Source: Eledone cirrhosa | Taxonomy: Eukaryota | Reading direction: 5' to 3' | DNA length: 64,000 nucleotides | Assembly: GCA_964016885.1 (NCBI GenBank) | Contig: CAXHJY010000192.1 | Coordinates: forward strand, 28,170 to 92,169 | Shown: piece by piece, positions 1-64,000 of the stretch | Position numbering within the stretch: position 1 is the first letter of the stretch | Layout of the letters: each line of letters starts with the position of its first letter | Notes under the pieces: generated by a model | Told to the model about the DNA's origin: nothing | What the model saw: only the letters and a program-made list of their open reading frames with translations | Database searches by the model: none | Translations under genes and position numbers: made by a program

Positions 1-575
1 GGGTGTTCCGAGGCCATAGTATCTAGAATAAGGACGGGTTGGAAGAAGTTTAGGGAGCTGCTTCCTCTGTTGACGAAGAAGGGTTTCTCCCTGCGTACGA
101 AAGGCCGGTTGTATGATGCCTCTGTGAGGAGCACGATGCTGCATGGTAGTGAGACATGGGCTGCAACTGCAGAGGATATGCGACGGCTGGAGAGAAATGA
201 GGCAAGCATGCTCCGTTGGATGTGCAATGTCAATGTGCGTGAACGACCCAGCATGAATGTGTTGAGAGAGAAACTGTGTCTGAGAGGGATAGAATGTAGT
301 GTACGAGAGAGGAGACTGAGGTGGTATGGACATGTGATGCGCATGGGGGATGACCGATGGGTGAAGAAGTGTCAGGAAATGCCAGTTGAAGGAAGACGTG
401 GTAGAGGTAGACCACGAAAAACATGGGCACAGGTGGTGAGAACAGACCTCAGATCGCTGAAGCTCACTGTGGAGATGACGAAGGACCGTGACAAGTGGAG
501 AGCTACTGTGCTGAATAAGACCCGTCCCACCCTTGCAAGTAGGGAAAAGCTGACGTAAAATGATGATGATGATGA
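1..575 (+). mobile_element. RTE-clade LINE, 3' end (ORF C-terminus plus (GAT)n tail), cut by the window edge
   Basis: ORF ends RRLRWYGHVMRM...GRRGRGRPRKTW, typical of RTE ORF C-termini. It is followed by a gatgatgat tail and is a close match to the copy at 55921-56500. Confidence 0.9.
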
Positions 576-1717
576 TATATATATGTGGCTCCTATTTCTA
601 GCAGTCCTAGTAACCAGGTATAGATTGTCCCAGTCTTTACAGGGAAAAGCGGACGTAAAATGATGGCTGGATAACATTCATGAGCTCGGCTGGTTTCACT
701 TGGGGGATCCAGCTGTATCAATTGGAGACAGTCGCTTCTGACAGGACCCACTGGGGAGTTTCTGAGGACTCTGCCCCCACGACTCTCCCAAGAAGAAGAA
801 GAAAAGAAGGAGGAGAAGAAGAAAACACTCACCATACTAGTAACTAGATTTATCTCCCTTGTCTTACCACTTTTAAATAGTTGTCTCCCTTACATCAATT
901 TTTTTGTGGTGTGTTTTTACGTAAAGAACTTTTTTTAAACATTCTATCTTGTTTTTGTTAGCTGAAAAAACTACCAGATTCCTGCCCTAGTCTGTTATGG
1001 CTTACTAGCTCTATACGGACGTTGAAATTGATTAAGTAAATAGAGCATAAAAAGCCGGCGAATTGGCAGAGCCTCTAGAAAATCGGGATTTGAACAGACA
1101 CAGGCTTTTTTAATCCAACACCTTAACTCCATAGCCTAACACAGCGATCAGGGACATTCTAAACCATCATCATCGTTTAACATCCATTTTCCACACTAGC
1201 ATGGGTTAGACAGTTTGTCCCGTTTGAGGCAATTTGAGTGCGGTGACCGTGTCTTGCTCACACAGAACTATTTCTGGCCTGGTTTCAATGGCTGGATGCA
1301 CTTCCTAACTCCAATTGAAATTCTTAGAAAATATATGAAACCCAAAAGCAGAAAATAACTGAAACCACAGTTGATTGCAATAAATAATATCTTAGAATAT
1401 TGGGTAAAATACCTCTATGGATGGCAAAAGTTGTCAGTAGCCACTAAGGAGAAGTGAACTCCGTGTCACTCAAATTCTGATCGTGTGGAGCTAAGGGGCC
1501 TCTGATTGAAATATATTCTTGGTATTTTGTACTGTGTTGTAAACTAAATAACAGAAGTTATTGGGGTGGGGAGCAGTGGGAGGAAAAGAGGGTGGAAGAG
1601 AGAGGGATGGGAGAGATGGAGAGAAGGAAAGAAAGAGGAATGGAAGAAGAGATAGAGAGCGAGAGACAGAGCAAAAAAGAGACAAAGAGGGGAGTGAGAA
1701 AAGAGTGAATTACTTAC

Positions 1718-1870
1718 CACCAGACAATAAAAAGAGTAGTGAACACCAGGAATGTAACAGCCCATCAGACCAAAGATGATGCCAGATAGGTCTATAGCCA
1801 ACCATCGGATGTTGGCTTTAGGTGAATGACAGTAGAATACATGGTAGGAGGCAGACGTTATCATACAAAT
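1718..1870 (-). CDS. PAQR3: PAQR3-like progestin/adipoQ receptor, coding exon 3
   Basis: Minus strand ctccag|ATT...GTG|gtaagt, 153 bp, phase 0/0. Translates ICMITSASYHVFYCHSPKANIRWLAIDLSGIIFGLMGCYIPGVHYSFYCLV, with the PAQR SxxYH and D motifs. Confidence 0.9.
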
Positions 1871-2524
1871 CTGGAGAGAAGAGATGAACAAGAAACAAAA
1901 AATAAATGCATACAAAAAATATAATTCAATATGACGTCATAGTTACCGAATATATATTGTTTGTTCTGTTTGAACCTATTGTTTTGACAAGGGGATATTT
2001 CCACTGAAATATAAAGGACCAATGAAATATTTTCAAAGTAATATGGAAATATATTTCACCATGAGACTGTGTGTGCCATGTGACAATGAAATATTTTTCC
2101 ACCATACAGGAGCATGTGATTGTGTGTACTATAGTTTCTGTTCTGCTATAGCTCCTTCAACCTTTTCTTTTGACAAGGGGATATTTCCACTGAAATATAT
2201 AGGACCAATGAAATATTTCAAAAGAATCATTACAACAGTTTTGTTATTGTTTATTTTTAATACTTAATGTTTTATTTGCATTGCTTCTAAAATACTGTTT
2301 TCTATATTTCCCGCAGTCAAGCAAACTAGAACAACCTCCTATTATCATCATCGTAATCGTTTTTACGTCCGTTTTTCCACACATGCATGGGTTGGACAGG
2401 TCCATTTCAGCAAAGCATCTCTCCACTCACTACATTCATTTGTCATTTCCTCTGTGAGTCTCAGCAATTTGAGATCAGCTCTCACCACTTCTGCCCAGGT
2501 CTTTCTTGCTCTACTTCTACTGTG

Positions 2525-2980
2525 GTTTCCCTTTATTTTATCGACTCTGTAAGGATGAAAGGCATTTGAACTCAGAATCTAAAGGGCCATAACTCTGTGC
2601 TGCAAAGCATGGTGTCCGACCCTCTACCGATACTGCACAAGGCCAGCAATTTTGGAAGAGGAGAAAGTCGATTAAAGTCGACCCCAGTGTATTACTGGTA
2701 CTTTATTTTATCAACACCCTAAGGATGAAAGGCAAAGTTAACCTTGGCGGGATTTGAACACAGAACGTAAAGGGCCGTAACTCTATGTTGCAAATAATAA
2801 TTGTTTCTACTTTAGGCACAAGGCCAGTAATTTGAAGGGGTAGGAGTCGATTAAATCGACCCCAGTGTATTACTGGTACTTTATTTTATCGACACCTTAA
2901 GGATGAAAGGCAAAGTTAACGTCGGTGGGATTTGAACACAGAACGTAAAGGGCCGTAACTCTGTGCCGGAAGTAATAATA
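2525..2980 (-). mobile_element. cluster of tRNA-related SINE copies (gaggttaactttgcctttcatcc family)
   Basis: About three partial tandem copies with a B-box-like gttcaaatcc. The family recurs more than 15 times in the window. Confidence 0.75.
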
Positions 2981-3308
2981 ATACACAAACTACTCTGAAT
3001 TGAAAGTGGAGATGGCAAGACTGTTTGGAATGTGAGACGGTAATATGAAAGTGATACCAGTTGTGATCTCGTGGGCATTAGGATCAATCCTATTGAAACT
3101 CCTTAAGACTTCTTAACCCTTTAGCATTTAAACCGGCCGTATCCGGCCAGAATTCTTTTACCTTTTTCTGTTCAAACCAGCCATAACTGGCCACTCATAC
3201 TTACGTTAAGGTATTATTCTCAAAATAAATAACATCAAAATCTCATTGATTCAATATCATGTGAGGTAAAGCTTTTACCGTGAAAATACAATAGTAAATT
3301 TGGAGTAA

Positions 3309-3680
3309 TCATCATCATCATCATTGTTTAACGTCTATCTTCCACGCTAGCATGGGTTAGACGGGAATTGTCCTATTTGAGGCAAGATTGGTCGGTGACC
3401 GTGTCTCGCTCGTATAGGACTATCTGGCAGGTTTACTACGGCTGGATGCCCTTCCTAGCACCAATCACATTTACAGTGTGGACCGGGAGGTTTTTTACCG
3501 TGTTACCAACACGGCCACATTACAGCGTGGACTGTGTGTTTTTTTGTCCTGACACCTACATGACCTCATTAGTTTGGACTGGATGTTGTGGTACCAGCAT
3601 AACTTTACAGAGAAAGGGTGGTGTTGGCGGGAGTGGAAGGATGGAGTAAGGGTAGTGGGTTGGGGTGTATATTTGGTTTG
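3309..3680 (-). mobile_element. SINE with RTE-like (GAT)n tail (representative copy)
   Basis: Begins catcatcattgtttaacgtc...gctagcatgggttagacgg. The same family occurs at about 1165, 15660-15845, 20986-21330, 41465-41700, 59340-59508 and 59727-60060. Confidence 0.7.
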
Positions 3681-4067
3681 GTTTGGTTTGGAGGGGCTGT
3701 AAATGCTAAAAAGTGAAAGCAGTTGAGAATAGCATGGAAGATTCGTGTCACACAAAAATCAACCTTGCTAGGTACTGAACACATTTTAAGGAGAGCATTA
3801 TCTGTCTGAGGTCCTTGAGACTTGACAGATCAGTAAACACTCCAGCGCATTTTCTGCGTGACAAAATAGTAAAAATAATATTAGTAGAGTGCCCCCAAAA
3901 AATAATCAATTACTGATTACGTAATTTAGATTACAAATCCATTATCTAACTCCTAAACTAGGCTTAACAAGATAGGATTGAGGGTTGTGTACTAAGACTT
4001 TAGATAGGGTTCTGTAATATATAGTACCAACAAGAACAATAGCAAAACTGTTATTATGGCAATAAAG

Positions 4068-5335
4068 AGGACGGTGGGTTGGCAGTATCAGTAGAGGGTC
4101 GGACGCCATGCTTTGCAATGCTTTATGATCTGAGTTCAAATCCTGTTACGGTTAACTTTGCCTTTCATCCTTACGGGGTTGATAAAATAAAGTACCAGTC
4201 ATGCACTGGGGTCTATTTAATAGATTTTCCCCTCCCCAAAAATTGCTGGCCTTGTGCCTATATAAGAAGCCATTATTATGGCAATAAAGAGGGCGGTGGA
4301 TTGACATTATCAGTAGAGCGTCAGACGCCATAGAGTTATGGCCCTTTATGTTTTGAGTTCAAATCCCATCGAGCTTAGCTTTGCCTTTCATCCTTATGGG
4401 GTTGATAAAATAAAGTACCAGTAACGCACTGGGGTCGATTTAATCGACTTTCCCCTCCCCACAAATTGCTGGCCTTGTGCCTATAGTAGAAATCATTAGA
4501 AATCAGTATTGGTAGAGGGTCGGCTGCCTTGCTTTGCAGCATAGAGTTACGGCCCTTTAAATCTCGCCGAGTTCAAATCTCGCCGAGGTTAACTTTGCCT
4601 TTCATCCTCACGGGGGGTCGATAAGAGAAAGTACCAGTAATGTACTGGGGGTAATTGCTGGCCTTGTGCCAAAAGTAGAAACAATTATTATAACTACTAG
4701 TAAAGACCCATCGCTATGTTACCGGTAAAATACACACAAACAACCAGAAAACTAACTTATACAACGGGATGATGTGCACACAACAATGGAAAACACCGTT
4801 TAAAACTTCAGAGAAAACATTTCCTAATGAAAGATATTGAAATATGACAATTTGTTATTATGTCACGAGGGCGGTGGATTGACAGTATCGGTAGAGGGTC
4901 GGACGCCATACTTTGCAGCAAAGAGTTACGGCCCTTTGTGGTCTGAGTTCAAATCCTGCCGAGGTTAACTTTGCCTTTCATCCTTACGGGGTCGATAAAA
5001 TAAAGTACCAGTAATACACTGGATATTTGCTGGCCTTGTGCCAAAAGTAGAAACAATTATTACAGGGTTGATAAAATAAAGTACCAGTAATACACTGGGT
5101 AATTGCTGGCCTTGTGCCAAAAGTAGAAACAATTATTATGTCACTGGGTGAATTGGCAGTATCAGTTGAGGGTCTGACGCCATGCTTTCCAGCATAGTTA
5201 CGTCGCTTTACAGTCTGAGTTCAAATCCCGCCGAGGTTAACTTTGCCTTTCATCCTTACGGGGTCGATAAAATAAAGTACCAGTAATACACTGGTTAATT
5301 GCCGGCCTTGTGCCAAAAGTAGAAACAATTATTAT
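4068..5335 (+). mobile_element. head-to-tail cluster of about 7 SINE copies
   Basis: Repeated ggcagtatcggtagagggtc...gagttcaaatcc...gtagaaacaattatta units. Confidence 0.8.
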
Positions 5336-5360
5336 GTCACTGTATTGTTGAATTATGTTT

Positions 5361-6058
5361 TAACCCTTTAGCATTTAAACCAGCTGTAACTGGCCAGAAC
5401 TCTCTCATCTCTTTCTATTTAAACCTGCCATATCTGGCCAGAATTCTCTCATCTCTTTCTATTTAAACCTGCCATACCTGGCCAGAACTCTCTCACTTCT
5501 TTCTGTTTAAACCAGCTGTAACTGGCCAGAACTCTCTCATCTCTTTCTATTTAAACCAGCTGTAACTGGCCAGAACTCTCTCACCTCTTTCTATTTAAAC
5601 CTGCCATACCTGGCCAGAACTCTCTCACTTCTTTCTGTTTAAACCTGCCATATCTGGCCAGAACTCTCTCACTTCTTTCTGTTTAAACCTGCCATATCTG
5701 GCCAGAACACTCTCACCTCTTACTGTTCAAACCAGCCATATCTGGCCAGAACTCTCTCACCTCTTTCTGTTCAAACCAGCCATATCTGGCCAGAACTCTC
5801 TCACCTCTTTCTGTTCAAACCAGCCATATCTGGCCAGAACTCTCTCACCTCTTTCTGTTCAAACCAGCCATATCTGGCCAGAACTCTCTCATCTCTTTCT
5901 GTTCAAACCAGCTGTAACTGGCCATTCATACCTACATCAAAGTATTGTTCTCAAAATAAATAACATCAAAATCTCATAGATTTGATGTTACATGAGATAA
6001 TTATGTGAAATAAAACCTTTAATGTGAAAATACAATAGTATATACAGAGTAATGGTTA
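5361..6058. repeat. piggyBac-like MITE with an internal 43-44-bp tandem expansion
   Basis: Starts ttaaccctttagcatt, the same end as the intact copy at 54479-54698. The unit aaaccagccatatctggccagaactctctcacctctttctgttc is repeated about 13 times. Confidence 0.7.
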
Positions 6059-6559
6059 AACCTGCGTAACTGGCCAGAATTCTCTCACCATTGTAAACCA
6101 GATAGTCAATTGCTATAAATAATAGCTTTGAAAATTGGGTAAAATATCCCTATAGCCATAAAATAACTGTAACCACAGTCATTTGCCTTAAAATCAAGTC
6201 AATTACCCCTATAGATTGTTTATAGCAATTGATTATCTTCCATTATTTTCCACATCTTCCTACATCTTCTTAGAATATCTTCTTCGCCCACTTATTCCTG
6301 AGAGGGTCATGGGGTCAGAGTCCTCAAACACTCCTCCCAGCAGGTCCTGTCAGAAGCAACTGTCTCCAACTGATCCGACTGGATCCTCAAGCATGACCAG
6401 GCAAGCTCATGAATGTTATCTAACCATCTTGCTTGGGGGTTTACCCTTGTGTCTCCTGCCAGTTGATTTTGTCTGCAAATTCTGTCCAATGATTCTTTCC
6501 TGAGACATTCTAACCACATGTCCATAGTATCGCATTTTTTATTTTTCTCTAAGAATAAA

Positions 6560-6727
6560 CCGTATTTCCCGGTGTCGAAGACGCTACTTTTTTCCTAAAA
6601 TAAGTCTCAAAAATCTACCATGCATCCTGGAGGCCAAAGGTGGTTAATTATTTTTTTTCAAATTTTTGGTTGTCGAAATTAGGGTGCGTCCTCGGGGACA
6701 AAGCGATGTCCGCGCCGAGAAATACGG
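6560..6727. mobile_element. Tc2/pogo-like MITE
   Basis: Terminal inverted repeats ccgtatttcccggtg / cgccgagaaatacgg. Confidence 0.55.
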
Positions 6728-6772
6728 TGACAGAAAACAATTTTTTAAGTGTTAATTTTTTTGTTTACAAAC

Positions 6773-6935
6773 CTGAAAACATATGAGGGATACACTGCAA
6801 ATGAGATGATCCATATAGGAACCAGATATTTTTGGTATGGCGTAGACATTATCGTACATCAATAAAACAGCAAATGTGAGACAGCCAAGAAGATGGGACC
6901 AGATATTTATAGTTTCATTGCTCCAAATAAATAAA
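6773..6935 (-). CDS. PAQR3: PAQR3-like, coding exon 2
   Basis: Minus strand tccag|T...CAG|gtttg, 163 bp. Joined to exon 1 it reads CLKSLFIWSNETINIWSHLLG, containing the PAQR NExxNIWxH motif. Phases match both neighbouring exons. Confidence 0.92.
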
Positions 6936-7394
6936 CTGGAATTTAAATAAAAAAAAGGAGAAAATCAAAAATGTTTAATTTAAAATAATATACAATAATG
7001 AAATTATTGTGTAGTGGTAAGGTGCATTACAACTATAATTATATAAAAAGTATAGTTAATATAGTACATAATTATATCAAAAGTATAGTTAATATAGTAC
7101 ATAATTAATATAGTATATAATTATATCAAAAGTATAGTTAATATAGTACATAATTATATCAAAAGTATAGTTAATATAGTACATAATTATATCAAAAGTA
7201 TAGTTAATATAGTACATAATTAATATAGTACATAATTATATGAAAAGTGTAGTTAATAATACAAAGCATTGAGAGGTGTGATAAAACAATAGTGTTTATT
7301 GTTGATTATCATCATCGTTTAACGTCCATCTTCCATGTTGGACGGTTTAGTCCCACTCGAGGTGAGATTGGTCGTTGCACAAACAAAGCTACCT

Positions 7395-9850
7395 GACAGT
7401 GTGGATTGATTGCTTTTTGTCTTGTCACTAGCATAACTGCCATACAGAATGGACTGGTTGCTTTTTGTCTTGTCACTAGCATACTGCCATACAGAATGGA
7501 CTGGGTGCTTTTTGTCTTGTCACTAGCATACTGCCATACAGAATGGACTGGGTGCTTTTTGTCTTGTCACTAGCATACTGCCATACAGAATGGACTGGGT
7601 GCTTTTTGTCTTGTCACTAGCATACTGCCATACAGAATGGACTGGTTGCTTTTTGTCTTGTCACTAGCATACTGCCATACAGAATGGACTGGGTGCTTTT
7701 TGTCTTGTCACTAGCATACTGCCATACAGAATGGACTGGGTGCTTTTTGTCTTGTCACTAGCATGACTGCCATACAGAATGGACTGGGTGCTTTTTGTCT
7801 TGTCACTAGCATGACTGCCATACAGAATGGACTGGTTGCTTTTTGTCTTGTCACTAGCATACTGCCATACAGAATGGACTGGGTGCTTTTTGTCTTGTCA
7901 CTAGCATGACTGCCATACAGAATGGACTGGGTGCTTTTTGTCTTGTCACTAGCATGACTGCCATACAGAATGGACTGGGTGCTTTTTGTCTTGTCACTAG
8001 CATGACTGCCATACAGAATGGACTGGGTGCTTTTTGTCTTGTCACTAGCATGACTGCCATACAGAATGGACTGGGTGCTTTTTGTCTTGTCACTAGCATG
8101 ACTGCCATACAGAATGGACTGGGTGCTTTTTGTCTTGTCACTAGCATGACTGCCATACAGAATGGACTGGGTGCTTTTTGTCTTGTCACTAGCATGACTG
8201 CCATACAGAATGGACTGGGTGCTTTTTGTCTTGTCACTAGCATGACTGCCATACAGAATGGACTGGTTGCTTTTTGTCTTGTCACTAGCATGACTGCCAT
8301 ACAGAATGGACTGGGTGCTTTTTGTCTTGTCACTAGCATGACTGCCATACAGAATGGACTGGTTGCTTTTTGTCTTGTCACTAGCATGACTGCCATACAG
8401 AATGGACTGGGTGCTTTTTGTCTTGTCACTAGCATGACTGCCATACAGAATGGACTGGTTGCTTTTTGTCTTGTCACTAGCATGACTGCCATACAGAATG
8501 GACTGGGTGCTTTTTGTCTTGTCACTAGCATGACTGCCATACAGGATGGACTGGGTGATTTTTGTCTTGTCACTAGCATACTGCCATACAGAATGGACTG
8601 GGTGATTTTTGTCTTGTCACTAGCATGACTGCCATACAGAATGGACTGGGTGCTTTTTGTCTTGTCACTAGCATGACTGCCATACAGAATGGACTGGGTG
8701 CTTTTTGTCTTGTCACTAGCATGACTGCCATACAGAATGGACTGGGTGCTTTTTGTCTTGTCACTAGCATGACTGCCATACAGGATGGACTGGTTGCTTT
8801 TTGTCTTGTCACTAGCATGACTGCCATACAGAATGGACTGGGTGCTTTTTGTCTTGTCACTAGCATGACTGCCATACAGAATGGACTGGGTGCTTTTTGT
8901 CTTGTCACTAGCATGACTGCCATACAGAATGGACTGGTTGCTTTTTGTCTTGTCACTAGCATGACTGCCATACAGAATGGACTGGGTGCTTTTTGTCTTG
9001 TCACTAGCATGACTGCCATACAGAATGGACTGGTTGCTTTTTGTCTTGTCACTAGCATGACTGCCATACAGAATGGACTGGGTGCTTTTTGTCTTGTCAC
9101 TAGCATGACTGCCATACAGAATGGACTGGTTGCTTTTTGTCTTGTCACTAGCATGACTGCCATACAGAATGGACTGGGTGCTTTTTGTCTTGTCACTAGC
9201 ATGACTGCCATACAGAATGGACTGGTTGCTTTTTGTCTTGTCACTAGCATGACTGCCATACAGAATGGACTGGGTGCTTTTTGTCTTGTCACTAGCATGA
9301 CTGCCATACAGGATGGACTGGGTGATTTTTGTCTTGTCACTAGCATACTGCCATACAGAATGGACTGGGTGATTTTTGTCTTGTCACTAGCATACTGCCA
9401 TACAGGATGGACTGGGTGATTTTTGTCTTGTCACTAGCATACTGCCATACAGGATGGACTGGGTGCTTTTTGTCTTGTCACTAGCATGACTGCCATACAG
9501 AATGGACTGGGTGCTTTTTGTCTTGTCACTAGCATGACTGCCATACAGAATGGACTGGGTGCTTTTTGTCTTGTCACTAGCATACTGCCATACAGGATGG
9601 ACTTGGTGATTTTTGTCTTGTCACTAGCATGACTGCCATACAGAATGGACTGGGTGCTTTTTGTCTTGTCACTAGCATACTGCCATACAAGGTGGACTGG
9701 GTGCTTTTTGTCTTGTCACTAGCATGACTGCCATACAGAATGGACTGGGTGCTTTTTGTCTTGTCACTAGCATACTGCCATACAAGGTGGACTGGGTGCT
9801 TTTTGTCTTGTCACTAGCATGATTGCCGTACAAGGTGGACTCGGTGCTTT
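7395..9850. repeat. 47/48-bp minisatellite, about 50 copies, derived from a SINE internal segment
   Basis: Unit gactgccatacagaatggactgggtgctttttgtcttgtcactagcat, embedded in a SINE that starts at about 7308. Confidence 0.95.
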
Positions 9851-10173
9851 TTCATAGTGGTACCATTACGACCCACATTACAGTGTGGACAGAGTGCTTT
9901 TTCGTCAAGGTACCAGCACAACCTCTGAATAGTGTGGACAGGGTACTTTTTTTTGTCCTGTCACCAGCATAACATAGGGTGGACTGGGTGCTTTTGTTAA
10001 AAAAAGAAACTTGTATCTCCTCTTTTATCCTTCTATATATTTAACCAGTTGACATACCCAGCTTTGCCCAGGTAAACAGATGATAAGAGAAGACAGGTAA
10101 AAAAGAAAACGACTGTATTGGATGCATTGTCTGGTTTACAGTATGGAGGCGAGACCGTGGTGTGTGTGACAAA

Positions 10174-10244
10174 AAATAGCGAGTCTTGTTAGCCTACACT
10201 TTCACCTGCGCAGGGGAAAGTGTAGGCTAACAAGACTCGCTATT
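10174..10244. repeat. near-perfect 71-bp palindrome
   Basis: Arms aaatagcgagtcttgttagcctacactttc / gaaagtgtaggctaacaagactcgctattt around a cctgcgcagg centre. Confidence 0.9.
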
Positions 10245-11339
10245 TGGCCATAATAAATTAATATTTAAACTCTACTTCAGTATTGAGTACTCTTTTCTCT
10301 TATCCGTCACATTATATATATATATATAACATACATGTGTGTGTATGCATAAGTTCATATATGTGTGCAAATCAATAATGATTTTTTTCTCAACTAGGCA
10401 TAAGGCCAATTTATATACACCATACATAGAAATGGTATAGAATCAATGGAACCGGGGAGAAGGAAGATGAAGAAAAAGAAAAAGGAAAAGAAAAAGATGA
10501 AGAAATGCAAGGCTGCTGTAAATTATAATGAGGGAGATATTGGTTTACTTATCCCCATTACGTGACTGGTACTTTATTTTATCAACCCTGGAAGGATAGA
10601 TGGAAAAGTCAGCTGAGCTAACGTGATTTCAACACAACGATATGCAGAGATAACTAAATAAAGTGAGTCTAATTAGTAATCTCGAAAGACTGTCTTAAGC
10701 CAGAAGTTTCGTTAGACCGGTGCTTATCCTGGTTTCATGGCATGAAGTGACAGAGTACAAGACTCCCCCCTGGACAGGATGCCAGTCCATCGCAGGGTTA
10801 AACCCCCCAGCTATTACTGGTACTCATTTATAGCTGAGTATACTGGAGCAACGTGAAATGAAGTGTTTTGCTCAAGAACACAACACACAACCCAGGAATC
10901 AAATCCACGACATTATGATCGTAAGTCCAACACCCTCGCCACGAAACATCCACATTAGTTAGTAATAGCAATCCTAATTGACAACAAATTCCGGTTATAT
11001 TAATTGTTAATTAGAATTAAAGATATTGATTTCTATCATTGGTTCAAGGCTACAAGTTGTAGCAGTGGAGATATTGGTCAATTATATCAAACCTAGTATA
11101 TAACTGGTATTTTTGGCAGTATCGGTAGAGAGTCAGACACCATGCATAGAGTTACGTCCCTTTACGGTCTGAGTTCAAATCCCGCCGAGGTTAACTTTGC
11201 CTTTCATCCTTACGGGGTCGATAAAATAAAGTACCAGTAATACACTAGGTAATTGCTGGCCTTGTGCCAAAAGTAGATAGAAACAATTATTATTTCATAA
11301 ACCCACCACAAACATGAAAGGTGTGGTTGTGATGCAGCA

Positions 11340-12550
11340 GTGGTGGTGGTGGTATTTGTGATGCAGAGATGGTGGTGGTGGTGGTGATGGTGGTGGTGAA
11401 GGTGATGGTGCGTGTGGTACTGATGATGGTGGTGATGGTGGTGATTGTGGTGAAGGTGGTGGTAGTGGTAGTGGTGGTGATGATGGTGGTAGTGGTGGTG
11501 ATGGTGGTAGTGGTGATGGTGGTGATTGTGGTGAAGGTGGTGGTGGTAAAGGTGATGGTGCTTGTGGTACTGATGATGGTGGTGATGGTGGTGATTGTGG
11601 TGAAGGTGGTGGTAGTGGTAGTGGTGGTGATGATGGTGGTAGTGGTGGTGATGGTGGTAGTGGTGATGGTGGTGATTGTGGTGAAGGTGGTGGTGGTGGT
11701 GGTAAAGGTGATGGTGCTTGTGGTACTGATGATGGTGGTGATGGTGGTGATTGTGGTGAAGGTGGTGGTAGTGGTAGTGGTGATGATGGTGATGGTGGTA
11801 GTGGTGGTGATGGTGGTGATTGTGGTGAAGGTGGTGGTGGTAGTGGTAGTGGTAGTGGTGATGGTGGTGGTATTGGTGATGGTGGTGATGAAGGTGGTGG
11901 TGATTGTGGTGAAGGTGGTGGTGGTGGTGGTAGTGGTAGTGATGGTGATGGTGGTAGTGGTGATAGTGGTGGTGATGGTGGTAGTGGTGATGGCGATGGT
12001 GGTGATGGTGGTAGTGGTGGTAGTGGTGGTGATGGTGGTAGTGGTGATGGCGATGGTGGTGATGGTGGTAGTGGTGGTGATGGTGATGGTGCTTGTGGTA
12101 CTGATGATGGTGGTGATGGTGGTGATTGTGGTGAAGGTGGTGGTGGTGGTAGTGGTAGTGGTGGTGATGGTAGTGGTGGTGGTGATGGTGGTAGTGGTGG
12201 TGATGGTAGTGGTGGTGATGGTGGTGATTGTGGTGAAGGTGGTGGTGGTGGTGGTAGTGGTAGTGGTGGTGATGATGGTGGTAGTGGTGGTGATGGTGGT
12301 AGTGGTGATGGTGGTGGTAGTGGTGATGGTGGTGATTGTGGTGAAGGTGGTGGTGGTAGTGGTAGTGATGGTGATGGTGGTAGTGGTGATAGTGGTGGTG
12401 ATGGTGGTAGTGGTGATGGTGGTAGTGATGATGGCGATGATGGTGATGGTGATGGTGCTTGTGGTACTGATGATGGTGGTGATGGTGATGGTGCTTGTGA
12501 AGGTGGTGGTGGTGGTAGTAGTGGTGGTGGTGAAGGTACTGGTGGTAGCA
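11340..12550. repeat. compound (GGT/GAT/AGT)n trinucleotide repeat
   Basis: Low-complexity GGT-rich tract with internal block duplications, inside PAQR3 intron 1. Confidence 0.95.
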
Positions 12551-12899
12551 TTATTTGTGATACAAAACTGAGACTGTGAAGACCTAGAAACCTGTTTCTT
12601 TCAGTAAAGAATAAACGAACGAACGAAAGAATGAGATGAGAGCCTCTAACAACAACAGCAGCAGCAGCAACAACAGCAGCAGCAACAGCAAATGAGAATG
12701 AAAGTGAGGAAGAAGGGAAAGGATGAAATATAGTCAGATATAAAGGACAATATTACAGTAACAACAATACTTGGGTTATGCTGCAAGAAAAAAAACCTAT
12801 TTCAATCTAACCTATAGATCTATATAAATATATATAGCCATGTCTTTATATAGGCACGTGTATCTAGCAGTTTGAACCAATCAATATAGTTAGTTAGCC

Positions 12900-13218
12900 A
12901 CCCTAGTAGATTAACTGAAAGGTGGGTGAATGTAGCAAAAATGGCCCGAGTGATTGGGCCTTCTCTATATATAAACCTGTAGGTTGAAGATGAGAGCAAA
13001 AGGAAGAAAGGAGCTCTTGCACAACACGCTCCTGGAGTTGAGGGTTGTTCTATCTACGGGGTATTAAACAACCCATTTGTAACGTCTCCCCCCTATTGGG
13101 GATTTCGATTGTTGAATTTGTTTGTTAAAAATTTTTTTTTACACGATTGCATGTAAAATCCCCGGCATATGTCCTTGTATTGCCCTTTTCTTGTGCGCCC
13201 TTGTGGCAAATAAAGAAA
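12900..13218 (+). mobile_element. 3' fragment of a probable L1/Tx1-like LINE
   Basis: gaaaggtgggtgaatgtagcaaaaatggcc (ERWVNVAKMA) leading to cccttgtggcaaataaagaaa. Related copies at 22232-22428 (-) and 27870-28193 (+). Confidence 0.45.
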
Positions 13219-13249
13219 TATATCTATTTATCTATCATGAAGGTTTGTA

Positions 13250-13807
13250 TCTTATTTATCTGTTGTGAAGATGTGTGGCTTAGTGGTTAAGGTATCAAGC
13301 TAGTTAGCTACCTATTTATCTATCGTGAAGATGTGTGGCTTAGTGGTTAAGGTATCAAGCTAGTTAGCTAGCTATTTATCTATCGTGAAGATGTGTGGCT
13401 TAGTGGTTAGGGTATCAAGCTAGTTAGCTAGCTATTTATCTATCGTGAAGGTTTGTGGCTTAGTGGTTAAGGTATCAAGCGAGTTAGCTAGCTATTTATC
13501 TATCGTGAAGGTTTGTGGCTTAGTGGTTAAGGTATCAAGCGAGTTAGCTAGCTATTTATCTATCGTGAAGGTTTGTGGCTTAGTGGTTAAGGTATCAAGC
13601 TAGTTAGCTAGCTATTTATCTATCGTGAAGATGTGTGGCTTAGTGGTTAAGGTATCAAGCTAGTTAGCTAGCTATTTATCTATCGTGAAGATGTGTGGCT
13701 TCGTGGTTAAGGTATCAAGCTAGTTAGCTAGCTATTTATCTATCGTGAAGATGTGTGGCTTAGTGGTTAAGGTATCAAGCTAGTTAGCTAGCTATTTATC
13801 TATCGTG
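13250..13807. repeat. 60-bp minisatellite, about 9 copies, containing a SINE A-box head
   Basis: Unit tatcgtgaagatgtgtggcttagtggttaaggtatcaagctagttagctagctatttatc. Confidence 0.92.
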
Positions 13808-14346
13808 CAAAGTGGTCATGGAGGTGCCACAGCAAAAAAGCACCCGGCCCACACTGTAAAGAGGACATGTAGGCGCCACGGAAAAAAAGCACCCAGCACT
13901 CACTGTAAATGAGGTTGGTGTTAGGAAGGGCATCCAGCTGTAGAAATCAAGCCAAAATCAGTTCCCGTACGAGCAAGACAAGGTCACCCGACCTGACATT
14001 GCCCACAACAAAACAACCCGTCTAACCCATGTTAGTGTGGAAGAATGGACGTAAAACAGTGATGATGATGATGAAGGCTTGTAACTTAGTGGTTAGGGTA
14101 TCAAACTAGGTAGGTATTTATCTGCCATGAGCCTCATCCCATGTTTTCATGAGTTTGCCTCTTTCATACGTCCCAGCAACTGGAGATTCTCCGCATTTCT
14201 TTATACAGTTGTTTTATCCAAGTGCATCACATGTCCATACCAACGCAGTCTTCTCTCTCGTGCACTACATCTAATTCCTCTTTTGCTAAGTTTTTTTCTC
14301 TCAGTCTCCTTGTCCTCGCTATGCCTGGAGACCTATACGGAAAAAG

Positions 14347-14429
14347 ACTTTCCTGATGACGGAATGATTTTCCATGTGTTTCTTCGGAAAATATATTTAC
14401 TCCATTCCAGAAACTAATTTGTTGGAAGT
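14347..14429 (+). ncRNA. type I hammerhead ribozyme motif (Penelope/retrozyme-like stub)
   Basis: actttc CTGATGA c-ggaatg...cattcc-a GAAA ctaatttg TT ggaagt. Stems I and II pair. Same family as 50346-50427. Confidence 0.65.
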
Positions 14430-14474
14430 GATTTTTTAGTAAGTAAGTTAATTTTATAATTTTCTTATTTTACG

Positions 14475-14514
<40 letters not shown>

Positions 14515-15076
14515 TTTTCCAATTCTATCACTGCCCAATCTCCTCTCGCTATTTCTTCTTTAAAGTCTCATTCTATTTTCTGATGAAGGACTAGCGCCCG
14601 AAACATTAACTCTCTTTTCCTACTATATCAAGTGTAAAACTAATAATATATTTCTCCAGTGTACATGTTTGCTTTGTTATTTGTTTGTCTTTTGTATATA
14701 TGTATGTATGTATATATATATTTTTAGAAAATGTAGGAATCCTATATATATATATGTAGGTGAGTGTATATATATATATATATATGTAGGTGTGTATATG
14801 TGTGTGTGTATATATATATATTTAGAGACCAATTCTACCCAGTGGTAAACTACCAAATTCAAATGTGTATATATATAGATGTAGGAATGTAAATGCAGAT
14901 TGCCTACAATTACTTTCAGTTCAGTGTTTGAGATTCTTACATCTTCTGAGAATTTCACATCTACCCAAATAGTTTGATACTTCATATTTACAATGTTGCA
15001 TATATCTATATACATATATAATCATCATCATCATCATCATCATTTAACATCCACTCTCCCTGCTAACAAAGGTTGC

Positions 15077-15116
<40 letters not shown>

Positions 15117-15229
15117 TATTAGAAAATGTAGGAATACTAAATACGATTGGCTACATATGTTATATACATAGATTGATAGATAAATAGATAGACAAACAGA
15201 TAGATAGGTGATAGGTGTATATATATAAA

Positions 15230-15260
<31 letters not shown>

Positions 15261-15274
15261 TGGTACCACAGAAC

Positions 15275-15680
15275 ATCCAGTCCACGCTGTAAAGCGGTCA
15301 TGTAGGAGACACAGTAAAAAGGCTCCCAGTCCACACTGTAAAGTGGTCATGTAGGAGACAGTAAAAAGGCTCCCAGTCCATACTGTAATGTGGTCATGTA
15401 GGAGACACAGTAAAAAGGCTTCCAGTCCACACTGTAAAGTGGTCATGTAGGAGACACAGTAAAAAGGCTCCCAGTCCACGCTGTAAAGTGGTCATGTAGG
15501 AGACACAGTAAAAAGGCTCCCAGTCCAAACTGTAATGTGGTCATGTAGGAGACACAGTAAAAAGGCTCCCAGTCCACTGTAAAGTGGTCATGTAGGAGAC
15601 AGTAAAAAGGCTCCCAGTCCATACTGTAATGTGGTCATGTAGGAGACACAGTAAAAAGGCTCCCAGTCCACACTGTAAAT
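15275..15680. repeat. 47-49-bp minisatellite inside a SINE
   Basis: Unit ccagtccacactgtaaagtggtcatgtaggagacacagtaaaaaggctc, about 8 copies. Confidence 0.9.
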
Positions 15681-17329
15681 GTGGTTGGTGTTAGGAAGGG
15701 CATCCAGCCATAGAAAACCTGCCAGAAACAGTTCTGTATGAGTGAGACACGGTCACTCGACCGATCTTGTCTAAAGTGGGATAAATCCGTCTAACCCATG
15801 CTAGTGTGGAAGATAGACGTTAAACGATGATGATGATGATGATTATATATATATATATATATAATTTTGGAATTCATCATCATCATGGTACAAAATCTAA
15901 CATGGGTCAATGATATACAAAATATGTTTGTTTTTTCAGAACTTCACTGTTTAATGGACCGAGAACAGAAAGTATAGGTAGGATGTATAATTTGAACAGA
16001 GCAGAACATAACAGATAATTGCCAGTAGCACTAAGATAGCGTTAAGCCTAATAACAATAAATATAACCATCGTCATGGCTTAGTGGTAAGGGTCTTGAGC
16101 TTACGATCGTCGTGTCACGTGGTCAATTCTTGGACCAGGTTGTGTGTTGTGTTCTTGAGCAAAACACTTCATTTTATGTTGCTCCAGTAGTAAGGAAGTA
16201 GGACTTATGATCATAATGTCGTGGGTTCGATTCCTGGGCTGGGTTGTGTGTTATGTTCGTGAGCAAAACACTTCATTTTATGTTGCTCCAGTACACTCAG
16301 ATGAAAATGAGTACCAGCAATAGCTGGGATGTTTAACCCTGCAAAGGACTGGTGTCCTGTCCAGGGGTGGAGTCTTGTACACTCAGTTGCTTGATGCCAA
16401 GAGAAACTGGTATAATCACCAACCTAATGAGCCTGCAGGACTGAGACAAACCTCCATCTAAACATCTATGCATGTTATGTGGTTATTTTACTTTCCAAGA
16501 GAGTTACCTCATGTTTCTAAAATCAAATACTACCTAGGGTGAGATGGTGGGGAATCTTGAAGGGAGAAGGAATGAAGAAAAAGAATAGGTTAATATATTA
16601 AATGGGGTGGTAGAGGTGTACTGATGAAGGCATCATAGGCTGTGCACTCTACTCTATTGGAAGGTTGCCAGAAACTGGTAAACAAACAACGCAAAGAAAA
16701 ACAAACGATGAGAGCAGAGTAAAAACAAACAAAAATCAATACTGGTAAATATATATATAGTTGGTGTTTAGCACTGATTGTACTGAGCTAATTAACAAAG
16801 GTCAGTCCTGCCATGACCATCCCATCAGATTATTGTATTATTCAATGTGTTCTTTTGTGCTAACTTTTATAAAATTAATCTGACAATGATGGCTGGTGCT
16901 ATCATTAAGGGCAACTAGGGAGCTATCTAGGGTACATACCTCAGAGTGACTCAATACTGACAGGACTGGTGCTACCATTAAGGGCAACTAGGGAGCTATC
17001 TAGAGCACATACCTCAGGGTGACTCAATACTGACAGAGCTGGTGCTACCATTTACGGCACATATCTCGAGAACCACAGTACTGACAGGACTGGTGCTACC
17101 ATTAAGGGCAACTAGGGAGCTATCTAGGGCACATACCTCAGAGAGCCACAGTACTGACAGGGCTGGTGCTACCATTAAGGGCAACTAGGCAGCTATCTCG
17201 GACTGAGACCTCGATTTCTCTCTCTCTCTCTCTCGTCAGATGTGACTGACTAAAATAGAATATAAAACGAACATTGATAGAACAGATACCAGTTATAAGA
17301 TGGGGCTAGTGTAATCAGACATAATACAG

Positions 17330-18370
17330 CCCCGCTCCTATGACTTTCGGAAACATTCTTTCACTCAGAGTTGCTGAAGCATGGAAAAAACTACCTGCAT
17401 CAGTTGTTAGCTGTCGAGACACTGCATCCTTTAAAACCTCCATGGAACAAACTACCTGCATCAGTTGTTAGCTGTCGAGACACTGCATCCTTTAAAACCT
17501 CCATGGAACAAACTACCTGCATCAGTTGTTAGCTGTCGGGACACTGCATCCTTTATAACCTCCATGGAACAAACTACCTGCATCAGTTGTTAGCTGTCGA
17601 GACACTGCATCCTTTAAAACCTCCATGGAACAAACTACCTGCATCAGTTGTTAGCTGTCGAGACACTGAATCCTTTAAAACCTCCATGAAACAAACTACC
17701 TGCATCAGTTGTTAGCTGTCGGGACACTGCATCCTTTATAACCTCCATGGAACAAACTACCTACAGCAGTTGTTAGCTGTCGGGACACTGCATCCTTTAA
17801 AACCTCCATGAAACAAACTACCTGCATCAGTTGTTAGCTGTCGGGACACTGCATCCTTTATAACCTCCATGGAACAAACTACCTGCATCAGTTGTTAGCT
17901 GTCGAGACACTGCATCCTTTAAAACCTCCATGGAACAAACTACCTGCATCAGTTATTAGCTGTCGAGACACTGCATCCTTTAAAACCTCCATGGAACAAA
18001 CTACCTGCATCAGTTGTTAGCTGTCGAGACACTGCATCCTTTAAAACCTCCATGAAACAAACTACCTACATCAGTTGTTAGCTGTCGAGACACTGCATCC
18101 TTTAAAACCTCCATGAAACAAACTACCTACATCAGTTGTTAGCTGTCGAGACACTGCATCCTTTAAAACCTCCATGCTTCCTGAAATTCTCCAACACTAC
18201 ACCTAATATCCCCACTCCATACAGTCGGAGGCATGTGTATATCCTGACTCAAACACTGTTCACTTTCCTGACATTTGTACATTATTCTTTGTACTATACA
18301 TGCACCTTTGATGAGTTGTAGTGCACTTGAGCACTGTAGACAATAATTTTCATTATTATTATTATTATTA
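17330..18370 (+). mobile_element. CR1-like LINE 3' fragment with an internal 61-bp tandem array (about 13 copies)
   Basis: Flanks match 27575-27833. Unit catggaacaaactacctgcatcagttgttagctgtcgagacactgcatcctttaaaacctc, followed by a (TTA)n tail. Confidence 0.88.
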
Positions 18371-19477
18371 TACAGTCCTACATACAAACACATACCTCTT
18401 CTATCTCTCTAATAACCAACCACTCACCCCACACACACCTCAACCAACCTTTAGAAATAATAAAGAACTATTTCCAGAAAAGACTGAGAAAAATTAATAA
18501 GAGAGTATGAATAGATAACCAAATACCAGTAATACGGGGTGAGGAGAGGTCGGACAAAATACACATACACACAGACATCACATACACACACAGACATATA
18601 CATATACACACATACATATACACACAGACACATACATCACATACACAGACATACATATACACACACATATACAGACATATGCACAGACACATACATCACA
18701 TACAGACACACACACATACATATACACACAGACACATACATCACATACACACAGACATATACATATACACACATACATATACACAGACACATACATCACA
18801 TACACATACATATACAGACATATACATTCACACATACAAATACATTTAAACACATTCACACACACATTCACATAGACACACACACACATGGACAGAGGTT
18901 ATGGCTTAGAAGAAAGAAAAAAAAAAATCAAAAGATTAATCATGTATAAAATTGATACCAGTAATACAATGGTGGAGAGATTTAGGTATTCATTATATAA
19001 CACACACGCGGCAAAGAGTTATGTCCCTTTACGTTCTGGGTTCAAATCCTGCCACGGTTAGCTTTGCCTTTCATCTTTAGGAGCTCGATAAAATAAAGTA
19101 CCAGTAACACACTGTGGTCTATTAAAACGACTTTCCTTTCCCCCCTAAAAAACTGTAGGCCTTGTGCCGAAATCAGGAACCATGAGGGTCGGACGACATG
19201 GTTTGTAGCATAGAGTTACGCCCCTTTATGGTCTGAGTTCAAATCCTGTCGAGGTTAACTTTGCCTTTCATTCTTACGGGGTAATGTACTGGGATAATTT
19301 CTGGCCTTGTGCCAAAAGTAGAAACAATTATTATAAGAACTGTAGATTGGCAGAATCGGGAGAGCGTCCAACGTGTTTTGCGGCACAGAGTTACGTCCCT
19401 TTGCGTTCTGAGTTCAAATCCTGCTGAGGTTAGCTCTGCCTTTCATCCTAACAGGGGTCGATAAAATAAAGTACCAG

Positions 19478-19630
19478 CTGTGCCAGGTTTAGGACAAATG
19501 AGGCCCTGTACTAGTTAAATTATGAGGCCCTGAAGGAAGCAAACACATTTTTTGGCAGGAAGATGGGTCACTCTGTACAACAGGGCCCGCTGCTTAAGCA
19601 CACCTAAACACTATGGTAAATCCGGAACTG
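19478..19630. mobile_element. hAT-like MITE inserted in a SINE
   Basis: 8-bp duplication agtaccag at 19470-19477 and 19631-19638. Imperfect TIRs ctgtgccaggttta / taaatccggaactg. Confidence 0.65.
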
Positions 19631-20893
19631 AGTACCAGTAACGCACTGGGGCTGGGGGTCGATTTAATAGACTTTCCCCTGCCCCCAAATTATTGGCCTT
19701 GTGCCCGATCTAGAAACAATTATAACACACAGACACACACACATACAAACACACACATTTACACATACACATTTTTTCACACAGACACACACATTTACAC
19801 ATATAGACACATTCTCATATTTTTTAACTCCTTAATATTTCAAGCTAGTGAGAGAGAAAGTCTACCTCCCCCGCCAAAAAAAAAACAATAGTCACGGGTG
19901 ACCGAGAAAGACAACTGGTTAAGCCTGCATTGAATAATAGATACCGGTAATACAATAGGGTACAATGTAACCTGCCATATAGAACATTTGACACTTGGTA
20001 TATAAATATAACCACATTCTTCCTCTTGTTTCCAGCTAATAAAAGTAGCAAGAGAAATGAATGAAGAAGGAAATATACTAGACGAATGAGTAAGCATAAA
20101 TGGTTACATAATACCAGTAATACTGTGAGGTAATAAATGTAAGGATCGCCTTTGAGACCATGAGAGCTCCACGAGAGACCATGAGATTTTTTTCAAAGAA
20201 AGTTGCCCTCCAAGGCACAAGTCCAGGCATATCGGTCCCACTTCTCAACACCACCAATGTTGTCCAAGGGAAAGGCTATGGCTGATACAGCTTGGCACCA
20301 GTGGTGCCATAACACATATATACATACTGTATGTAGACTGTCTATATACATTATATACACACTATACAAACTCCCTCTTGCACCAATGACCAGCCAACAC
20401 AGGCTGGAGATAGAATATGTAGCAACAAGGTCGGTGCCCCAGCATGGCCTCAGCCGGATGGCTGGAACAAGTAAAAGAGTAAAAGAGTATATATATTCTA
20501 TATATACACACTATATATATTCTATATATACACTATACATGGTGTTGTCCAAGAGAAAGGCAAAGGTTGATGTAGCTTGGCACCAGCAGTCCATTTCTAC
20601 AACTGAGTAAACTGGAGCAATGTGAAATAAAGTGTCTTGCTCAAGGAAACAACGCATCTCCCGGAGCATATCCTTCGAAATCAATAGACATGTCCGAGGA
20701 ACCTGTGAATCCAGAGTCAGGTCGATCCACACATGGATCGCACCTCAAGCTGTTCACCAGGGAAACAATTGTAACACAATAAATTGAGTTCCGATGCATC
20801 ACTGATTTTTCGTTTTCTATTCTATCATACTCTGCTCCATAGGGGCATAGAGTGCTCAACTGGCATACCGCCTATGAAAGCATCTTAGCTACC

Positions 20894-20977
<84 letters not shown>

Positions 20978-21482
20978 GATATAACATCATCATCATCGTT
21001 TAACGTCCATCTTCCACGCTTGCATGGGTTTGTACGGGAGTTTTCCCACTTGAAGCAAGAGTGGTTGTCTTGCTCGTATAGGACTGTCTGGCGGGTTTTC
21101 TACGGCTGGATGCCCTTCCTAACACCAACCACGTTTACAGTGTGGAACTGGGAGGTTTTTACCGTGTTACCTACACGGCCACATTACAGTGTGGACTGTG
21201 TGTTTTTTTGTCATGACACCTACACAACCTCATTTATTTCGGACTGGATGTTGTGGTACCAACATAACTACATAAAGGGGTGGTGTGGATGGGGTGGGGG
21301 TAGTGGGACAGGGGTGTATTTTTGTTAGAGGTGCCTACTGACTGTAGTAGGTTTCACTTTGTACTTAGGTAAGGCGGGTCTTCTGTATTACTGTTCTTTA
21401 ATATTCCAAACAAATATATACCAGTAATACGATGGTAATTATTTACAAAATATAACACTGCCATACAGATATAGCTACATAT

Positions 21483-21600
<118 letters not shown>

Positions 21601-22192
21601 CGCGCGTGTGCGTGTATGTATAAATATATATATATATATATAACGGTTCTTTAATATTTCAAACAAACGAAAGTAGCAACTGGCAGAGGTGAGCGAAGAA
21701 GAAATATACAAACCAGATGAGTAAACATGAATGGAAATAGAAATACCATGTGCGTGTGTGTGTGTGTGTGCATAAAACAAAGCAAGTGTGATAAGGAACC
21801 AGGTGGACCATGACACACCAGAGTACTCGAATAGTAGAGTGGGTAATAATATATGTATATATAGTCATTCCTAATGATTTCATACGAATGAAACAGTTCT
21901 AGTCCTGTAGAAGTCCTCTCAGTCCTTTAATATTCCCAGTAAACGAAATGCTTTTGTGATCTTCTCCACGGCGGCGAGAAGTCCCTTACAAGGCCACGTC
22001 CCAGAATCCTTGCTTTTTCCCTCCTTTTAGGCTTTCATAGGTCCTATCCTCTACAGCCAGCTCTGCCCTTCATTACCTCTTGTATCTTTCTTTCTCATAT
22101 TTATTTATTTATCTTTTAAGAATGTATTAATATGAATGGTTTACCTTTTTAGATATAGATGAACGGGCACGGGGGAACGTATAACCATAATA

Positions 22193-22233
<41 letters not shown>

Positions 22234-22928
22234 TCTTTATTAGCCACAGGGGCACAAAAGAAGGGGACAAATACAAAGGGGGAAGTTTACATACAATAAA
22301 AACGTGTAAAATACTATCACAAATGCAATTTAAAAATTAATCAATTTTCCCCAATAGGGGGAGACATTTCATATGGGTAACACATACCCCCGAAAATAAT
22401 GTGCAACCCTCATCTCCAGGAGTACGAATATATATATAGAGAGAGATAGATAGATAGAGAGAGAAAGAGAGATATATAGATATATAATGTATATAACTGT
22501 TTCTACTTTTGGCACAAGGCTAGCAATTATCTCAATACATTACTGGTACTTTATTTTAACAACCGCGTAAGGATGAAAGGCAAAGTTATATAATATACAC
22601 ACACACATATATATATAATAATATACACATACATATATATATAATATACACACATACATATATATATAATATACACACATACATATATATATAATATACA
22701 CACATACATATATATATAATATACACACACACATAATAATACACACACACACATATAATAATACACACACACATATAATACACACACAAACACATATAAT
22801 ACACACACAAACACATATAATAATACACACACACACATAATAATACACACACACACATAATAATACACACACACACATAATAATACACACACACACATAA
22901 TAATACACACACACATATATATATATAT

Positions 22929-23358
22929 ATTATTCTAAATATTAATAAATAAAGACATTCACATAATCAAAATATATGTTTTATTATATACATTTCGAAG
23001 GTACTGTGCTGTTTTTTCAGTATGTCCTCGTCAGATAAAATACATGAATTGATGTATGACATACCTTAACTGTGCTGATGGTTCAATTCCAGTTTTGGCA
23101 GTAAAATTGAACCATCAAGACCATTGAGGTATGTCATACATCAATTCATGTATTTTATCTGACGAGGACGTACTGGAAAAACAGCACAGTACCTTCGAAA
23201 TGTATATAATAAAACATATATTTTGATTATGTGAATGTCTTTATTTATTAATATTCTGAATAATATTAATAACTCCAGAAAACTTTCTCGTAGAGTGCTT
23301 TTAATCTATTGTAAAACTATATTCATTGAGTAATCAATGAACCATATTAATCTTTGGT
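22929..23358. mobile_element. Penelope-like fold-back fragment with a hammerhead in each arm (22979-23040 minus, 23153-23214 plus)
   Basis: Inverted arms of about 135 bp. Motif ttttat CTGACGA ggacgtactg...cagtaccttc GAAA tgtata TA ataaaa. Flanked by (TA)n. Sibling at 30598-30908. Confidence 0.7.
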
Positions 23359-24043
23359 TATATATATATATATAAGTTGGTGTTATATATATATATATAT
23401 ATATTTATATATACAATATTAAATATTTATATATATATATATATATATATATAACGAAGGAATTGTGGTAAGGAACCAGATGGACCATAACGCACCAGAG
23501 TACTCAATACTTAGGGTAGTAGAGTGGGAAATAGGCTCTGCCGTCGGGGTCACACTTTTTCCTATATATATATAGTGAAGGCGTGTGGCTGAGTGGTTAG
23601 AGAATTGGATTCGCAATCATAAGGTTGTGAGTTCGATTCCTGGACCAGGCGATGCGTTATGTCCTTGGGCAAGACACTTTATTTCACGTTGCTCCTTCTA
23701 CCTGGAGTTGCGACCGATAGATAGTATTAGCAATTGGAAAGACCAACGGAAACATTGTTCCCTCGGTCCGATTTGACGAAAGTCGATCGTTCCTATATAT
23801 ATATATATATATAGTAATAACTGTTTCTACTTTTGGCACAAGGCCAGCAATTACTCAGTGCATTACTGGTACTTTATTTTATCGACCCCGTAAGGATGAA
23901 AGGCAAAGTTAACCTCGGCGGGATTTGAACTCAGACCATAAAGGGACGTAACTATATAGTAATAATAATTACGAAGACCCAAATCCGAAGAGAGCCCCAA
24001 TAAGTATTGTATACAAAAACCCGTAGAACAAATATTTATTATA

Positions 24044-24094
<51 letters not shown>

Positions 24095-24361
24095 TATATA
24101 CGGGCTTCGCTTCGGATGGACAGGCATAAATGACCTTTAACCATAATATATGACATAAAGTATATAATATAATTATAAATAAACAATACTAAAACACACT
24201 TTCGTAATGTGTGTATAGATATAGATATATAGATATATATGTGTGTGTATATGTATGTATATATCAATAATATGAATGGGCTCGTTTGAAATGGATGGGC
24301 ATGAGGGTATTAAAACCAGAATGTGTATATATATATATGTGTGTGTGTGCATATGTATATG

Positions 24362-24396
<35 letters not shown>

Positions 24397-24578
24397 ATGT
24401 ATATGTGTATATATGTATATATATATGTGTGTGTGTGTGTGTATGTATATATCAATAATATGAATGGGCTCGTTTGAAATGGATGGGCATGAGGGTATTA
24501 TAACCATAATATACTAATATAATATATATATTATATACAATATATATAATATATATATCAATAATATGAAAGGTTTAC

Positions 24579-24895
24579 CTTTTGAGACACAGATGGACGG
24601 GCAGGAGGGACCTATAACCACGTACAATATACTGGTTGATCCTTAGAAAATCGGGTATTTCATGGTCCCTGTATAAGGATATTTCCCTGGCATCTTTAAT
24701 ATTGATGTCATTTTTGGTGTTTCTCTTCTTTCTGTCCACCATCATTATTTGTCGACTGCAACAACAGAGCAGACAAGAAGATAATGACGATGGCGATGAA
24801 GATAAACTCTCGGCATCCACCTCAAGGTCCAAGATAACAATGCTGTTCGTCGAGCAACCACCGTCGTCTGCAATCTCAGCCGCCATGTTTTTCAT
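24579..24895 (-). CDS. PAQR3: PAQR3-like, coding exon 1 (start ATG at 24895 or 24886)
   Basis: MKNMAAE...ISLYRDHEIPDFLRINQYIVRGYRSLLPVHLCLK, with the PAQR N-terminal PxxLxxNxYIxxGYR motif. Donor AG|gtaaac, phase 2. Confidence 0.88.
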
Positions 24896-24917
24896 GTCTG
24901 CCGGTGTGTGTGTGTGT

Positions 24918-25545
24918 GTCATTGGAACGGTGTCAATAGTGTGATTATATCTGTATATGTGTGCGTGTGTCATCGAAACGGTGTCAATAGTGTGTTTGTG
25001 TGTGTATAGATATATGTGTGTGTGCGCGTGTCATTGAAACGGTGTCGATAGTGTGTTTATCTCTGTATGTGTGTGCGTGTATTATTATATATGTGTCATT
25101 GAAACGGTGTCGATAGTGTGTTTATATCTGTATATGTGTGTGTCATTGAAACGGTGTCAATAGTGTGTTTATATCTGTATATGTGTGTGTGTCATTGAAA
25201 CGGTGTCGATGGTGTGTTTATATCTGTATATGTGTGTGTGTGTATTATTATATATCTGTCATTGAAACGGTGTTGATAGTGTGTTTGTATGTATATATAT
25301 ATATGTGTGTGTGTGTATGTGTGCGTGTCATTGAAACGGTGTCGATAGTGTGTTTATATGTATATGTGTGTTTAAACGGTGTCGATAGTGTGTGTTTATG
25401 TGTATATGTGTGTGTGTGTGTATATATGGTATATGTGTGTATGTATTAAAAGGTTGTCTATAGTATTTGTATATGTGTAAACGTTATCTATAGTGTGTTT
25501 GTGTGTACTTGTACGTGCTCGTGTGTAAACGTTGTCTATGGTGCA
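24918..25545. repeat. interrupted repeat gtcattgaaacggtgtcgatagtgtg separated by (TG/TA)n spacers
   Basis: About 10 conserved motifs, decaying to the right, directly upstream of the PAQR3 start codon. Confidence 0.8.
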
Positions 25546-26313
25546 TTCCTGCGTGTGTTTATATATATTTATATATATGTGTGTGTATATATATATATAG
25601 TGCAAATTTAGACGGGAACAAAACAGAGAGGGAGACAAATAAAGGTTTATTAGGTTCACAGGTATATATATATATATACCTGTGTATGTGTATGTATGTA
25701 TATATATATATATATATATGTGTGTGTATGTATGTATATATACGTGTGTATGTGTATATATGTGTGTATATGTGTGTGTGTATAGGTATGTGTATATATA
25801 TATATATGTGTGTGTAGATATGTGTATATACATATATATATATACGTGTGTATGTGTATATATGTATGTATGTATATATATATATATATGTGTGTGTGTG
25901 TAGGTATGTGTATGATACATAGATATATAGGTATATGTATTGTAAGAAGCTTGTATGCGGTGTACGTATGTGTTTAATTGAGTGTTAATAAAATCTATAA
26001 ATGTGTCTGTACGTTAATTTCTGTATGTATATATGAAGTATGTACGCAAGCATCTATGCGTATTTTAAGTTGATGGAAAGAGATGGGTAGGGGTAAGATG
26101 TACTTTATGTTTTATATAGGTTCTAATAATATTTATTGATGTAACTCAGCACTTCAAGTATTGTGTCTCCTTGTCAGCAGAAGATGCCGGTCTAGAGTTC
26201 TGGGAGAAATTCACCCATTTCCTCAACCTGCTCTCGTCCGAAAATGTCCTCTCTTATATACGTCCCCTGTTTTTTTTTTCACCCAACGGTGACCTCCATC
26301 CCATAACAGTTGG

Positions 26314-26482
26314 GTGAAGGCGCATGGCTTAGTGGTTAGAGCATTGGGCTTGCAATCGAAAGATTGTGATTTCAATTCTCGGACCGGTGATGTCTTGTGT
26401 CCTTGAGCAAGGCACTTTATTTCACGTTGCTCCAGTTTACTCAGCTGTAGAAATGAGATGATAGGACTGGGGTCCCTATCAT
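26314..26482 (+). mobile_element. tRNA-derived SINE head and core
   Basis: A box tggcttagtgg, B-box-like ttcaattc, core ccttgagcaaggcacttt. Confidence 0.75.
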
Positions 26483-26822
26483 TAAATCGTCCAAGACACC
26501 TCCAACGAGATATACCTTGGAGGAGGCCAGCTAAACCTGCATAGGTGTGAGCTGTCACACACACACACACACACATAGCAGTTAGACGGCTCATTGCAAC
26601 GGCTCTCTGTGGGAATACTTTTGCCGTCTTGTTCGCGGGGCGTAGCACTTCTGCCCTCTTTCCTGAGACCCAAAGTCATATCACCCTCCCCTCTCTTCTG
26701 CGACACCAGTGCTCTTACCATTCCCTTCCCTTTCCGTTCTTTTTCTTCTTTCTCTCTTTTTTCTCTATATTTCCCTATTCTTTCTTTCCTTCCGTTTCCC
26801 TTTTTTATATTATTGCCGTTAT

Positions 26823-27833
26823 TACATACCTGCCGTGATCTGTTCTTGGTCCCCTTTTGTTTGTGGCATATATTAATGACATAGATGCCAACTTAAAGAA
26901 TGCCACGGTATTGAAATATGCAGATGACATCAAGCTGTACTTTGAAATCAAAAGGACTGATCCTGAAATCTACAACTCTTTCCTACAATCAAACCTGGAC
27001 ACAATGCAGCAATGGATCACAGACTGGCAACTGAAGCTGGCTGTGGACAAGTGTACCACCATGCATTTTTGGAGGAAAAATCCAGCGTCCACATACTCCC
27101 TCCACAACACTGATATCAAGAAGTCCTCTTGTGAACGTGACCTGGGCATTACTGTCAGCAGCGATTTGCGTTGGACAAAGCATGTCTCTAAGATTGTCAA
27201 GAAGGCCGAGGGTGTCTTGGCATCACTCAGCAAGACCTTTGTTAGCCGCTCTCCAGCCATCTATTTAAAGCTGTATACAGCTATGGTACGACCACACTTG
27301 GAATTCGCATCATCAGTCTGGAACCCCTATCTTGCTCAGAACATTGACCTCCTGGAAACTATTCAGAGACGTGCAACCAAACGCATACCCTCCATCAGGC
27401 ACCTACCATACTCTGAACGCCTTGCTTCTCGGGGCATGGATTCATTGAAGCTCCGACGTCTGGCAATGGACTTGGTAAACACCCACAAAGTTATTAACCA
27501 TCTCGCCAACAACCCTGAGCACCTTTTTGATCTCCATGTGTCTAACACATGTGGACATGCCTACAAAGTCAGAAAACAGCACAGCTCCCATAACTTTCGG
27601 AAACATTTTTTCACGCTCAGAGTTGCTGAAGCATGGAACAAACTGCCTGCGTCAGTTGTTAGCTGCCGAGACACTGCATCCTTTAAGACCCTCATGCTTC
27701 CCGAAATTCGCCAAAACTACACCTGATGTACCCCTTCCATACACATGCACACATGTGTATATCATGACTCATGCACTGTTCATTTTCCTGACGTTTGATG
27801 AGTTGTAGTGCACATTATTATTATTATTATTAT
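26823..27833 (+). mobile_element. CR1-clade LINE, 5'-truncated (RT C-terminal half, 3' UTR, (TTA)n tail)
   Basis: YADD motif plus LYTAMVRPHLEFASSVWNPY, IQRRATKRI and FFTLRVAEAWNKLP, all typical of CR1/L2 ORF2. Confidence 0.92.
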
Positions 27834-28649
27834 AGTTGTCATTAGGGTGAAGAGGGAAGTGGTGCCTTCCAGCCAATTTGTTGAAAGGTGGGTGAGAGAG
27901 GCAAGAATGGCTCGTGCGAATGGGTCTGCCCTGAGCGTGTGCCTGTAGCATCGTAGGAGGAAGACTGGAAGAGGGTGCTTGCCCTAACAGTCAGGGTAAC
28001 CGTGGCTTTTTTGTGGGCTTTCTCCATGAGTGACCCTCGGAAGTCCCTCCCACCTATTGAGGAATTTTTCCTTGTTTCTTTTTTATACATATAATTTTTT
28101 TTTTTTTTTTTACATGCAGAAATATCCATTTGTACCGTCCTGTGCTGTCCTTGATGTTATACTTTATGTCAACCCTTGTGGTTAATAAAGAAACCCGGTA
28201 GAGCGTCAGACACCATGCTTTGTAGCATAGAGTTACGGCCCTTTATGATCTGAGTTCAAATCCCGCCGAGGTTAACTTTGCCTTTCACCCTTACGGGGTC
28301 GATAAAATAAAGTACCAGTAATACACTGGGATAATTGCTGGCCTTGTGCCAAAAAGTAGAAACAATTATTATTGTAATTATTGTTACTATAAATAATAAG
28401 TTTATTATTGCATGTCTGTCTTCGATCTCAGACAGCCCTGTCCGACGGATTTTGTGGCTCTTGTTGCACCACTAATTGATTTGACAGATGTCAATAACTT
28501 ATTGATACCAAAATGTCTTTGACCAGAGCCTGACATTTCTCAGTCACTCATAAAATGGCTGGTTTGTATACTTTGACTTATTCTTTGAATTAATTTGTAT
28601 TCACCATTCCATCCGTAATCTATATGTTCTTCACCCCCTACTGGTTTCA

Positions 28650-28922
28650 TGTCCCCAGTGACTGGGGTTTTATTTTGTGCCTCCTTTGTTCTGTCCTACA
28701 CCAAACAAGAACAAAGGAGAGACACAAAATAAAATCCTAGTCACTGAGGCGGTCACAGAATGTGTGACGAAAGAGCTTTGACAATATATAAACAAGCAAC
28801 TGGCTGGCTGGTTGGTTTTATTCGATAACCGGATTGTTGTTTATATATTGTCAAAGCTCTTTCATCACAGATTCTGTGACCTTCTCAGTGACTAGGATTT
28901 TATTTTGTGTCTCTCCTTTGTA
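28650..28922. mobile_element. Penelope-like fold-back with degenerate hammerheads (28740-28782 plus, 28850-28892 minus)
   Basis: Inverted arms. Motif gtca CTGAG(GC/AA) g gtcacag...tgtga(c/t) GAAA gagc TT tgac. Each copy carries a core substitution. Confidence 0.55.
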
Positions 28923-29132
28923 CAGAGTCACTTATAACACACTACAGAACACCCTACCCTCTGCCCCCTACCCCTACCCACCACCCCAACCCAAACCTAC
29001 TTCTCTTTAAATTACCTGATTAATTAAGTTTTATTAATTGAAAAAACAATTAAATATTGATCAACTATCTTTCAACGAGGAATGAGAGCTACTGAAGAGG
29101 GGCGTGGCGACACAACAAAATAGGTTATCAAT

Positions 29133-29178
29133 TTATGTATATATGTATACATATATACATATATGTCTGTATATACAC

Positions 29179-29210
<32 letters not shown>

Positions 29211-29611
29211 ATACATATATGTATGTGTGTGTGTATATATACATATATACATACACAGATATATGTAGACATATATACATACATATATATATACATCCAT
29301 ACATATATATATATATACATACACAGATAGATGTATACATATATATATATGTCTGTATATATACATATATATATATGTGTGTGTGTGTATACATATATGT
29401 ATGCGTGTATATATACATACACAGATATATGTATAATATATGTATACATATATATATATACATACATATATACATCCATACATATATATATATATATACA
29501 TACATACACATATACATCCATACATATATGGATATATATATATGTATATATATATATGTATACATATATCTGTGTATGTATATATGTATATATACATACA
29601 CAGATAGATGT

Positions 29612-29687
<76 letters not shown>

Positions 29688-29728
29688 GTATATATATACA
29701 TACATACATACATACATACATACATACA

Positions 29729-29787
<59 letters not shown>
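29133..29787. repeat. compound (TA)n/(TACA)n microsatellite
   Basis: Seen directly. Similar tracts at 18560-18890, 21495-21640, 22590-22930, 25540-25940, 39175-40320 and 63205-63495. Confidence 0.95.
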
Positions 29788-29788
<1 letters not shown>

Positions 29789-29872
29789 AAAGGTAAACAG
29801 AAATAACAACACAATCGGTACAGTATATGGAAGGGATATATTAGGTTAACGCTTGAAATAGCAGGAAGGGGG

Positions 29873-29908
29873 TTTTAACGTTTCGGACGCTAGTCCTTCA
29901 TCAGAAGA
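29873..29908 (-). ncRNA. minimal hammerhead motif (Penelope-type)
   Basis: Minus strand CTGATGA a ggac tagc gtcc GAAA cg TT aaaa. Stem I is weak. A more decayed sibling is at about 14577-14610 (+). Confidence 0.55.
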
Positions 29909-30597
29909 AAAAATGAGAAATAAAATAGATTGAGGGGACGGGCGGGATGGAATTGGAAAAAAATGTCTTTAGATAAAAATAACAGGTCCATTCATGTTGA
30001 CATCTCTTGACATACATACATATTATCGTGAAACATACATGTAACATACATGTAACGTGTTAATTTAGCAGAAAAGTTCATAGGCTGATTATGAAAGAGT
30101 GATGCAAGAGCTGTGAAATCTTGCATCATCAATTACAACTCTTCTTAATAACCACATTGTTTCTTTCCAGGGACTATGTTGAAAAATAAACCTCATTTTG
30201 GTCATTTCATGAGAGTATCTTGGTCAGCCTATGAATTTTCTTCCAGTTCTCGTATATAAACGATATTAGATACATTTCTCGTTTTTTCTCGCTGTTAACC
30301 AGCTCTACATTGAACGAATTAAATAAATAATTATATGGATAGATGAATTATTTACTTAATAAAGATTATGTCTAGACTAGAAGTATGAATGCACTCATTT
30401 TAGTAATTCCAGTTTGAGTCGACAAATGTGTGGCAAGGGAGATAATTACGTTTTTATTGACTTGTTTCGTTTGTAAATCATATTTATTGCATAAATTGTG
30501 TTTATGTTAATAAACAAATAATGTCTATTCTTCTCTTTTTCTCTTACGTATATTTAGTAGTTTTTATATGTATAAGTTAAAAATTATATATATATAT

Positions 30598-30905
30598 AAT
30601 ATTATTCAAAATATTAACAAATGAAGATATTTACATAATCAAAATATATGCTTTATTATATATATTTCAAAGGTGCTGTGTTGTTTTTTCAGTACGTCTT
30701 CATCAGATAAAATATATGATTTGATATATGACATACCGCTACGGTCTTGATTTTACAAAGCATATATTTTGATTATGTGAATATCTTTCATTTGTTAATA
30801 TTTTGAATAATATTAAAAACTCCAGGAAACTTTTCTTGTTGAGCGCTTTTAATCTATTGTAAAATTGTATTCATTGAATAATCAACGAATCATATTAATC
30901 TTTGG

Positions 30906-30908
<3 letters not shown>
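30598..30908. mobile_element. Penelope-like fold-back with a hammerhead at 30651-30712 (minus)
   Basis: Same family as 22929-23358. Minus strand ttttat CTGATGA agacgtactg...cagcaccttt GAAA tatata TA ataaag. Confidence 0.6.
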
Positions 30909-30981
<73 letters not shown>

Positions 30982-31122
30982 GTTAAAATACTGGAGCGTG
31001 TTGGAGTTAAACACCCTCTTCGTATTATAGAAATGACAGTAAAAGGTATAGCTCAATGTAATTAAACAGAGCCGAAGAATTATGAAAGTAAAACAAAGAA
31101 GCCTTCAATACATCAAAAGTCT

Positions 31123-31172
31123 TTATTAGCCAACAATGTTTCGTCCTATTAAGGACTCATCAGGGCAATTAA
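31123..31172 (-). ncRNA. type I hammerhead motif with canonical core
   Basis: Minus strand gcc CTGATGA gtcct taat aggac GAAA c att g TT ggc. Confidence 0.7.
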
Positions 31173-31372
31173 AACAACAAGAAGTATTATCGGCCAATAC
31201 AAGCCGGAAACATCTTCTTTGTTATATATATATATATATAACAAAGATGTGGTAAGATACCAGGTGGACCATAACGCACCAGAATGCTCAATACTCAATA
31301 GTCATCAGGGACCTGACCCTTTTCCTATACATATATATATAATTAGAAAGTGAACAACACAAAATATAACTA

Positions 31373-31440
31373 CTCCATTACCAAAGGTTTCTGGATCCCA
31401 GACAATATTAATATACGTCTGGATCGGTCATCAGACAGAG
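31373..31440 (-). ncRNA. type I hammerhead motif
   Basis: Minus strand ctctgt CTGATGA ccgatccagac...gtctgggatcca GAAA cc ttt gg TA atggag. Confidence 0.65.
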
Positions 31441-31526
31441 ATGTTATTCACTTTTTAACTAAATAGCTCTGTTTTATACATAGAGCACTCTTTTTTTCCT
31501 TTGCTTTTTCTTCGGAATGACCTAAC

Positions 31527-31599
<73 letters not shown>

Positions 31600-31642
31600 A
31601 AAAGAGTCAGTATTAAATATATATATATTTGATATAGAAATG

Positions 31643-31688
31643 GCTTCTACAGGACTAGAACTGTTTCATTCGGAAATCATCAGGAAGC
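31643..31688 (-). ncRNA. type I hammerhead motif
   Basis: Minus strand gcttc CTGATGA tttccgaat GAAA cag ttctagtc ctg TA gaagc. A decayed sibling (CTAATGA core) is at 21866-21914 (+). Confidence 0.6.
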
Positions 31689-31861
31689 ACTGGGCTTCCT
31701 GTAGAAGCCATTTCTGTATTAAATATTTAAACTCTGCTATGTATTAAGTACCTTACTTACTGTGGTTACCCCCGATTGAACCCGGGATAAACGTATCTCA
31801 AGCGTGAACCTAATACCAACACTGTTCGTAACTGCACCCCTTGTTTTTGTTTTGTTCTTTG

Positions 31862-31931
<70 letters not shown>

Positions 31932-33637
31932 CAAATATACTAATATACCCAACTATAGTATGCAGTGTGTATATATTGACTTTCCCCTCCCTAAAACTTG
32001 TTGGCCATGTTCCAAATTCAGAAACCATTATTTTCTATTTCCCCATATGTAATTTTTTAATGTTTTCAAAAAATCTGAGCTCCAAACCCAAAAGGACTGG
32101 TGGTTTTCTTTTTTTTTGGGGGGGGGGAGAACGGGAGGAGGGGACACTCAGAGTTTTTCACCTTCGAGGTTTTCTTTACAATAACTACTTTCCTTTTTTT
32201 TTTCGTATGTTTTCATCGAATTTGTCCCTCCACTCATAGTTTTCTATAATAAAAAAAACTAGTGTTCAGAGAGCGATTGTAGATTTATCAAAATTTGACA
32301 TGGAGGGAATTCTAGAGAACAAGCGTAGTCCCTTGTGAATTGGCTTCTGTTTTTATTTTTGTGTGTGTTTTTTCCAGGCACAGACCACCTAAGATTACAT
32401 TGTCTACTGTATTGTTGTTACAGTTATTGTTTTCTAAAACGTTAGAAAATAATTTGTGTGAAATTTGGCTGCTATTTCTAACAGGTTTGACGATTGCATA
32501 AAAGCTCAGTCGTTGGTTCTGTTTAATTAAATAATTGTTTCTACTTTTGGCACAAGGCCAGCAATTACCCAGTGCATTACTGGTACTCTATTTTATCGAC
32601 CCCGTAAGGATGAAAGGCAAAGTTAACCTCAGCGGGATTTGAACTCAAACCGTAAAGAGACGAAACTATGCTAGAAAGCATGGCGTCCAACCCTCTACCG
32701 ATACTGCCAATTCACCACCCTGTTTAATTAAATAATTGTTTCTAATTTTGGCACAAGGCCATCAATTACTCAGTAAATTACTGGTACTTTATTTTATCGA
32801 TCCCGTAAGGATAAAAGGCAAAGTTAACCTCGGCGAATTAAATAATAAACTATGGAAATATTGTTATATTTGGGGAGAGTCACGTTCCTCTAATATTGCC
32901 CAGAAGAATATAGTAAAACACACTCACTCACATTGAGTGTTTAACTACATATTTTTGGCAATATTAGAATATGACCCTCCTCAAATATAACAATATGTTT
33001 CAATACACGATTTCATATCAAAAACCTTGCAAAACGAATACAAACTAAGGGAAATAACTTCCCAAAGGGAAGTAACTTTTAAAAATTCTTCGGAGAGCTT
33101 TTACGTGAGTATTGAAATTGCTAGAAATAGCAGCCAAATTGTCTTCAGAACATTACGCCCTAGTATTTAAAAGAAAATAAAGCTGAACAAATGTGTTCCC
33201 TGATATACATAATGATGGGATGGTCAATACTGGAACACTGTTGAACAGAGCTGACTTCGTCTAAACAATAACATAATCCATGGATTTGTTCCAAGCGTAA
33301 TATAATTGTCCAGTGGATACCATGAGACGGTCAGCACATGGTCTCTCAAACACTAGAGAACGCTCCTTTCCTCTTCACCGTCTGGTCCCGTATCATAGCG
33401 ATGCTGTTTTGTTTTTTTCGTTTTTTTTTATTTATTATTTTTGCAATATTTACATGTAGACGAGGAGTGTGCAGCATATTCCATTGGTGGGCCACTTTTG
33501 AACATTGGAACAACTATTAGGGCCAACCACTGTCAAAAATATGTAATATAAGGAAAACCAATGAATTGAGTCATAAATACATTGTGGATACATTTTGAAA
33601 CGATAAAGACAAATAAAATATAATTTAGTTTTATTAA

Positions 33638-34027
33638 TGAAGGCGCATGGCTCAGTGGTTAGAGCATTGGGCTTGCAATCAAAAGGTTGTGAGTTCAATT
33701 CTCGGATCGGGTGATGTATTGTTTCCTTGAGCAAGACACTATATTTCACATTGCTCCAGTTTACTCAGCTGTAGAAATGAGATGATAGGGACTGGAGTCC
33801 CTATCATTCCACTGCAAAGTGGTCGTGGAGGTTCCACGGCAAAAAAGCACCCAGCACTCACTGTAAATGAGGTTGGTGTTAGGAAGGGCATCCAACTGTA
33901 GAAACCAAGCCAGAATCAGTTCCATATAAGCAAGGCATGGTCACCTGATCTGGCATTGCCCACAACAGGACAACCTGTCTAACCCATGCTAGCGTGGAAG
34001 AATGGACGTAAAACGTTGATGATAATG
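33638..34027 (+). mobile_element. near full-length tRNA-derived SINE with RTE-like tail
   Basis: A box tggctcagtgg, B box gttcaattc, tail ggacgtaaaacgttgatgat. Siblings at 34518-34800 (+), 57502-57836 (-) and 60333-60662 (-). Confidence 0.8.
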
Positions 34028-34875
34028 TGAGACTTGGTATTTGGTGTTTTTGCAATGTCTGGTAACGAAAAAAATTCTAAAAGCGGTCATCGCAGGCCAC
34101 TCTGACTGGTCTGGTGGGCCAGATTGTGGCCCGTTGCACGCCCCTGATCTAAACTGGTTGTATTTCTTATTCTTGGAATTATAGACAGTACTAGTAATTA
34201 TTACTAAACCATGATATTACGTGGGGGGGGGGGGGGCATGTGGCCTAGTGGTAAGGGTGTTGGACTTAGGATTCCTGGTCTGAATTATTTGTTGTGTTCT
34301 AGAGCCAAACAAAGGATCGACAGGACCCTCCAGTAGTGTCAAAGACGTGACAACCTCTCCTCTGCACTTGGTATCTATAGTTGTTGTGGTATAAGTAGGG
34401 CCACTGCCTTCGGTCATTTTTCTTGGTGTCACACTTTATTAAACTGTTGTGTTTTACTCAGGACAATAATCTATTAACATATCGCTCCATCCCGTTCTTT
34501 GTGATTGCCTCAAAAAATCGAAAGGTTGTGAGTTCAATTCTCAGACCGGGTGATGTGTTGTTTCCTTGAGCAAGACACTTTATTTCAGTTTACTCAGCTG
34601 CAGAAATGAGATGATAGGGACTGCGGTCCATATAATTCCACTGCAAAGTGGTCGTGGAGGTGCCACGGCAAAAAAGCACCCAGCACTCACTGTAAAGTGA
34701 GGTTGGTGTTAGGAAGGGCATCCAGCTGTAGAAATGAAGCCAGAATCAGTTCCCATCCCACCCTTGCAAGCAGCAAAAAAGCGGATGTAAAATGAAATGA
34801 AATGATGAAATGATGATATATATCATCATCATCATCATCATTTTACGTCCGCTTTTCCCTGCTTGCAAGGGTGGG

Positions 34876-34913
<38 letters not shown>

Positions 34914-35574
34914 GTGGTAAAATGTAATGTATCCTAGTTGGATAGTTCATTGACATAGACGTGAGGGAAGGTCCCTCGTCTATTTACCATTTTGTGTTTG
35001 TGAGAATTATAACAAAGTCAGTGAGTGTGTGCGCAAACAAGACAATAACCACAACGAGAGTTAAATTCAACAATTGTAAATAATGGTGATTTATTTATAC
35101 TACAAATGGAACGTACCAAATGTTGACGTGGTGAGTTGTGGTGAAAGGAACGTATTACCATTACAAAAGTATTGTGGGGTTTATTGTTTGCTGTTCCCTT
35201 GGCTGCTTTCTGTGGCGTGGTACAGAGGCTGTTTTCTGGCATGTGATCAGTCTGCTTTCTAGTGGATGTCTGTTTACTTCTCATGTTCTCAACCAGCGGG
35301 AGATAACTATGGTTGTTCTATTATCCTGGCAGGAGGCGTGAGGCGTCTTACTACAGTATCCCCTGCCAGATTTTCAAATCATCGAAAATCGATGTCATTA
35401 CTCACATGTGGAGTAAGATGGCGAACAATGCAACAAGGGGGAGCTATTCGCTCTACCAAACGTTGAATCCAGAATAAGTATTTGAAAAATGTTTAAAAAA
35501 AACAACATGCATGCATAAAAAACAAGGCAAAGAAAAAGCAGAAACACAGAGGCAAAAAAAAAAAAAAAAGGGTT

Positions 35575-35609
35575 AGCTAACATAGTCTAAATATAGACGG
35601 TGCTGCAAA
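35575..35609 (+). repeat. left copy of the 35-bp direct repeat flanking the viral insert
   Basis: agctaacatagtctaaatatagacggtgctgcaaa is identical to 38092-38126. Both copies are preceded by an A-run and gggt. Confidence 0.95.
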
Positions 35610-35610
35610 A

Positions 35611-36700
35611 TCCAATACACAGGAGATTCTTCCAAAGCATATCCTACATTTTATGGTCCGATATTGCCAGAAGTACTTAATGTTTGATATTAATAAGGAT
35701 TTGCTCCAATACGATTTCTTGAAGACAAGACAGTCAGCGGGTCCTGCCGATTTTTTTTGTAATTAATGAAGACTCTAGCTTCCCGACCCCAACTGCGGCC
35801 GATTCAACACCCAGTAATCACCATGGTCTTCTTCTTTACATTGTCACCATGTACAAAGTTGAAAATGGAAGTGGGTGACTACAAACAAAATCTAGTCAAG
35901 GATTTCAACAATTATAGAATGACGCACCCATATCGGTATATGCACGACATGTTAATAAATGGACCACTAGCTCATATAGTAAAAAATGACCAAATCTTTC
36001 AGATTATGGCTTCCATGGACTATTTGCCATTTCAACATGAGGATCATGAACTATCCCTTTTGAGAAGAGGGACAATTCTTACCAGATTTGACGGCATGCA
36101 CATAGTAGAAGTCCTCGACCATTTCAGAAAAACACTCCAATTGAGGCTTGAAGATATGATCTGTATCGTAACAATGAGGCTGGTGCTACAGAAATGTTGA
36201 GAGTACTGAAAGCCCTGAATACAGGGGCAGCTAATACTGAAATCTTCCCTTATCAAAAATCTCTCGGCTTGATCAAAAAATGTGTTTTCTCAGCAGGCTC
36301 CAATCCCTATCTACACACATTCTTCGGAATGATAGGTTGCCTCAGCAAGGATAAAAGATTTGTTAATTCCCGAAATATAGAGCCAGGACATGTTGAATCT
36401 GGTCTGGTTGACGCGCTCGCATTCAGAGTGGCTCATAGATCCAAACCGCACAAAGTCTTCTTTTATGCTGAGGAAGGACAAGTTGATGAGGATCCAGATA
36501 TAGATCTCAATCAGATAGGTTTTGGAATTTCAGAAAGTATGGTACAGATGGTGAACAGGTTTCCAAATCCGACAAGTTTTATCTCAACATTCAATAAAAG
36601 CGCGATTAGCAAAGTTAGACCCGGAACATTGGGGCAGGCTTTTAATGATTCTGTTACAGAAGCACAGAAATCTGGGGGGGGGGGGGGTATCAAGAATTGA
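35611..36700 (+). pseudogene. endogenous rhabdovirus-like nucleoprotein (N) gene, 5'-truncated and frameshifted
   Basis: Stitched frames give LLLYIVTMYKV..DYKQNL, IMASMDY..HEDHELSLLRRGTILTRF and PYQKSLGLIKKCVFSAGSNPYLH. These are collinear with vesiculovirus N motifs as I recall them: LYLLGLYRV..EYRKKL, IVAAVDMF..KHECASFRYGTIVSRF and PYLIDFGLSSKSPYSSVKNPAFH. Frameshifts at about 35755, 35873 and 36185. Confidence 0.88.
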
Positions 36701-36772
36701 AGGACTTTATAGACGGTCATTAACTTTTTATTTTTATACAATCACTTTTCATACTTTTATAACATTGTACAG

Positions 36773-36800
36773 CATCAGAAAAAAAAACTAACTCAATTTC
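36773..36800 (+). promoter_or_regulatory. rhabdovirus-type gene-end/intergenic/gene-start junction
   Basis: CATCAG-A9-CT-AACTCAATTTC between the N stop and the next ATG. Compare vesiculovirus TATG-A7-CT-AACAG. Confidence 0.8.
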
Positions 36801-36829
36801 ATACTTAACTAACAAAACCACTGCCCAAA

Positions 36830-37818
36830 ATGCCGCAAGATAGACAGAGACAGTGCAGGAAATCATACAACTATGCCAAGGGAAACAAAGTAGCCTTAGG
36901 CTCCCTTAAGGAAATCTGTGGAGCCATTGGTGCAACTACCCTTCCAGAGGACAATCGTGTGTCTGAACTTCTAGAAACATCCAGAATGGGAAGAGATGAC
37001 CCTCAAAATACACCAAGCTACGAGTATAGTGGCGAATTACCCGACTCCAGCTTGATACCTACAAAAATGGAAATAGGCTATGAATCCCAACATGAGGAGA
37101 CTAATGAACCTCCTCTTTACCAAGTAACTAAAGAGCACAGGGAAAGGAGAGAAAGAGTATCCCTACCTTTATCTCTACCACCTCCCAAAGTTGGTCAACC
37201 CTCAAGCATACCAAGTGACTTCTCTGAACCTCCTGAGAAGAGGAGTTGTCAGGGGGGGGGGGGGGGACTCTTATATACGAGTCTAACGCAATTTTTGTAT
37301 CACCTGAGGAGGCTGATATATTCAAGAGGTCATTTGATATACTCTTCAAGGATAGTATGGACAGAAATTTTCTCCCGCATGTCATTATAGAGCCTCATGG
37401 AGATATTTTGAGCATTAAAATGACAATGCGAAACATGCCTGCACAACCAGTTGAAAACGTTGTGGAAAATGTTGCTCCACCTATGCCAGTACCAGAGGAC
37501 AACACTTCATGTGCAAAACTGACTGATGAATTTCATGAAAGAATGGCTCAAATCAAATCAAAATCTATATTTTATCGCATGGACAAGTTTAAAATGGATA
37601 CCATAGGTTTAAAAGGACATGCAAAACCTGTAAACGATTTTTTGGAATTATGACTGTCAAGTCGAAAATTGAGGAATTTCCGGGATCCCCGAATGCCTGA
37701 TAAGTGGCTAGTGCTGATGATCGTGCACCTTAATCCTAATCCCATTATAAGAGCTGCCTTAGGCTTCAAAACTTTCAACAAGTATGTGCTAGAGATTAAC
37801 GACATTTTATCAACCTGA
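36830..37818 (+). pseudogene. putative viral phosphoprotein (P-position) gene, disrupted
   Basis: First ATG after the junction, with an acidic, S/P/E-rich N-terminal half. Frameshift in the G15 run at 37252-37266. After an in-frame TGA at 37651-37653 the frame stays open to TGA 37816-37818. Identity is from position and composition only. Confidence 0.65.
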
Positions 37819-38091
37819 TAACTATTCATTGAGTTCACTCAAATTCATGAGTTACAGGACATAATCTTCACAATGGAAGTATTACATATAAGTCTCCAGA
37901 AGTCACCCCATTTTACTCATTATTTTTCAGACTGCAGATACCAAAACACTGATATACAGCATGGAATCAGTCATTTTAACAAACTAGGACAAATTAACAC
38001 AAACAAAACCGACTATCTCTGTATAATGCCTCAAGAGCCTTATATTGCTTTTGCCTTATAAATTTAAACAGGAAAAAAAAAAAAAGGGTGC

Positions 38092-38126
38092 AGCTAACAT
38101 AGTCTAAATATAGACGGTGCTGCAAA
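38092..38126 (+). repeat. right copy of the 35-bp direct repeat, after A13
   Basis: Identical to 35575-35609 and preceded by CAGG-A13 (A-run 38073-38085). Confidence 0.95.
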
Positions 38127-38525
38127 TTTTTTGGGGCCAGTGGACCCTACGACCTGAACGGGTCGTGGTCTTGTAACGTGGCGATGGTGGTGGTGTAGAA
38201 ATTAGAGATGAAATGTATGTTTATTTTTGATGTAGCACAAACAATGTTTGTTAACTTATGTGGTTGAAGTTACACATAAAAAGAGGTTACAAAAGGGAAT
38301 GTGCCATTGCGCCGGAAAGCCGGCAGGCTAAGGTGCAAAATCTCACCGTTACATTGTACGTGTTGCTGGTTCGAAGTTCCTGGTGCGAGAGAGAGATTCT
38401 TCAAATCTTCGCGGGGAAATTTCTCTCTCAGGGCGCGTAGGGATACATCCTCTTCTACTGGCGCTGATTGGCTGAACTGAGCTAAATCACGCACAGAGAA
38501 TGTATGTGAGCCCGCGGAATGTAGG

Positions 38526-38582
<57 letters not shown>

Positions 38583-39016
38583 GGCACAAAGAATTGTTCT
38601 TTGTGTACCACAGAAAAGTATAGGATTTTGCTAAACTTGAGAGCCACTTCTGCTTGCCTTAACTCAAAGACTGAGATCTTCAGATGCTGTCCTCATCTGA
38701 AATCACATCTGATCTGTAACTGGATTGACACTCCTACGATAAATCAACCGCCTTGAACTCCTTCTCTGCTCTTTACTTTTGCTACGATTTTTATTTTGCT
38801 GATTCTACCTTCTGTACTCTTGTATATTTAAAAATTTTTTCTCCCTTACCTCCCCTTATATTTTTACCTCCTCTTAGCCCCCCCCCCCATATATTCTTTT
38901 TGTTTGCCCTTCACATACCTATGTGTATGTGTATGTATTTTTGTGTGTATATATATATGCGTATATATGTATATGTGTATGTATATGTTTGTGTATGTAT
39001 ATATATATATATATAT

Positions 39017-39092
39017 GAACCAGTAGGACCCCGACAGCTGAGCTCAAGCCGTTTCGACGGCTTGAGCTCAGCTGTCGGGGTCCTACTGGTTC
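39017..39092. repeat. perfect 36-bp-arm hairpin with a TTCG loop, at the end of a dispersed repeat
   Basis: gaaccagtaggaccccgacagctgagctcaagccgt-ttcg-reverse complement. The adjoining sequence recurs at 21780-21848, 23452-23560 and 31245-31325. Confidence 0.92.
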
Positions 39093-39172
39093 CTATTACC
39101 CACTCTACTACCTCAAGTATTGAGTACTTTGGTGCGTTATGGTCCACCTGGTTCCTTACCACATTTCCTTCG

Positions 39173-39278
<106 letters not shown>

Positions 39279-39348
39279 GTGTATGTGTGTATATAATTGT
39301 ATATTTGTGTGTGTATATGTATGTATATGTGGATAAACCAGGCTTTTT

Positions 39349-39406
39349 TTCATTCTGAAGATTGAAGGAAACTTTTTTTGCTTTTAAGAAACCTCTGGTG
39401 AATGGA
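39349..39406 (+). ncRNA. hammerhead motif, probably inactive (GUG at the cleavage site)
   Basis: ttcatt CTGAAGA ttgaagg...cttttaa GAAA cc tct gg TG aatgga. Direct repeat of 40463-40520. Confidence 0.55.
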
Positions 39407-39613
39407 TTAATTGCCTTGTATGGCTTTATTACTTTACTACTATATATACGTTTATGTAAGGTTCATTTGTCTTATCTAATACTGAGCTTTACACATACAC
39501 ACATGTATATGTGTGTGTGTATGTGTATGCATGTGTATAATTGTTTAGCTATGTATGTATATGTGTGTTTACGTATTTATATGTGTGTGTGCGTTTATAT
39601 TTTTATATTTTTG

Positions 39614-39672
<59 letters not shown>

Positions 39673-40056
39673 ATAATTACATATACATGTGTGTGTTTAT
39701 ATTATATACGTGTACGTGTTTGTGTATGTATGTGTATGTACGTGTTTATATATTTGTATATGTATATTTATGTGTGAGAGTGTGTGTATGTGTTTACTAT
39801 TTCGTACGTATGTATATGTGCTTTTGTGTGTATTACTTACCACGCGTGTCTGTCCTGTTAGCTGGGGCATGTATCGCTGTCAAAAATTTGTTAATATATA
39901 TTTATATATTTTTTTCTTATATTTATTTGCGTGTGTGAATATGTAGTGGAGTGCATTCATGTATGTGTATGTATGTACGTTGTATGTTTGTGTGAATGTA
40001 TGTATGTGTATATATATGTGTGTGTGTATGTGTATGCTTGTACACACACATGTGTG

Positions 40057-40116
<60 letters not shown>

Positions 40117-40462
40117 TGTATATATATGTGTGTGTGTATGTGTGTGTGTGTGTGTATATATGTGTGTGTGTGTGTGTGTGTATGTATGAATGTATGTATG
40201 TGTATATGTGTGTATATATGTGTATGTGTATGTAGGTGTACGCTTTATATATATATATATGTGTATATGTATATGTGTATGCGTACATTTATATATATGT
40301 ATATATGTATGTGTGTGTAAGTATGCTTTTGTGTTTTTTTGTGTGTGTTTGCATGTGTAGTTTTATTTTATTTTTCCTTTCCTTCTCCCTTTTCTAGCCT
40401 CACTTTCATATAGATTGCATTTTTGTTTTTAGAATCCATATTCAATAAACAAACCAGGATTT

Positions 40463-40520
40463 TTCATTCTGAGGATTGAAAGCAAAACCTTTTGCTTTTA
40501 AGAAACCACTGGTAAATGGA
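40463..40520 (+). ncRNA. type I hammerhead ribozyme motif
   Basis: ttcatt CTGAGGA ttgaaagcaaaa cc ttttgcttttaa GAAA cc act gg TA aatgga. All three stems pair and the cleavage triplet is GUA. Confidence 0.72.
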
Positions 40521-40550
40521 ATAATTGCCTTATGTTGTTTATTACATAAT

Positions 40551-40589
<39 letters not shown>

Positions 40590-40597
<8 letters not shown>

Positions 40598-41450
40598 AGG
40601 TTAAGAATAACTGTTTCTACTTTAGGCACAAGGCCAGCAGTTATCCAGTGCATTACTGGTACTTTATTTTATCGACCCCGTAAGGATGAAAGGCAAAGTC
40701 AACCTCGGCGGGATTTGAACTCAGATCGTAAAGGGACGTAACTATGCTGGAAAGCATGGCGTCCGACCCTCTACCGATACTGCCAATCCACCGCCCTAAG
40801 ACTAACGTCCTCGAAAATGAAAGTGGATTTTCTGACAAGTGAATGTGTTTGTTTGTTTTTTTTACAATGAAATTTACGATACACTCTTTGTTTATTTACA
40901 ACAGGTCTCTATAGTGATATGGTGTTAATTAGTATTGCGTGTGTGATTATTTTCTCTTATATATGTGTGTGTGGGTGTGTATATGTGTGTATATATATGT
41001 GTGTCTGTATGTATATATGTGTGTTTGTATATATATATATATGTTTGCGTCATCATCATCGTTTAGATGTTTTTACCCAAATCCCTTATCATTCTCTGTC
41101 CTTCTTATGACCCAGCCTTAATTTGTTTATAGTTGGTGCCAACTTTAGCAAGATATTACAAAAACATCTAAACGATGATGATGACACAAACACATATATA
41201 TATACAAACACACATATATATATACATACAGACACACATATATATACACACATATACACACCCACACATATATATATATAAGAGAAAATAATCACACACG
41301 CAATACTAATTAACACCATATCACTATAGAGACCTGTTGTAAATAAACAAACAGTGTATCGTAAATTTCATTGTAAAAAAAAAAAAAACACATTCACTTG
41401 TCAGAAAATCCACTTTCATTTTCGAGGACGTTATTCTTAACCTATGCCTA
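40590..41450. repeat. large inverted repeat (arms of about 290 bp) with a SINE inserted in the left arm only
   Basis: 40803-41073 is the reverse complement of about 41160-41433. The SINE at 40607-40800 is flanked by taagaataac / taagactaac. Confidence 0.8.
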
Positions 41451-41989
41451 TATATATATACATATCATCATCATCATCATCGTTTAACGTCCATCTTCCA
41501 CGCTAGCATGGGTTAGACGGGAGTTGTCCCACTTGAGGCAAGGCTGGTCGGGTGACCATGTCTCGCTCATATAGGACTATCTGGCAGGCTTTCTACGGGT
41601 GGATGCCCTTCCTAACACCAACCACATTTAGTGTAGAACTGGGAACTTTTTACCGTGTTACCTACACGGCCACATTACAGCGTGGACTGTGTGTTTCTTT
41701 TTAGTTTTTTTTTATATATATACACTAGCATTAAAGCCCGGCGTTGCTCGGGGTCATTAAGTTACCAATGGCAGCACTTTTTTGTCTGCCAGGTACTGGG
41801 TGAATGAATTGCAGACCTGGAAGCATGAGCTGCGCCAGCAGTGACAATTGTGGTTTCGCCTATGGATATTATCTCTGTGCAAAAAAAGTGTTGAAATTTA
41901 TTGTTTCACAGTACTTGCGCAACACGCGCGTAGACGATGCCAGCCGAACAACAGAGCTGCGATGGAGTTGTTCTGCATGGTTTTTTTCT

Positions 41990-42345
41990 GTGTGTTTTCT
42001 AAATTTAAGACAGTGGGGAGGGTTGTGATATGAGGGAGAGTTAGCTGTTGTTTCTAGCAGGTTTAGCGACCTCATAGAGGATATGTGTTTTCTAAATTTA
42101 AGACAGTAGGGAGTGGTGTGATATGGGGGAGAGTTGGCTGCTGTTTCTAGCAGGTTTAGTGACCTCATAGAAGATATGTTTTCTAAATTTAAGACAGTAG
42201 GGAGGGGTGTGATATGGGGGAGAGTTAGCTGCTGTTTCTAGCAGGTTTAGTGACCTCATAGAAGATATGTTTTCTAAATTTAAGACAGTAGGGAGTGGTG
42301 TGATATGGGGGAGAGTTAGCTGCTGTTTCTAGCAGGTTAAGTAGC
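41990..42345. repeat. about 90-bp tandem repeat, 4 copies
   Basis: Unit ttttctaaatttaagacagtagggag...gacctcatagaagatatg. Confidence 0.85.
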
Positions 42346-42916
42346 AGAAAGTATGAAGTTGTATAGATTTTGAATGGTAGTAGAAAGAGTTCAGCAGTTT
42401 AAATGAGAAAGAAAAATCGTAAAATATTGAGTTTTATCTATTTTTTTGCGTAATTGTGGGTGAAATTGAAAAAATTATCTGCGTCAAGACGCAATCGAAA
42501 CTATTTCGTATACTGAATTGTAAATTTCAATTGAAGAAATTCTATATCGTAGATTTCTATAACGAAGGAGCATGACCACACACTGAGCTTTATAGATTAT
42601 GATGATATACATACATATATATATATACATATATATATGCATATATATATACTTATACATACATATATATATATATAACCCATGCTAGCGTGGAAAATGG
42701 ACGTTAAACGAAGATGATGATGATGATGATGATGATATATACATGACATAGGAGCATCCAGTTCACACTGTAAATGTGGTTGGCATTAGTAACAGCATAC
42801 AGCTGTAGAAAACCAACCTAGGAACGGACATCTGATCTGACTTGTCTAACTCATGCTAGAGTGGATAAATGGACGTTAAATGGTGGTGATGATGATGATA
42901 TATATGATGATGATAA

Positions 42917-42985
<69 letters not shown>

Positions 42986-42992
<7 letters not shown>

Positions 42993-43678
42993 GCATATAT
43001 GTTATAGAATGCCGTTAGCTTCTTGCTAAAACAATCTCTATACCTCTCATTTATATTTATACTCGGATTCTTTTCCTAGAGTGCTTAAACTATCTGTGAC
43101 TAATCCCGGTTTTTTTCATAAAAACTGTGATAATTATTGCTATTTTGCTGAACTCCTTTGTAGAGTTTTTTTTCAGAATGTATTTGACTGCTATTTCTTG
43201 TAAATAAACATTCACTTCCATCCTGACGTCACTAGCCCCGTTTTTTCCTCATGTGCTTTTTCATAAATACACATGAAGGCGAACTAGCCAGTTTTAGAAT
43301 TCCCTTTTTCGGATTATATTACTGTGAGAGCCCTGGTTTTCTGTTGAGCTCTGCTGATGATTGAAATTCCAACCGTGACCATCTCCACTGAAAGTTTTCA
43401 TGAAATAGTCTTTTAAGACTATACAGAGCATTTGATGTTATTCCAAATTGAAGGATAAGTGTTTCAAACTTTATTTTATCATGAGTTAAAGGTCTATAGA
43501 TTTTCCCTGGATTTTACTCAATTCTGTGGATGAATTTATATCCTGATTCTCTTTTGAGATGAGTTTGAGTTATTTTTCCTAAATCTTTCGTTAACTACTT
43601 TTCCCATCTTGACGTTATAGTCGCATATATGTTACAGAATGCCGTTAGCTTCTTGCTAAAACAATCTCTATACCTCTC

Positions 43679-43687
<9 letters not shown>
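42986..43687 (+). mobile_element. retrozyme-like insertion: 630-bp unit plus about 70-bp terminal redundancy, within (TA)n
   Basis: 42986-43057 is repeated at 43616-43687 with one mismatch. No ORF. Internal hammerhead. Confidence 0.72.
43348..43429 (+). ncRNA. type I hammerhead ribozyme motif
   Basis: gctctg CTGATGA t-tgaaa...tttca-t GAAA tagtct ttta agacta TA cagagc. Stem I is 6 bp and stem III is 7 bp. Predicted cut after A43423. Confidence 0.75.
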
Positions 43688-43726
<39 letters not shown>

Positions 43727-44284
43727 AATAAAAACCGGAGTTAAAGACTCACGTTAATCCTCCATAATTTAATGAGCTCAAGGAATAGATTCCGGGCTCT
43801 TTATAAATCAATATATAGAGAGGTACACGTAGAGATATGTGTTCAATCATTCTTTTAACTGATTTGTAATCACCATTCCTTCCATAGATATGTTCGTCAC
43901 TCTGGTGGTTTTTGATCTCCTATGATTGAACACATATCTCTATGTGTACTTCCCTCTATATACTGATTTATAAATATATATATATATATATATATATCTT
44001 CATCATCACCGTTTTACGTCCGTTCTTCCACGCTAGCATGTGTTAGACGGGTTGTCCTGTTGTGGGTAGTAGCCGGTCGGCTGACCTTGTCTTGCTCATA
44101 CAGGACCTGATTCTGGCTTGATTTCTACAGCTGGATGCCCTTCCTAACACCACCCTCATTTACAGTGAGTGCTGGGTGCTTTTTTTCCGTGGCACCTACA
44201 CGCCCACTTTACAGTGTGGGCTGGGTTCCCCTTTGCCGTGGCACCTCCACGACCACTTTGCAGTGGGAGGGTGTGGGGACATAT

Positions 44285-44310
<26 letters not shown>

Positions 44311-44321
<11 letters not shown>

Positions 44322-47300
44322 GATCGAGTATCGAAAAATCGGCGCACGAGTTAACGAAAAACGAAATTCGATATGAGCGGCAGAGGGCTCAATAATTCAG
44401 ATGAATCAGAGCTATAACTATCGTTAAAATACCGTCACATATAGAACAAGTCTACAATCAACCATACGATTTAAAATCGATAAAGGAAGATTCGGGCCAA
44501 ACAGATAAAAAATATCAATAAAACAATACGTCAATAATTTAAATGAATGTAAAATCATACCCGGACCCACTAGAAAGGTGTTAAATCTAGCTTCATGGGT
44601 TTCTGTAAATCCTTAGACAGTACTCTATCAGCTCACATATAAATATAAAAGCCTACTAGAATAAGTGGAACGGAGTTTACGTTGTCAACGAGTTTTATCC
44701 TGGCGGCAAAGGAGTCAACTAGCGGTGAAAAACGCACATGGCATTAGACAAGGGAGATGACCCCTATATCCGCGAAAATAATTCGAGTGAATGTGGAAAT
44801 ACACATATCGAATTAGAGTGCTCAATAGACATGTTAAAATAAAACAAAAGCTATTCATCACTCAATAGAATCGACAAAATATGAGCAATAAAATTAACTG
44901 GTGGATAGCTAAGTCCAGAGCTAAATATATTAGAAAGATCGAGTATCGAAAAATCGGCGCACGAGTTAACGAAAAACGAAATTCGATATGAGCGGCAGAG
45001 GGCTCAATAATTCAGATGAATCAGAGCTATAACTATCGTTAAAATACCGTCACATATAGAACAAGTCTACAATCAACCATACGATTTAAAATCGATAAAG
45101 GAAGATTCGGGCCAAACAGATAAAAAATATCAATAAAACAATACGTCAATAATTTAAATGAATGTAAAATCATACCCGGACCCACTAGAAAGGTGTTAAA
45201 TCTAGCTTCATGGGTTTCTGTAAATCCTTAGACAGTACTCTATCAGCTCACATATAAATATAAAAGCCTACTAGAATAAGTGGAACGGAGTTTACGTTGT
45301 CAACGAGTTTTATCCTGGCGGCAAAGGAGTCAACTAGCGGTGAAAAACGCACATGGCATTAGACAAGGGAGATGACCCCTATATCCGCGAAAATAATTCG
45401 AGTGAATGTGGAAATACACATATCGAATTAGAGTGCTCAATAGACATGTTAAAATAAAACAAAAGCTATTCATCACTCAATAGAATCGACAAAATATGAG
45501 CAATAAAATTAACTGGTGGATAGCTATGTCCAGAGCTAAATATATTAGAAAGATCGAGTATCGAAAAATCGGCGCACGAGTTAACGAAAAACGAAATTCG
45601 ATATGAGCGGCAGAGGGCTCAATAATTCAGATGAATCAGAGCTATAACTATCGTTAAAATACCGTCACATATAGAACAAGTCTACAATCAACCATACGAT
45701 TTAAAATCGATAAAGGAAGATTCGGGCCAAACAGATAAAAAATATCAATAAAACAATACGTCAATAATTTAAATGAATGTAAAATCATACCCGGACCCAC
45801 TAGAAAGGTGTTAAATCTAGCTTCATGGGTTTCTGTAAATCCTTAGACAGTACTCTATCAGCTCACATATAAATATAAAAGCCTACTAGAATAAGTGGAA
45901 CGGAGTTTACGTTGTCAACGAGTTTTATCCTGGCGGCAAAGGAGTCAACTAGCGGTGAAAAACGCACATGGCATTAGACAAGGGAGATGACCCCTATATC
46001 CGCGAAAATAATTCGAGTGAATGTGGAAATACACATATCGAATTAGAGTGCTCAATAGACATGTTAAAATAAAACAAAAGCTATTCATCACTCAATAGAA
46101 TCGACAAAATATGAGCAATAAAATTAACTGGTGGATAGCTATGTCCAGAGCTAAATATATTAGAAAGATCGAGTATCGAAAAATCGGCGCACGAGTTAAC
46201 GAAAAACGAAATTCGATATGAGCGGCAGAGGGCTCAATAATTCAGATGAATCAGAGCTATAACTATCGTTAAAATACCGTCACATATAGAACAAGTCTAC
46301 AATCAACCATACGATTTAAAATCGATAAAGGAAGATTCGGGCCAAACAGATAAAAAATATCAATAAAACAATACGTCAATAATTTAAATGAATGTAAAAT
46401 CATACCCGGACCCACTAGAAAGGTGTTAAATCTAGCTTCATGGGTTTCTGTAAATCCTTAGACAGTACTCTATCAGCTCACATATAAATATAAAAGCCTA
46501 CTAGAATAAGTGGAACGGAGTTTACGTTGTCAACGAGTTTTATCCTGGCGGCAAAGGAGTCAACTAGCGGTGAAAAACGCACATGGCATTAGACAAGGGA
46601 GATGACCCCTATATCCGCGAAAATAATTCGAGTGAATGTGGAAATACACATATCGAATTAGAGTGCTCAATAGACATGTTAAAATAAAACAAAAGCTATT
46701 CATCACTCAATAGAATCGACAAAATATGAGCAATAAAATTAACTGGTGGATAGCTATGTCCAGAGCTAAATATATTAGAAAGATCGAGTATCGAAAAATC
46801 GGCGCACGAGTTAACGAAAAACGAAATTCGATATGAGCGGCAGAGGGCTCAATAATTCAGATGAATCAGAGCTATAACTATCGTTAAAATACCGTCACAT
46901 ATAGAACAAGTCTACAATCAACCATACGATTTAAAATCGATAAAGGAAGATTCGGGCCAAACAGATAAAAAATATCAATAAAACAATACGTCAATAATTT
47001 AAATGAATGTAAAATCATACCCGGACCCACTAGAAAGGTGTTAAATCTAGCTTCATGGGTTTCTGTAAATCCTTAGACAGTACTCTATCAGCTCACATAT
47101 AAATATAAAAGCCTACTAGAATAAGTGGAACGGAGTTTACGTTGTCAACGAGTTTTATCCTGGCGGCAAAGGAGTCAACTAGCGGTGAAAAACGCACATG
47201 GCATTAGACAAGGGAGATGACCCCTATATCCGCGAAAATAATTCGAGTGAATGTGGAAATACACATATCGAATTAGAGTGCTCAATAGACATGTTAAAAT

Positions 47301-49336
47301 AAAACAAAAGCTATTCATCACTCAATAGAATCGACAAAATATGAGCAATAAAATTAACTGGTGGATAGCTATGTCCAGAGCTAAATATATTAGAAAGATC
47401 GAGTATCGAAAAATCGGCGCACGAGTTAACGAAAAACGAAATTCGATATGAGCGGCAGAGGGCTCAATAATTCAGATGAATCAGAGCTATAACTATCGTT
47501 AAAATACCGTCACATATAGAACAAGTCTACAATCAACCATACGATTTAAAATCGATAAAGGAAGATTCGGGCCAAACAGATAAAAAATATCAATAAAACA
47601 ATACGTCAATAATTTAAATGAATGTAAAATCATACCCGGACCCACTAGAAAGGTGTTAAATCTAGCTTCATGGGTTTCTGTAAATCCTTAGACAGTACTC
47701 TATCAGCTCACATATAAATATAAAAGCCTACTAGAATAAGTGGAACGGAGTTTACGTTGTCAACGAGTTTTATCCTGGCGGCAAAGGAGTCAACTAGCGG
47801 TGAAAAACGCACATGGCATTAGACAAGGGAGATGACCCCTATATCCGCGAAAATAATTCGAGTGAATGTGGAAATACACATATCGAATTAGAGTGCTCAA
47901 TAGACATGTTAAAATAAAACAAAAGCTATTCATCACTCAATAGAATCGACAAAATATGAGCAATAAAATTAACTGGTGGATAGCTATGTCCAGAGCTAAA
48001 TATATTAGAAAGATCGAGTATCGAAAAATCGGCGCACGAGTTAACGAAAAACGAAATTCGATATGAGCGGCAGAGGGCTCAATAATTCAGATGAATCAGA
48101 GCTATAACTATCGTTAAAATACCGTCACATATAGAACAAGTCTACAATCAACCATACGATTTAAAATCGATAAAGGAAGATTCGGGCCAAACAGATAAAA
48201 AATATCAATAAAACAATACGTCAATAATTTAAATGAATGTAAAATCATACCCGGACCCACTAGAAAGGTGTTAAATCTAGCTTCATGGGTTTCTGTAAAT
48301 CCTTAGACAGTACTCTATCAGCTCACATATAAATATAAAAGCCTACTAGAATAAGTGGAACGGAGTTTACGTTGTCAACGAGTTTTATCCTGGCGGCAAA
48401 GGAGTCAACTAGCGGTGAAAAACGCACATGGCATTAGACAAGGGAGATGACCCCTATATCCGCGAAAATAATTCGAGTGAATGTGGAAATACACATATCG
48501 AATTAGAGTGCTCAATAGACATGTTAAAATAAAACAAAAGCTATTCATCACTCAATAGAATCGACAAAATATGAGCAATAAAATTAACTGGTGGATAGCT
48601 ATGTCCAGAGCTAAATATATTAGAAAGATCGAGTATCGAAAAATCGGCGCACGAGTTAACGAAAAACGAAATTCGATATGAGCGGCAGAGGGCTCAATAA
48701 TTCAGATGAATCAGAGCTATAACTATCGTTAAAATACCGTCACATATAGAACAAGTCTACAATCAACCATACGATTTAAAATCGATAAAGGAAGATTCGG
48801 GCCAAACAGATAAAAAATATCAATAAAACAATACGTCAATAATTTAAATGAATGTAAAATCATACCCGGACCCACTAGAAAGGTGTTAAATCTAGCTTCA
48901 TGGGTTTCTGTAAATCCTTAGACAGTACTCTATCAGCTCACATATAAATATAAAAGCCTACTAGAATAAGTGGAACGGAGTTTACGTTGTCAACGAGTTT
49001 TATCCTGGCGGCAAAGGAGTCAACTAGCGGTGAAAAACGCACATGGCATTAGACAAGGGAGATGACCCCTATATCCGCGAAAATAATTCGAGTGAATGTG
49101 GAAATACACATATCGAATTAGAGTGCTCAATAGACATGTTAAAATAAAACAAAAGCTATTCATCACTCAATAGAATCGACAAAAAATGAGCAATAAAATT
49201 AACTGGTGGATAGCTATGTCCAGAGCTAAATATATTAGAAAGATCGAGTATCGAAAAATCGGCGCACGAGTTAACGAAAAACGAAATTCGATATGAGCGG
49301 CAGAGGGCTCAATAATTCAGATGAATCAGAGCTATA
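44311..49336. repeat. 615-bp tandem array, 8 full copies plus about 105 bp, inserted in (TA)n
   Basis: Units start at 44311, 44926, 45541, 46156, 46771, 47386, 48001, 48616 and 49231. I saw only two substitutions (about 44912 and 49185). No ORF in the unit. Confidence 0.97.
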
Positions 49337-49599
49337 TATATATAGATAGATATATATACATATATTTTATATTTATTTATTTGATTATGTAATAAACAAC
49401 ACAATATAATTATTCCATTGCCCAAGGTTTCACATAATTAAATGGCTCTGTACTATATATAGAGCACTTTTCTTTCCTTTACCTTTTCTATGGAAATACA
49501 TAACATTATATCTATATATCTATATATATATATGTATGTGTATGTGTATATATATATATATATGTAAGTATGTATGTGTATATATATATATATATATAT

Positions 49600-50596
49600 A
49601 TGAAAGACGTAAAATAAGAAAATTTTAAAAAGTAATAATTAACTTACTTACTAAAATTTTCACTCCAACTAATTAGTTTCTGTAAGGGAACAAATATAGT
49701 TACGTAACGTAACAATAGAGAATTCCTTACGTCATCAGGGAGTCTATCCTCAGCTAAGTTCCCAGGCAATGCGCGGACACTAGGAACCCATATAAAATAA
49801 TAATTCAGTGGATGGGATGACGTAAGGAATTCTCTATAGTTACGTTACGTAACTATATTTGTTCCCTTACAGAAACTAATTAGTTGGAGTGAAAACTTTA
49901 GTAAGTTAATCTTTAATTTTTAAAATTTTCTTATTTTACGTCTTTCATATAATTGTTCTGCATCCCCTGCATAGAACCACAAAGGTACTAAGACATAACA
50001 TATATATTTGCTAGCATGAGTATACATCTGTATACATATGTTGGTAGATATACTAATTGTCTATATTTATCTCCAAATTATTTGTTGAGTAAAACTTGCC
50101 AAAATTTACTGCTATGGTTCATGGTAGTAGTAGTAGGCTCTTGTCATAATACCACCCCACTCCTCACTGATTAACCTTAGTGTCACGTGATTGATTCTTT
50201 AGAATCTGCCACTGACCAAATAGGCAGTGAATTTTTTCAGTGCTCTGGAATTTAGTACCTGCTAGCTTTATTCCATCCACTGAATTATTATTTTTATATG
50301 GGTTCCTAGTGTCCGCGCATTGCCTGGGAACTTAGCTGAGAATAGACTCCCTGATGACGTAAGGAATTCTCTATAGTTACGTTACGTAACTATATTTGTT
50401 CCCTTACAGAAACTAATTAGTTGGAGTGAAAATTTTAGTAAGTTAATTTTTAATTTTTAAAATTTTCTTATTTTACGTCTTTCATATAATTGTTCTGCAT
50501 CCCCCTGCATAGAACCACAAAGGTACTAAGACATAACATATATATTTGCTAGCATGGGTATACATCTGTATACATATGTTGGTAGATATACTAATT
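49600..50596. mobile_element. Penelope/retrozyme-like insertion: inverted 5' segment plus about 1.45 tandem copies of a 537-bp unit
   Basis: 49816-50057 is repeated at 50353-50596. 49600-49813 is the reverse complement of about 50273-50487. Hammerheads at 49662-49743 (-) and 50346-50427 (+). Confidence 0.75.
50346..50427 (+). ncRNA. type I hammerhead motif with long stem II and palindromic stem III
   Basis: actcc CTGATGA c-gtaagg...ccttac-a GAAA ctaattag TT ggagt. Confidence 0.72.
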
Positions 50597-50597
50597 C

Positions 50598-50630
<33 letters not shown>

Positions 50631-51309
50631 CTGTGTATATATATATTTATGTCAGGTCACCAGTTGGTGCTACTGGTAACATGTATCCCAGTACAACCTG
50701 TCTCATGGTCGGGTCGTTGGCGACTAAACTGGCAACCCCACCAAGGTTTCTTGGTGAGGAGGGTGACTTTGGACATCCTGCAAGACTAAAAACAAAACCT
50801 TGTTCAAAGGGCAAAGGAGCTCTTAAGAGTCAATGGCCATCCAAAATCACCAGGAGAGATGACCCCTTAGCCTTTGTCAAGGCAGAATTCTAGGAGAAGG
50901 AAAACTCTGATATAACACCTGCAACCCTGATGGTATCCAATGATGTTGACTTGTTCTTCATTTTGGTAAATATCATCTTGGTTAAAAGAGTGGGACTGGC
51001 TTTGTGCAGTGCCTTTGCTCACTATAAAAGCTTCACGGCACAGGCATTGCTTTATATCTGGAGATCTCTCTGCACTTGTCGTCACATGGTACCATGGGCC
51101 CAGCACTATGTGTCAATAATTGTCACAAGTGTAGTGTTTGTACCAGAGTTTTCAAGTCGCTGGCTGGACTAAAAAGTCACCCTCGTTCAGCGCATTGGTA
51201 GGGGTTCTCCTACATGGATATAAGGTAGTGGCCGTACTCGAAAACGATTTGGCAGCCAACATATATATATAATATATATATTTATGTATGTGTATATATA
51301 TATATATAT

Positions 51310-51352
<43 letters not shown>

Positions 51353-51540
51353 GTTATGTATATATTGATTTACAACCCAGTTTCCTCTACACAGCGCCAC
51401 CTGCCCCTAATCTCTAAATATGTCTTTAAAAATGGCTAAGGCCATTGTCCTCTCCTTTGTATAACAGGTGACAAGTAACAAAGATATCCAGTTCATAGGC
51501 GTCTAGCCAATCTACAATCTATGTATGAGCTGTTCTCCAT

Positions 51541-52282
51541 TAAGCCATTAGCATTTAAACCAGTTGTATCTGGCCAGCATTCTCTCACTATTTTCTCTCA
51601 AACCGGCTGTAACTAGCCACTCACACCATTACCATTTACATTACTCTATATATACTATTGTATTTTCACAGTAAAGGCTTTACCTCACATAATATCTCAC
51701 ATAACATTTACATTACTCTATATATACTATTGTATTTTCACAGTAAAGGCTTTACCTCACATAATATCTCACATAACATTTACATTACTCTATATATACT
51801 ATTGTATTTTCACAGTAAAGGCTTTACCTCACATAATATCTCACATAACATTTACATTACTCTATATATACTATTGTATTTTCACAGTAAAGGCTTTACC
51901 TCACATAATATCTCACATAACATTTACATTACTCTATATATACTATTGTATTTTCACAGTAAAGTCATTACCTCACATAACATTTACATTACTCTATATA
52001 TGCTATTGTATTTTCACAGTAAAGACTTTACCTCACATAATATCTCACATAACATTTACATTACTCTATATATACTATTGTATAGAGTAATGTAAATGTT
52101 ACGTGAGATATTATGTGAGGTAAAGCCTTTACTGTGAAAATACAATAGTATTTAATAGAGTAATGTAAATGCCAAAGGGTTAAGATGAGTATGAGTTGCT
52201 GGTTATGACCAGTTTGAGTTTGAACAGAAAGTGATGTGGGAATTCTGGCCAGATACAACTGGTTTAAATGCTAATGGGTTAA
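51541..52282. repeat. piggyBac-like MITE pieces with an internal 84-bp tandem array
   Basis: Ends ccattagcatttaaac / aaatgccaaagggttaa. The 84-bp unit is repeated about 5 times at 51635-52082. Confidence 0.7.
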
Positions 52283-52377
52283 AGAAAGAAACAGTCTGCT
52301 TTGTTTTATTTTCCGTTCACAGGAACAGATGGACAGACTGGCCTTGGAGCTGGTATGAAATTATCTGGTCAGTGTAA

Positions 52378-52487
52378 AAATAAAAAACAATAAAACAAAA
52401 TAATTAATAAATCAATTAGATTGTTTTGATTATAATCAAAACAATCTAATTGATTTATTAATTATTTTGTTTTATTGTTTTTTATTT
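52378..52487. repeat. perfect AT-rich palindrome, about 110 bp
   Basis: Centred on gattataatc with exact reverse-complement arms. Confidence 0.88.
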
Positions 52488-52631
52488 ATTATATATTATA
52501 ATAATTATTATTGGTAACTTAATATCGGAACAAACAGCACAACTGTAAACAACTACAACAACAACAACAAGGAGTTTGCATCTCAACCATGAGGACCTGG
52601 GTTCAGTCCCACTGTGCAACACCTTGGACAC

Positions 52632-53490
52632 TAAATATAGGCACTGAAAGCTACAATAGGCCAGATGTGAAATATAGGTACTGAAAGATAGTATAGGCCC
52701 AGGTCAGGTGTGAAATATAAGCACTGAAAGATAGTATAGGCCAGATGTGAAATATAAGCACTGAAAGATAGTATAGTATAGGCCAGATGTGAAATGTAGG
52801 CACCGAAAGAAAGTATAGGCCAGATATGAAATGTAGGCACTGAAAAAAAGTATAGGCCAGATGTGAAATGTAGGCACCGAAAGAAAGTATAGGCCAGATA
52901 TGAAATGTAGGCACTGAAAGATAGTATAGGCCCAGGCCAGGTGTGAAATGTAGACACTGAAAGATAGTATAGGCCCAGGTCAAGTGTGAAATATAAGCCA
53001 TGAAAGATAGTATAGGCCAGGTGTGAAATGTAGGCACCGAAAGAAAGTATATGCCAGATGTGAAATGTAGGCACCGAAAGAAAGTATAGGCCAGATATGA
53101 AATGTAGGCACTAAAAGATAGTAGAGGCCAGATATGAAATGTAGGCACAGAAAGATAGTATAGGCCCAGGTCAAGTGTGAAATGTAGACACTGAAAGATA
53201 GTATAGGCACAGGTCAGGTGTGAAATATAAGCCCTGAAAGATAGTATAGGCCAGGTGTGAAATGTAGGCACCGAAAGAAAGTATATGCCAGATGTGAAAT
53301 GTAGGCACCAAAGGAAAATATAGGCCAGATATGAAATTTAGGCACTGACAGAAAGTATAGACCAGGTGTGAAATGTAAACACTGAAAGAAAGTATAGGCC
53401 AGGTGTGAAATGTAGACACTGAAAGAAAGTATAGGCTAGGTGTGAAATGTAGACACTGAAAGAAAGTATAGGCCAGGTGCGAAATGTAGA
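52632..53490. repeat. about 35-bp minisatellite with 45-bp variants
   Basis: Unit gtgaaatgtaggcactgaaagatagtataggccag, about 23 copies. Confidence 0.9.
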
Positions 53491-53555
53491 ACTTATTTCT
53501 AACTATACAATTATTTCAGTAATTAGAGTTAAATCAATACATATGAATTATATTA

Positions 53556-54078
53556 ATTTTGAGTTTCTAACTCAATCTATGATATTCTCGGCTCCTTACG
53601 TAGAGCTAACCTTAGTCTCATAAACCCTGCTGCTATTTTTAGCGGTATGAGTATGAGACGCGCTAGACGCTGTAAGCTATGCTTTTATATCAGCATATCG
53701 TTCAGTCTTCTTAGATCCTTTGAAGTGAAAGGTACAAATTTTCTGGATACCCACTGAAGAGCACAGGAATTGTGGCTTTCACTTAATAATTCTTGCGAAA
53801 CAGATTTAGGTCTGTCTGGGTATCAAAGGCTGTTGCCCGATATAGGTTTGTTATTTTTATTGATTTATTACTTAAAATTGAGTCAGGCAAACTATATTGC
53901 TTTAAATTAGTATTTTTTCAACCTAGCTAACTTGGTCATTTACAATTCCAACACATGTATACTTGTATCTGTGTTCATCTCTCTCATATATTCAATTATA
54001 TTACACGGCTCGGAAAGATTCCCTTCTTTGAGCTATTTAATTGTAAAAGACTATTTTGAGTTTCTAACTCAATCTAGG
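53556..54078 (+). mobile_element. retrozyme-like insertion: 497-bp unit plus 24-bp terminal redundancy and 17-bp target-site duplication
   Basis: attttgagtttctaactcaatcta at 53556-53579 and 54053-54076. TSD atacatatgaattatat at 53537-53553 and 54079-54095. Central hammerhead. Confidence 0.82.
53746..53824 (+). ncRNA. type I hammerhead ribozyme, fully canonical
   Basis: gataccca CTGAAGA gcacaggaatt...aattcttgc GAAA cagat ttag gtctg TC tgggtatc. Stem I is 8 bp, stem II closes with G-C, stem III is 6 bp and the site is GUC (cut after C53816). Confidence 0.9.
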
Positions 54079-54478
54079 ATACATATGAATTATATATAGT
54101 TTACAGGTATATACATGAATATGTGGAGTACATGAGGTACTTACAGGTAACAAGAACAAGTGTTTTACGGTCACATACCTGCTAAATTAAGGGTTACCTT
54201 TGCAGGCCCCATAACAAGCTTTACAAAACTGTGTTTAAAATAGGTACACCATACCTCTGGGTGTCATAAGAACTAAAAGAGACGGTGTCAGGAAGGGCAT
54301 TCAGTTGTAAAACAAAGTTTTAAAAAGGACCCCAGGTGTAAAACAAAGCCTTAAAAAGGACATCCAGTTGTAAAACAAAGCCTTAAAAAGGACCCCAGGT
54401 GTAAAACAAAGCCTTAAAAAGGACATCCAGTTGTAAAACAAAGCCTTAAAAAGGACCCCCAGGTGTAAAACAAAGCCT

Positions 54479-54698
54479 TACCCCTTTAGCATTTAAACCA
54501 GCTGTATCCAGCCAGAATTCTCTCCCCTTTTTCTTTTCAAACTGGCTGTAACTGGCCACTCATATGTATGTTAAGGTATTTGTCTCAAAATAAATAATAT
54601 CAAAATCTCATCGATTCGATATTATGTGAGATAATTATGTAAAATATAGCCTTTACCACAAAAAGTAAATATAGAGTAATGAAAATGCTAAAGGGTTA
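54479..54698. mobile_element. piggyBac-like MITE inside a 32-bp minisatellite
   Basis: TIRs ccctttagcatt / aatgctaaaggg, ending in ttaa. Confidence 0.7.
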
Positions 54699-55495
54699 AA
54701 AAAGACCTCCAGGTGTAAAACAAAGCCTTATAAAAGACCCTAGGCAGTGGTGGACTGGGTCTAAAAATATTGGTTGCCAGGAGATGAAGGAGGCCCATCT
54801 ACATATAGAATGAAGGGGGCCCACCTACATATAGAATGCTATCATTTAATTTTTATAATGAATAAATAACATTTTCGAAAAATTCATAAGTGGAAACAAA
54901 ACAGTTCAATCAAATTTTTGCGGAAAAATATCTTACCTTCTCCAATAAAAAATATTATGTATTTTGCAAAATCCAGAGACTTTTAATAATGACCAGAAGT
55001 AGATCCTAAATATAGCTCTAGGAAAGCCATGAACGACACCACATCTTTTTAACTTTGACTTTGAATGTAGGTTTATAATTATCAATTTTCATTATACTTT
55101 TGTAGCTGTCTCATTGGCCTAGCTGGAAGAATCATAGACGGTGGTGATCATAGTCTGAAGTTCTGCTGGTCGGGAGTAGGGTTCCCACTAAACCTTTTCA
55201 ATTTTTTCTATGGGTTGTAAAATAAAAACTGAAAAAGGTTACATGTACCTCTCAACCGGGATTGAACCCATAGCTAGGATCTCCACTGTCTCTAGTTCCT
55301 ACTGCTAGGCCACAGAGACAACTATGAAAATCTTATGAAAATTCATACTTATAAAACCTACTTTCAAAATTTTCAAAAGTTTTGTGGTGTCGTTCATGTC
55401 TTTCTTAATGTTATTGCCCCTACTTAAGGTCGACGTCTAAATCATTTGGGTGTTCCATAAACTACATCCTCGTTTTGTTTCTCATCTATCTAGAC

Positions 55496-57338
55496 CAGCA
55501 TTTCTCAACCAGTGTTCCCCGGAACCCTAGGATTTCGCAAGAGGTCGCTAGGGGTTCCGCGAGAACCAGTGATAAATAAACTAATGTATTTTAAAAAGTA
55601 ATTTTTGTTTAATTTTATATTCGTAATTTTACTATACATTTACGGCATATTGTTGGAAAATCCTTGTTTATTTTAAGAAAGGCTTCAACTTCTTATATTA
55701 TTTAAAACTAGGTCAATATAAGAGATAGATATTAATAATTGTTTCTACTTTAGGCACAAGGCCAGCAATTACCCAGTACATTACTGGTACTTTATTTTAT
55801 TGACCCCGTAAGGATGAAAGGCAAAGTTAACCTCGGCGGGATTTGAACTCAGAATAGCAAGGGCCGTAACTCTATGCGTCAAATCATGGCGTCCGACCTT
55901 CTACCAATACACCGCCCTTAGATCATCATCATCATCATTTTACGTCCGCTTTTCCCTGCTTGCAAGGGTAGGACGGGTCTTATTCAGCACAGCATCTCTC
56001 CACTCGTCACGGCCCCTCATCATCTCCACCATGAGCTTCAATGATCTGAGGTCTGTTCTCACCACCTCCGCCCATGTTTTTCGTGGTCTACCTCTACCAC
56101 GTCTTCCCTCAACTGGCAATTCCTGGCACTTTTTCACCCATCGGTCATCCTCCATGCGCATCACATGTCCATACCACCTCAGTCTCCTCTCCCGTACACT
56201 ACATTCTATCCCTCTCAGACACAGTTTCTCTCTCAACACATTTATGCTGGGTTGTTCACGCACATTTATACTGCACATCTAACGGAGCATGCTTGCCTCA
56301 TTTCTATCCAGCCATCGCATATCCTCTGCAGTTGCTGCCCATGTCTCACTACCATGCAGCATCGCACTCCTCACACAGGCATCATACAACCGGCCTTTCG
56401 TACGCAGGGAGAAACCCGTCTTCGTCAACAAAGGAAGCAGTTCCCTAAACTTCTTCCAACCCGTCCTTATTCTAGATACTATGGCCTCGGAACACCCTCC
56501 TCCCATGCTAATCTGATCTCCTAGGTACCGGAAGCTATCCACCACTTCTATAGCGCCCTCTTGCATTTGAAAAATGTGTCTATCAGTGCGACTTTTACTG
56601 TCTAATTTCCCTGTACATCTACTGCATACATATTTCTCCCTACCTGTTAGTTTGCCTGCTATCCCGCTACATCTCTTGTGTATCCAGGATCTGCATTGTG
56701 TGCATTTTATAGAATTTATGCCAGTTCCTTTTCTGCATATCGAACATGGCCATTTCCCTGACGGAATCAAGGTTTTGTCCTCTTTTCTACTCATCAACAC
56801 TTTTGTCTTAGCTAGATTCACTCTCAGTCCTCTTGCTTCCAACTGCTGTTTCCATAGCCAGAATTTATTCTCTAGCTCCTCTACTGATTCTGCTATAAGA
56901 ACCAGATCGTCAGCATAGAGAAGTTCCCATGGACAGCCAGTCTTAAACTCCTCTGTTATGGCTTGGAGGACTATAATGAACAAGAGCGGACTGAGGACCG
57001 AACTCTGTACTCCTACTTGTATCTGGAATTCCTCACTAAACTCCATTCCTACCCTGACTTTACTGAGAGTACCTCTGTACAAAGTTTGCACTGTCCTCAC
57101 AAGCCATTCCTCAACACCTAGCTTCCTTAGGGACCACCAGATGACAGATCGGGGTACCCTATCAAAGGCCTTCTCTAGGTCAACAAAGGCTAAGTATAGT
57201 GGCTTATTCTTCTCTAAGAACCTCTCTTGCAATTAGATAGATATTAATAATGGTATATAATAATTTTTATGTAGGGGTTCCCTGAGACATGAACCTATTT
57301 CAAGGGTTCCACAAGGGTAAAAAGATTGAGAAACGCTG
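55496..57338. mobile_element. hAT (Charlie-like) MITE interrupted by a retroelement insertion
   Basis: TIRs cagcatttctcaa / ttgagaaacgctg. 8-bp TSD atctagac at 55488-55495 and 57339-57346. Confidence 0.8.
55921..57232 (-). mobile_element. RTE-clade LINE, 5'-truncated, RT domain with one premature stop
   Basis: FVDLEKAFDRV, LSPLLF and LLYADDL motifs. TAG at 56279-56281 where the copy at 1-575 has TGG. (GAT)n tail. Confidence 0.93.
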
Positions 57339-58090
57339 ATCTAGACTATATTTAAACCTGTAATCCATGTTTCATTTCTGTTGCACCTCATTTCTCCCCC
57401 TCACCTCTCTCTCTGTGATATTTGAATCTAGTATGATTTAGGGTTACTTTATTTGTATATATGTTTTTGAATGTCAGATTCAAACTTACAATGATTGGCA
57501 TTATCATCATCATCATTTTACGTCCGCTTTTCCCTGCTTGCAGGGGTGGGACGGGAACTGATTCTGGCTTGATTTCTACAGCTGGATGCCCTTCCTAACA
57601 CCAACCTCATTTACAGTGAGTGCTGGGTGCTTTTTTGCTGTGGCACCTCCACGACCACTTTGCAGTGGAATGATAGGGACCCCAGTCCCTATGATCTCAT
57701 TTCTACAGCTGAGTAAACTGGAGCAATGTGAAATAAAGTGTCTTGCTCAAGGAAACAACACATCACCTGGTCTGAGAATTGAACTCACAACCTTTCGATT
57801 GCAAGGCCAATGCTCTAACCACTAAGCCATGTGCCTATATATATATATACAGTGGCGGACTAGGTCTAAAAATATTTGTTGCCAGGAGATGAAGGGGGCC
57901 CACCTACATATAGAATGCTATCATTTAATTTTTATAATGAATAAATAACATTTTCAAAAAATACATAAATGGAAACAAAAGAGTGCAATCAAATTTTTGT
58001 GGAAAAATATCTTACCTTCTCCAATAAAAAATATGTATTTTACGAAATCCAGAGACTTTCAATAATGACCTTTGGTCTTTCACACTCACT

Positions 58091-58140
<50 letters not shown>

Positions 58141-58238
58141 ATATATATATACACACACCACCTTTACCACTAATTGACTTGACAGATGTCTTTAAACCAT
58201 TATTACCAAATATTATTTGGTCAGTAGTTCGTGTGTAA

Positions 58239-58276
<38 letters not shown>

Positions 58277-61200
58277 TTGTGTGTGTGTCTATATATGTAT
58301 GTTTGAATACACTATGTATGAGTGAATACACTAAGCTTTAGATTTAGTAGAATGTACACCCACTGATTCCAGCTATCTGTACTATATTTTAGTTTCTAGT
58401 AATTCCCTGGAGAATTGGTTGACCAAATGCTTTGCTTAATTGTTTTTTTTTTGTTTTTCTTTTAAATGTTATCCTTTCTCTTAGAAGTCAGCTATTTTTT
58501 AAATCAAAGCATTGGCCCCTGAAATACTAGTCAGCCCTGCATTGCTAATGTGGGCTCTTGCAATGCTACCATGGGTCCCCTGGAGCCCACTTGTCATTGG
58601 GCAACCTAGGTATAAAACAAAGCCTTAAAAGGGACCCCGTATCAAACATAACAACATACAAGCAACAGAACAAAATAAAAGAGAACTTGATATTATGTAA
58701 GCCGCTTTAAAACTATAGACCCATGTCAACCAGCCCACCTTAGTCCCTTCTAATTTAAGTTATCACAACATATGTAATATGTATGATGATTATGTTTTTC
58801 AGTAGAAAAAGCTCAATGAAATTTGTCAGGAGCATCAATAAATCAAATTAAAAGATATATATAGAGCGAAAAAGCCATATATCATTTGTGAAACACATCA
58901 CGAGAGGAATTGTTTTTGTTAAATTCCAATAGAGTTCAACATATCTTTATATCTGTCGGATCCGAGAGTAAACCAAAACCATAGACAGCATGGTGTGAGA
59001 ACGTTTTAACTGCGGCAACAGATACAAACAGAACTGACTTAAAGGTATCTTGTACTCTACCCAGCCCATACTGTAAAGTGGACTTGTAAAAGACACGACA
59101 AAAACCACCCAGTCCACACTGTAAAGTGGACGTGTAAAAGACACAGCAAAAAGTACCCAGCCCACACTGTAATAGATGTGTAATGACATGGCAAAAACCA
59201 TCCAGTACACACTGTAAAGTGGACGTGTAAAAGACACAGCAAAAAATACCCAGCCCACACTGTAATAGATGTGTAATGACATGGCAAAAACCACCCAGTA
59301 CACACTGTAAAGTGGACGTGTAAAAGACACGGCAAAAGTGTAAATGTGGTTGGTGTTAGGAAGGGCATCCAGCCATAGAAAACCAGCCAGAAACACCCCT
59401 ATATGAGCGAGACATGGTCACCCAACCCAACTTGCCTCTAAATGGGACCCGTCTAACCCATGCTAGCGTGGAAGATGGACGTTAATCGATTATGATGATG
59501 ATGATGATTCCTCTGATTAGTTTCATGTCTCCCATAGCTTTACCAAAATCAATAGCTGTTAATTTATTACTTAGATCATTTTTTTTCTTCAGTTTACGAA
59601 CTATGAACTGTTACCATAAGGAAAATAAGAACTTTTCCACCATCAAGTATCTATTTTTTCATATATATTATGTGCTCTATATATATGTACAAAATACTGT
59701 TTCTCGAAAGATATATGGCTCTTTCTCATCATCATCGTTTAACATCCATCTTCCACGCTAGCATGGGTTAGACGGCAATTGTCCCACTTGAGGCAAGATT
59801 GGTGGGAGACCATGTCTCGCTCATACAGAACTGTCCCTGGCAGGTTTTCTACGGCTGGATGCCCTTCCTAACACGAACCACATTTACAGTGTGGACTGGG
59901 AGCCTTTTTACTGTGTCTCCTACACAACCACTTTACAGTGTGGACTGGATATTCTGTGGTACCAACATAATTTTACAGAGAAAGGGTGGTGTGACCGGAA
60001 GTGGGAGGATGGAGTAAGGGTAGTGGGTTGGGGTGTATATTTGGTTAAGAAGTGCCTACTGACTTTACATAAGGGAAGGCACTATATATATATATATTGT
60101 AAACTGGTCGTGTAGGCATCACAACAAAAAGCACCCAGCACTCACTGTAAATGAAGTTGGCATTAGGAAGGGCATCCAGCTGTAGAAACCAAGTCAGAAT
60201 CAGTCCTTTATGAGCAGGACATGGTCACCTGACCTGGCATTGCCCACAACAGGACAACCCGTCTAACCCATGCTAGTGTGGAAAATACACATAGTGGTGA
60301 TTATGATGATATATGTATATACACACAGATATCATTTCATTTTACGTCCGCTTTTTCTCTGCTTGCAAGGGTGGGACGGGAACTGATTCTGGCTTGATTT
60401 CTACAGCTGGATGCCCTTCCTAACACCAACCTCATTTACAGTGAGTGCTGGGTGCTTTTTTGCCGTGGCACCTCCACGACCACTTTGTAGTGGAATGATA
60501 TGGACCCCAGTCCCTATCATCTCATTTCTACAGCTGAGTAAACTGGAGCAATGTGAAATAAAGTGTCTTGCTCAAGGAAACAACACATCACCCGGTCTGA
60601 GAATTGAACTCACAACCTTTCGATTGCAAGGCCAATACTCTAACCACTAAGCCATGTGCCTCCACCATATATATATATGTCATTATCATATATATATGTA
60701 TATGTATGTTATGTTGGTACCACAAAACACCCAGCCCACACTGTAAAGTGGTCGTGTAAAAGACATGACAAAAAGCACCCAGCCCACACAGTAAAGTGGT
60801 CGTGTAAAAGACATGACAAAAAGCACCCAGCCCACACTGTAAAATGGTCATGTAAAAGACATGACAAAAAGCACCCAGCCCACACTGTAAATGTGGTTGG
60901 TGTTAGGAAGGGCATCCAGCTGTAGAAATCTAGCCAGAAACAGTCCCATACGAGCGAGACACGGTCACCCGACCAATCTTCCCCCAAGTGGGACAATTCC
61001 CATCTAAACCATGCTAGCGAGGAAGTTAAACAATGATGATGATGGGATGGTCATAGTTGGAATGTCTTTCATCATAGGTCTATTCAATCAAGGCTGCAGC
61101 CCTGAGACTAAACTGCAACAACAACAATAGTAACAACAATAAATTACCTGTAACAGATGTGCACAAATTAGGTAATTAGTTAGTTCTAAATTTTAAACTA

Positions 61201-61641
61201 TTTCACCTCGTTAACTTGATAAAAGAGCAAAAAAAAATAAATTAAATAAATTAAATAAAATAAAAAAAATTATCAAATATTTTTTTATTTTTGTTATTTT
61301 TTTTTTTTATTTTTTTTAGAGAAGACAAATGAAATAAATTTCTTTTCTTTGAGAAACAATGAAATAATTTGATAAAAAATACCAAAAATAATTTTAAGAA
61401 ATAAATTTTATGAATATGAGACTGAAAAAATGGTTAATGAAACTTTTTTTTGTTTAGCCAATTTTTTTTTCATGGGTGGTGGAGTGGGAAGAACTTAGCC
61501 TAAATTTTCCTTCTTTTTTTCCTAAATTACTCACAAAACATGTAACAAGCATATTAGCACAATATAAATAAACATTAGTAATAATAATAATATTATTATC
61601 AATAATAAGTTTTTGTTGTTTTTTTAATATTATTATTAAAG

Positions 61642-62790
61642 CTACCTTAAAAAGTCAAACGAAATTAATTCTTTCAATTGTGTTGGAAGATTTAAATCTT
61701 TCACCTTATCCAATTTTCTTCCTAACTGCTGGCGTATAGTAAGTGCACAGATGTCTGCGAGAGATTTAGGGTTGCCAACCAGTTCCAAAAGCCACAACAT
61801 AACTTCCTCATGGGGACTGTCCCTAAAAGGAGGGTTCTTTAATCGTAACCAACTCTCAGAATTTACATTGTAACCAGAATGCACAAGTAATTTTATCATT
61901 TTCGAATCTGCCCTGAGAGTGGCAGTATATAAAGGTGAATGTCCTGCATTGTTGGCTGTGTTAAGTCTAACATTTTCTGTAATTAAATACTTAGCCACTT
62001 CATACCTGTTGTGGTAAACGGCCAGGTGGAAGGCAGTGAAACCGTGAAGGGTTTGTCCTTCTACGTCAATTCCACAGCTAACTAACAGTTTCACTATGTG
62101 TAAGTGTCCACAGCTTGCAGCTATGTGAAGGGCCGTTTCATTATCGTTCGTAGTCCTATTGATATCGGCACTTACCCGGATCAACATTTCCACAACCTTT
62201 ATGTAACCATAGCAGGTTGATGTGTGTATAGGCGCCCACCCGTCCCTATCAACCATATCAACTTTGGCACCATACCGAATTAGTAGTTCGCAAATATCCA
62301 AATGTCCCAGGCATGTCGCAGCATGTAACGGTGTAAAGCGGTCCATTTGAGCAATATTAACACTGGCTCCCATTCGGATTAAATACTCAGCAATTTGGAC
62401 GTGTCCATGTGTAGAAGCCCAGTGCAAAGCTGTTTTCTCGTCGCCGTCTCGACAGTCGACATCAACACCGACTTTTAAAAGGGCCTGTACATAGTTCAAA
62501 TGACCCTTGGCAGCGGCGATATGGATGGGTCGCCGAAACCAAATGTGGTCAGTAAAATCAGGCTGGGCCAAATCACAGTTGGCCTCAATAAGCATGTTTA
62601 AAACATCTATGTTACCTCGTTCGGAAGCTACACATATCGGACTGTAGCCTTCCAACACGAAACATGGACAAACATTTTTCTCTTTGATATATCTTCGGAC
62701 TTTGTCCACGTCGTCATAGGAAATTGCTTCCAACAGTTCCCGTTGACCAAATTCACCTCCCGTCGTGTAGCTACATGGTAGCATCTTCAT
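61642..62790 (-). CDS. ankyrin-repeat and SOCS-box protein (ASB-like), 382 aa, single coding exon
   Basis: About 8 ankyrin repeats (TALHWAS, TPLHAAT, TALHIAA and others) and a C-terminal SOCS box PKSLADICALTIRQQLG...LNLPTQLKELI. Intact ATG to stop. Confidence 0.93.
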   Translation of the reverse strand: MKMLPCSYTTGGEFGQRELLEAISYDDVDKVRRYIKEKNVCPCFVLEGYSPICVASERGNIDVLNMLIEANCDLAQPDFTDHIWFRRPIHIAAAKGHLNYVQALLKVGVDVDCRDGDEKTALHWASTHGHVQIAEYLIRMGASVNIAQMDRFTPLHAATCLGHLDICELLIRYGAKVDMVDRDGWAPIHTSTCYGYIKVVEMLIRVSADINRTTNDNETALHIAASCGHLHIVKLLVSCGIDVEGQTLHGFTAFHLAVYHNRYEVAKYLITENVRLNTANNAGHSPLYTATLRADSKMIKLLVHSGYNVNSESWLRLKNPPFRDSPHEEVMLWLLELVGNPKSLADICALTIRQQLGRKLDKVKDLNLPTQLKELISFDFLR

Positions 62791-63205
62791 TTATATGGAG
62801 ATACTAACCGTTTCTAGCTTCACTCCACAGCTCCCTTCGTCGTTCTTCCTTATTAAGACGGTCGCTACAGCAAACCAAAATGTCTTTTCGATAATATTTT
62901 CTTCCCAAACATCGAAGCGAAGATTATTGTATAACTTCATAACCGTTTTATGCAGTTGTAATTATTAAACTTGCCAATTAGATCCATTTTTTTTTTTTTA
63001 ATTGTGTAGATATTTCCTTGTTTCTTTTCTCTTGTTAATTAAAATAGTGTATGTGTCCCTTTAGAATGCAAAATATGAAGTTTATGCTGTCACTGGTGAT
63101 AATGATGATGATTGTCTGTAAATGGTGAATTTTTTGGTCTTTTGAAGAAGCTCAGCTCGCCTTAGGGAGCCGAGTCTAACATCAGATCGCTTGTTTGAAT
63201 TGAAA

Positions 63206-63240
<35 letters not shown>

Positions 63241-64000
63241 GGTGTGTGTATAATTGAAAATATATACATACATATATATAATATATGATATATATAGTAT
63301 ATATAAAAAATATATATAGTATATAAAATATGTGATATATATATATGATATATATAATATATATATGATATATGTAATATATATGTGATATATATAATAT
63401 ATATATATGTGATATATATAATATATATATATGTGATATATATAATATATATATATAAAATATATATAATATATATATATAAAATATATATATATTAAAG
63501 GAAGGATATCGCCACAAAAGAGTAGGAAGGAAAAGGAGTCCCAGGTTTGGTGATGGAGATGTTGCAATAATAAAATAAAGTTAACATGTAACGATGAACT
63601 ATTATTAAACAAATAATGGATATTTTGGGGTGAGGAAGGATTGGAATTTTTTTGTGTGTGACTTAATTAAATGTTGGAGGAGATGTGGTACCTTTCAAGA
63701 AAGCAAATAAAGGCAGAAATCTTCGGATTGATATCTTTTTTCTTCTCTTTTTCATTAGGAAGAATACAATGTCTCCTTTATACATAAAACCTTAACACTC
63801 TTCCCATCATATATCAAACGTAAAATTAATAAGATATTTCCTCATTGTACTGTGCTGTTTGCTTTGTTATTTCTGTTTGCCTTTTGTATATATATATATA
63901 TATTGTTTGTGTGTGTGTACAACACAAACTGGTAATTTTGTGGTTGTTTGTATAAAGAGGTTTGTGTGTGTGTGTGTATATATATATATACATCACACTT

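Follow-up and report, generated by a model that had tools for sequence, protein, structure and literature searches.

Organization of the locus

We analyzed 64,000 nucleotides of the contig CAXHJY010000192.1 from the octopod Eledone cirrhosa (hereafter the window; positions are counted from its first letter). A viral insert of approximately 2.5 kb occupies positions 35610-38072, in antisense orientation within the 3′ end of a Ty3/gypsy element, and represents an endogenous viral element with an identifiable empty site. The initial annotation had set the ends of the element at 35554 and 38126, but these positions belong to the copies of a 54-nt host duplication. The LTR-retrotransposon setting and the other copies of the nucleoprotein (N) gene in the genome were absent from that annotation. 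The features are as follows, with their basis in parentheses.

34913..35356, minus strand: 3′ LTR (type A) of the host Ty3/gypsy element, its outer end in a (TA)n microsatellite (empty copies)
35357..35555, minus strand: polypurine-tract-like stretch (~35357-35370) and retroelement 3′ UTR (sequence; 18 empty copies)
35556..35609, no strand: left copy of the 54-nt host duplication, A-run and end of the pol frame (repeat family D15)
35610..36700, plus strand: rhabdovirus N pseudogene (PF00945 matches, sister copy profile score, structure model)
36773..36794, plus strand: gene junction with gene end CATCAG-A9, intergenic CT and gene start AACTC (sequence, genome pattern search)
36830..37818, plus strand: broken ORF in the P position, ~330 codons (position, base composition)
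37819..38072, plus strand: viral-like tail with a 79-codon stop-free frame at 37822-38058 (stops before the A-run)
38073..38126, no strand: right copy of the 54-nt duplication, A13 and host sequence (repeat family D15; empty copies)
38127..38196, minus strand: integrase-frame tail of the retroelement, 70 nt (97% to the empty copy L012; reads as a C-terminus)
38197..38533, minus strand: partial type B LTR, from a related subfamily (abuts the integrase tail; ends at an LTR terminus in (TA)n)

The nucleoprotein gene

Profile matches, PDB sequence matches and the protein fold show that 35610-36700 is a rhabdovirus N gene, as the initial annotation had proposed. Every motif on which that proposal was based was found, in the stated order, across the broken frames: LYIVTMYKV at 35834, ASMDY at 36009, LRRGTILTRF at 36060, PYQKSLGL at 36248, and FSAGSNPYLH at 36287. 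In the profile comparison that it had recommended, two fragments of the window N matched Pfam PF00945 (Rhabdo_ncap) colinearly, at profile positions 140-240 (E = 5.9e-4) and 248-342 (E = 5.5e-6). A near-identical sister copy matched the same profile with an E-value of 2e-21, and the sister and related copies reached 56-81 bits on the rhabdovirus nucleocapsid profile (cut-off 26). The window gene is damaged: its reading frame is interrupted around 35755, 35865, and 36171, and an extended run of G occupies 36674-36687. The gene is also truncated at the 5′ end, where approximately 60 N-terminal codons kept by other copies in the same genome are missing.

The structure model of the sister-copy N (pLDDT 91, pTM 0.87) has the two-lobed rhabdovirus N fold, although its input alignment contained rhabdovirus N rows and the fold result is therefore not independent of the sequence. 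According to Foldseek, the model resembles N of VSV, SVCV, and lyssavirus (E-values from 3e-10 to 5e-7, TM 0.65-0.75), whereas the E-values for other Mononegavirales were above 0.03; the best PDB and BFVD structure matches were all rhabdovirus N. The suggested comparison with VSV N thus came out in favor of the proposal, the model matching the folds of both VSV and rabies N. A single-sequence prediction gave a pLDDT of 40 and was set aside.

The gene junction and the P-position ORF

The stop/start junction described earlier as CAG-A9-CT-AACTC is present at 36773-36794 as CATCAG-A9-CT-AACTC and resembles the VSV consensus, A7-9-CT-AAC. In the 3.0-Gb genome, this pattern occurs in three places, namely the window, the sister copy, and one site without viral context, and the reversed pattern searched as a control gave 0 matches. 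The third motif (C3:304.5 Mb) has host repeat surroundings and was taken as a chance occurrence. Two other copies in the same genome have CT-AACTC and AACAC immediately ahead of N, and in a third the N gene ends with CATTAG-A9.

The ORF that follows begins with the ATG at 36830 and extends to 37818, with a frame change at a G-run (37252-37266) and an in-frame stop codon at 37651. In animal rhabdoviruses, the second gene is that of the fast-diverging phosphoprotein (P), and the position, size, and composition of the ORF suggest that it is likely P. The second disrupted ORF of the initial annotation is thus present, but its acidic and proline-rich character is moderate: the first two parts contain 16% D+E and 8-11% proline (pI 5.3-5.5), and the final 54 aa are basic. 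Similarly, the claimed N-P gene order stands as far as N, the junction, and a second ORF of P-like size are concerned, but the pieces of the ORF had no homolog in Pfam, PDB, or ESM Atlas (the best ESM Atlas score, 0.80, is at chance level). A cadherin match to the acidic patch (E = 0.34) was rejected as compositional.

These blank searches, together with the just moderately acidic composition and the lack of any match in the genome except the sister copy, could indicate that the N gene is viral but is followed, beyond the junction, by an accessory gene or an unrelated sequence in place of P. We consider this improbable. The gene-start signal ahead of the ORF also precedes N in other copies, and the ORF has the size and the genomic place expected of P. 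Moreover, apart from its own sister copy it occurs once in this genome, which is rich in repeats, and its base composition is virus-like on the mRNA strand (at least the 95th percentile of the window background, in 500-nt pieces). In mosquitoes, too, a screen detected no P or M (PMC5497376, in the part available), whereas here the gene junction and the P-position gene have been kept. The tail at 37819-38072 is unique in the genome, had no Pfam match above the cut-off, and is a candidate 3′ UTR or small accessory ORF.

Retroelement setting and germline status

The terminus of the type A LTR matches the empty copies L010, L012, L014, and L020, which continue into the integrase frame. Judging by its place beside the LTR start, the stretch at ~35357-35370 is presumably the polypurine tract (PPT). 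On the minus strand, the integrase frame ends within the left 54-nt copy, and the 54-nt sequence is single in all 18 of the 18 empty copies. On the right, the joint between the integrase tail and the type B LTR occurs once in the whole genome, so the assembly contains no virus-free version of the deleted element. The depth of short-read contigs was in the hundreds to thousands over the type A LTR and very high over the type B LTR, versus 4-13 over the viral insert.

The comparison with empty sites and the DNA reads of other individuals over the left junction show that the integration is in the germline, and the earlier view of the insert as a germline fossil is upheld. RAD read pairs produced in another study from three other individuals span 35510 to 35764 in all three runs; they cover the left junction only, which is common to the sister copy, and leave the P region and the right junction uncovered. 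In the RAD runs, the expected reads across the host junctions were found on the left, but not on the right. At 35738, the RAD reads carried the window base and the sister-copy base in about equal shares.

It is extremely unlikely that the insert reflects contamination or a misassembly. The contig is small (92 kb) and unplaced, and the frame breaks of the window N are missing from the short-read contigs (three runs, one sample), so some of the window differences may be assembly errors. However, a short-read contig of 2,531 nt covers the whole insert, the RAD pairs come from other individuals, and the related N loci sit on chromosome-scale contigs. Run X4, which bears another organism label, contained one identical 182-nt piece at depth 3, which is too little to interpret.

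Other N loci in the genome

The genome carries 10 N loci, seven of which are within LTR elements; by independent captures, the proportion is five of eight. Four of the five LTR captures are antisense, in the order LTR, PPT, UTR, N, and partial LTR. When the LTR library was compared with 220,000 background bases, 147 bases matched (22 stretches, none internal), a figure which is a floor because the library consisted of the flanks of N loci and one pol protein. Of five loci tested at both ends, four had 4-bp target duplications outside both LTR ends: GTTC at C5:74.85, AGCG at C2:55.9, AGGC at C2:336, and TATA, in TA-rich sequence, at C4:337. The fifth is the window locus, whose TATA flanks lie within (TA)n and are uninformative in this respect.

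The viral sequences at C4:337, C5:74.85, C2:336, and C28 end without a gene end or poly(A), and they are therefore not processed mRNAs. At C4 and C5, the virus-LTR joint shows a match of 6-7 nt. Both junctions are common to C4:337 and C5:74.85 and the target sites are different, which indicates that the chimera was re-inserted after capture. The copy at C2:47.05 is flanked by a 102-nt repeat, not by 4 bp. Two of the 10 loci (C2:46.93 and C25) have no LTR piece, and C5:61 has the appearance of a complete N mRNA plus A-run and adjoins an internal element fragment only.

The N identity among captures is 57-92%, and synonymous sites are saturated between lineages. The window and sister copies differ by 6 synonymous to 9 non-synonymous changes (p = 0.14), and neutrality was not rejected; between the two post-capture N copies at C4:337 and C5:74.85, synonymous changes were in excess.

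Probable mechanism of capture

We consider it probable that the insert arose by template switching during LTR reverse transcription onto viral genome-sense RNA, followed by integrase insertion. Minus-strand cDNA would have passed the 3′ LTR, the PPT, the 3′ UTR, and the end of pol, and would then have jumped to the negative-sense viral genome, from which N, the junction, and P would be copied in the direction of viral transcription. Copying from genome RNA in this direction would explain why the untranscribed CT is kept. A return jump to the retroelement RNA at an A/U run would have repeated the 54 nt, and the cDNA would have been completed on an LTR through a short stretch of matching sequence rather than at the primer-binding site; the product, bearing two LTR termini, would then have been integrated. 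Later, a partial copy of the chimera may have moved to C2:47.05 Mb. There are precedents for such events. Recombinants of LCMV and IAP show the joining of an RNA virus to an LTR element (PMC3205384, in part), and in mosquitoes Ty3/gypsy elements are enriched around viral integrations and template switching has been proposed (PMC5497376, in part).

The window by itself is compatible with LINE retroposition. Its two LTRs belong to different subfamilies, which LTR capture can accommodate only through mixed packaging or some subsequent event. The alternative is that LINE target-primed reverse transcription placed a polyadenylated N-P read-through mRNA into a resident LTR element, the 54 nt being the target-site duplication. 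The mRNA-sense orientation, the 5′ truncation, the 3′ A13, and a duplication starting with the A-run of the target all agree with this, LINE-type reverse transcriptases are encoded in the window, and C5:61 may be one such case. We nevertheless regard this origin as unlikely for the window insert, although its probability is not negligible. It requires a read-through N-P mRNA, the 3′ end AAACAGG-A13 is a poor fit to the N gene-end motif CAT(C/T)AG, and 54 nt is long for a LINE target-site duplication. Furthermore, it leaves unexplained the five of eight captures in a rare LTR family (four of which lie antisense next to the 3′ UTR), the several loci with 4-bp duplications and without poly(A), and the unique integrase-tail/LTR joint 70 nt away.

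LINE activity is the accepted origin of the bornavirus elements (PMC3205384, in part). Like these EBLN, the insert is a mononegaviral N in an animal germline with a flanking duplication and an A-run. However, EBLN are single-gene mRNA copies made by LINE-1 (PMC3205384, in part), whereas here a transcription-unit boundary was crossed inside an LTR element and the 3′ end departs from the gene-end motif. Template switching within an LTR element remains our preferred reading. The window insert itself is probably a decaying passenger, and its putative role, if any, is most likely to provide LTR-driven antisense viral RNA that feeds small-RNA defence.

Virus lineage and host

In the N tree, the proteins form one long-stem clade together with those of Octopus bimaculoides and Argonauta, and no sister of this octopod clade was supported in the tree of 124 rows, from which 32 of the 150 listed matches were excluded because they were shorter than 330 aa. 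The identity of N to the named rhabdoviruses that we checked is 23-28%. Animal rhabdoviruses (VSV, SVCV, lyssaviruses, almendraviruses, and sigmaviruses) thus have the N fold and L similarity in common with the octopod elements, but differ widely in N sequence. An unlinked L fossil (C3:130) is 45-52% identical to 120 listed L proteins and, among the matches listed, closest to animal rhabdovirus L. Its 425-aa piece forms a long branch with no supported placement among 121 rows, in a tree that contained no lyssavirus or other outgroup; both trees were built with FastTree. We infer that the L fossil belongs with the N lineage. C23 and C3:37.5 Mb also gave weak L-family matches, but these failed to align with the C3:130 pieces. 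The genome search for a rhabdovirus glycoprotein (G) gave no match, and its controls were equally blank.

Searches for further N relatives confirmed none of 584 candidates (C-terminal N fragment against longer proteins, word-index search), none of 8 (alignment A1 against proteins of 30-78 aa), none of 54 pattern matches in metagenome contigs, and none of 3 in viral contigs (both with the sister-copy N). As far as the sequences indicate, this is a deep rhabdovirus lineage so far known from octopod genomes only. The initial annotation had suggested a divergent, possibly undescribed mollusc-infecting lineage. The divergence is evident; as to novelty, rhabdoviruses are known from mussels (the freshwater Killamcar virus 1) and from gastropods (Conus and Crassispira), the latter placed basal to lyssaviruses (PMC11141596, in part). 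The L fossil is 48% identical to the L protein of Killamcar virus 1 and did not group with it. Going by the title of Rey-Campos et al. from 2023, a rhabdovirus has reportedly been found in cephalopods as well, and those sequences may belong to the same clade or be transcripts of such endogenous elements. No title or abstract opening describing rhabdovirus EVEs of cephalopods was found in the literature, and PMC12548735 and PMC10101049 made no mention of octopods or cephalopods.

The nearest named N relatives, from the genomes of Octopus bimaculoides and Argonauta hians, support an octopod host. The searches gave no exogenous member of the clade that would fix a host, and the RNA of a virus of an octopus parasite, symbiont, or prey could have reached germ cells incidentally. 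This is very unlikely in view of at least eight independent captures of several virus lineages and of relatives in two other octopod genera; the repeated captures and these relatives imply that virus replicated repeatedly in cells where host retroelements were active.

Significance

Rhabdovirus EVEs, LTR-mediated capture, and mollusc rhabdoviruses were known beforehand. As in octopods, the rhabdovirus NIRVS/EVEs of Aedes and other arthropods commonly involve N, are associated with Ty3/gypsy elements, and have been proposed to arise by template switching (PMC5497376, in part). They differ in their arthropod hosts, in contrast to the mollusc host here, and in that the joints, LTR termini, and 4-bp duplications of the octopod loci are legible base by base. 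In addition, piRNA production has been shown for mosquito NIRVS (PMC5497376, in part), whereas here it is putative only. In mice, LCMV-IAP cDNA likewise joined RNA-virus sequence to an LTR retrotransposon and was integrated, but no endogenous LCMV element was found (PMC3205384, in the part available); the octopod products were inherited, recurred at least five times, and were recopied.

A broader, rather doubtful proposal is that octopod Ty3/gypsy elements form a recurring capture system for a cephalopod-specific rhabdovirus lineage of genus or subfamily level, with antisense copies beside the 3′ LTR, re-transposed hybrids, putative antisense piRNAs, and a heritable antiviral memory such as has been proposed for mosquitoes. 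If this were true, the synonymous excess between the two post-capture copies would hint that some N copies are under selection.

Overall, the loci provide germline evidence, dated in principle, that a deep rhabdovirus lineage infected octopods repeatedly, and they preserve junction signals and a likely P gene of the kind that homology screens miss. They also offer an unusually clean natural record of the entry of an RNA virus into the germline via an LTR retrotransposon, in which joints, termini, duplications, and secondary copies are readable; in insects, this route has been inferred mostly from neighbourhood statistics. It can now be tested whether live virus or endogenous elements give rise to the cephalopod "rhabdovirus" transcripts, and whether viral inserts serve as small-RNA templates in molluscs.

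Nucleoprotein Gene and Its Copies

The initial annotation had read an endogenous rhabdovirus-like element in the window, with a nucleoprotein (N) gene, a gene junction and a P-position gene. The element is real and this reading is correct. All the quoted N motifs lie at 35834-36316 in the window translation, in the correct order over broken frames, and the two longest N fragments match Pfam Rhabdo_ncap consecutively (profile positions 140-240, then 248-342); by sequence, both fragments find their best PDB matches, albeit weakly, in the nucleoproteins of VSV and of a second rhabdovirus. The natural frame of the sister copy, a near-identical partial copy at C2:47.05 Mb (contig and Mb, for other loci of this genome), matches the same profile with E 2e-21, and four other N frames tested gave E 4.5e-15 to 1e-22. 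The suggested comparison with VSV N agreed: the PDB structures listed at E <0.001 for the sister-copy model (pLDDT 91; 38 counted) are VSV, SVCV and lyssavirus N, other Mononegavirales N falling at E >0.03, and the BFVD list is in agreement. This fold depends on its 125-row alignment, single-sequence folding being unsuccessful. We therefore regard the window element as a rhabdovirus N element with near certainty.

A DNA search of the genome returned seven N matches and a protein search 21, which form ten N loci: the window and C2:47.05, C4:337, C5:74.85, C2:55.9, C2:336, C2:46.93, C28:117.5, C5:61.2 and C25:7.9 Mb. Of the 1,497 viral bases that align between the sister copy and the window, 20 differ; the sister copy starts exactly at an LTR terminus, breaks off within the P-position gene and is flanked by a repeat of 102 nt. 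Both copies are without about 60 N-terminal codons that are present in C28, C5:61, C2:336 and C25.

Gene Junction and P-Position Gene

The junction, CATCAG-A9-CT-AACTC, lies at 36773-36794; its pattern has three matches in 3.0 Gb (window, sister copy and one chance match) and its reversed control none. At C2:336, CT-AACTC likewise directly precedes N, as AACAC does at C5:61, and N terminates in CATTAG-A9 at C2:55.9 and in CACT-A-run at C5:61. These gene-end and gene-start signals are backed independently by the other N copies; AACTC at 36790 is therefore a gene start, and the sequence downstream is the next viral gene. The N-P order of rhabdoviruses and the VSV junction consensus form the background to this reading.

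The second ORF (36830-37818) changes frame once and is interrupted by a single in-frame stop, and its 3' part is single-copy in the genome. Its mRNA strand has a virus-like score of 0.047-0.054 bits per base, the window 95th percentiles being 0.035-0.049. It has a P-like size and is mildly acidic; no homolog was found in Pfam, PDB, the ESM Atlas or, apart from the sister copy, the genome itself. By position, it is very probably P. A contig of 182 nt (depth 3) identical to 37728-37909 occurs in a sequencing run labelled with another organism, and could be contamination or a relative.

Host Retrotransposon and Origin of the Insert

Features of the insert and its surroundings:
34913-35356, 3' LTR of the host element, followed by the PPT and UTR
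35610-38072, virus insert, antisense to the element, at the end of pol
37822-38058 (+), 79-codon open frame, which may be a small accessory ORF or 3' UTR
Beyond the insert, integrase remnant of 70 nt, then a partial LTR of another subfamily

The insert is flanked by a 54-nt repeat. Twenty loci with the left flank were fetched, two of them virus-bearing; the remaining 18 all have a single copy of the repeat, followed by sequence that runs on as in the window right flank. These empty copies lead into a minus-strand integrase frame, which shares 69% identity with a pol that has RT, RNase H and integrase domains. The host element is therefore a Ty3/gypsy retrotransposon. The joint of integrase tail and partial LTR occurs once in the genome.

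Taken alone, the window is also compatible with LINE retroposition of a read-through mRNA, given its A13, 5' truncation and flanking duplication; we consider this route unlikely. Every N locus was mapped against an LTR-element library. The window order of LTR, PPT, UTR, antisense N and a partial LTR ending at its terminus is repeated at C4:337, C5:74.85, C2:55.9 and C28, and at C2:336.02 Mb a two-LTR element with a primer-binding site carries N in sense, placed after gag-pro and before the 3' UTR. An LTR-element setting thus applies to 7 of 10 N loci; counted as captures with distinct joints, it applies to 5 of 8. The N locus at C5:61 adjoins only an internal retroelement fragment, and C2:46.93 and C25 had no match to the library, which was built from N-locus flanks and one pol protein. 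Its background, 147 of 220,000 bases in 22 stretches, none internal, is for the same reason a floor. Duplications of 4 bp lie outside both LTR termini at C5:74.85, C2:55.9, C2:336 and C4:337; the TATA flanking the window LTRs lies within (TA)n and is uninformative as a target duplication. C4:337 and C5:74.85 have both joints in common but occupy different target sites, which indicates that hybrids re-inserted after capture.

LTR capture is accordingly the origin we favor, with moderate confidence. During LTR reverse transcription, the enzyme would switch template onto negative-sense viral RNA, following the known reaction steps of such switching, and integrase would insert the LTR-virus product. 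A template of viral genome RNA would account for the retained intergenic CT. Precedents for capture between RNA viruses and LTR retrotransposons are described in PMC3205384 and PMC5497376.

Several of these loci have further peculiarities. C2:336.02 Mb (fetched locus L064), the sole sense-oriented capture between two LTRs, has a gag-protease remnant, N replacing most of pol and a 4-bp target duplication. At C2:46.93 Mb (L065), 116 kb from the sister copy, an N fragment lies beside a Helitron-like helicase region, as judged by eye. C28:117477200-117484970 (L069, L070) is a tandem array of five units. Each unit is ~1,796 nt long and combines the 5' half of N, complete from its start, with an LTR end, PPT and 3' internal sequence; further LTR elements cluster close by.

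Presence in Other Animals and Age

A short-read contig of 2,531 nt covers the insert; it comes from three runs of a single sample, which may be that of the assembly itself. In all three RAD runs of another study, from other individuals, 96-108 molecules end at 35764 and 131-240 start at 35510. The proposed confirmation of the junctions by reads thus succeeded on the left, which these molecules cross; the right junction is without RAD cover. About half of the RAD bases at 35738 are as in the window and half as in the sister copy, so both copies are probably present in these animals. The short-read contigs, which when collapsed can mix copies, do not show the window frame breaks; the breaks may be private to the haplotype, or errors in the assembly of a 92-kb contig.

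Divergence is 0-3% between LTR ends and 1.3% between window and sister copy, which points to recent events. Comparisons of capture lineages give a saturated dS and a dN of 0.11-0.29, with dN/dS of 0.04 for C4 vs C2:55.9; the N lineages therefore represent different viruses under purifying selection rather than one decayed insertion. For window vs sister copy, neutrality was not rejected (p 0.14). Between C4:337.14 Mb (L060) and C5:74.85 Mb (L062), synonymous changes are in excess, with 17 against 14 non-synonymous ones (p 0.0004).

Virus Lineage and Polymerase Fossils

A search of 1.84 billion representatives with N gave 181 matches. Among those listed, five have 43-60% identity and the other 145 have 20-34%; three of the five closest are proteins annotated in the genomes of Octopus bimaculoides and Argonauta hians. 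The tree called for by the initial annotation (FastTree, 124 rows) places ten rows, six copies from this genome and four relatives, on one side of a branch with support of 100 and a stem of 1.29, with no supported sister. Protein, metagenome-contig and viral-contig searches found no exogenous member of this clade. From the relatives and the repeat landscape, we infer an octopod host.

An unlinked, broken, rhabdovirus-like L fossil of 4.8 kb lies at C3:130160000-130164830 (L057:1-4830). Its domains are RdRp, capping and connector, plus part of the methyltransferase; at its end, RdRp pieces recur as internal repeats. A Ty3/gypsy UTR and pol (901-codon frame) follow in antisense. Identity to the 120 L proteins listed is 45-52%, and to that of the mussel Killamcar virus 48%; the fossil is unplaced in the tree; we infer that it is tied to the window N lineage. 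Elsewhere, C27:16994600-16997300 (L074) is a scrambled mosaic of short L fragments in shuffled order, 57-92% identical to this fossil. Weak Mononegavirales polymerase matches at C23:16.22 Mb (L030) and C3:37.50 Mb (L032), not alignable to its pieces, are possibly from another virus family.

Other Features of the Window

61642-62790 (-), host ASB-type gene, an intact frame of 382 codons that encodes ankyrin repeats and a SOCS box
56279-57232 (-), LINE-type reverse transcriptase remnant with a PHD finger inside
26839-27726 (+), LINE-type reverse transcriptase remnant
~24575-24700 (-), short exon-like frame without a Pfam match, which we take to resemble the start of a PAQR-family membrane receptor
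7411-9852 and 11370-12546, 48-bp tandem array (51 copies at 97% identity) and long GGT/GAT trinucleotide-type array
45000-49000, strong A-over-T skew (0.25-0.29) with no 75-codon frame; possibly a decayed LINE

Significance

Rhabdovirus EVEs and their association with Ty3/gypsy are established in mosquitoes (PMC5497376). For molluscs, there are reports of rhabdoviruses of gastropods and mussels (PMC11141596), a rhabdovirus in cephalopod metatranscriptomes (Rey-Campos et al., 2023) and somatic and germline piRNAs (10.1101/250761). In the literature searched, which covered few subscription journals, we found no description of cephalopod rhabdovirus EVEs. The element is of a known kind, to which the deep octopod clade, the retained junction and the repeated LTR captures, readable to the base, add weight.

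What the first reader, a model, noticed from the sequence alone, without database searches (positions are those of the whole stretch)
35554..38126. Viral insert has the shape of a LINE-retroposed bicistronic N-P read-through mRNA with a long target-site duplication
Seen: A16-gggt-[35-bp repeat], then N starting mid-gene, an internal junction, the P-position ORF, CAGG-A13-gggt and the same 35-bp repeat. Established: 5' truncation, a 3' poly(A) and a TSD mark target-primed reverse transcription, and rhabdovirus polymerases produce occasional read-through mRNAs. Inference: the P gene-end poly(A) primed at a genomic A-run. The duplicated target of about 40-55 bp may implicate the RTE elements that are abundant here.
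Basis: partly seen in the sequence, partly recalled or inferred. Interest (0 to 1): 0.72.

Follow-up and report, generated by a model that had tools for sequence, protein, structure and literature searches.

The report
Rhabdovirus two-gene fossil in octopod DNA
A 2.5-kb piece of a rhabdovirus-like RNA, covering two neighbouring genes, was copied into a repeat element of an octopus-type genome and duplicated 41-54 bases of the landing site, which records a germ-line infection by a virus lineage with few known relatives.

Summary
Window 35610-38072 is a broken rhabdovirus-like N gene lacking its first ~62 codons, a gene junction (A9-CT-AAC), a second ~330-codon gene and a second gene-end A-run, between two copies of a 35-bp word. 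It lies in a high-copy ~1.1-kb repeat whose empty form has one A-run and one copy of it. Both window copies share a minority base of that family, so one target was duplicated (41-54 bp). The insert is single and unbranched in one sample, and its left junction is in raw reads of another study. Best reading (0.68): target-primed reverse transcription of an N-P read-through mRNA at a T-tract nick. Three steps are not shown. The second gene is P by position and layout only. The 3' A-run cannot be told apart from the target's own A-run, so a poly(A) tail is unproven. RTE as the enzyme is not supported: published RTE duplications are mostly 7-15 bp and the window's one RTE copy has 17 bp. The mechanism is known from bornavirus N/X/P fossils in bats; host, virus family and duplication length differ.

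The parts
34913..35553 (.). Left part of a high-copy host repeat (starts TG after a (TA)n array)
   Evidence: Summed contig depth 436-6942 in run X1 against 12.7 on the insert; end sequence
35554..35609 (+). Left copy of the target-site duplication: A16, GGGT-T, 35-mer
   Evidence: host origin
35610..36700 (+). Rhabdovirus-like nucleoprotein pseudogene, first ~62 codons missing; frame changes near 35750-35757, 35856-35866 and 36158-36173; G14 run at 36674-36687
   Evidence: Pfam PF00945; weak PDB hits to rhabdovirus nucleoproteins; tblastn with P0001-P0005; blastp
36773..36794 (+). Gene junction: CATCAG-A9 (gene end), CT (intergenic), AACTC (gene start)
   Evidence: compared with VSV signals as given in PMC6636387
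36830..37818 (+). Second gene, P by position (~330 codons): Pro/Ser/Thr/acid-rich first half, folded middle domain, C-terminal part; frame change at G15 (37252-37266), stop at 37651
   Evidence: no sequence or fold homologue found
37267..37446 (+). 60-residue domain predicted as strand-strand-helix-strand-strand, candidate oligomerisation domain of P
   Evidence: AlphaFold2 single sequence, pLDDT 88.7; likeness to the VSV P central domain is recalled, not returned by any search
37873..38061 (+). 62-codon ORF behind gene 2 in the same transcription unit, possible accessory gene
   Evidence: 28 of 5000 shuffles (0.0056) gave an ATG ORF this long in the 255-nt region; such consecutive ORFs are described in PMC4334499; no homology search run on it
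38066..38085 (+). Second gene-end-like signal (AAACAGG) and A13: viral A-run and target A-run merged
38079..38126 (+). Right copy of the duplication in register with the empty form (A7, GGGTGC, 35-mer)
   Evidence: 243 raw reads of X6 join left-flank letters to 38079; X4 contig 12 runs 38079-38198 with 83 letters before it
38127..38533 (.). Right part of the host repeat; other copies end in CTACA, so the ~1.1-kb unit has TG...CA ends (solo-LTR-like, inferred)
   Evidence: Depth 1781-100058 in X1; X4 loose end behind 38505; length 1096 nt

Best explanation
A rhabdovirus infecting a germ-line cell of an octopod made an mRNA in which the polymerase read through the first gene junction and stopped at the end of gene 2. 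A host non-LTR retrotransposon enzyme nicked the bottom strand of a resident ~1.1-kb repeat at its T-tract, the viral A-tail paired with the freed T-run, reverse transcription stopped ~62 codons short of the N start, and the second nick 41-54 nt away duplicated the target. The copy then decayed. SHOWN: viral N, junction, truncation, host origin and single-target origin of the duplication, presence in more than one sample. INFERRED: gene 2 = P, mRNA rather than another plus-strand template, target-primed reverse transcription. OPEN: which LINE (RTE about 0.25; an A-tail-type clade such as L1/Tx1, or another, the rest).
For: Duplication begins with the target's own A-run and the insert ends at a gene-end A-run. 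Empty form with one A-run and one 35-mer: 243 X6 reads carry left-flank letters identical to 35524-35553 directly before 38079, and an X4 contig of depth 21 covers both sides. Both window copies have G after the A-run where 463 of 500 X6 reads and 1111 of 1187 X1 depth have A, so one target copy was doubled. Insert is in mRNA sense, 5'-truncated, unbranched and flat at depth 12.7 in X1, share running on into unlike sequence 0. 145 X6 molecules begin at 35510 and 99 of 99 end at 35764, spanning the left junction. Precedent: bat bornavirus N/X/P insert with signals, poly-A and duplication (PMC10288550).
Against: 41-54 bp is far above the usual 7-18 bp (L1) and 7-15 bp (RTE). The A13 may contain no added poly(A). 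The tool's joint table did not list the 35553-38079 joint (rows at the A-rich repeat were skipped), so the empty form rests on loose ends and one contig, and these are paralogous copies, not the orthologous empty allele. Gene 2 has no detected homologue. The target looks like a solo LTR, and invertebrate viral inserts are reported mainly beside LTR elements and without duplications or tails.
Confidence: 0.68

Rival explanations
1. Same target-primed reaction, but the template was a longer plus-strand RNA (three-gene read-through or antigenome) primed internally at the templated A7 of the second gene end.
For: Right A-run (13) is no longer than the left (16), so no added tail is needed; the target also resembles the gene end just before the A-run (family D2).
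Against: Longer read-through RNAs are rarer and antigenomes are coated in N (established knowledge of Mononegavirales, recalled); priming ignored the first, equally good A-run at 36779 only if the template ran past it, which holds for both readings.
Confidence: 0.13
2. Template switching by an LTR-retrotransposon reverse transcriptase: it left the element's RNA at the A/U-run, copied viral RNA, and returned ~48 nt back, giving a pseudo-duplication inside the LTR.
For: Target has TG...CA ends and ~1.1 kb; the first two insert bases (AT) match the majority form of the repeat after the 35-mer (38127 T>A in 211 of 237 reads); this route is proposed for mosquito viral inserts (PMC5497376); it would explain the unusual length.
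Against: Needs two jumps and later solo-LTR formation; the LTR identity is inferred only; no internal LTR-element sequence beside the unit (both sides are TA arrays); one end falls exactly on a gene-end signal.
Confidence: 0.1
3. A free viral cDNA was captured during repair of a staggered double-strand break, with A-run pairing at one end and short microhomology at the other.
For: Long duplication and 2-nt junction match fit repair; no LINE sequence is attached.
Against: Exact end at the gene-end A-run placed on the target's A-run, and 5' truncation, are what target priming predicts without further assumptions.
Confidence: 0.08
4. Assembly artefact: viral reads joined between two copies of a host repeat.
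For: Flanks are high-copy; long homopolymers in the window; X1's contig differs by 31 gap letters.
Against: Left junction in raw DNA reads of another study; one contig from 35582 to 38107 reaches into both repeat copies; gene 2's stop is not among X1's 10 substitutions.
Confidence: 0.01

Closest known systems
miEBLN/X/P-1 of miniopterid bats (PMC10288550; passages read)
   Same: Mononegaviral N plus downstream P-region captured as one read-through transcript, with internal signals, A-tail and flanking duplication; second gene invisible to BLAST and found by position.
   Different: Bornavirus (nuclear), mammal, L1, 8-bp duplication, read-through a regular product; here a rhabdovirus, a mollusc, 41-54 bp, 5'-truncated, enzyme unknown.
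Rhabdovirus-derived inserts of mosquitoes and ticks (PMC2987831, PMC5497376; passages)
   Same: Same virus family, invertebrate host, N-derived, sits in an LTR-like repeat.
   Different: Those papers report no duplications or tails in insects, no contiguous genes, and no M or P inserts in mosquitoes; this one has a duplication and a second gene.
Octopus bimaculoides rhabdovirus-nucleocapsid-domain protein (UniRef name for P0003)
   Same: Nearest named relative: 28-61% identity over four pieces.
   Different: Keeps the N-terminus; its genomic context was not obtainable; too distant to be the same insertion.
RTE-clade LINE insertions (PMC6007223, PMC1291365, PMC9115989)
   Same: Present in the window and reported active in Octopus.
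   Different: Microsatellite tails, mostly 7-15-bp duplications, T-stretch upstream; none matches this site.

Membership tests
Rhabdoviridae-derived endogenous viral element | Homology to a rhabdovirus protein | tested here: met
   PF00945 E 5.5e-6 and 6e-4; 13 relatives at E<=0.001; tblastn E 1e-40 to 1e-48
Rhabdoviridae-derived endogenous viral element | Gene-end A7 / intergenic / AAC gene-start junction | tested here: met
   A9-CT-AAC between N stop and next ATG; the four bases before the A-run differ from VSV's
Rhabdoviridae-derived endogenous viral element | Integrated in host DNA and inherited | tested here: met
   Junction in raw reads of X6 and contig of X1, two studies; X1 may be the window's source animal
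Rhabdoviridae-derived endogenous viral element | Placement in a genus by L phylogeny | not testable with these tools
   No L gene; no exogenous relative found
Rhabdovirus phosphoprotein P | Second transcription unit after N | tested here: met
   ATG 36830, 40 nt after the gene start
Rhabdovirus phosphoprotein P | Disordered N-part, oligomerisation domain, C-terminal domain; homology or fold match | tested here: inconclusive
   Composition and a confident middle domain fit the layout; no sequence or fold match to any P
LINE-mediated (target-primed) retrocopy | Target-site duplication of host origin | tested here: met
LINE-mediated (target-primed) retrocopy | 5' truncation in mRNA sense | tested here: met
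   N starts at residue ~62 of P0003
LINE-mediated (target-primed) retrocopy | Non-templated 3' poly(A) | tested here: inconclusive
   A13 against A7-8 in the empty form but A16 in the left copy
LINE-mediated (target-primed) retrocopy | Orthologous empty allele | not testable with these tools
   No genome held; flanks are repeats, only paralogous empty copies seen
RTE-clade mobilised sequence | Duplication mostly 7-15 bp | tested here: not met
   41-54 bp; local RTE copy 17 bp
RTE-clade mobilised sequence | RTE-type 3' end with microsatellite tail; T-stretch ~10 nt upstream | tested here: not met
   Insert ends in an A-run with no match to the window's RTE or SINE ends; 0 T in 30 nt upstream. 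The T-stretch is weak in animal RTE LINEs, so this is light evidence.

The most novel reading that the evidence does not exclude
Octopods carry a LINE that mobilises A-tailed foreign RNAs in trans with a characteristic 40-55-bp stagger, and it has repeatedly fixed mRNAs of a cephalopod-specific rhabdovirus lineage; this copy, set in an LTR-like repeat, is transcribed antisense and yields antiviral piRNAs, and it preserves the lineage's P gene, a small accessory gene and both transcription signals.
Probability: 0.12. Interest if true: 0.75.

Novelty: new variant of a known kind. Interest (0 to 1): 0.52.

Why it matters
It is direct evidence that a rhabdovirus reached the germ line of an octopod; six library searches (listings only) returned no paper on such elements in cephalopods. 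It gives the second gene and the junction signals of a lineage otherwise seen here only as N fragments, which are usable probes for finding the living virus in octopus RNA data. It extends read-through-mRNA capture from bornaviruses in mammals to a rhabdovirus in a mollusc, and poses a testable question: which octopus LINE makes retrocopies with 40-55-bp duplications.

Tried and rejected
No genome held for this window, so no genome-wide duplication survey or count of copies. Cluster look-up for N relatives could not be made. No relative of N found in metagenome or viral contigs. Gene 2: no hit among 81 candidates, PDB sequences, Pfam, ESM Atlas (under 0.9); fold searches of the 183-residue model (pLDDT 39) and the 60-residue model (best Z 5.5, rmsd 4.4, 60 aligned, a designed protein) returned no P. 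Homodimer prediction of the middle domain: no verdict. ESM Atlas for P0003: nothing usable. No RNA holder listed. X4 has no depth on the insert but its repeat depth is many times below X1's, so absence is uninformative. X5 (another organism label) has one 182-nt contig identical to 37728-37909 at depth 3.1; too thin to interpret. 4 of 8 listed runs were laid. Rejected: the 35-mer as a viral gene start (it contains CTAACA) because its depth is 1187 against 12.7. Rejected: mixed read tails behind 38126-38130 as the end of the host element; they start at an AATT site and are more likely library ligation products (inference). Rfam: nothing relevant. A recalled report of very long duplications for nematode RTE-1 could not be found (0 papers) and is not used. 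PMC3229293 had no read-through passage; two papers were not held; a recalled DOI gave an unrelated paper. Earlier findings: none. No supplements were read; duplication-length tables there could bear on the RTE question.

Full report
1. Observation. The sequence shows A16 (35554-35569), GGGT-T and a 35-mer (35575-35609) on the left, and A13 (38073-38085), GGGT-GC and the same 35-mer (38092-38126) on the right. These are the only two matches in the window; 0 of 100 shuffles gave two. Between them lie 2463 nt.

2. Host. A window ankyrin ORF is 92% identical to an Argonauta protein and at most 46% to named proteins of other molluscs, and the nearest named relative of the viral N is from Octopus bimaculoides. 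The host is therefore an octopod (inference). The window holds two reverse-transcriptase fragments. I call them RTE-like (55919-57233, and a second copy at 1-579) and CR1-like (26839-27723) from recalled motifs.

3. Viral content. Two pieces match Pfam Rhabdo_ncap, with weak hits to solved rhabdovirus nucleoproteins and 13 relatives among 1.84 billion representatives. P0003 aligns from its residue 62 at 35608 through four pieces in changing frames, and nothing else in the window matches. So N lacks about 62 codons and has three frame changes in this copy. After N comes CATCAG-A9-CT-AACTC, the only internal long A-run; VSV's signals are a U7 gene end and an AAC start (PMC6636387, passages). Gene 2 runs from ATG 36830 to 37818 with a frame change at G15 and a stop at 37651. 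Its first half is rich in Pro, Ser/Thr and acids, and residues at 37267-37446 fold confidently as two strands, a helix and two strands. That fits the modular layout of P (PMC7592205, passages), and the strand-helix order matches my recall of the VSV central domain, but no sequence or fold search returned a P. A 62-codon ORF follows in the same unit (shuffle fraction 0.0056). The insert ends in AAACAGG-A13.

4. The empty site. Eight runs were listed and four laid. In X1 the insert is one unbranched contig, 35582-38107, at flat depth 12.7, while the flanks reach 436 to 100,058: they are a high-copy repeat, and the stretch just before the 35-mer stands at 1187. In X6 (raw reduced-representation reads, another study) 243 reads carry, directly before 38079, thirty letters identical to window 35524-35553. 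In X4 a 294-nt contig of depth 21 covers 38079-38198 with 83 letters before it, and a contig of the same depth shows differences at 35494; I read these as one record. So empty copies read left flank, A7-8, GG(G)TGC, 35-mer, right flank. At 38086 the family mostly has A (463 of 500 X6 reads; 1111 of 1187 in X1), but both window copies have G after the A-run, which points to one target doubled. The duplication is at least 41 bp (40 on the left), 48-49 in register with the empty form, and up to 54 with the whole right A-run. Other copies end in CTACA and the unit starts TG, giving about 1.1 kb with TG...CA ends between TA arrays: a solo-LTR-like element (inferred, family not identified).

5. Reality and age. 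In X6, 145 molecules begin at 35510 and 99 of 99 end at 35764, matching SphI and MluCI sites (enzyme names inferred) and spanning the left junction. X1's contig differs from the window by 10 substitutions and 31 gap letters, so it is another allele; the gap positions were not shown, so some frame changes may be private to the window's copy or to its assembly. The stop in gene 2 is not among the 10. X1 may come from the source animal; X6 is a separate study. Whether the insert is fixed is unknown. The 10 substitutions cluster in 35981-37042 (P 0.0025), and 5 of 9 coding ones are synonymous (P 0.027 under equal rates, which ignores transition bias); this is unexplained and weak.

6. Mechanism. 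An mRNA-sense, 5'-truncated insert that ends at a gene-end A-run, placed on a target whose duplication begins with an A-run, is what target-primed reverse transcription gives. Two genes with the junction intact imply read-through. The weak step is the tail: the left run (16) exceeds the right (13), so this target copy may have had a long run already, and internal priming on a longer RNA is not excluded (0.13). A template switch inside an LTR RNA (0.10) or break repair (0.08) could also give a long direct repeat. Best reading 0.68.

7. Which enzyme. L1 duplications are mostly 7-18 bp and RTE 7-15 bp (PMC6007223, section read); very long ones are mentioned for L1 (PMC2912911, PMC1291365, passages). 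In the window I checked 19 hand-set element boundaries besides the insert: the RTE-plus-SINE unit has a 17-bp flanking repeat and two SINEs 12 bp; two longer matches (33, 25) include a neighbouring SINE tail, two (24, 20) are TA arrays, and the other 12 are 11 or less. None approaches 41 bp of unique target. RTE tails here are (ATG)n. RTE is reported active in Octopus (PMC9115989, passages), so I leave it at about 0.25.

8. Comparison. It works like the bat bornavirus N/X/P insert (PMC10288550, passages), whose authors predicted similar cases in other mononegaviruses. It is a rhabdovirus-derived endogenous element by homology and signals. It differs from the arthropod cases in the passages read: no duplications or tails in insects and no contiguous genes (PMC2987831), no P or M inserts in mosquitoes (PMC5497376). 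Searches listed nothing on cephalopod rhabdovirus elements or on read-through rhabdovirus inserts; the library lacks most subscription papers, so this is not proof of absence.

9. Verdict. New variant of a known kind; interest 0.52.

Noticed in passing
window 35981-37042: All 10 substitutions between run X1's allele and the window fall in this 1.06-kb part of the 2.5-kb insert, and 5 of 9 coding ones are synonymous; unexplained.
   Followed up: partly
window 36674-36687 and 37252-37266: G14 and G15 runs inside the viral genes, the second at gene 2's frame change; similar G/C runs occur in host DNA nearby (34224), so host slippage is likely.
   Followed up: no
window 37873-38061: 62-codon ORF after gene 2 with no junction before it; possible accessory gene.
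   Followed up: partly
window 34913-35553 and 38079-38533: Unclassified ~1.1-kb TG...CA repeat between TA arrays; depth is highest at the right end (about 8000 times the insert's) and a shorter family member joins 34978 to 38243. A CCAAT motif reads on the minus strand at 38467-38471, facing the insert.
   Followed up: partly
window 55731-57233 (-): RTE-like fragment with a PHD-like finger behind the RT, followed directly by a SINE; the pair is flanked by one 17-bp repeat, as if moved together.
   Followed up: partly
window 44290-49200: Eight near-identical 615-bp tandem units with no long open frame.
   Followed up: partly
window 7411-9852, 17380-18176, 13253-13807: Minisatellites of 48, 61 and 60 bp; the 61-bp unit derives from the 3' part of the CR1-like element.
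   Followed up: no
window 61645-62790 (-) and 1547-1936 (-): Host coding pieces: an ankyrin-repeat ORF of 382 codons and a haemolysin-III-related (PAQR-type) exon.
   Followed up: partly
P0001, P0002, P0003: Three N fragments closer to this element (43-61% in aligned pieces) than the full-length N proteins found; P0003 is from Octopus bimaculoides, suggesting more inserts of the same virus lineage.
   Followed up: partly

What the first reader, a model, noticed from the sequence alone, without database searches (positions are those of the whole stretch)
42986..43687. Second, sequence-distinct 630-nt unit with terminal redundancy and an internal hammerhead
Seen: about 1.1 copies of a U-rich, ORF-less 630-bp unit in a (TA)n tract. 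It has a hammerhead with well-formed stems I and III, an AUA site and U-U at the base of stem II. The architecture matches the 497-bp element but I see no extended sequence similarity. Inference: a diverse family of circular RNA templates being retro-integrated.
Basis: partly seen in the sequence, partly recalled or inferred. Interest (0 to 1): 0.75.

Follow-up and report, generated by a model that had tools for sequence, protein, structure and literature searches.

The report
Penelope-type hammerhead retrozyme targeting TA repeats
This is one of more than 800 recent copies of a 630-base non-coding jumping repeat with a predicted self-cutting RNA motif, likely pasted into TA runs by a Penelope-type enzyme copying a probably circular RNA; it is a new member of the known retrozyme class.

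Summary
In detail: a 630-bp unit plus a 70-bp repeat sits in (TA)n and carries a type I hammerhead (predicted cut after A43423). It is one copy of a young dispersed family: 834 exact 3' termini, plus older subfamilies down to about 70% identity. Hammerhead stems I and II show compensatory changes between subfamilies. Copies share one 3' end, 262 nt downstream of the cut site (37 of 40 top hits), and have scattered 5' ends. The terminal redundancy is therefore one full pass plus 70 nt, not a local duplication. Reverse transcription does not stall at the cut site (2 of 45 copies stop there, 2.5 expected; no indel in 59 crossings). That excludes a cut linear monomer as template. It fits a circle (about 60%) or an uncut multimer (about 28%). 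This is a non-LTR retrozyme, probably a non-autonomous Penelope-like element; both ideas are published. Cleavage, circular RNA and the mobilising enzyme are not shown: no RNA run was listed, and no partner was found in 40 Penelope loci. The scan has already noted other retrozyme families in this genome.

The parts
42919..42989 (.). Left (TA)n target tract; the element's 5' end merges with it through TATA microhomology
   Evidence: unit position 627 is the commonest 5' end, 5 of 86
42986..43685 (+). Whole insertion, 700 bp = 1.11 units
42990..43619 (+). One 630-nt monomer (circular permutation), U-rich and non-coding; folds as a branched circle, 60% paired, z -4.5 against 40 shuffles
42986..43055 (+). 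5' copy of the 70-bp terminal redundancy (pseudo-LTR-like partial tandem)
43616..43685 (+). 3' copy of the redundancy, ending at the family-wide 3' end (unit position 66), the inferred internal start of reverse transcription
43348..43429 (+). Type I hammerhead: stem I 43348-53/43424-29, core 43354-60, stem II 43361-66/43396-43401 (U.U at the base, long loop), GAA 43402-04, stem III 43405-10/43417-22; predicted cut after A43423
43343..43373 (+). Possible loop 1-loop 2 pseudoknot (GUUG 43343-46 with CAAC 43370-73); conserved but with almost no covariation, so tentative
43645..43659 (+). Small hairpin about 25 nt before the 3' end; candidate enzyme-recognition element (inferred)
   Evidence: similar sequence in other subfamilies
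43682..43724 (.). Right (TA)n target tract

Best explanation
This is a non-coding, hammerhead-bearing retroelement (non-LTR retrozyme) inserted in a (TA)n tract, likely by a Penelope-type reverse transcriptase-endonuclease that probably copied a ligated circular 630-nt RNA once round plus 70 nt. Steps: (1) tandem copies are transcribed (inferred); (2) the hammerhead cuts after AUA and the monomer is ligated into a circle (inferred from structure, covariation and other retrozymes); (3) a Penelope-type enzyme nicks (TA)n (inferred) and starts at a fixed internal site 262 nt downstream of the cut (fixed end shown); (4) synthesis runs through the cut site without pausing (shown) and stops at random, about once per 440 nt, often at TA-like microhomology (shown); (5) some long arrays are later rearranged locally (suggested by mosaic variant patterns).
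For: Fixed 3' end: 37 of 40 scored insertions, chosen by whole-unit similarity, end at the same site; two end at a minor site (unit position about 268) and one at 400. Older subfamilies share that end. In the first 90 of 834 termini, lengths run from 31 to over 2,031 nt, and 70 of 88 readable 5' ends abut TA. With four paired or duplicated rows dropped, 2 of 45 copies stop within 251-275 nt (2.5 expected) and 0 of 11 stop at the second pass; with all 90 rows it is 2 of 47. All 59 crossings of the cut site are colinear: 52 exact, 7 with substitutions only. Covariation in 24 aligned hammerheads: stem I U-A/A-U 15:7 and A-U/G-C 12:10, stem II C-G/U-A 17:2; N7 and loop 3 vary. Differences between units of one insertion recur across loci no more than chance (10 of 152 sites; 7.7 expected, p 0.22). 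Five insertion-private variants are present in all units, two of them in 5 of 5. Private substitutions are strand-skewed (T>C 36 vs A>G 9, p 0.009; C>T 31 vs G>A 12, p 0.03), as a one-strand copying step would give. GIY-YIG retroelements are abundant in the genome (10,597 candidates); several encode RT plus C-terminal GIY-YIG, end in (TA)n and have hammerheads with U.U at the base of stem II nearby. Circles were shown for coral, mussel and axolotl retrozymes (PMC7229834).
Against: There are no RNA or cleavage data. In the one Penelope element studied in vitro, uncut RNA was the dominant substrate and dead-ribozyme mutants inserted equally well (PMC11167929). Eight of nine Xenopus retrozymes did not cleave in vitro (10.64898/2026.07.22.740005). 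U.U replaces the conserved G10.1-C11.1 pair, and stem II is weak in prediction. The covarying changes are only two or three inherited events, and the stem III conservation is circular because the copies were selected on it. No autonomous element sharing sequence was found in 40 loci. Period-2 and mosaic patterns in long arrays (L221, L231, L232) show that array length alone is not evidence of rolling-circle copying. The strand skew could partly reflect sequence context such as U-runs.
Confidence: 0.6

Rival explanations
1. Same element and enzyme, but the template is an uncut linear multimeric transcript of a homogeneous source array. The hammerhead acts at another step or only weakly.
For: It predicts the same fixed internal end and no stop at the cut site. 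Unprocessed RNA was the dominant substrate in vitro for a Poseidon element (PMC11167929). Long near-identical arrays exist as possible sources. The ribozyme has a non-canonical 10.1/11.1 pair.
Against: No recurring ordered unit variants across 41 insertions. 5' ends are spread out rather than piled at a source's start. Stem I pairing is kept through compensatory changes. A very young homogeneous master array cannot be excluded.
Confidence: 0.28
2. The template is a cut linear monomer, and the enzyme jumps precisely from its 5' end to the 3' end of the same or another monomer.
For: Template jumping is known for some retrotransposon enzymes (recalled, no call).
Against: No excess of stops and no indel at 59 crossings; a jump would have to be nearly always successful and exact.
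Confidence: 0.07
3. It is a DNA-level satellite or a local duplication, with no RNA step.
For: Some long arrays show local rearrangement, and a few loci are segmental duplicates (L175/L176).
Against: 834 dispersed termini on both strands in unrelated flanks, one fixed end, 5' truncation, occasional 5' inversion and strand-skewed substitutions.
Confidence: 0.03
4. Endogenised copies of an independently replicating viroid-like RNA.
For: Size, predicted circular fold and a ribozyme.
Against: No hammerhead on the opposite strand of the unit; branched rather than rod-like fold; a series of genomic subfamilies of different ages with one shared end.
Confidence: 0.02

Closest known systems
Metazoan non-LTR retrozymes (Cervera and de la Pena 2020, PMC7229834; Li, Clavereau and Pollet 2026, 10.64898/2026.07.22.740005)
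   Same: Non-coding, low-GC tandem units with one type I hammerhead each; monomers to multimers; coexist with Penelope-like elements; hammerhead stems I and III free in the predicted circle.
   Different: 630 nt against 170-400 nt in the tested invertebrates (but inside the 51-972 bp range of the preprint). Full 6-bp stem III instead of a short palindromic one, a 41-nt stem-loop II, U.U or A-U at 10.1/11.1, and an AUA site. Strict (TA)n targeting and mapped ends were not described in the parts I read. Expression is untested here.
Penelope-like elements, Neptune-type and Naiad, and non-autonomous Chlamys such as MRC1 (PMC8557442); Poseidon PAc mechanism (PMC11167929)
   Same: Partial tandems forming pseudo-LTRs, heavy 5' truncation, occasional inverted 5' pieces, (TA)n preference, and internal initiation of reverse transcription downstream of a hammerhead.
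   Different: No coding remnant and no detected similarity to any autonomous element examined. No clear 30-40-nt tail; the minor second end lies about 200 nt away.
Plant LTR retrozymes (PMC4918200, search listing only; features as summarised in the 2026 preprint)
   Same: Non-autonomous, hammerhead-bearing, similar size.
   Different: Those have a type III hammerhead, true LTRs and 4-bp target duplications; this element has none of these.

Membership tests
Non-LTR retrozyme | Type I hammerhead in each unit | tested here: met
Non-LTR retrozyme | Head-to-tail tandem units, dimers to multimers | tested here: met
   Met at family level, up to 12 full units. The window copy has one hammerhead, so it is a monomer derivative under the preprint's two-hammerhead rule.
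Non-LTR retrozyme | No coding capacity, GC under 45% | tested here: met
   (tblastn)
Non-LTR retrozyme | Monomer size in the described range | tested here: met
   630 bp: above the 170-400 nt typical in PMC7229834, within 51-972 bp in the 2026 preprint
Non-LTR retrozyme | Self-cleavage and accumulation as circular RNA | not testable with these tools
   Needs bench work or RNA reads; none were available
Non-autonomous Penelope-like element | 5' truncation with partial tandem (pseudo-LTR) and fixed 3' end | tested here: met
Non-autonomous Penelope-like element | Microsatellite or AT-rich target; inverted 5' pieces | tested here: met
   TA at 70 of 88 5' ends. Inversions are rare: L004 and 1 of 90.
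Non-autonomous Penelope-like element | Sequence shared with the end of an autonomous element | tested here: inconclusive
   None in 40 loci out of 10,597 candidates. Only a short pyrimidine-rich terminal likeness to one family; Naiads were not sampled on purpose.
Non-autonomous Penelope-like element | 30-40-nt tail from two adjacent initiation sites | tested here: inconclusive
   A minor second end occurs in 2 of 40, about 200 nt away
Viroid-like or delta-like replicon | Ribozymes on both strands and a rod-like fold | tested here: not met
LTR retrozyme | Type III hammerhead in true LTRs with a 4-bp target duplication | tested here: not met
   Type I hammerhead; the redundancy varies in length; where readable, flank duplications are long and variable, up to 68 nt

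The most novel reading that the evidence does not exclude
The copies of this family are a genomic record of target-primed rolling-circle reverse transcription. A Penelope-type enzyme starts at one internal site on a ribozyme-made, ligated 630-nt circle and passes the ligation junction seamlessly, a route proposed for retrozymes but not shown in the papers read here. The ribozyme is an atypical hammerhead that Rfam misses, with a full stem III, a long pseudoknotted loop II and U.U at 10.1/11.1.
Probability: 0.55. Interest if true: 0.5.

Novelty: new member of a known kind. Interest (0 to 1): 0.35.

Why it matters
How retrozymes and the pseudo-LTRs of Penelope elements arise is open: circular template, uncut multimer or local amplification. 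This young family has a mapped start site, a mapped cut site and hundreds of near-identical insertions. It rules out a cut linear monomer and narrows the question to circle versus uncut multimer, which one RNase R experiment can settle. Its non-canonical hammerhead also shows that standard models undercount such elements. The class itself is not new, and this genome holds many similar families.

Tried and rejected
RNA evidence: no RNA holder was listed. The five coded runs are contigs of unknown kind, and their depth pattern looks like genomic DNA, so they say nothing on expression or circles. Rfam: no ribozyme hit at gathering score or by E-value. Autonomous partner: blastn, tblastn, shuffled local alignment and a family profile against 40 GIY-YIG loci gave only two solo 60-bp fragments lying near, not in, Penelope elements; following one led to a sister non-coding subfamily. 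5' transduction: the one candidate pair, L175/L176, is a segmental duplicate. Target-site duplication of the window copy cannot be read because both flanks are pure TA. The core and U.U tallies were miscaptured by the pattern and are not used. The conservation profile included truncated copies and was replaced, where the hammerhead region is only modestly more conserved than the rest (core columns 0.83-0.94 against 0.83 outside). Literature searches for an octopus or cephalopod hammerhead retroelement returned no paper describing this family. Preprint supplements and Repbase were not seen and could hold it. The organism was not identified by any search.

Full report
Observation. The sequence is as described. 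A 630-bp unit (42990-43619, 40.8% T) is followed by a repeat of its start; 42986-43055 and 43616-43685 differ at one base. Both flanks are pure (TA)n. No ATG frame exceeds 45 codons on either strand. A motif scan finds a type I hammerhead with a 6-bp stem I, core CUGAUGA, U.U at the base of stem II, a long loop II, a 6-bp stem III and an AUA site, cut predicted after A43423; there is none on the minus strand of the unit. Rfam misses it. Folded as a circle the unit is 60% paired (z -4.5 against 40 shuffles), with stems I and III likely (0.8-1.0) and stem II weak (about 0.09).

Family. The unit gives 2,277 candidates in the 3.0-Gb genome; the 40 scored are 97-100% identical and include arrays of up to 12 full units. 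An exact 3'-terminal pattern occurs 834 times and the hammerhead 3' half 2,562 times, with 0 in the controls. A sister subfamily at about 80% gives 761 pattern matches, and an older one at about 72% gives 2,850 candidates. In 24 aligned hammerheads, stem I keeps pairing through two double changes and stem II through one, while N7 and loop 3 vary; position 10.1/11.1 is A-U in 12 and unpaired, mostly U.U, in 10. These are few independent events, and stem III was used for selection.

Ends. Of the 40 scored insertions, chosen by whole-unit similarity, 37 end at the same point (unit position 66), two at about 268 and one at 400. The older subfamilies end at the homologous point. I measured the first 90 of the 834 termini in genome order. 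Lengths run from 31 to over 2,031 nt, and 70 of 88 readable 5' ends abut TA. The window's own 5' end, at position 627, is the commonest one (5 of 86), a TA-like microhomology. Fifteen of 88 have a flank match of 15 nt or more that is not pure TA, the clearest being 68 nt. Inverted 5' pieces are rare. This is the pattern of target-primed reverse transcription from a fixed internal site.

Template. The fixed end lies 262 nt downstream of the cut site, so a cut linear monomer would stop synthesis at 262 nt. It does not. After dropping four paired or duplicated rows, 2 of 45 copies stop within 251-275 nt against 2.5 expected, and 0 of 11 stop on the second pass (2 of 47 with all rows). All 59 crossings are free of indels. 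The template is therefore a circle or an uncut multimer. In favour of a single monomer: unit differences within an insertion recur across 41 insertions no more than chance, and five insertion-private variants occur in all units. Private substitutions across 92 insertions are strand-skewed, as copying errors would be; no A-to-I signature was seen. Against leaning on long arrays: three show period-2 or mosaic patterns that suggest later local exchange.

Enzyme. GIY-YIG retroelements are abundant. Several loci encode RT with a C-terminal GIY-YIG domain and a CX4CXXC linker like that described for Neptune and Nematis (PMC8557442). Many end in (TA)n, and several hammerheads in these loci have U.U at the base of stem II. 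None of the 40 loci examined shares sequence with this family beyond a short terminal likeness. The partner is inferred, not found.

Comparison. Non-LTR retrozymes are tandem non-coding units with type I hammerheads that accumulate as circles; their authors proposed target-primed copying by Penelope elements (PMC7229834: passages and sections 14 and 17 read). A 2026 preprint ties them to Penelope pseudo-LTRs, gives sizes of 51-972 bp and found cleavage in 1 of 9 tested (parts 1-3 of 5 read, supplements not seen). Partial tandems, 5' truncation and (TA)n preference are Penelope features (PMC8557442, passages). Internal initiation was shown in vitro, where uncut RNA was the main substrate (PMC11167929, parts 1-2 of 4); this is the strongest support for the rival. 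G10.1-C11.1 is described as highly conserved (PMC4209133, passages). A squid genome paper lists 235 Rfam hammerheads without analysis (PMC6962438, passages). Earlier notes of this scan describe other retrozyme families in the same genome; a sequence look-up found none for this one.

Verdict. The feature is real and is a new member of a known class. Its added value is the end mapping, which removes the cut linear monomer and leaves a circle (0.6) or an uncut multimer (0.28). Cleavage, expression and the enzyme are untested. Interest 0.35.

Noticed in passing
window 44307-49340 (minus strand U-rich): Eight near-identical 615-bp non-coding units in (TA)n with a fixed end. A 27-mer from it has 1,741 genome matches, mostly in long arrays (7-19 units). 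It has GAAA, a paired stem and GUC, but no canonical CUGANGA or stem I (CUGAUAGA is family-wide), so any ribozyme is unresolved.
   Followed up: partly
window about 49590-50600: The 497-bp element with a type I hammerhead (core 50351, +) and an inverted 5' arm (core 49738, -); its two outer ends fall at different TA-like sites. Relatives occur in L048 and L059.
   Followed up: partly
window 36152-36700 (+): Open frame matching rhabdovirus nucleocapsid (PF00945, E 5.5e-06): a likely endogenous viral piece. The next frame, 36809-37390, has no Pfam match.
   Followed up: partly
L071-L100: Hundreds of solo pieces of about 60 bp from the sister subfamily's 3' end, set in (TA)n (890 candidates). They may be extreme truncations or deletions between terminal redundancies.
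   Followed up: partly
L053:6800 and 7259; L061:8168-9653; L069:1142; L070:2235-2885 and 9657: Further unrelated TA-embedded repeats: tandem units of about 460-490 bp with hammerheads (L053, L061), long-loop-II hammerheads (L069, L070:9657), and a 600-bp unit with terminal redundancy and weak likeness to the 615-bp unit.
   Followed up: no
L201/L202, L211/L212, L204/L205: Opposite-strand pairs of short copies facing tail to tail, 0.2-5 kb apart, within or beside TA tracts.
   Followed up: no
window 61642-62790 (-): Intronless 382-aa frame with ankyrin-like repeats and a SOCS-box-like end (by eye, recalled).
   Followed up: no
window 23034, 23159, 30706, 40469, 53754: Other hammerhead-like motifs in dispersed repeats.
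   Followed up: no
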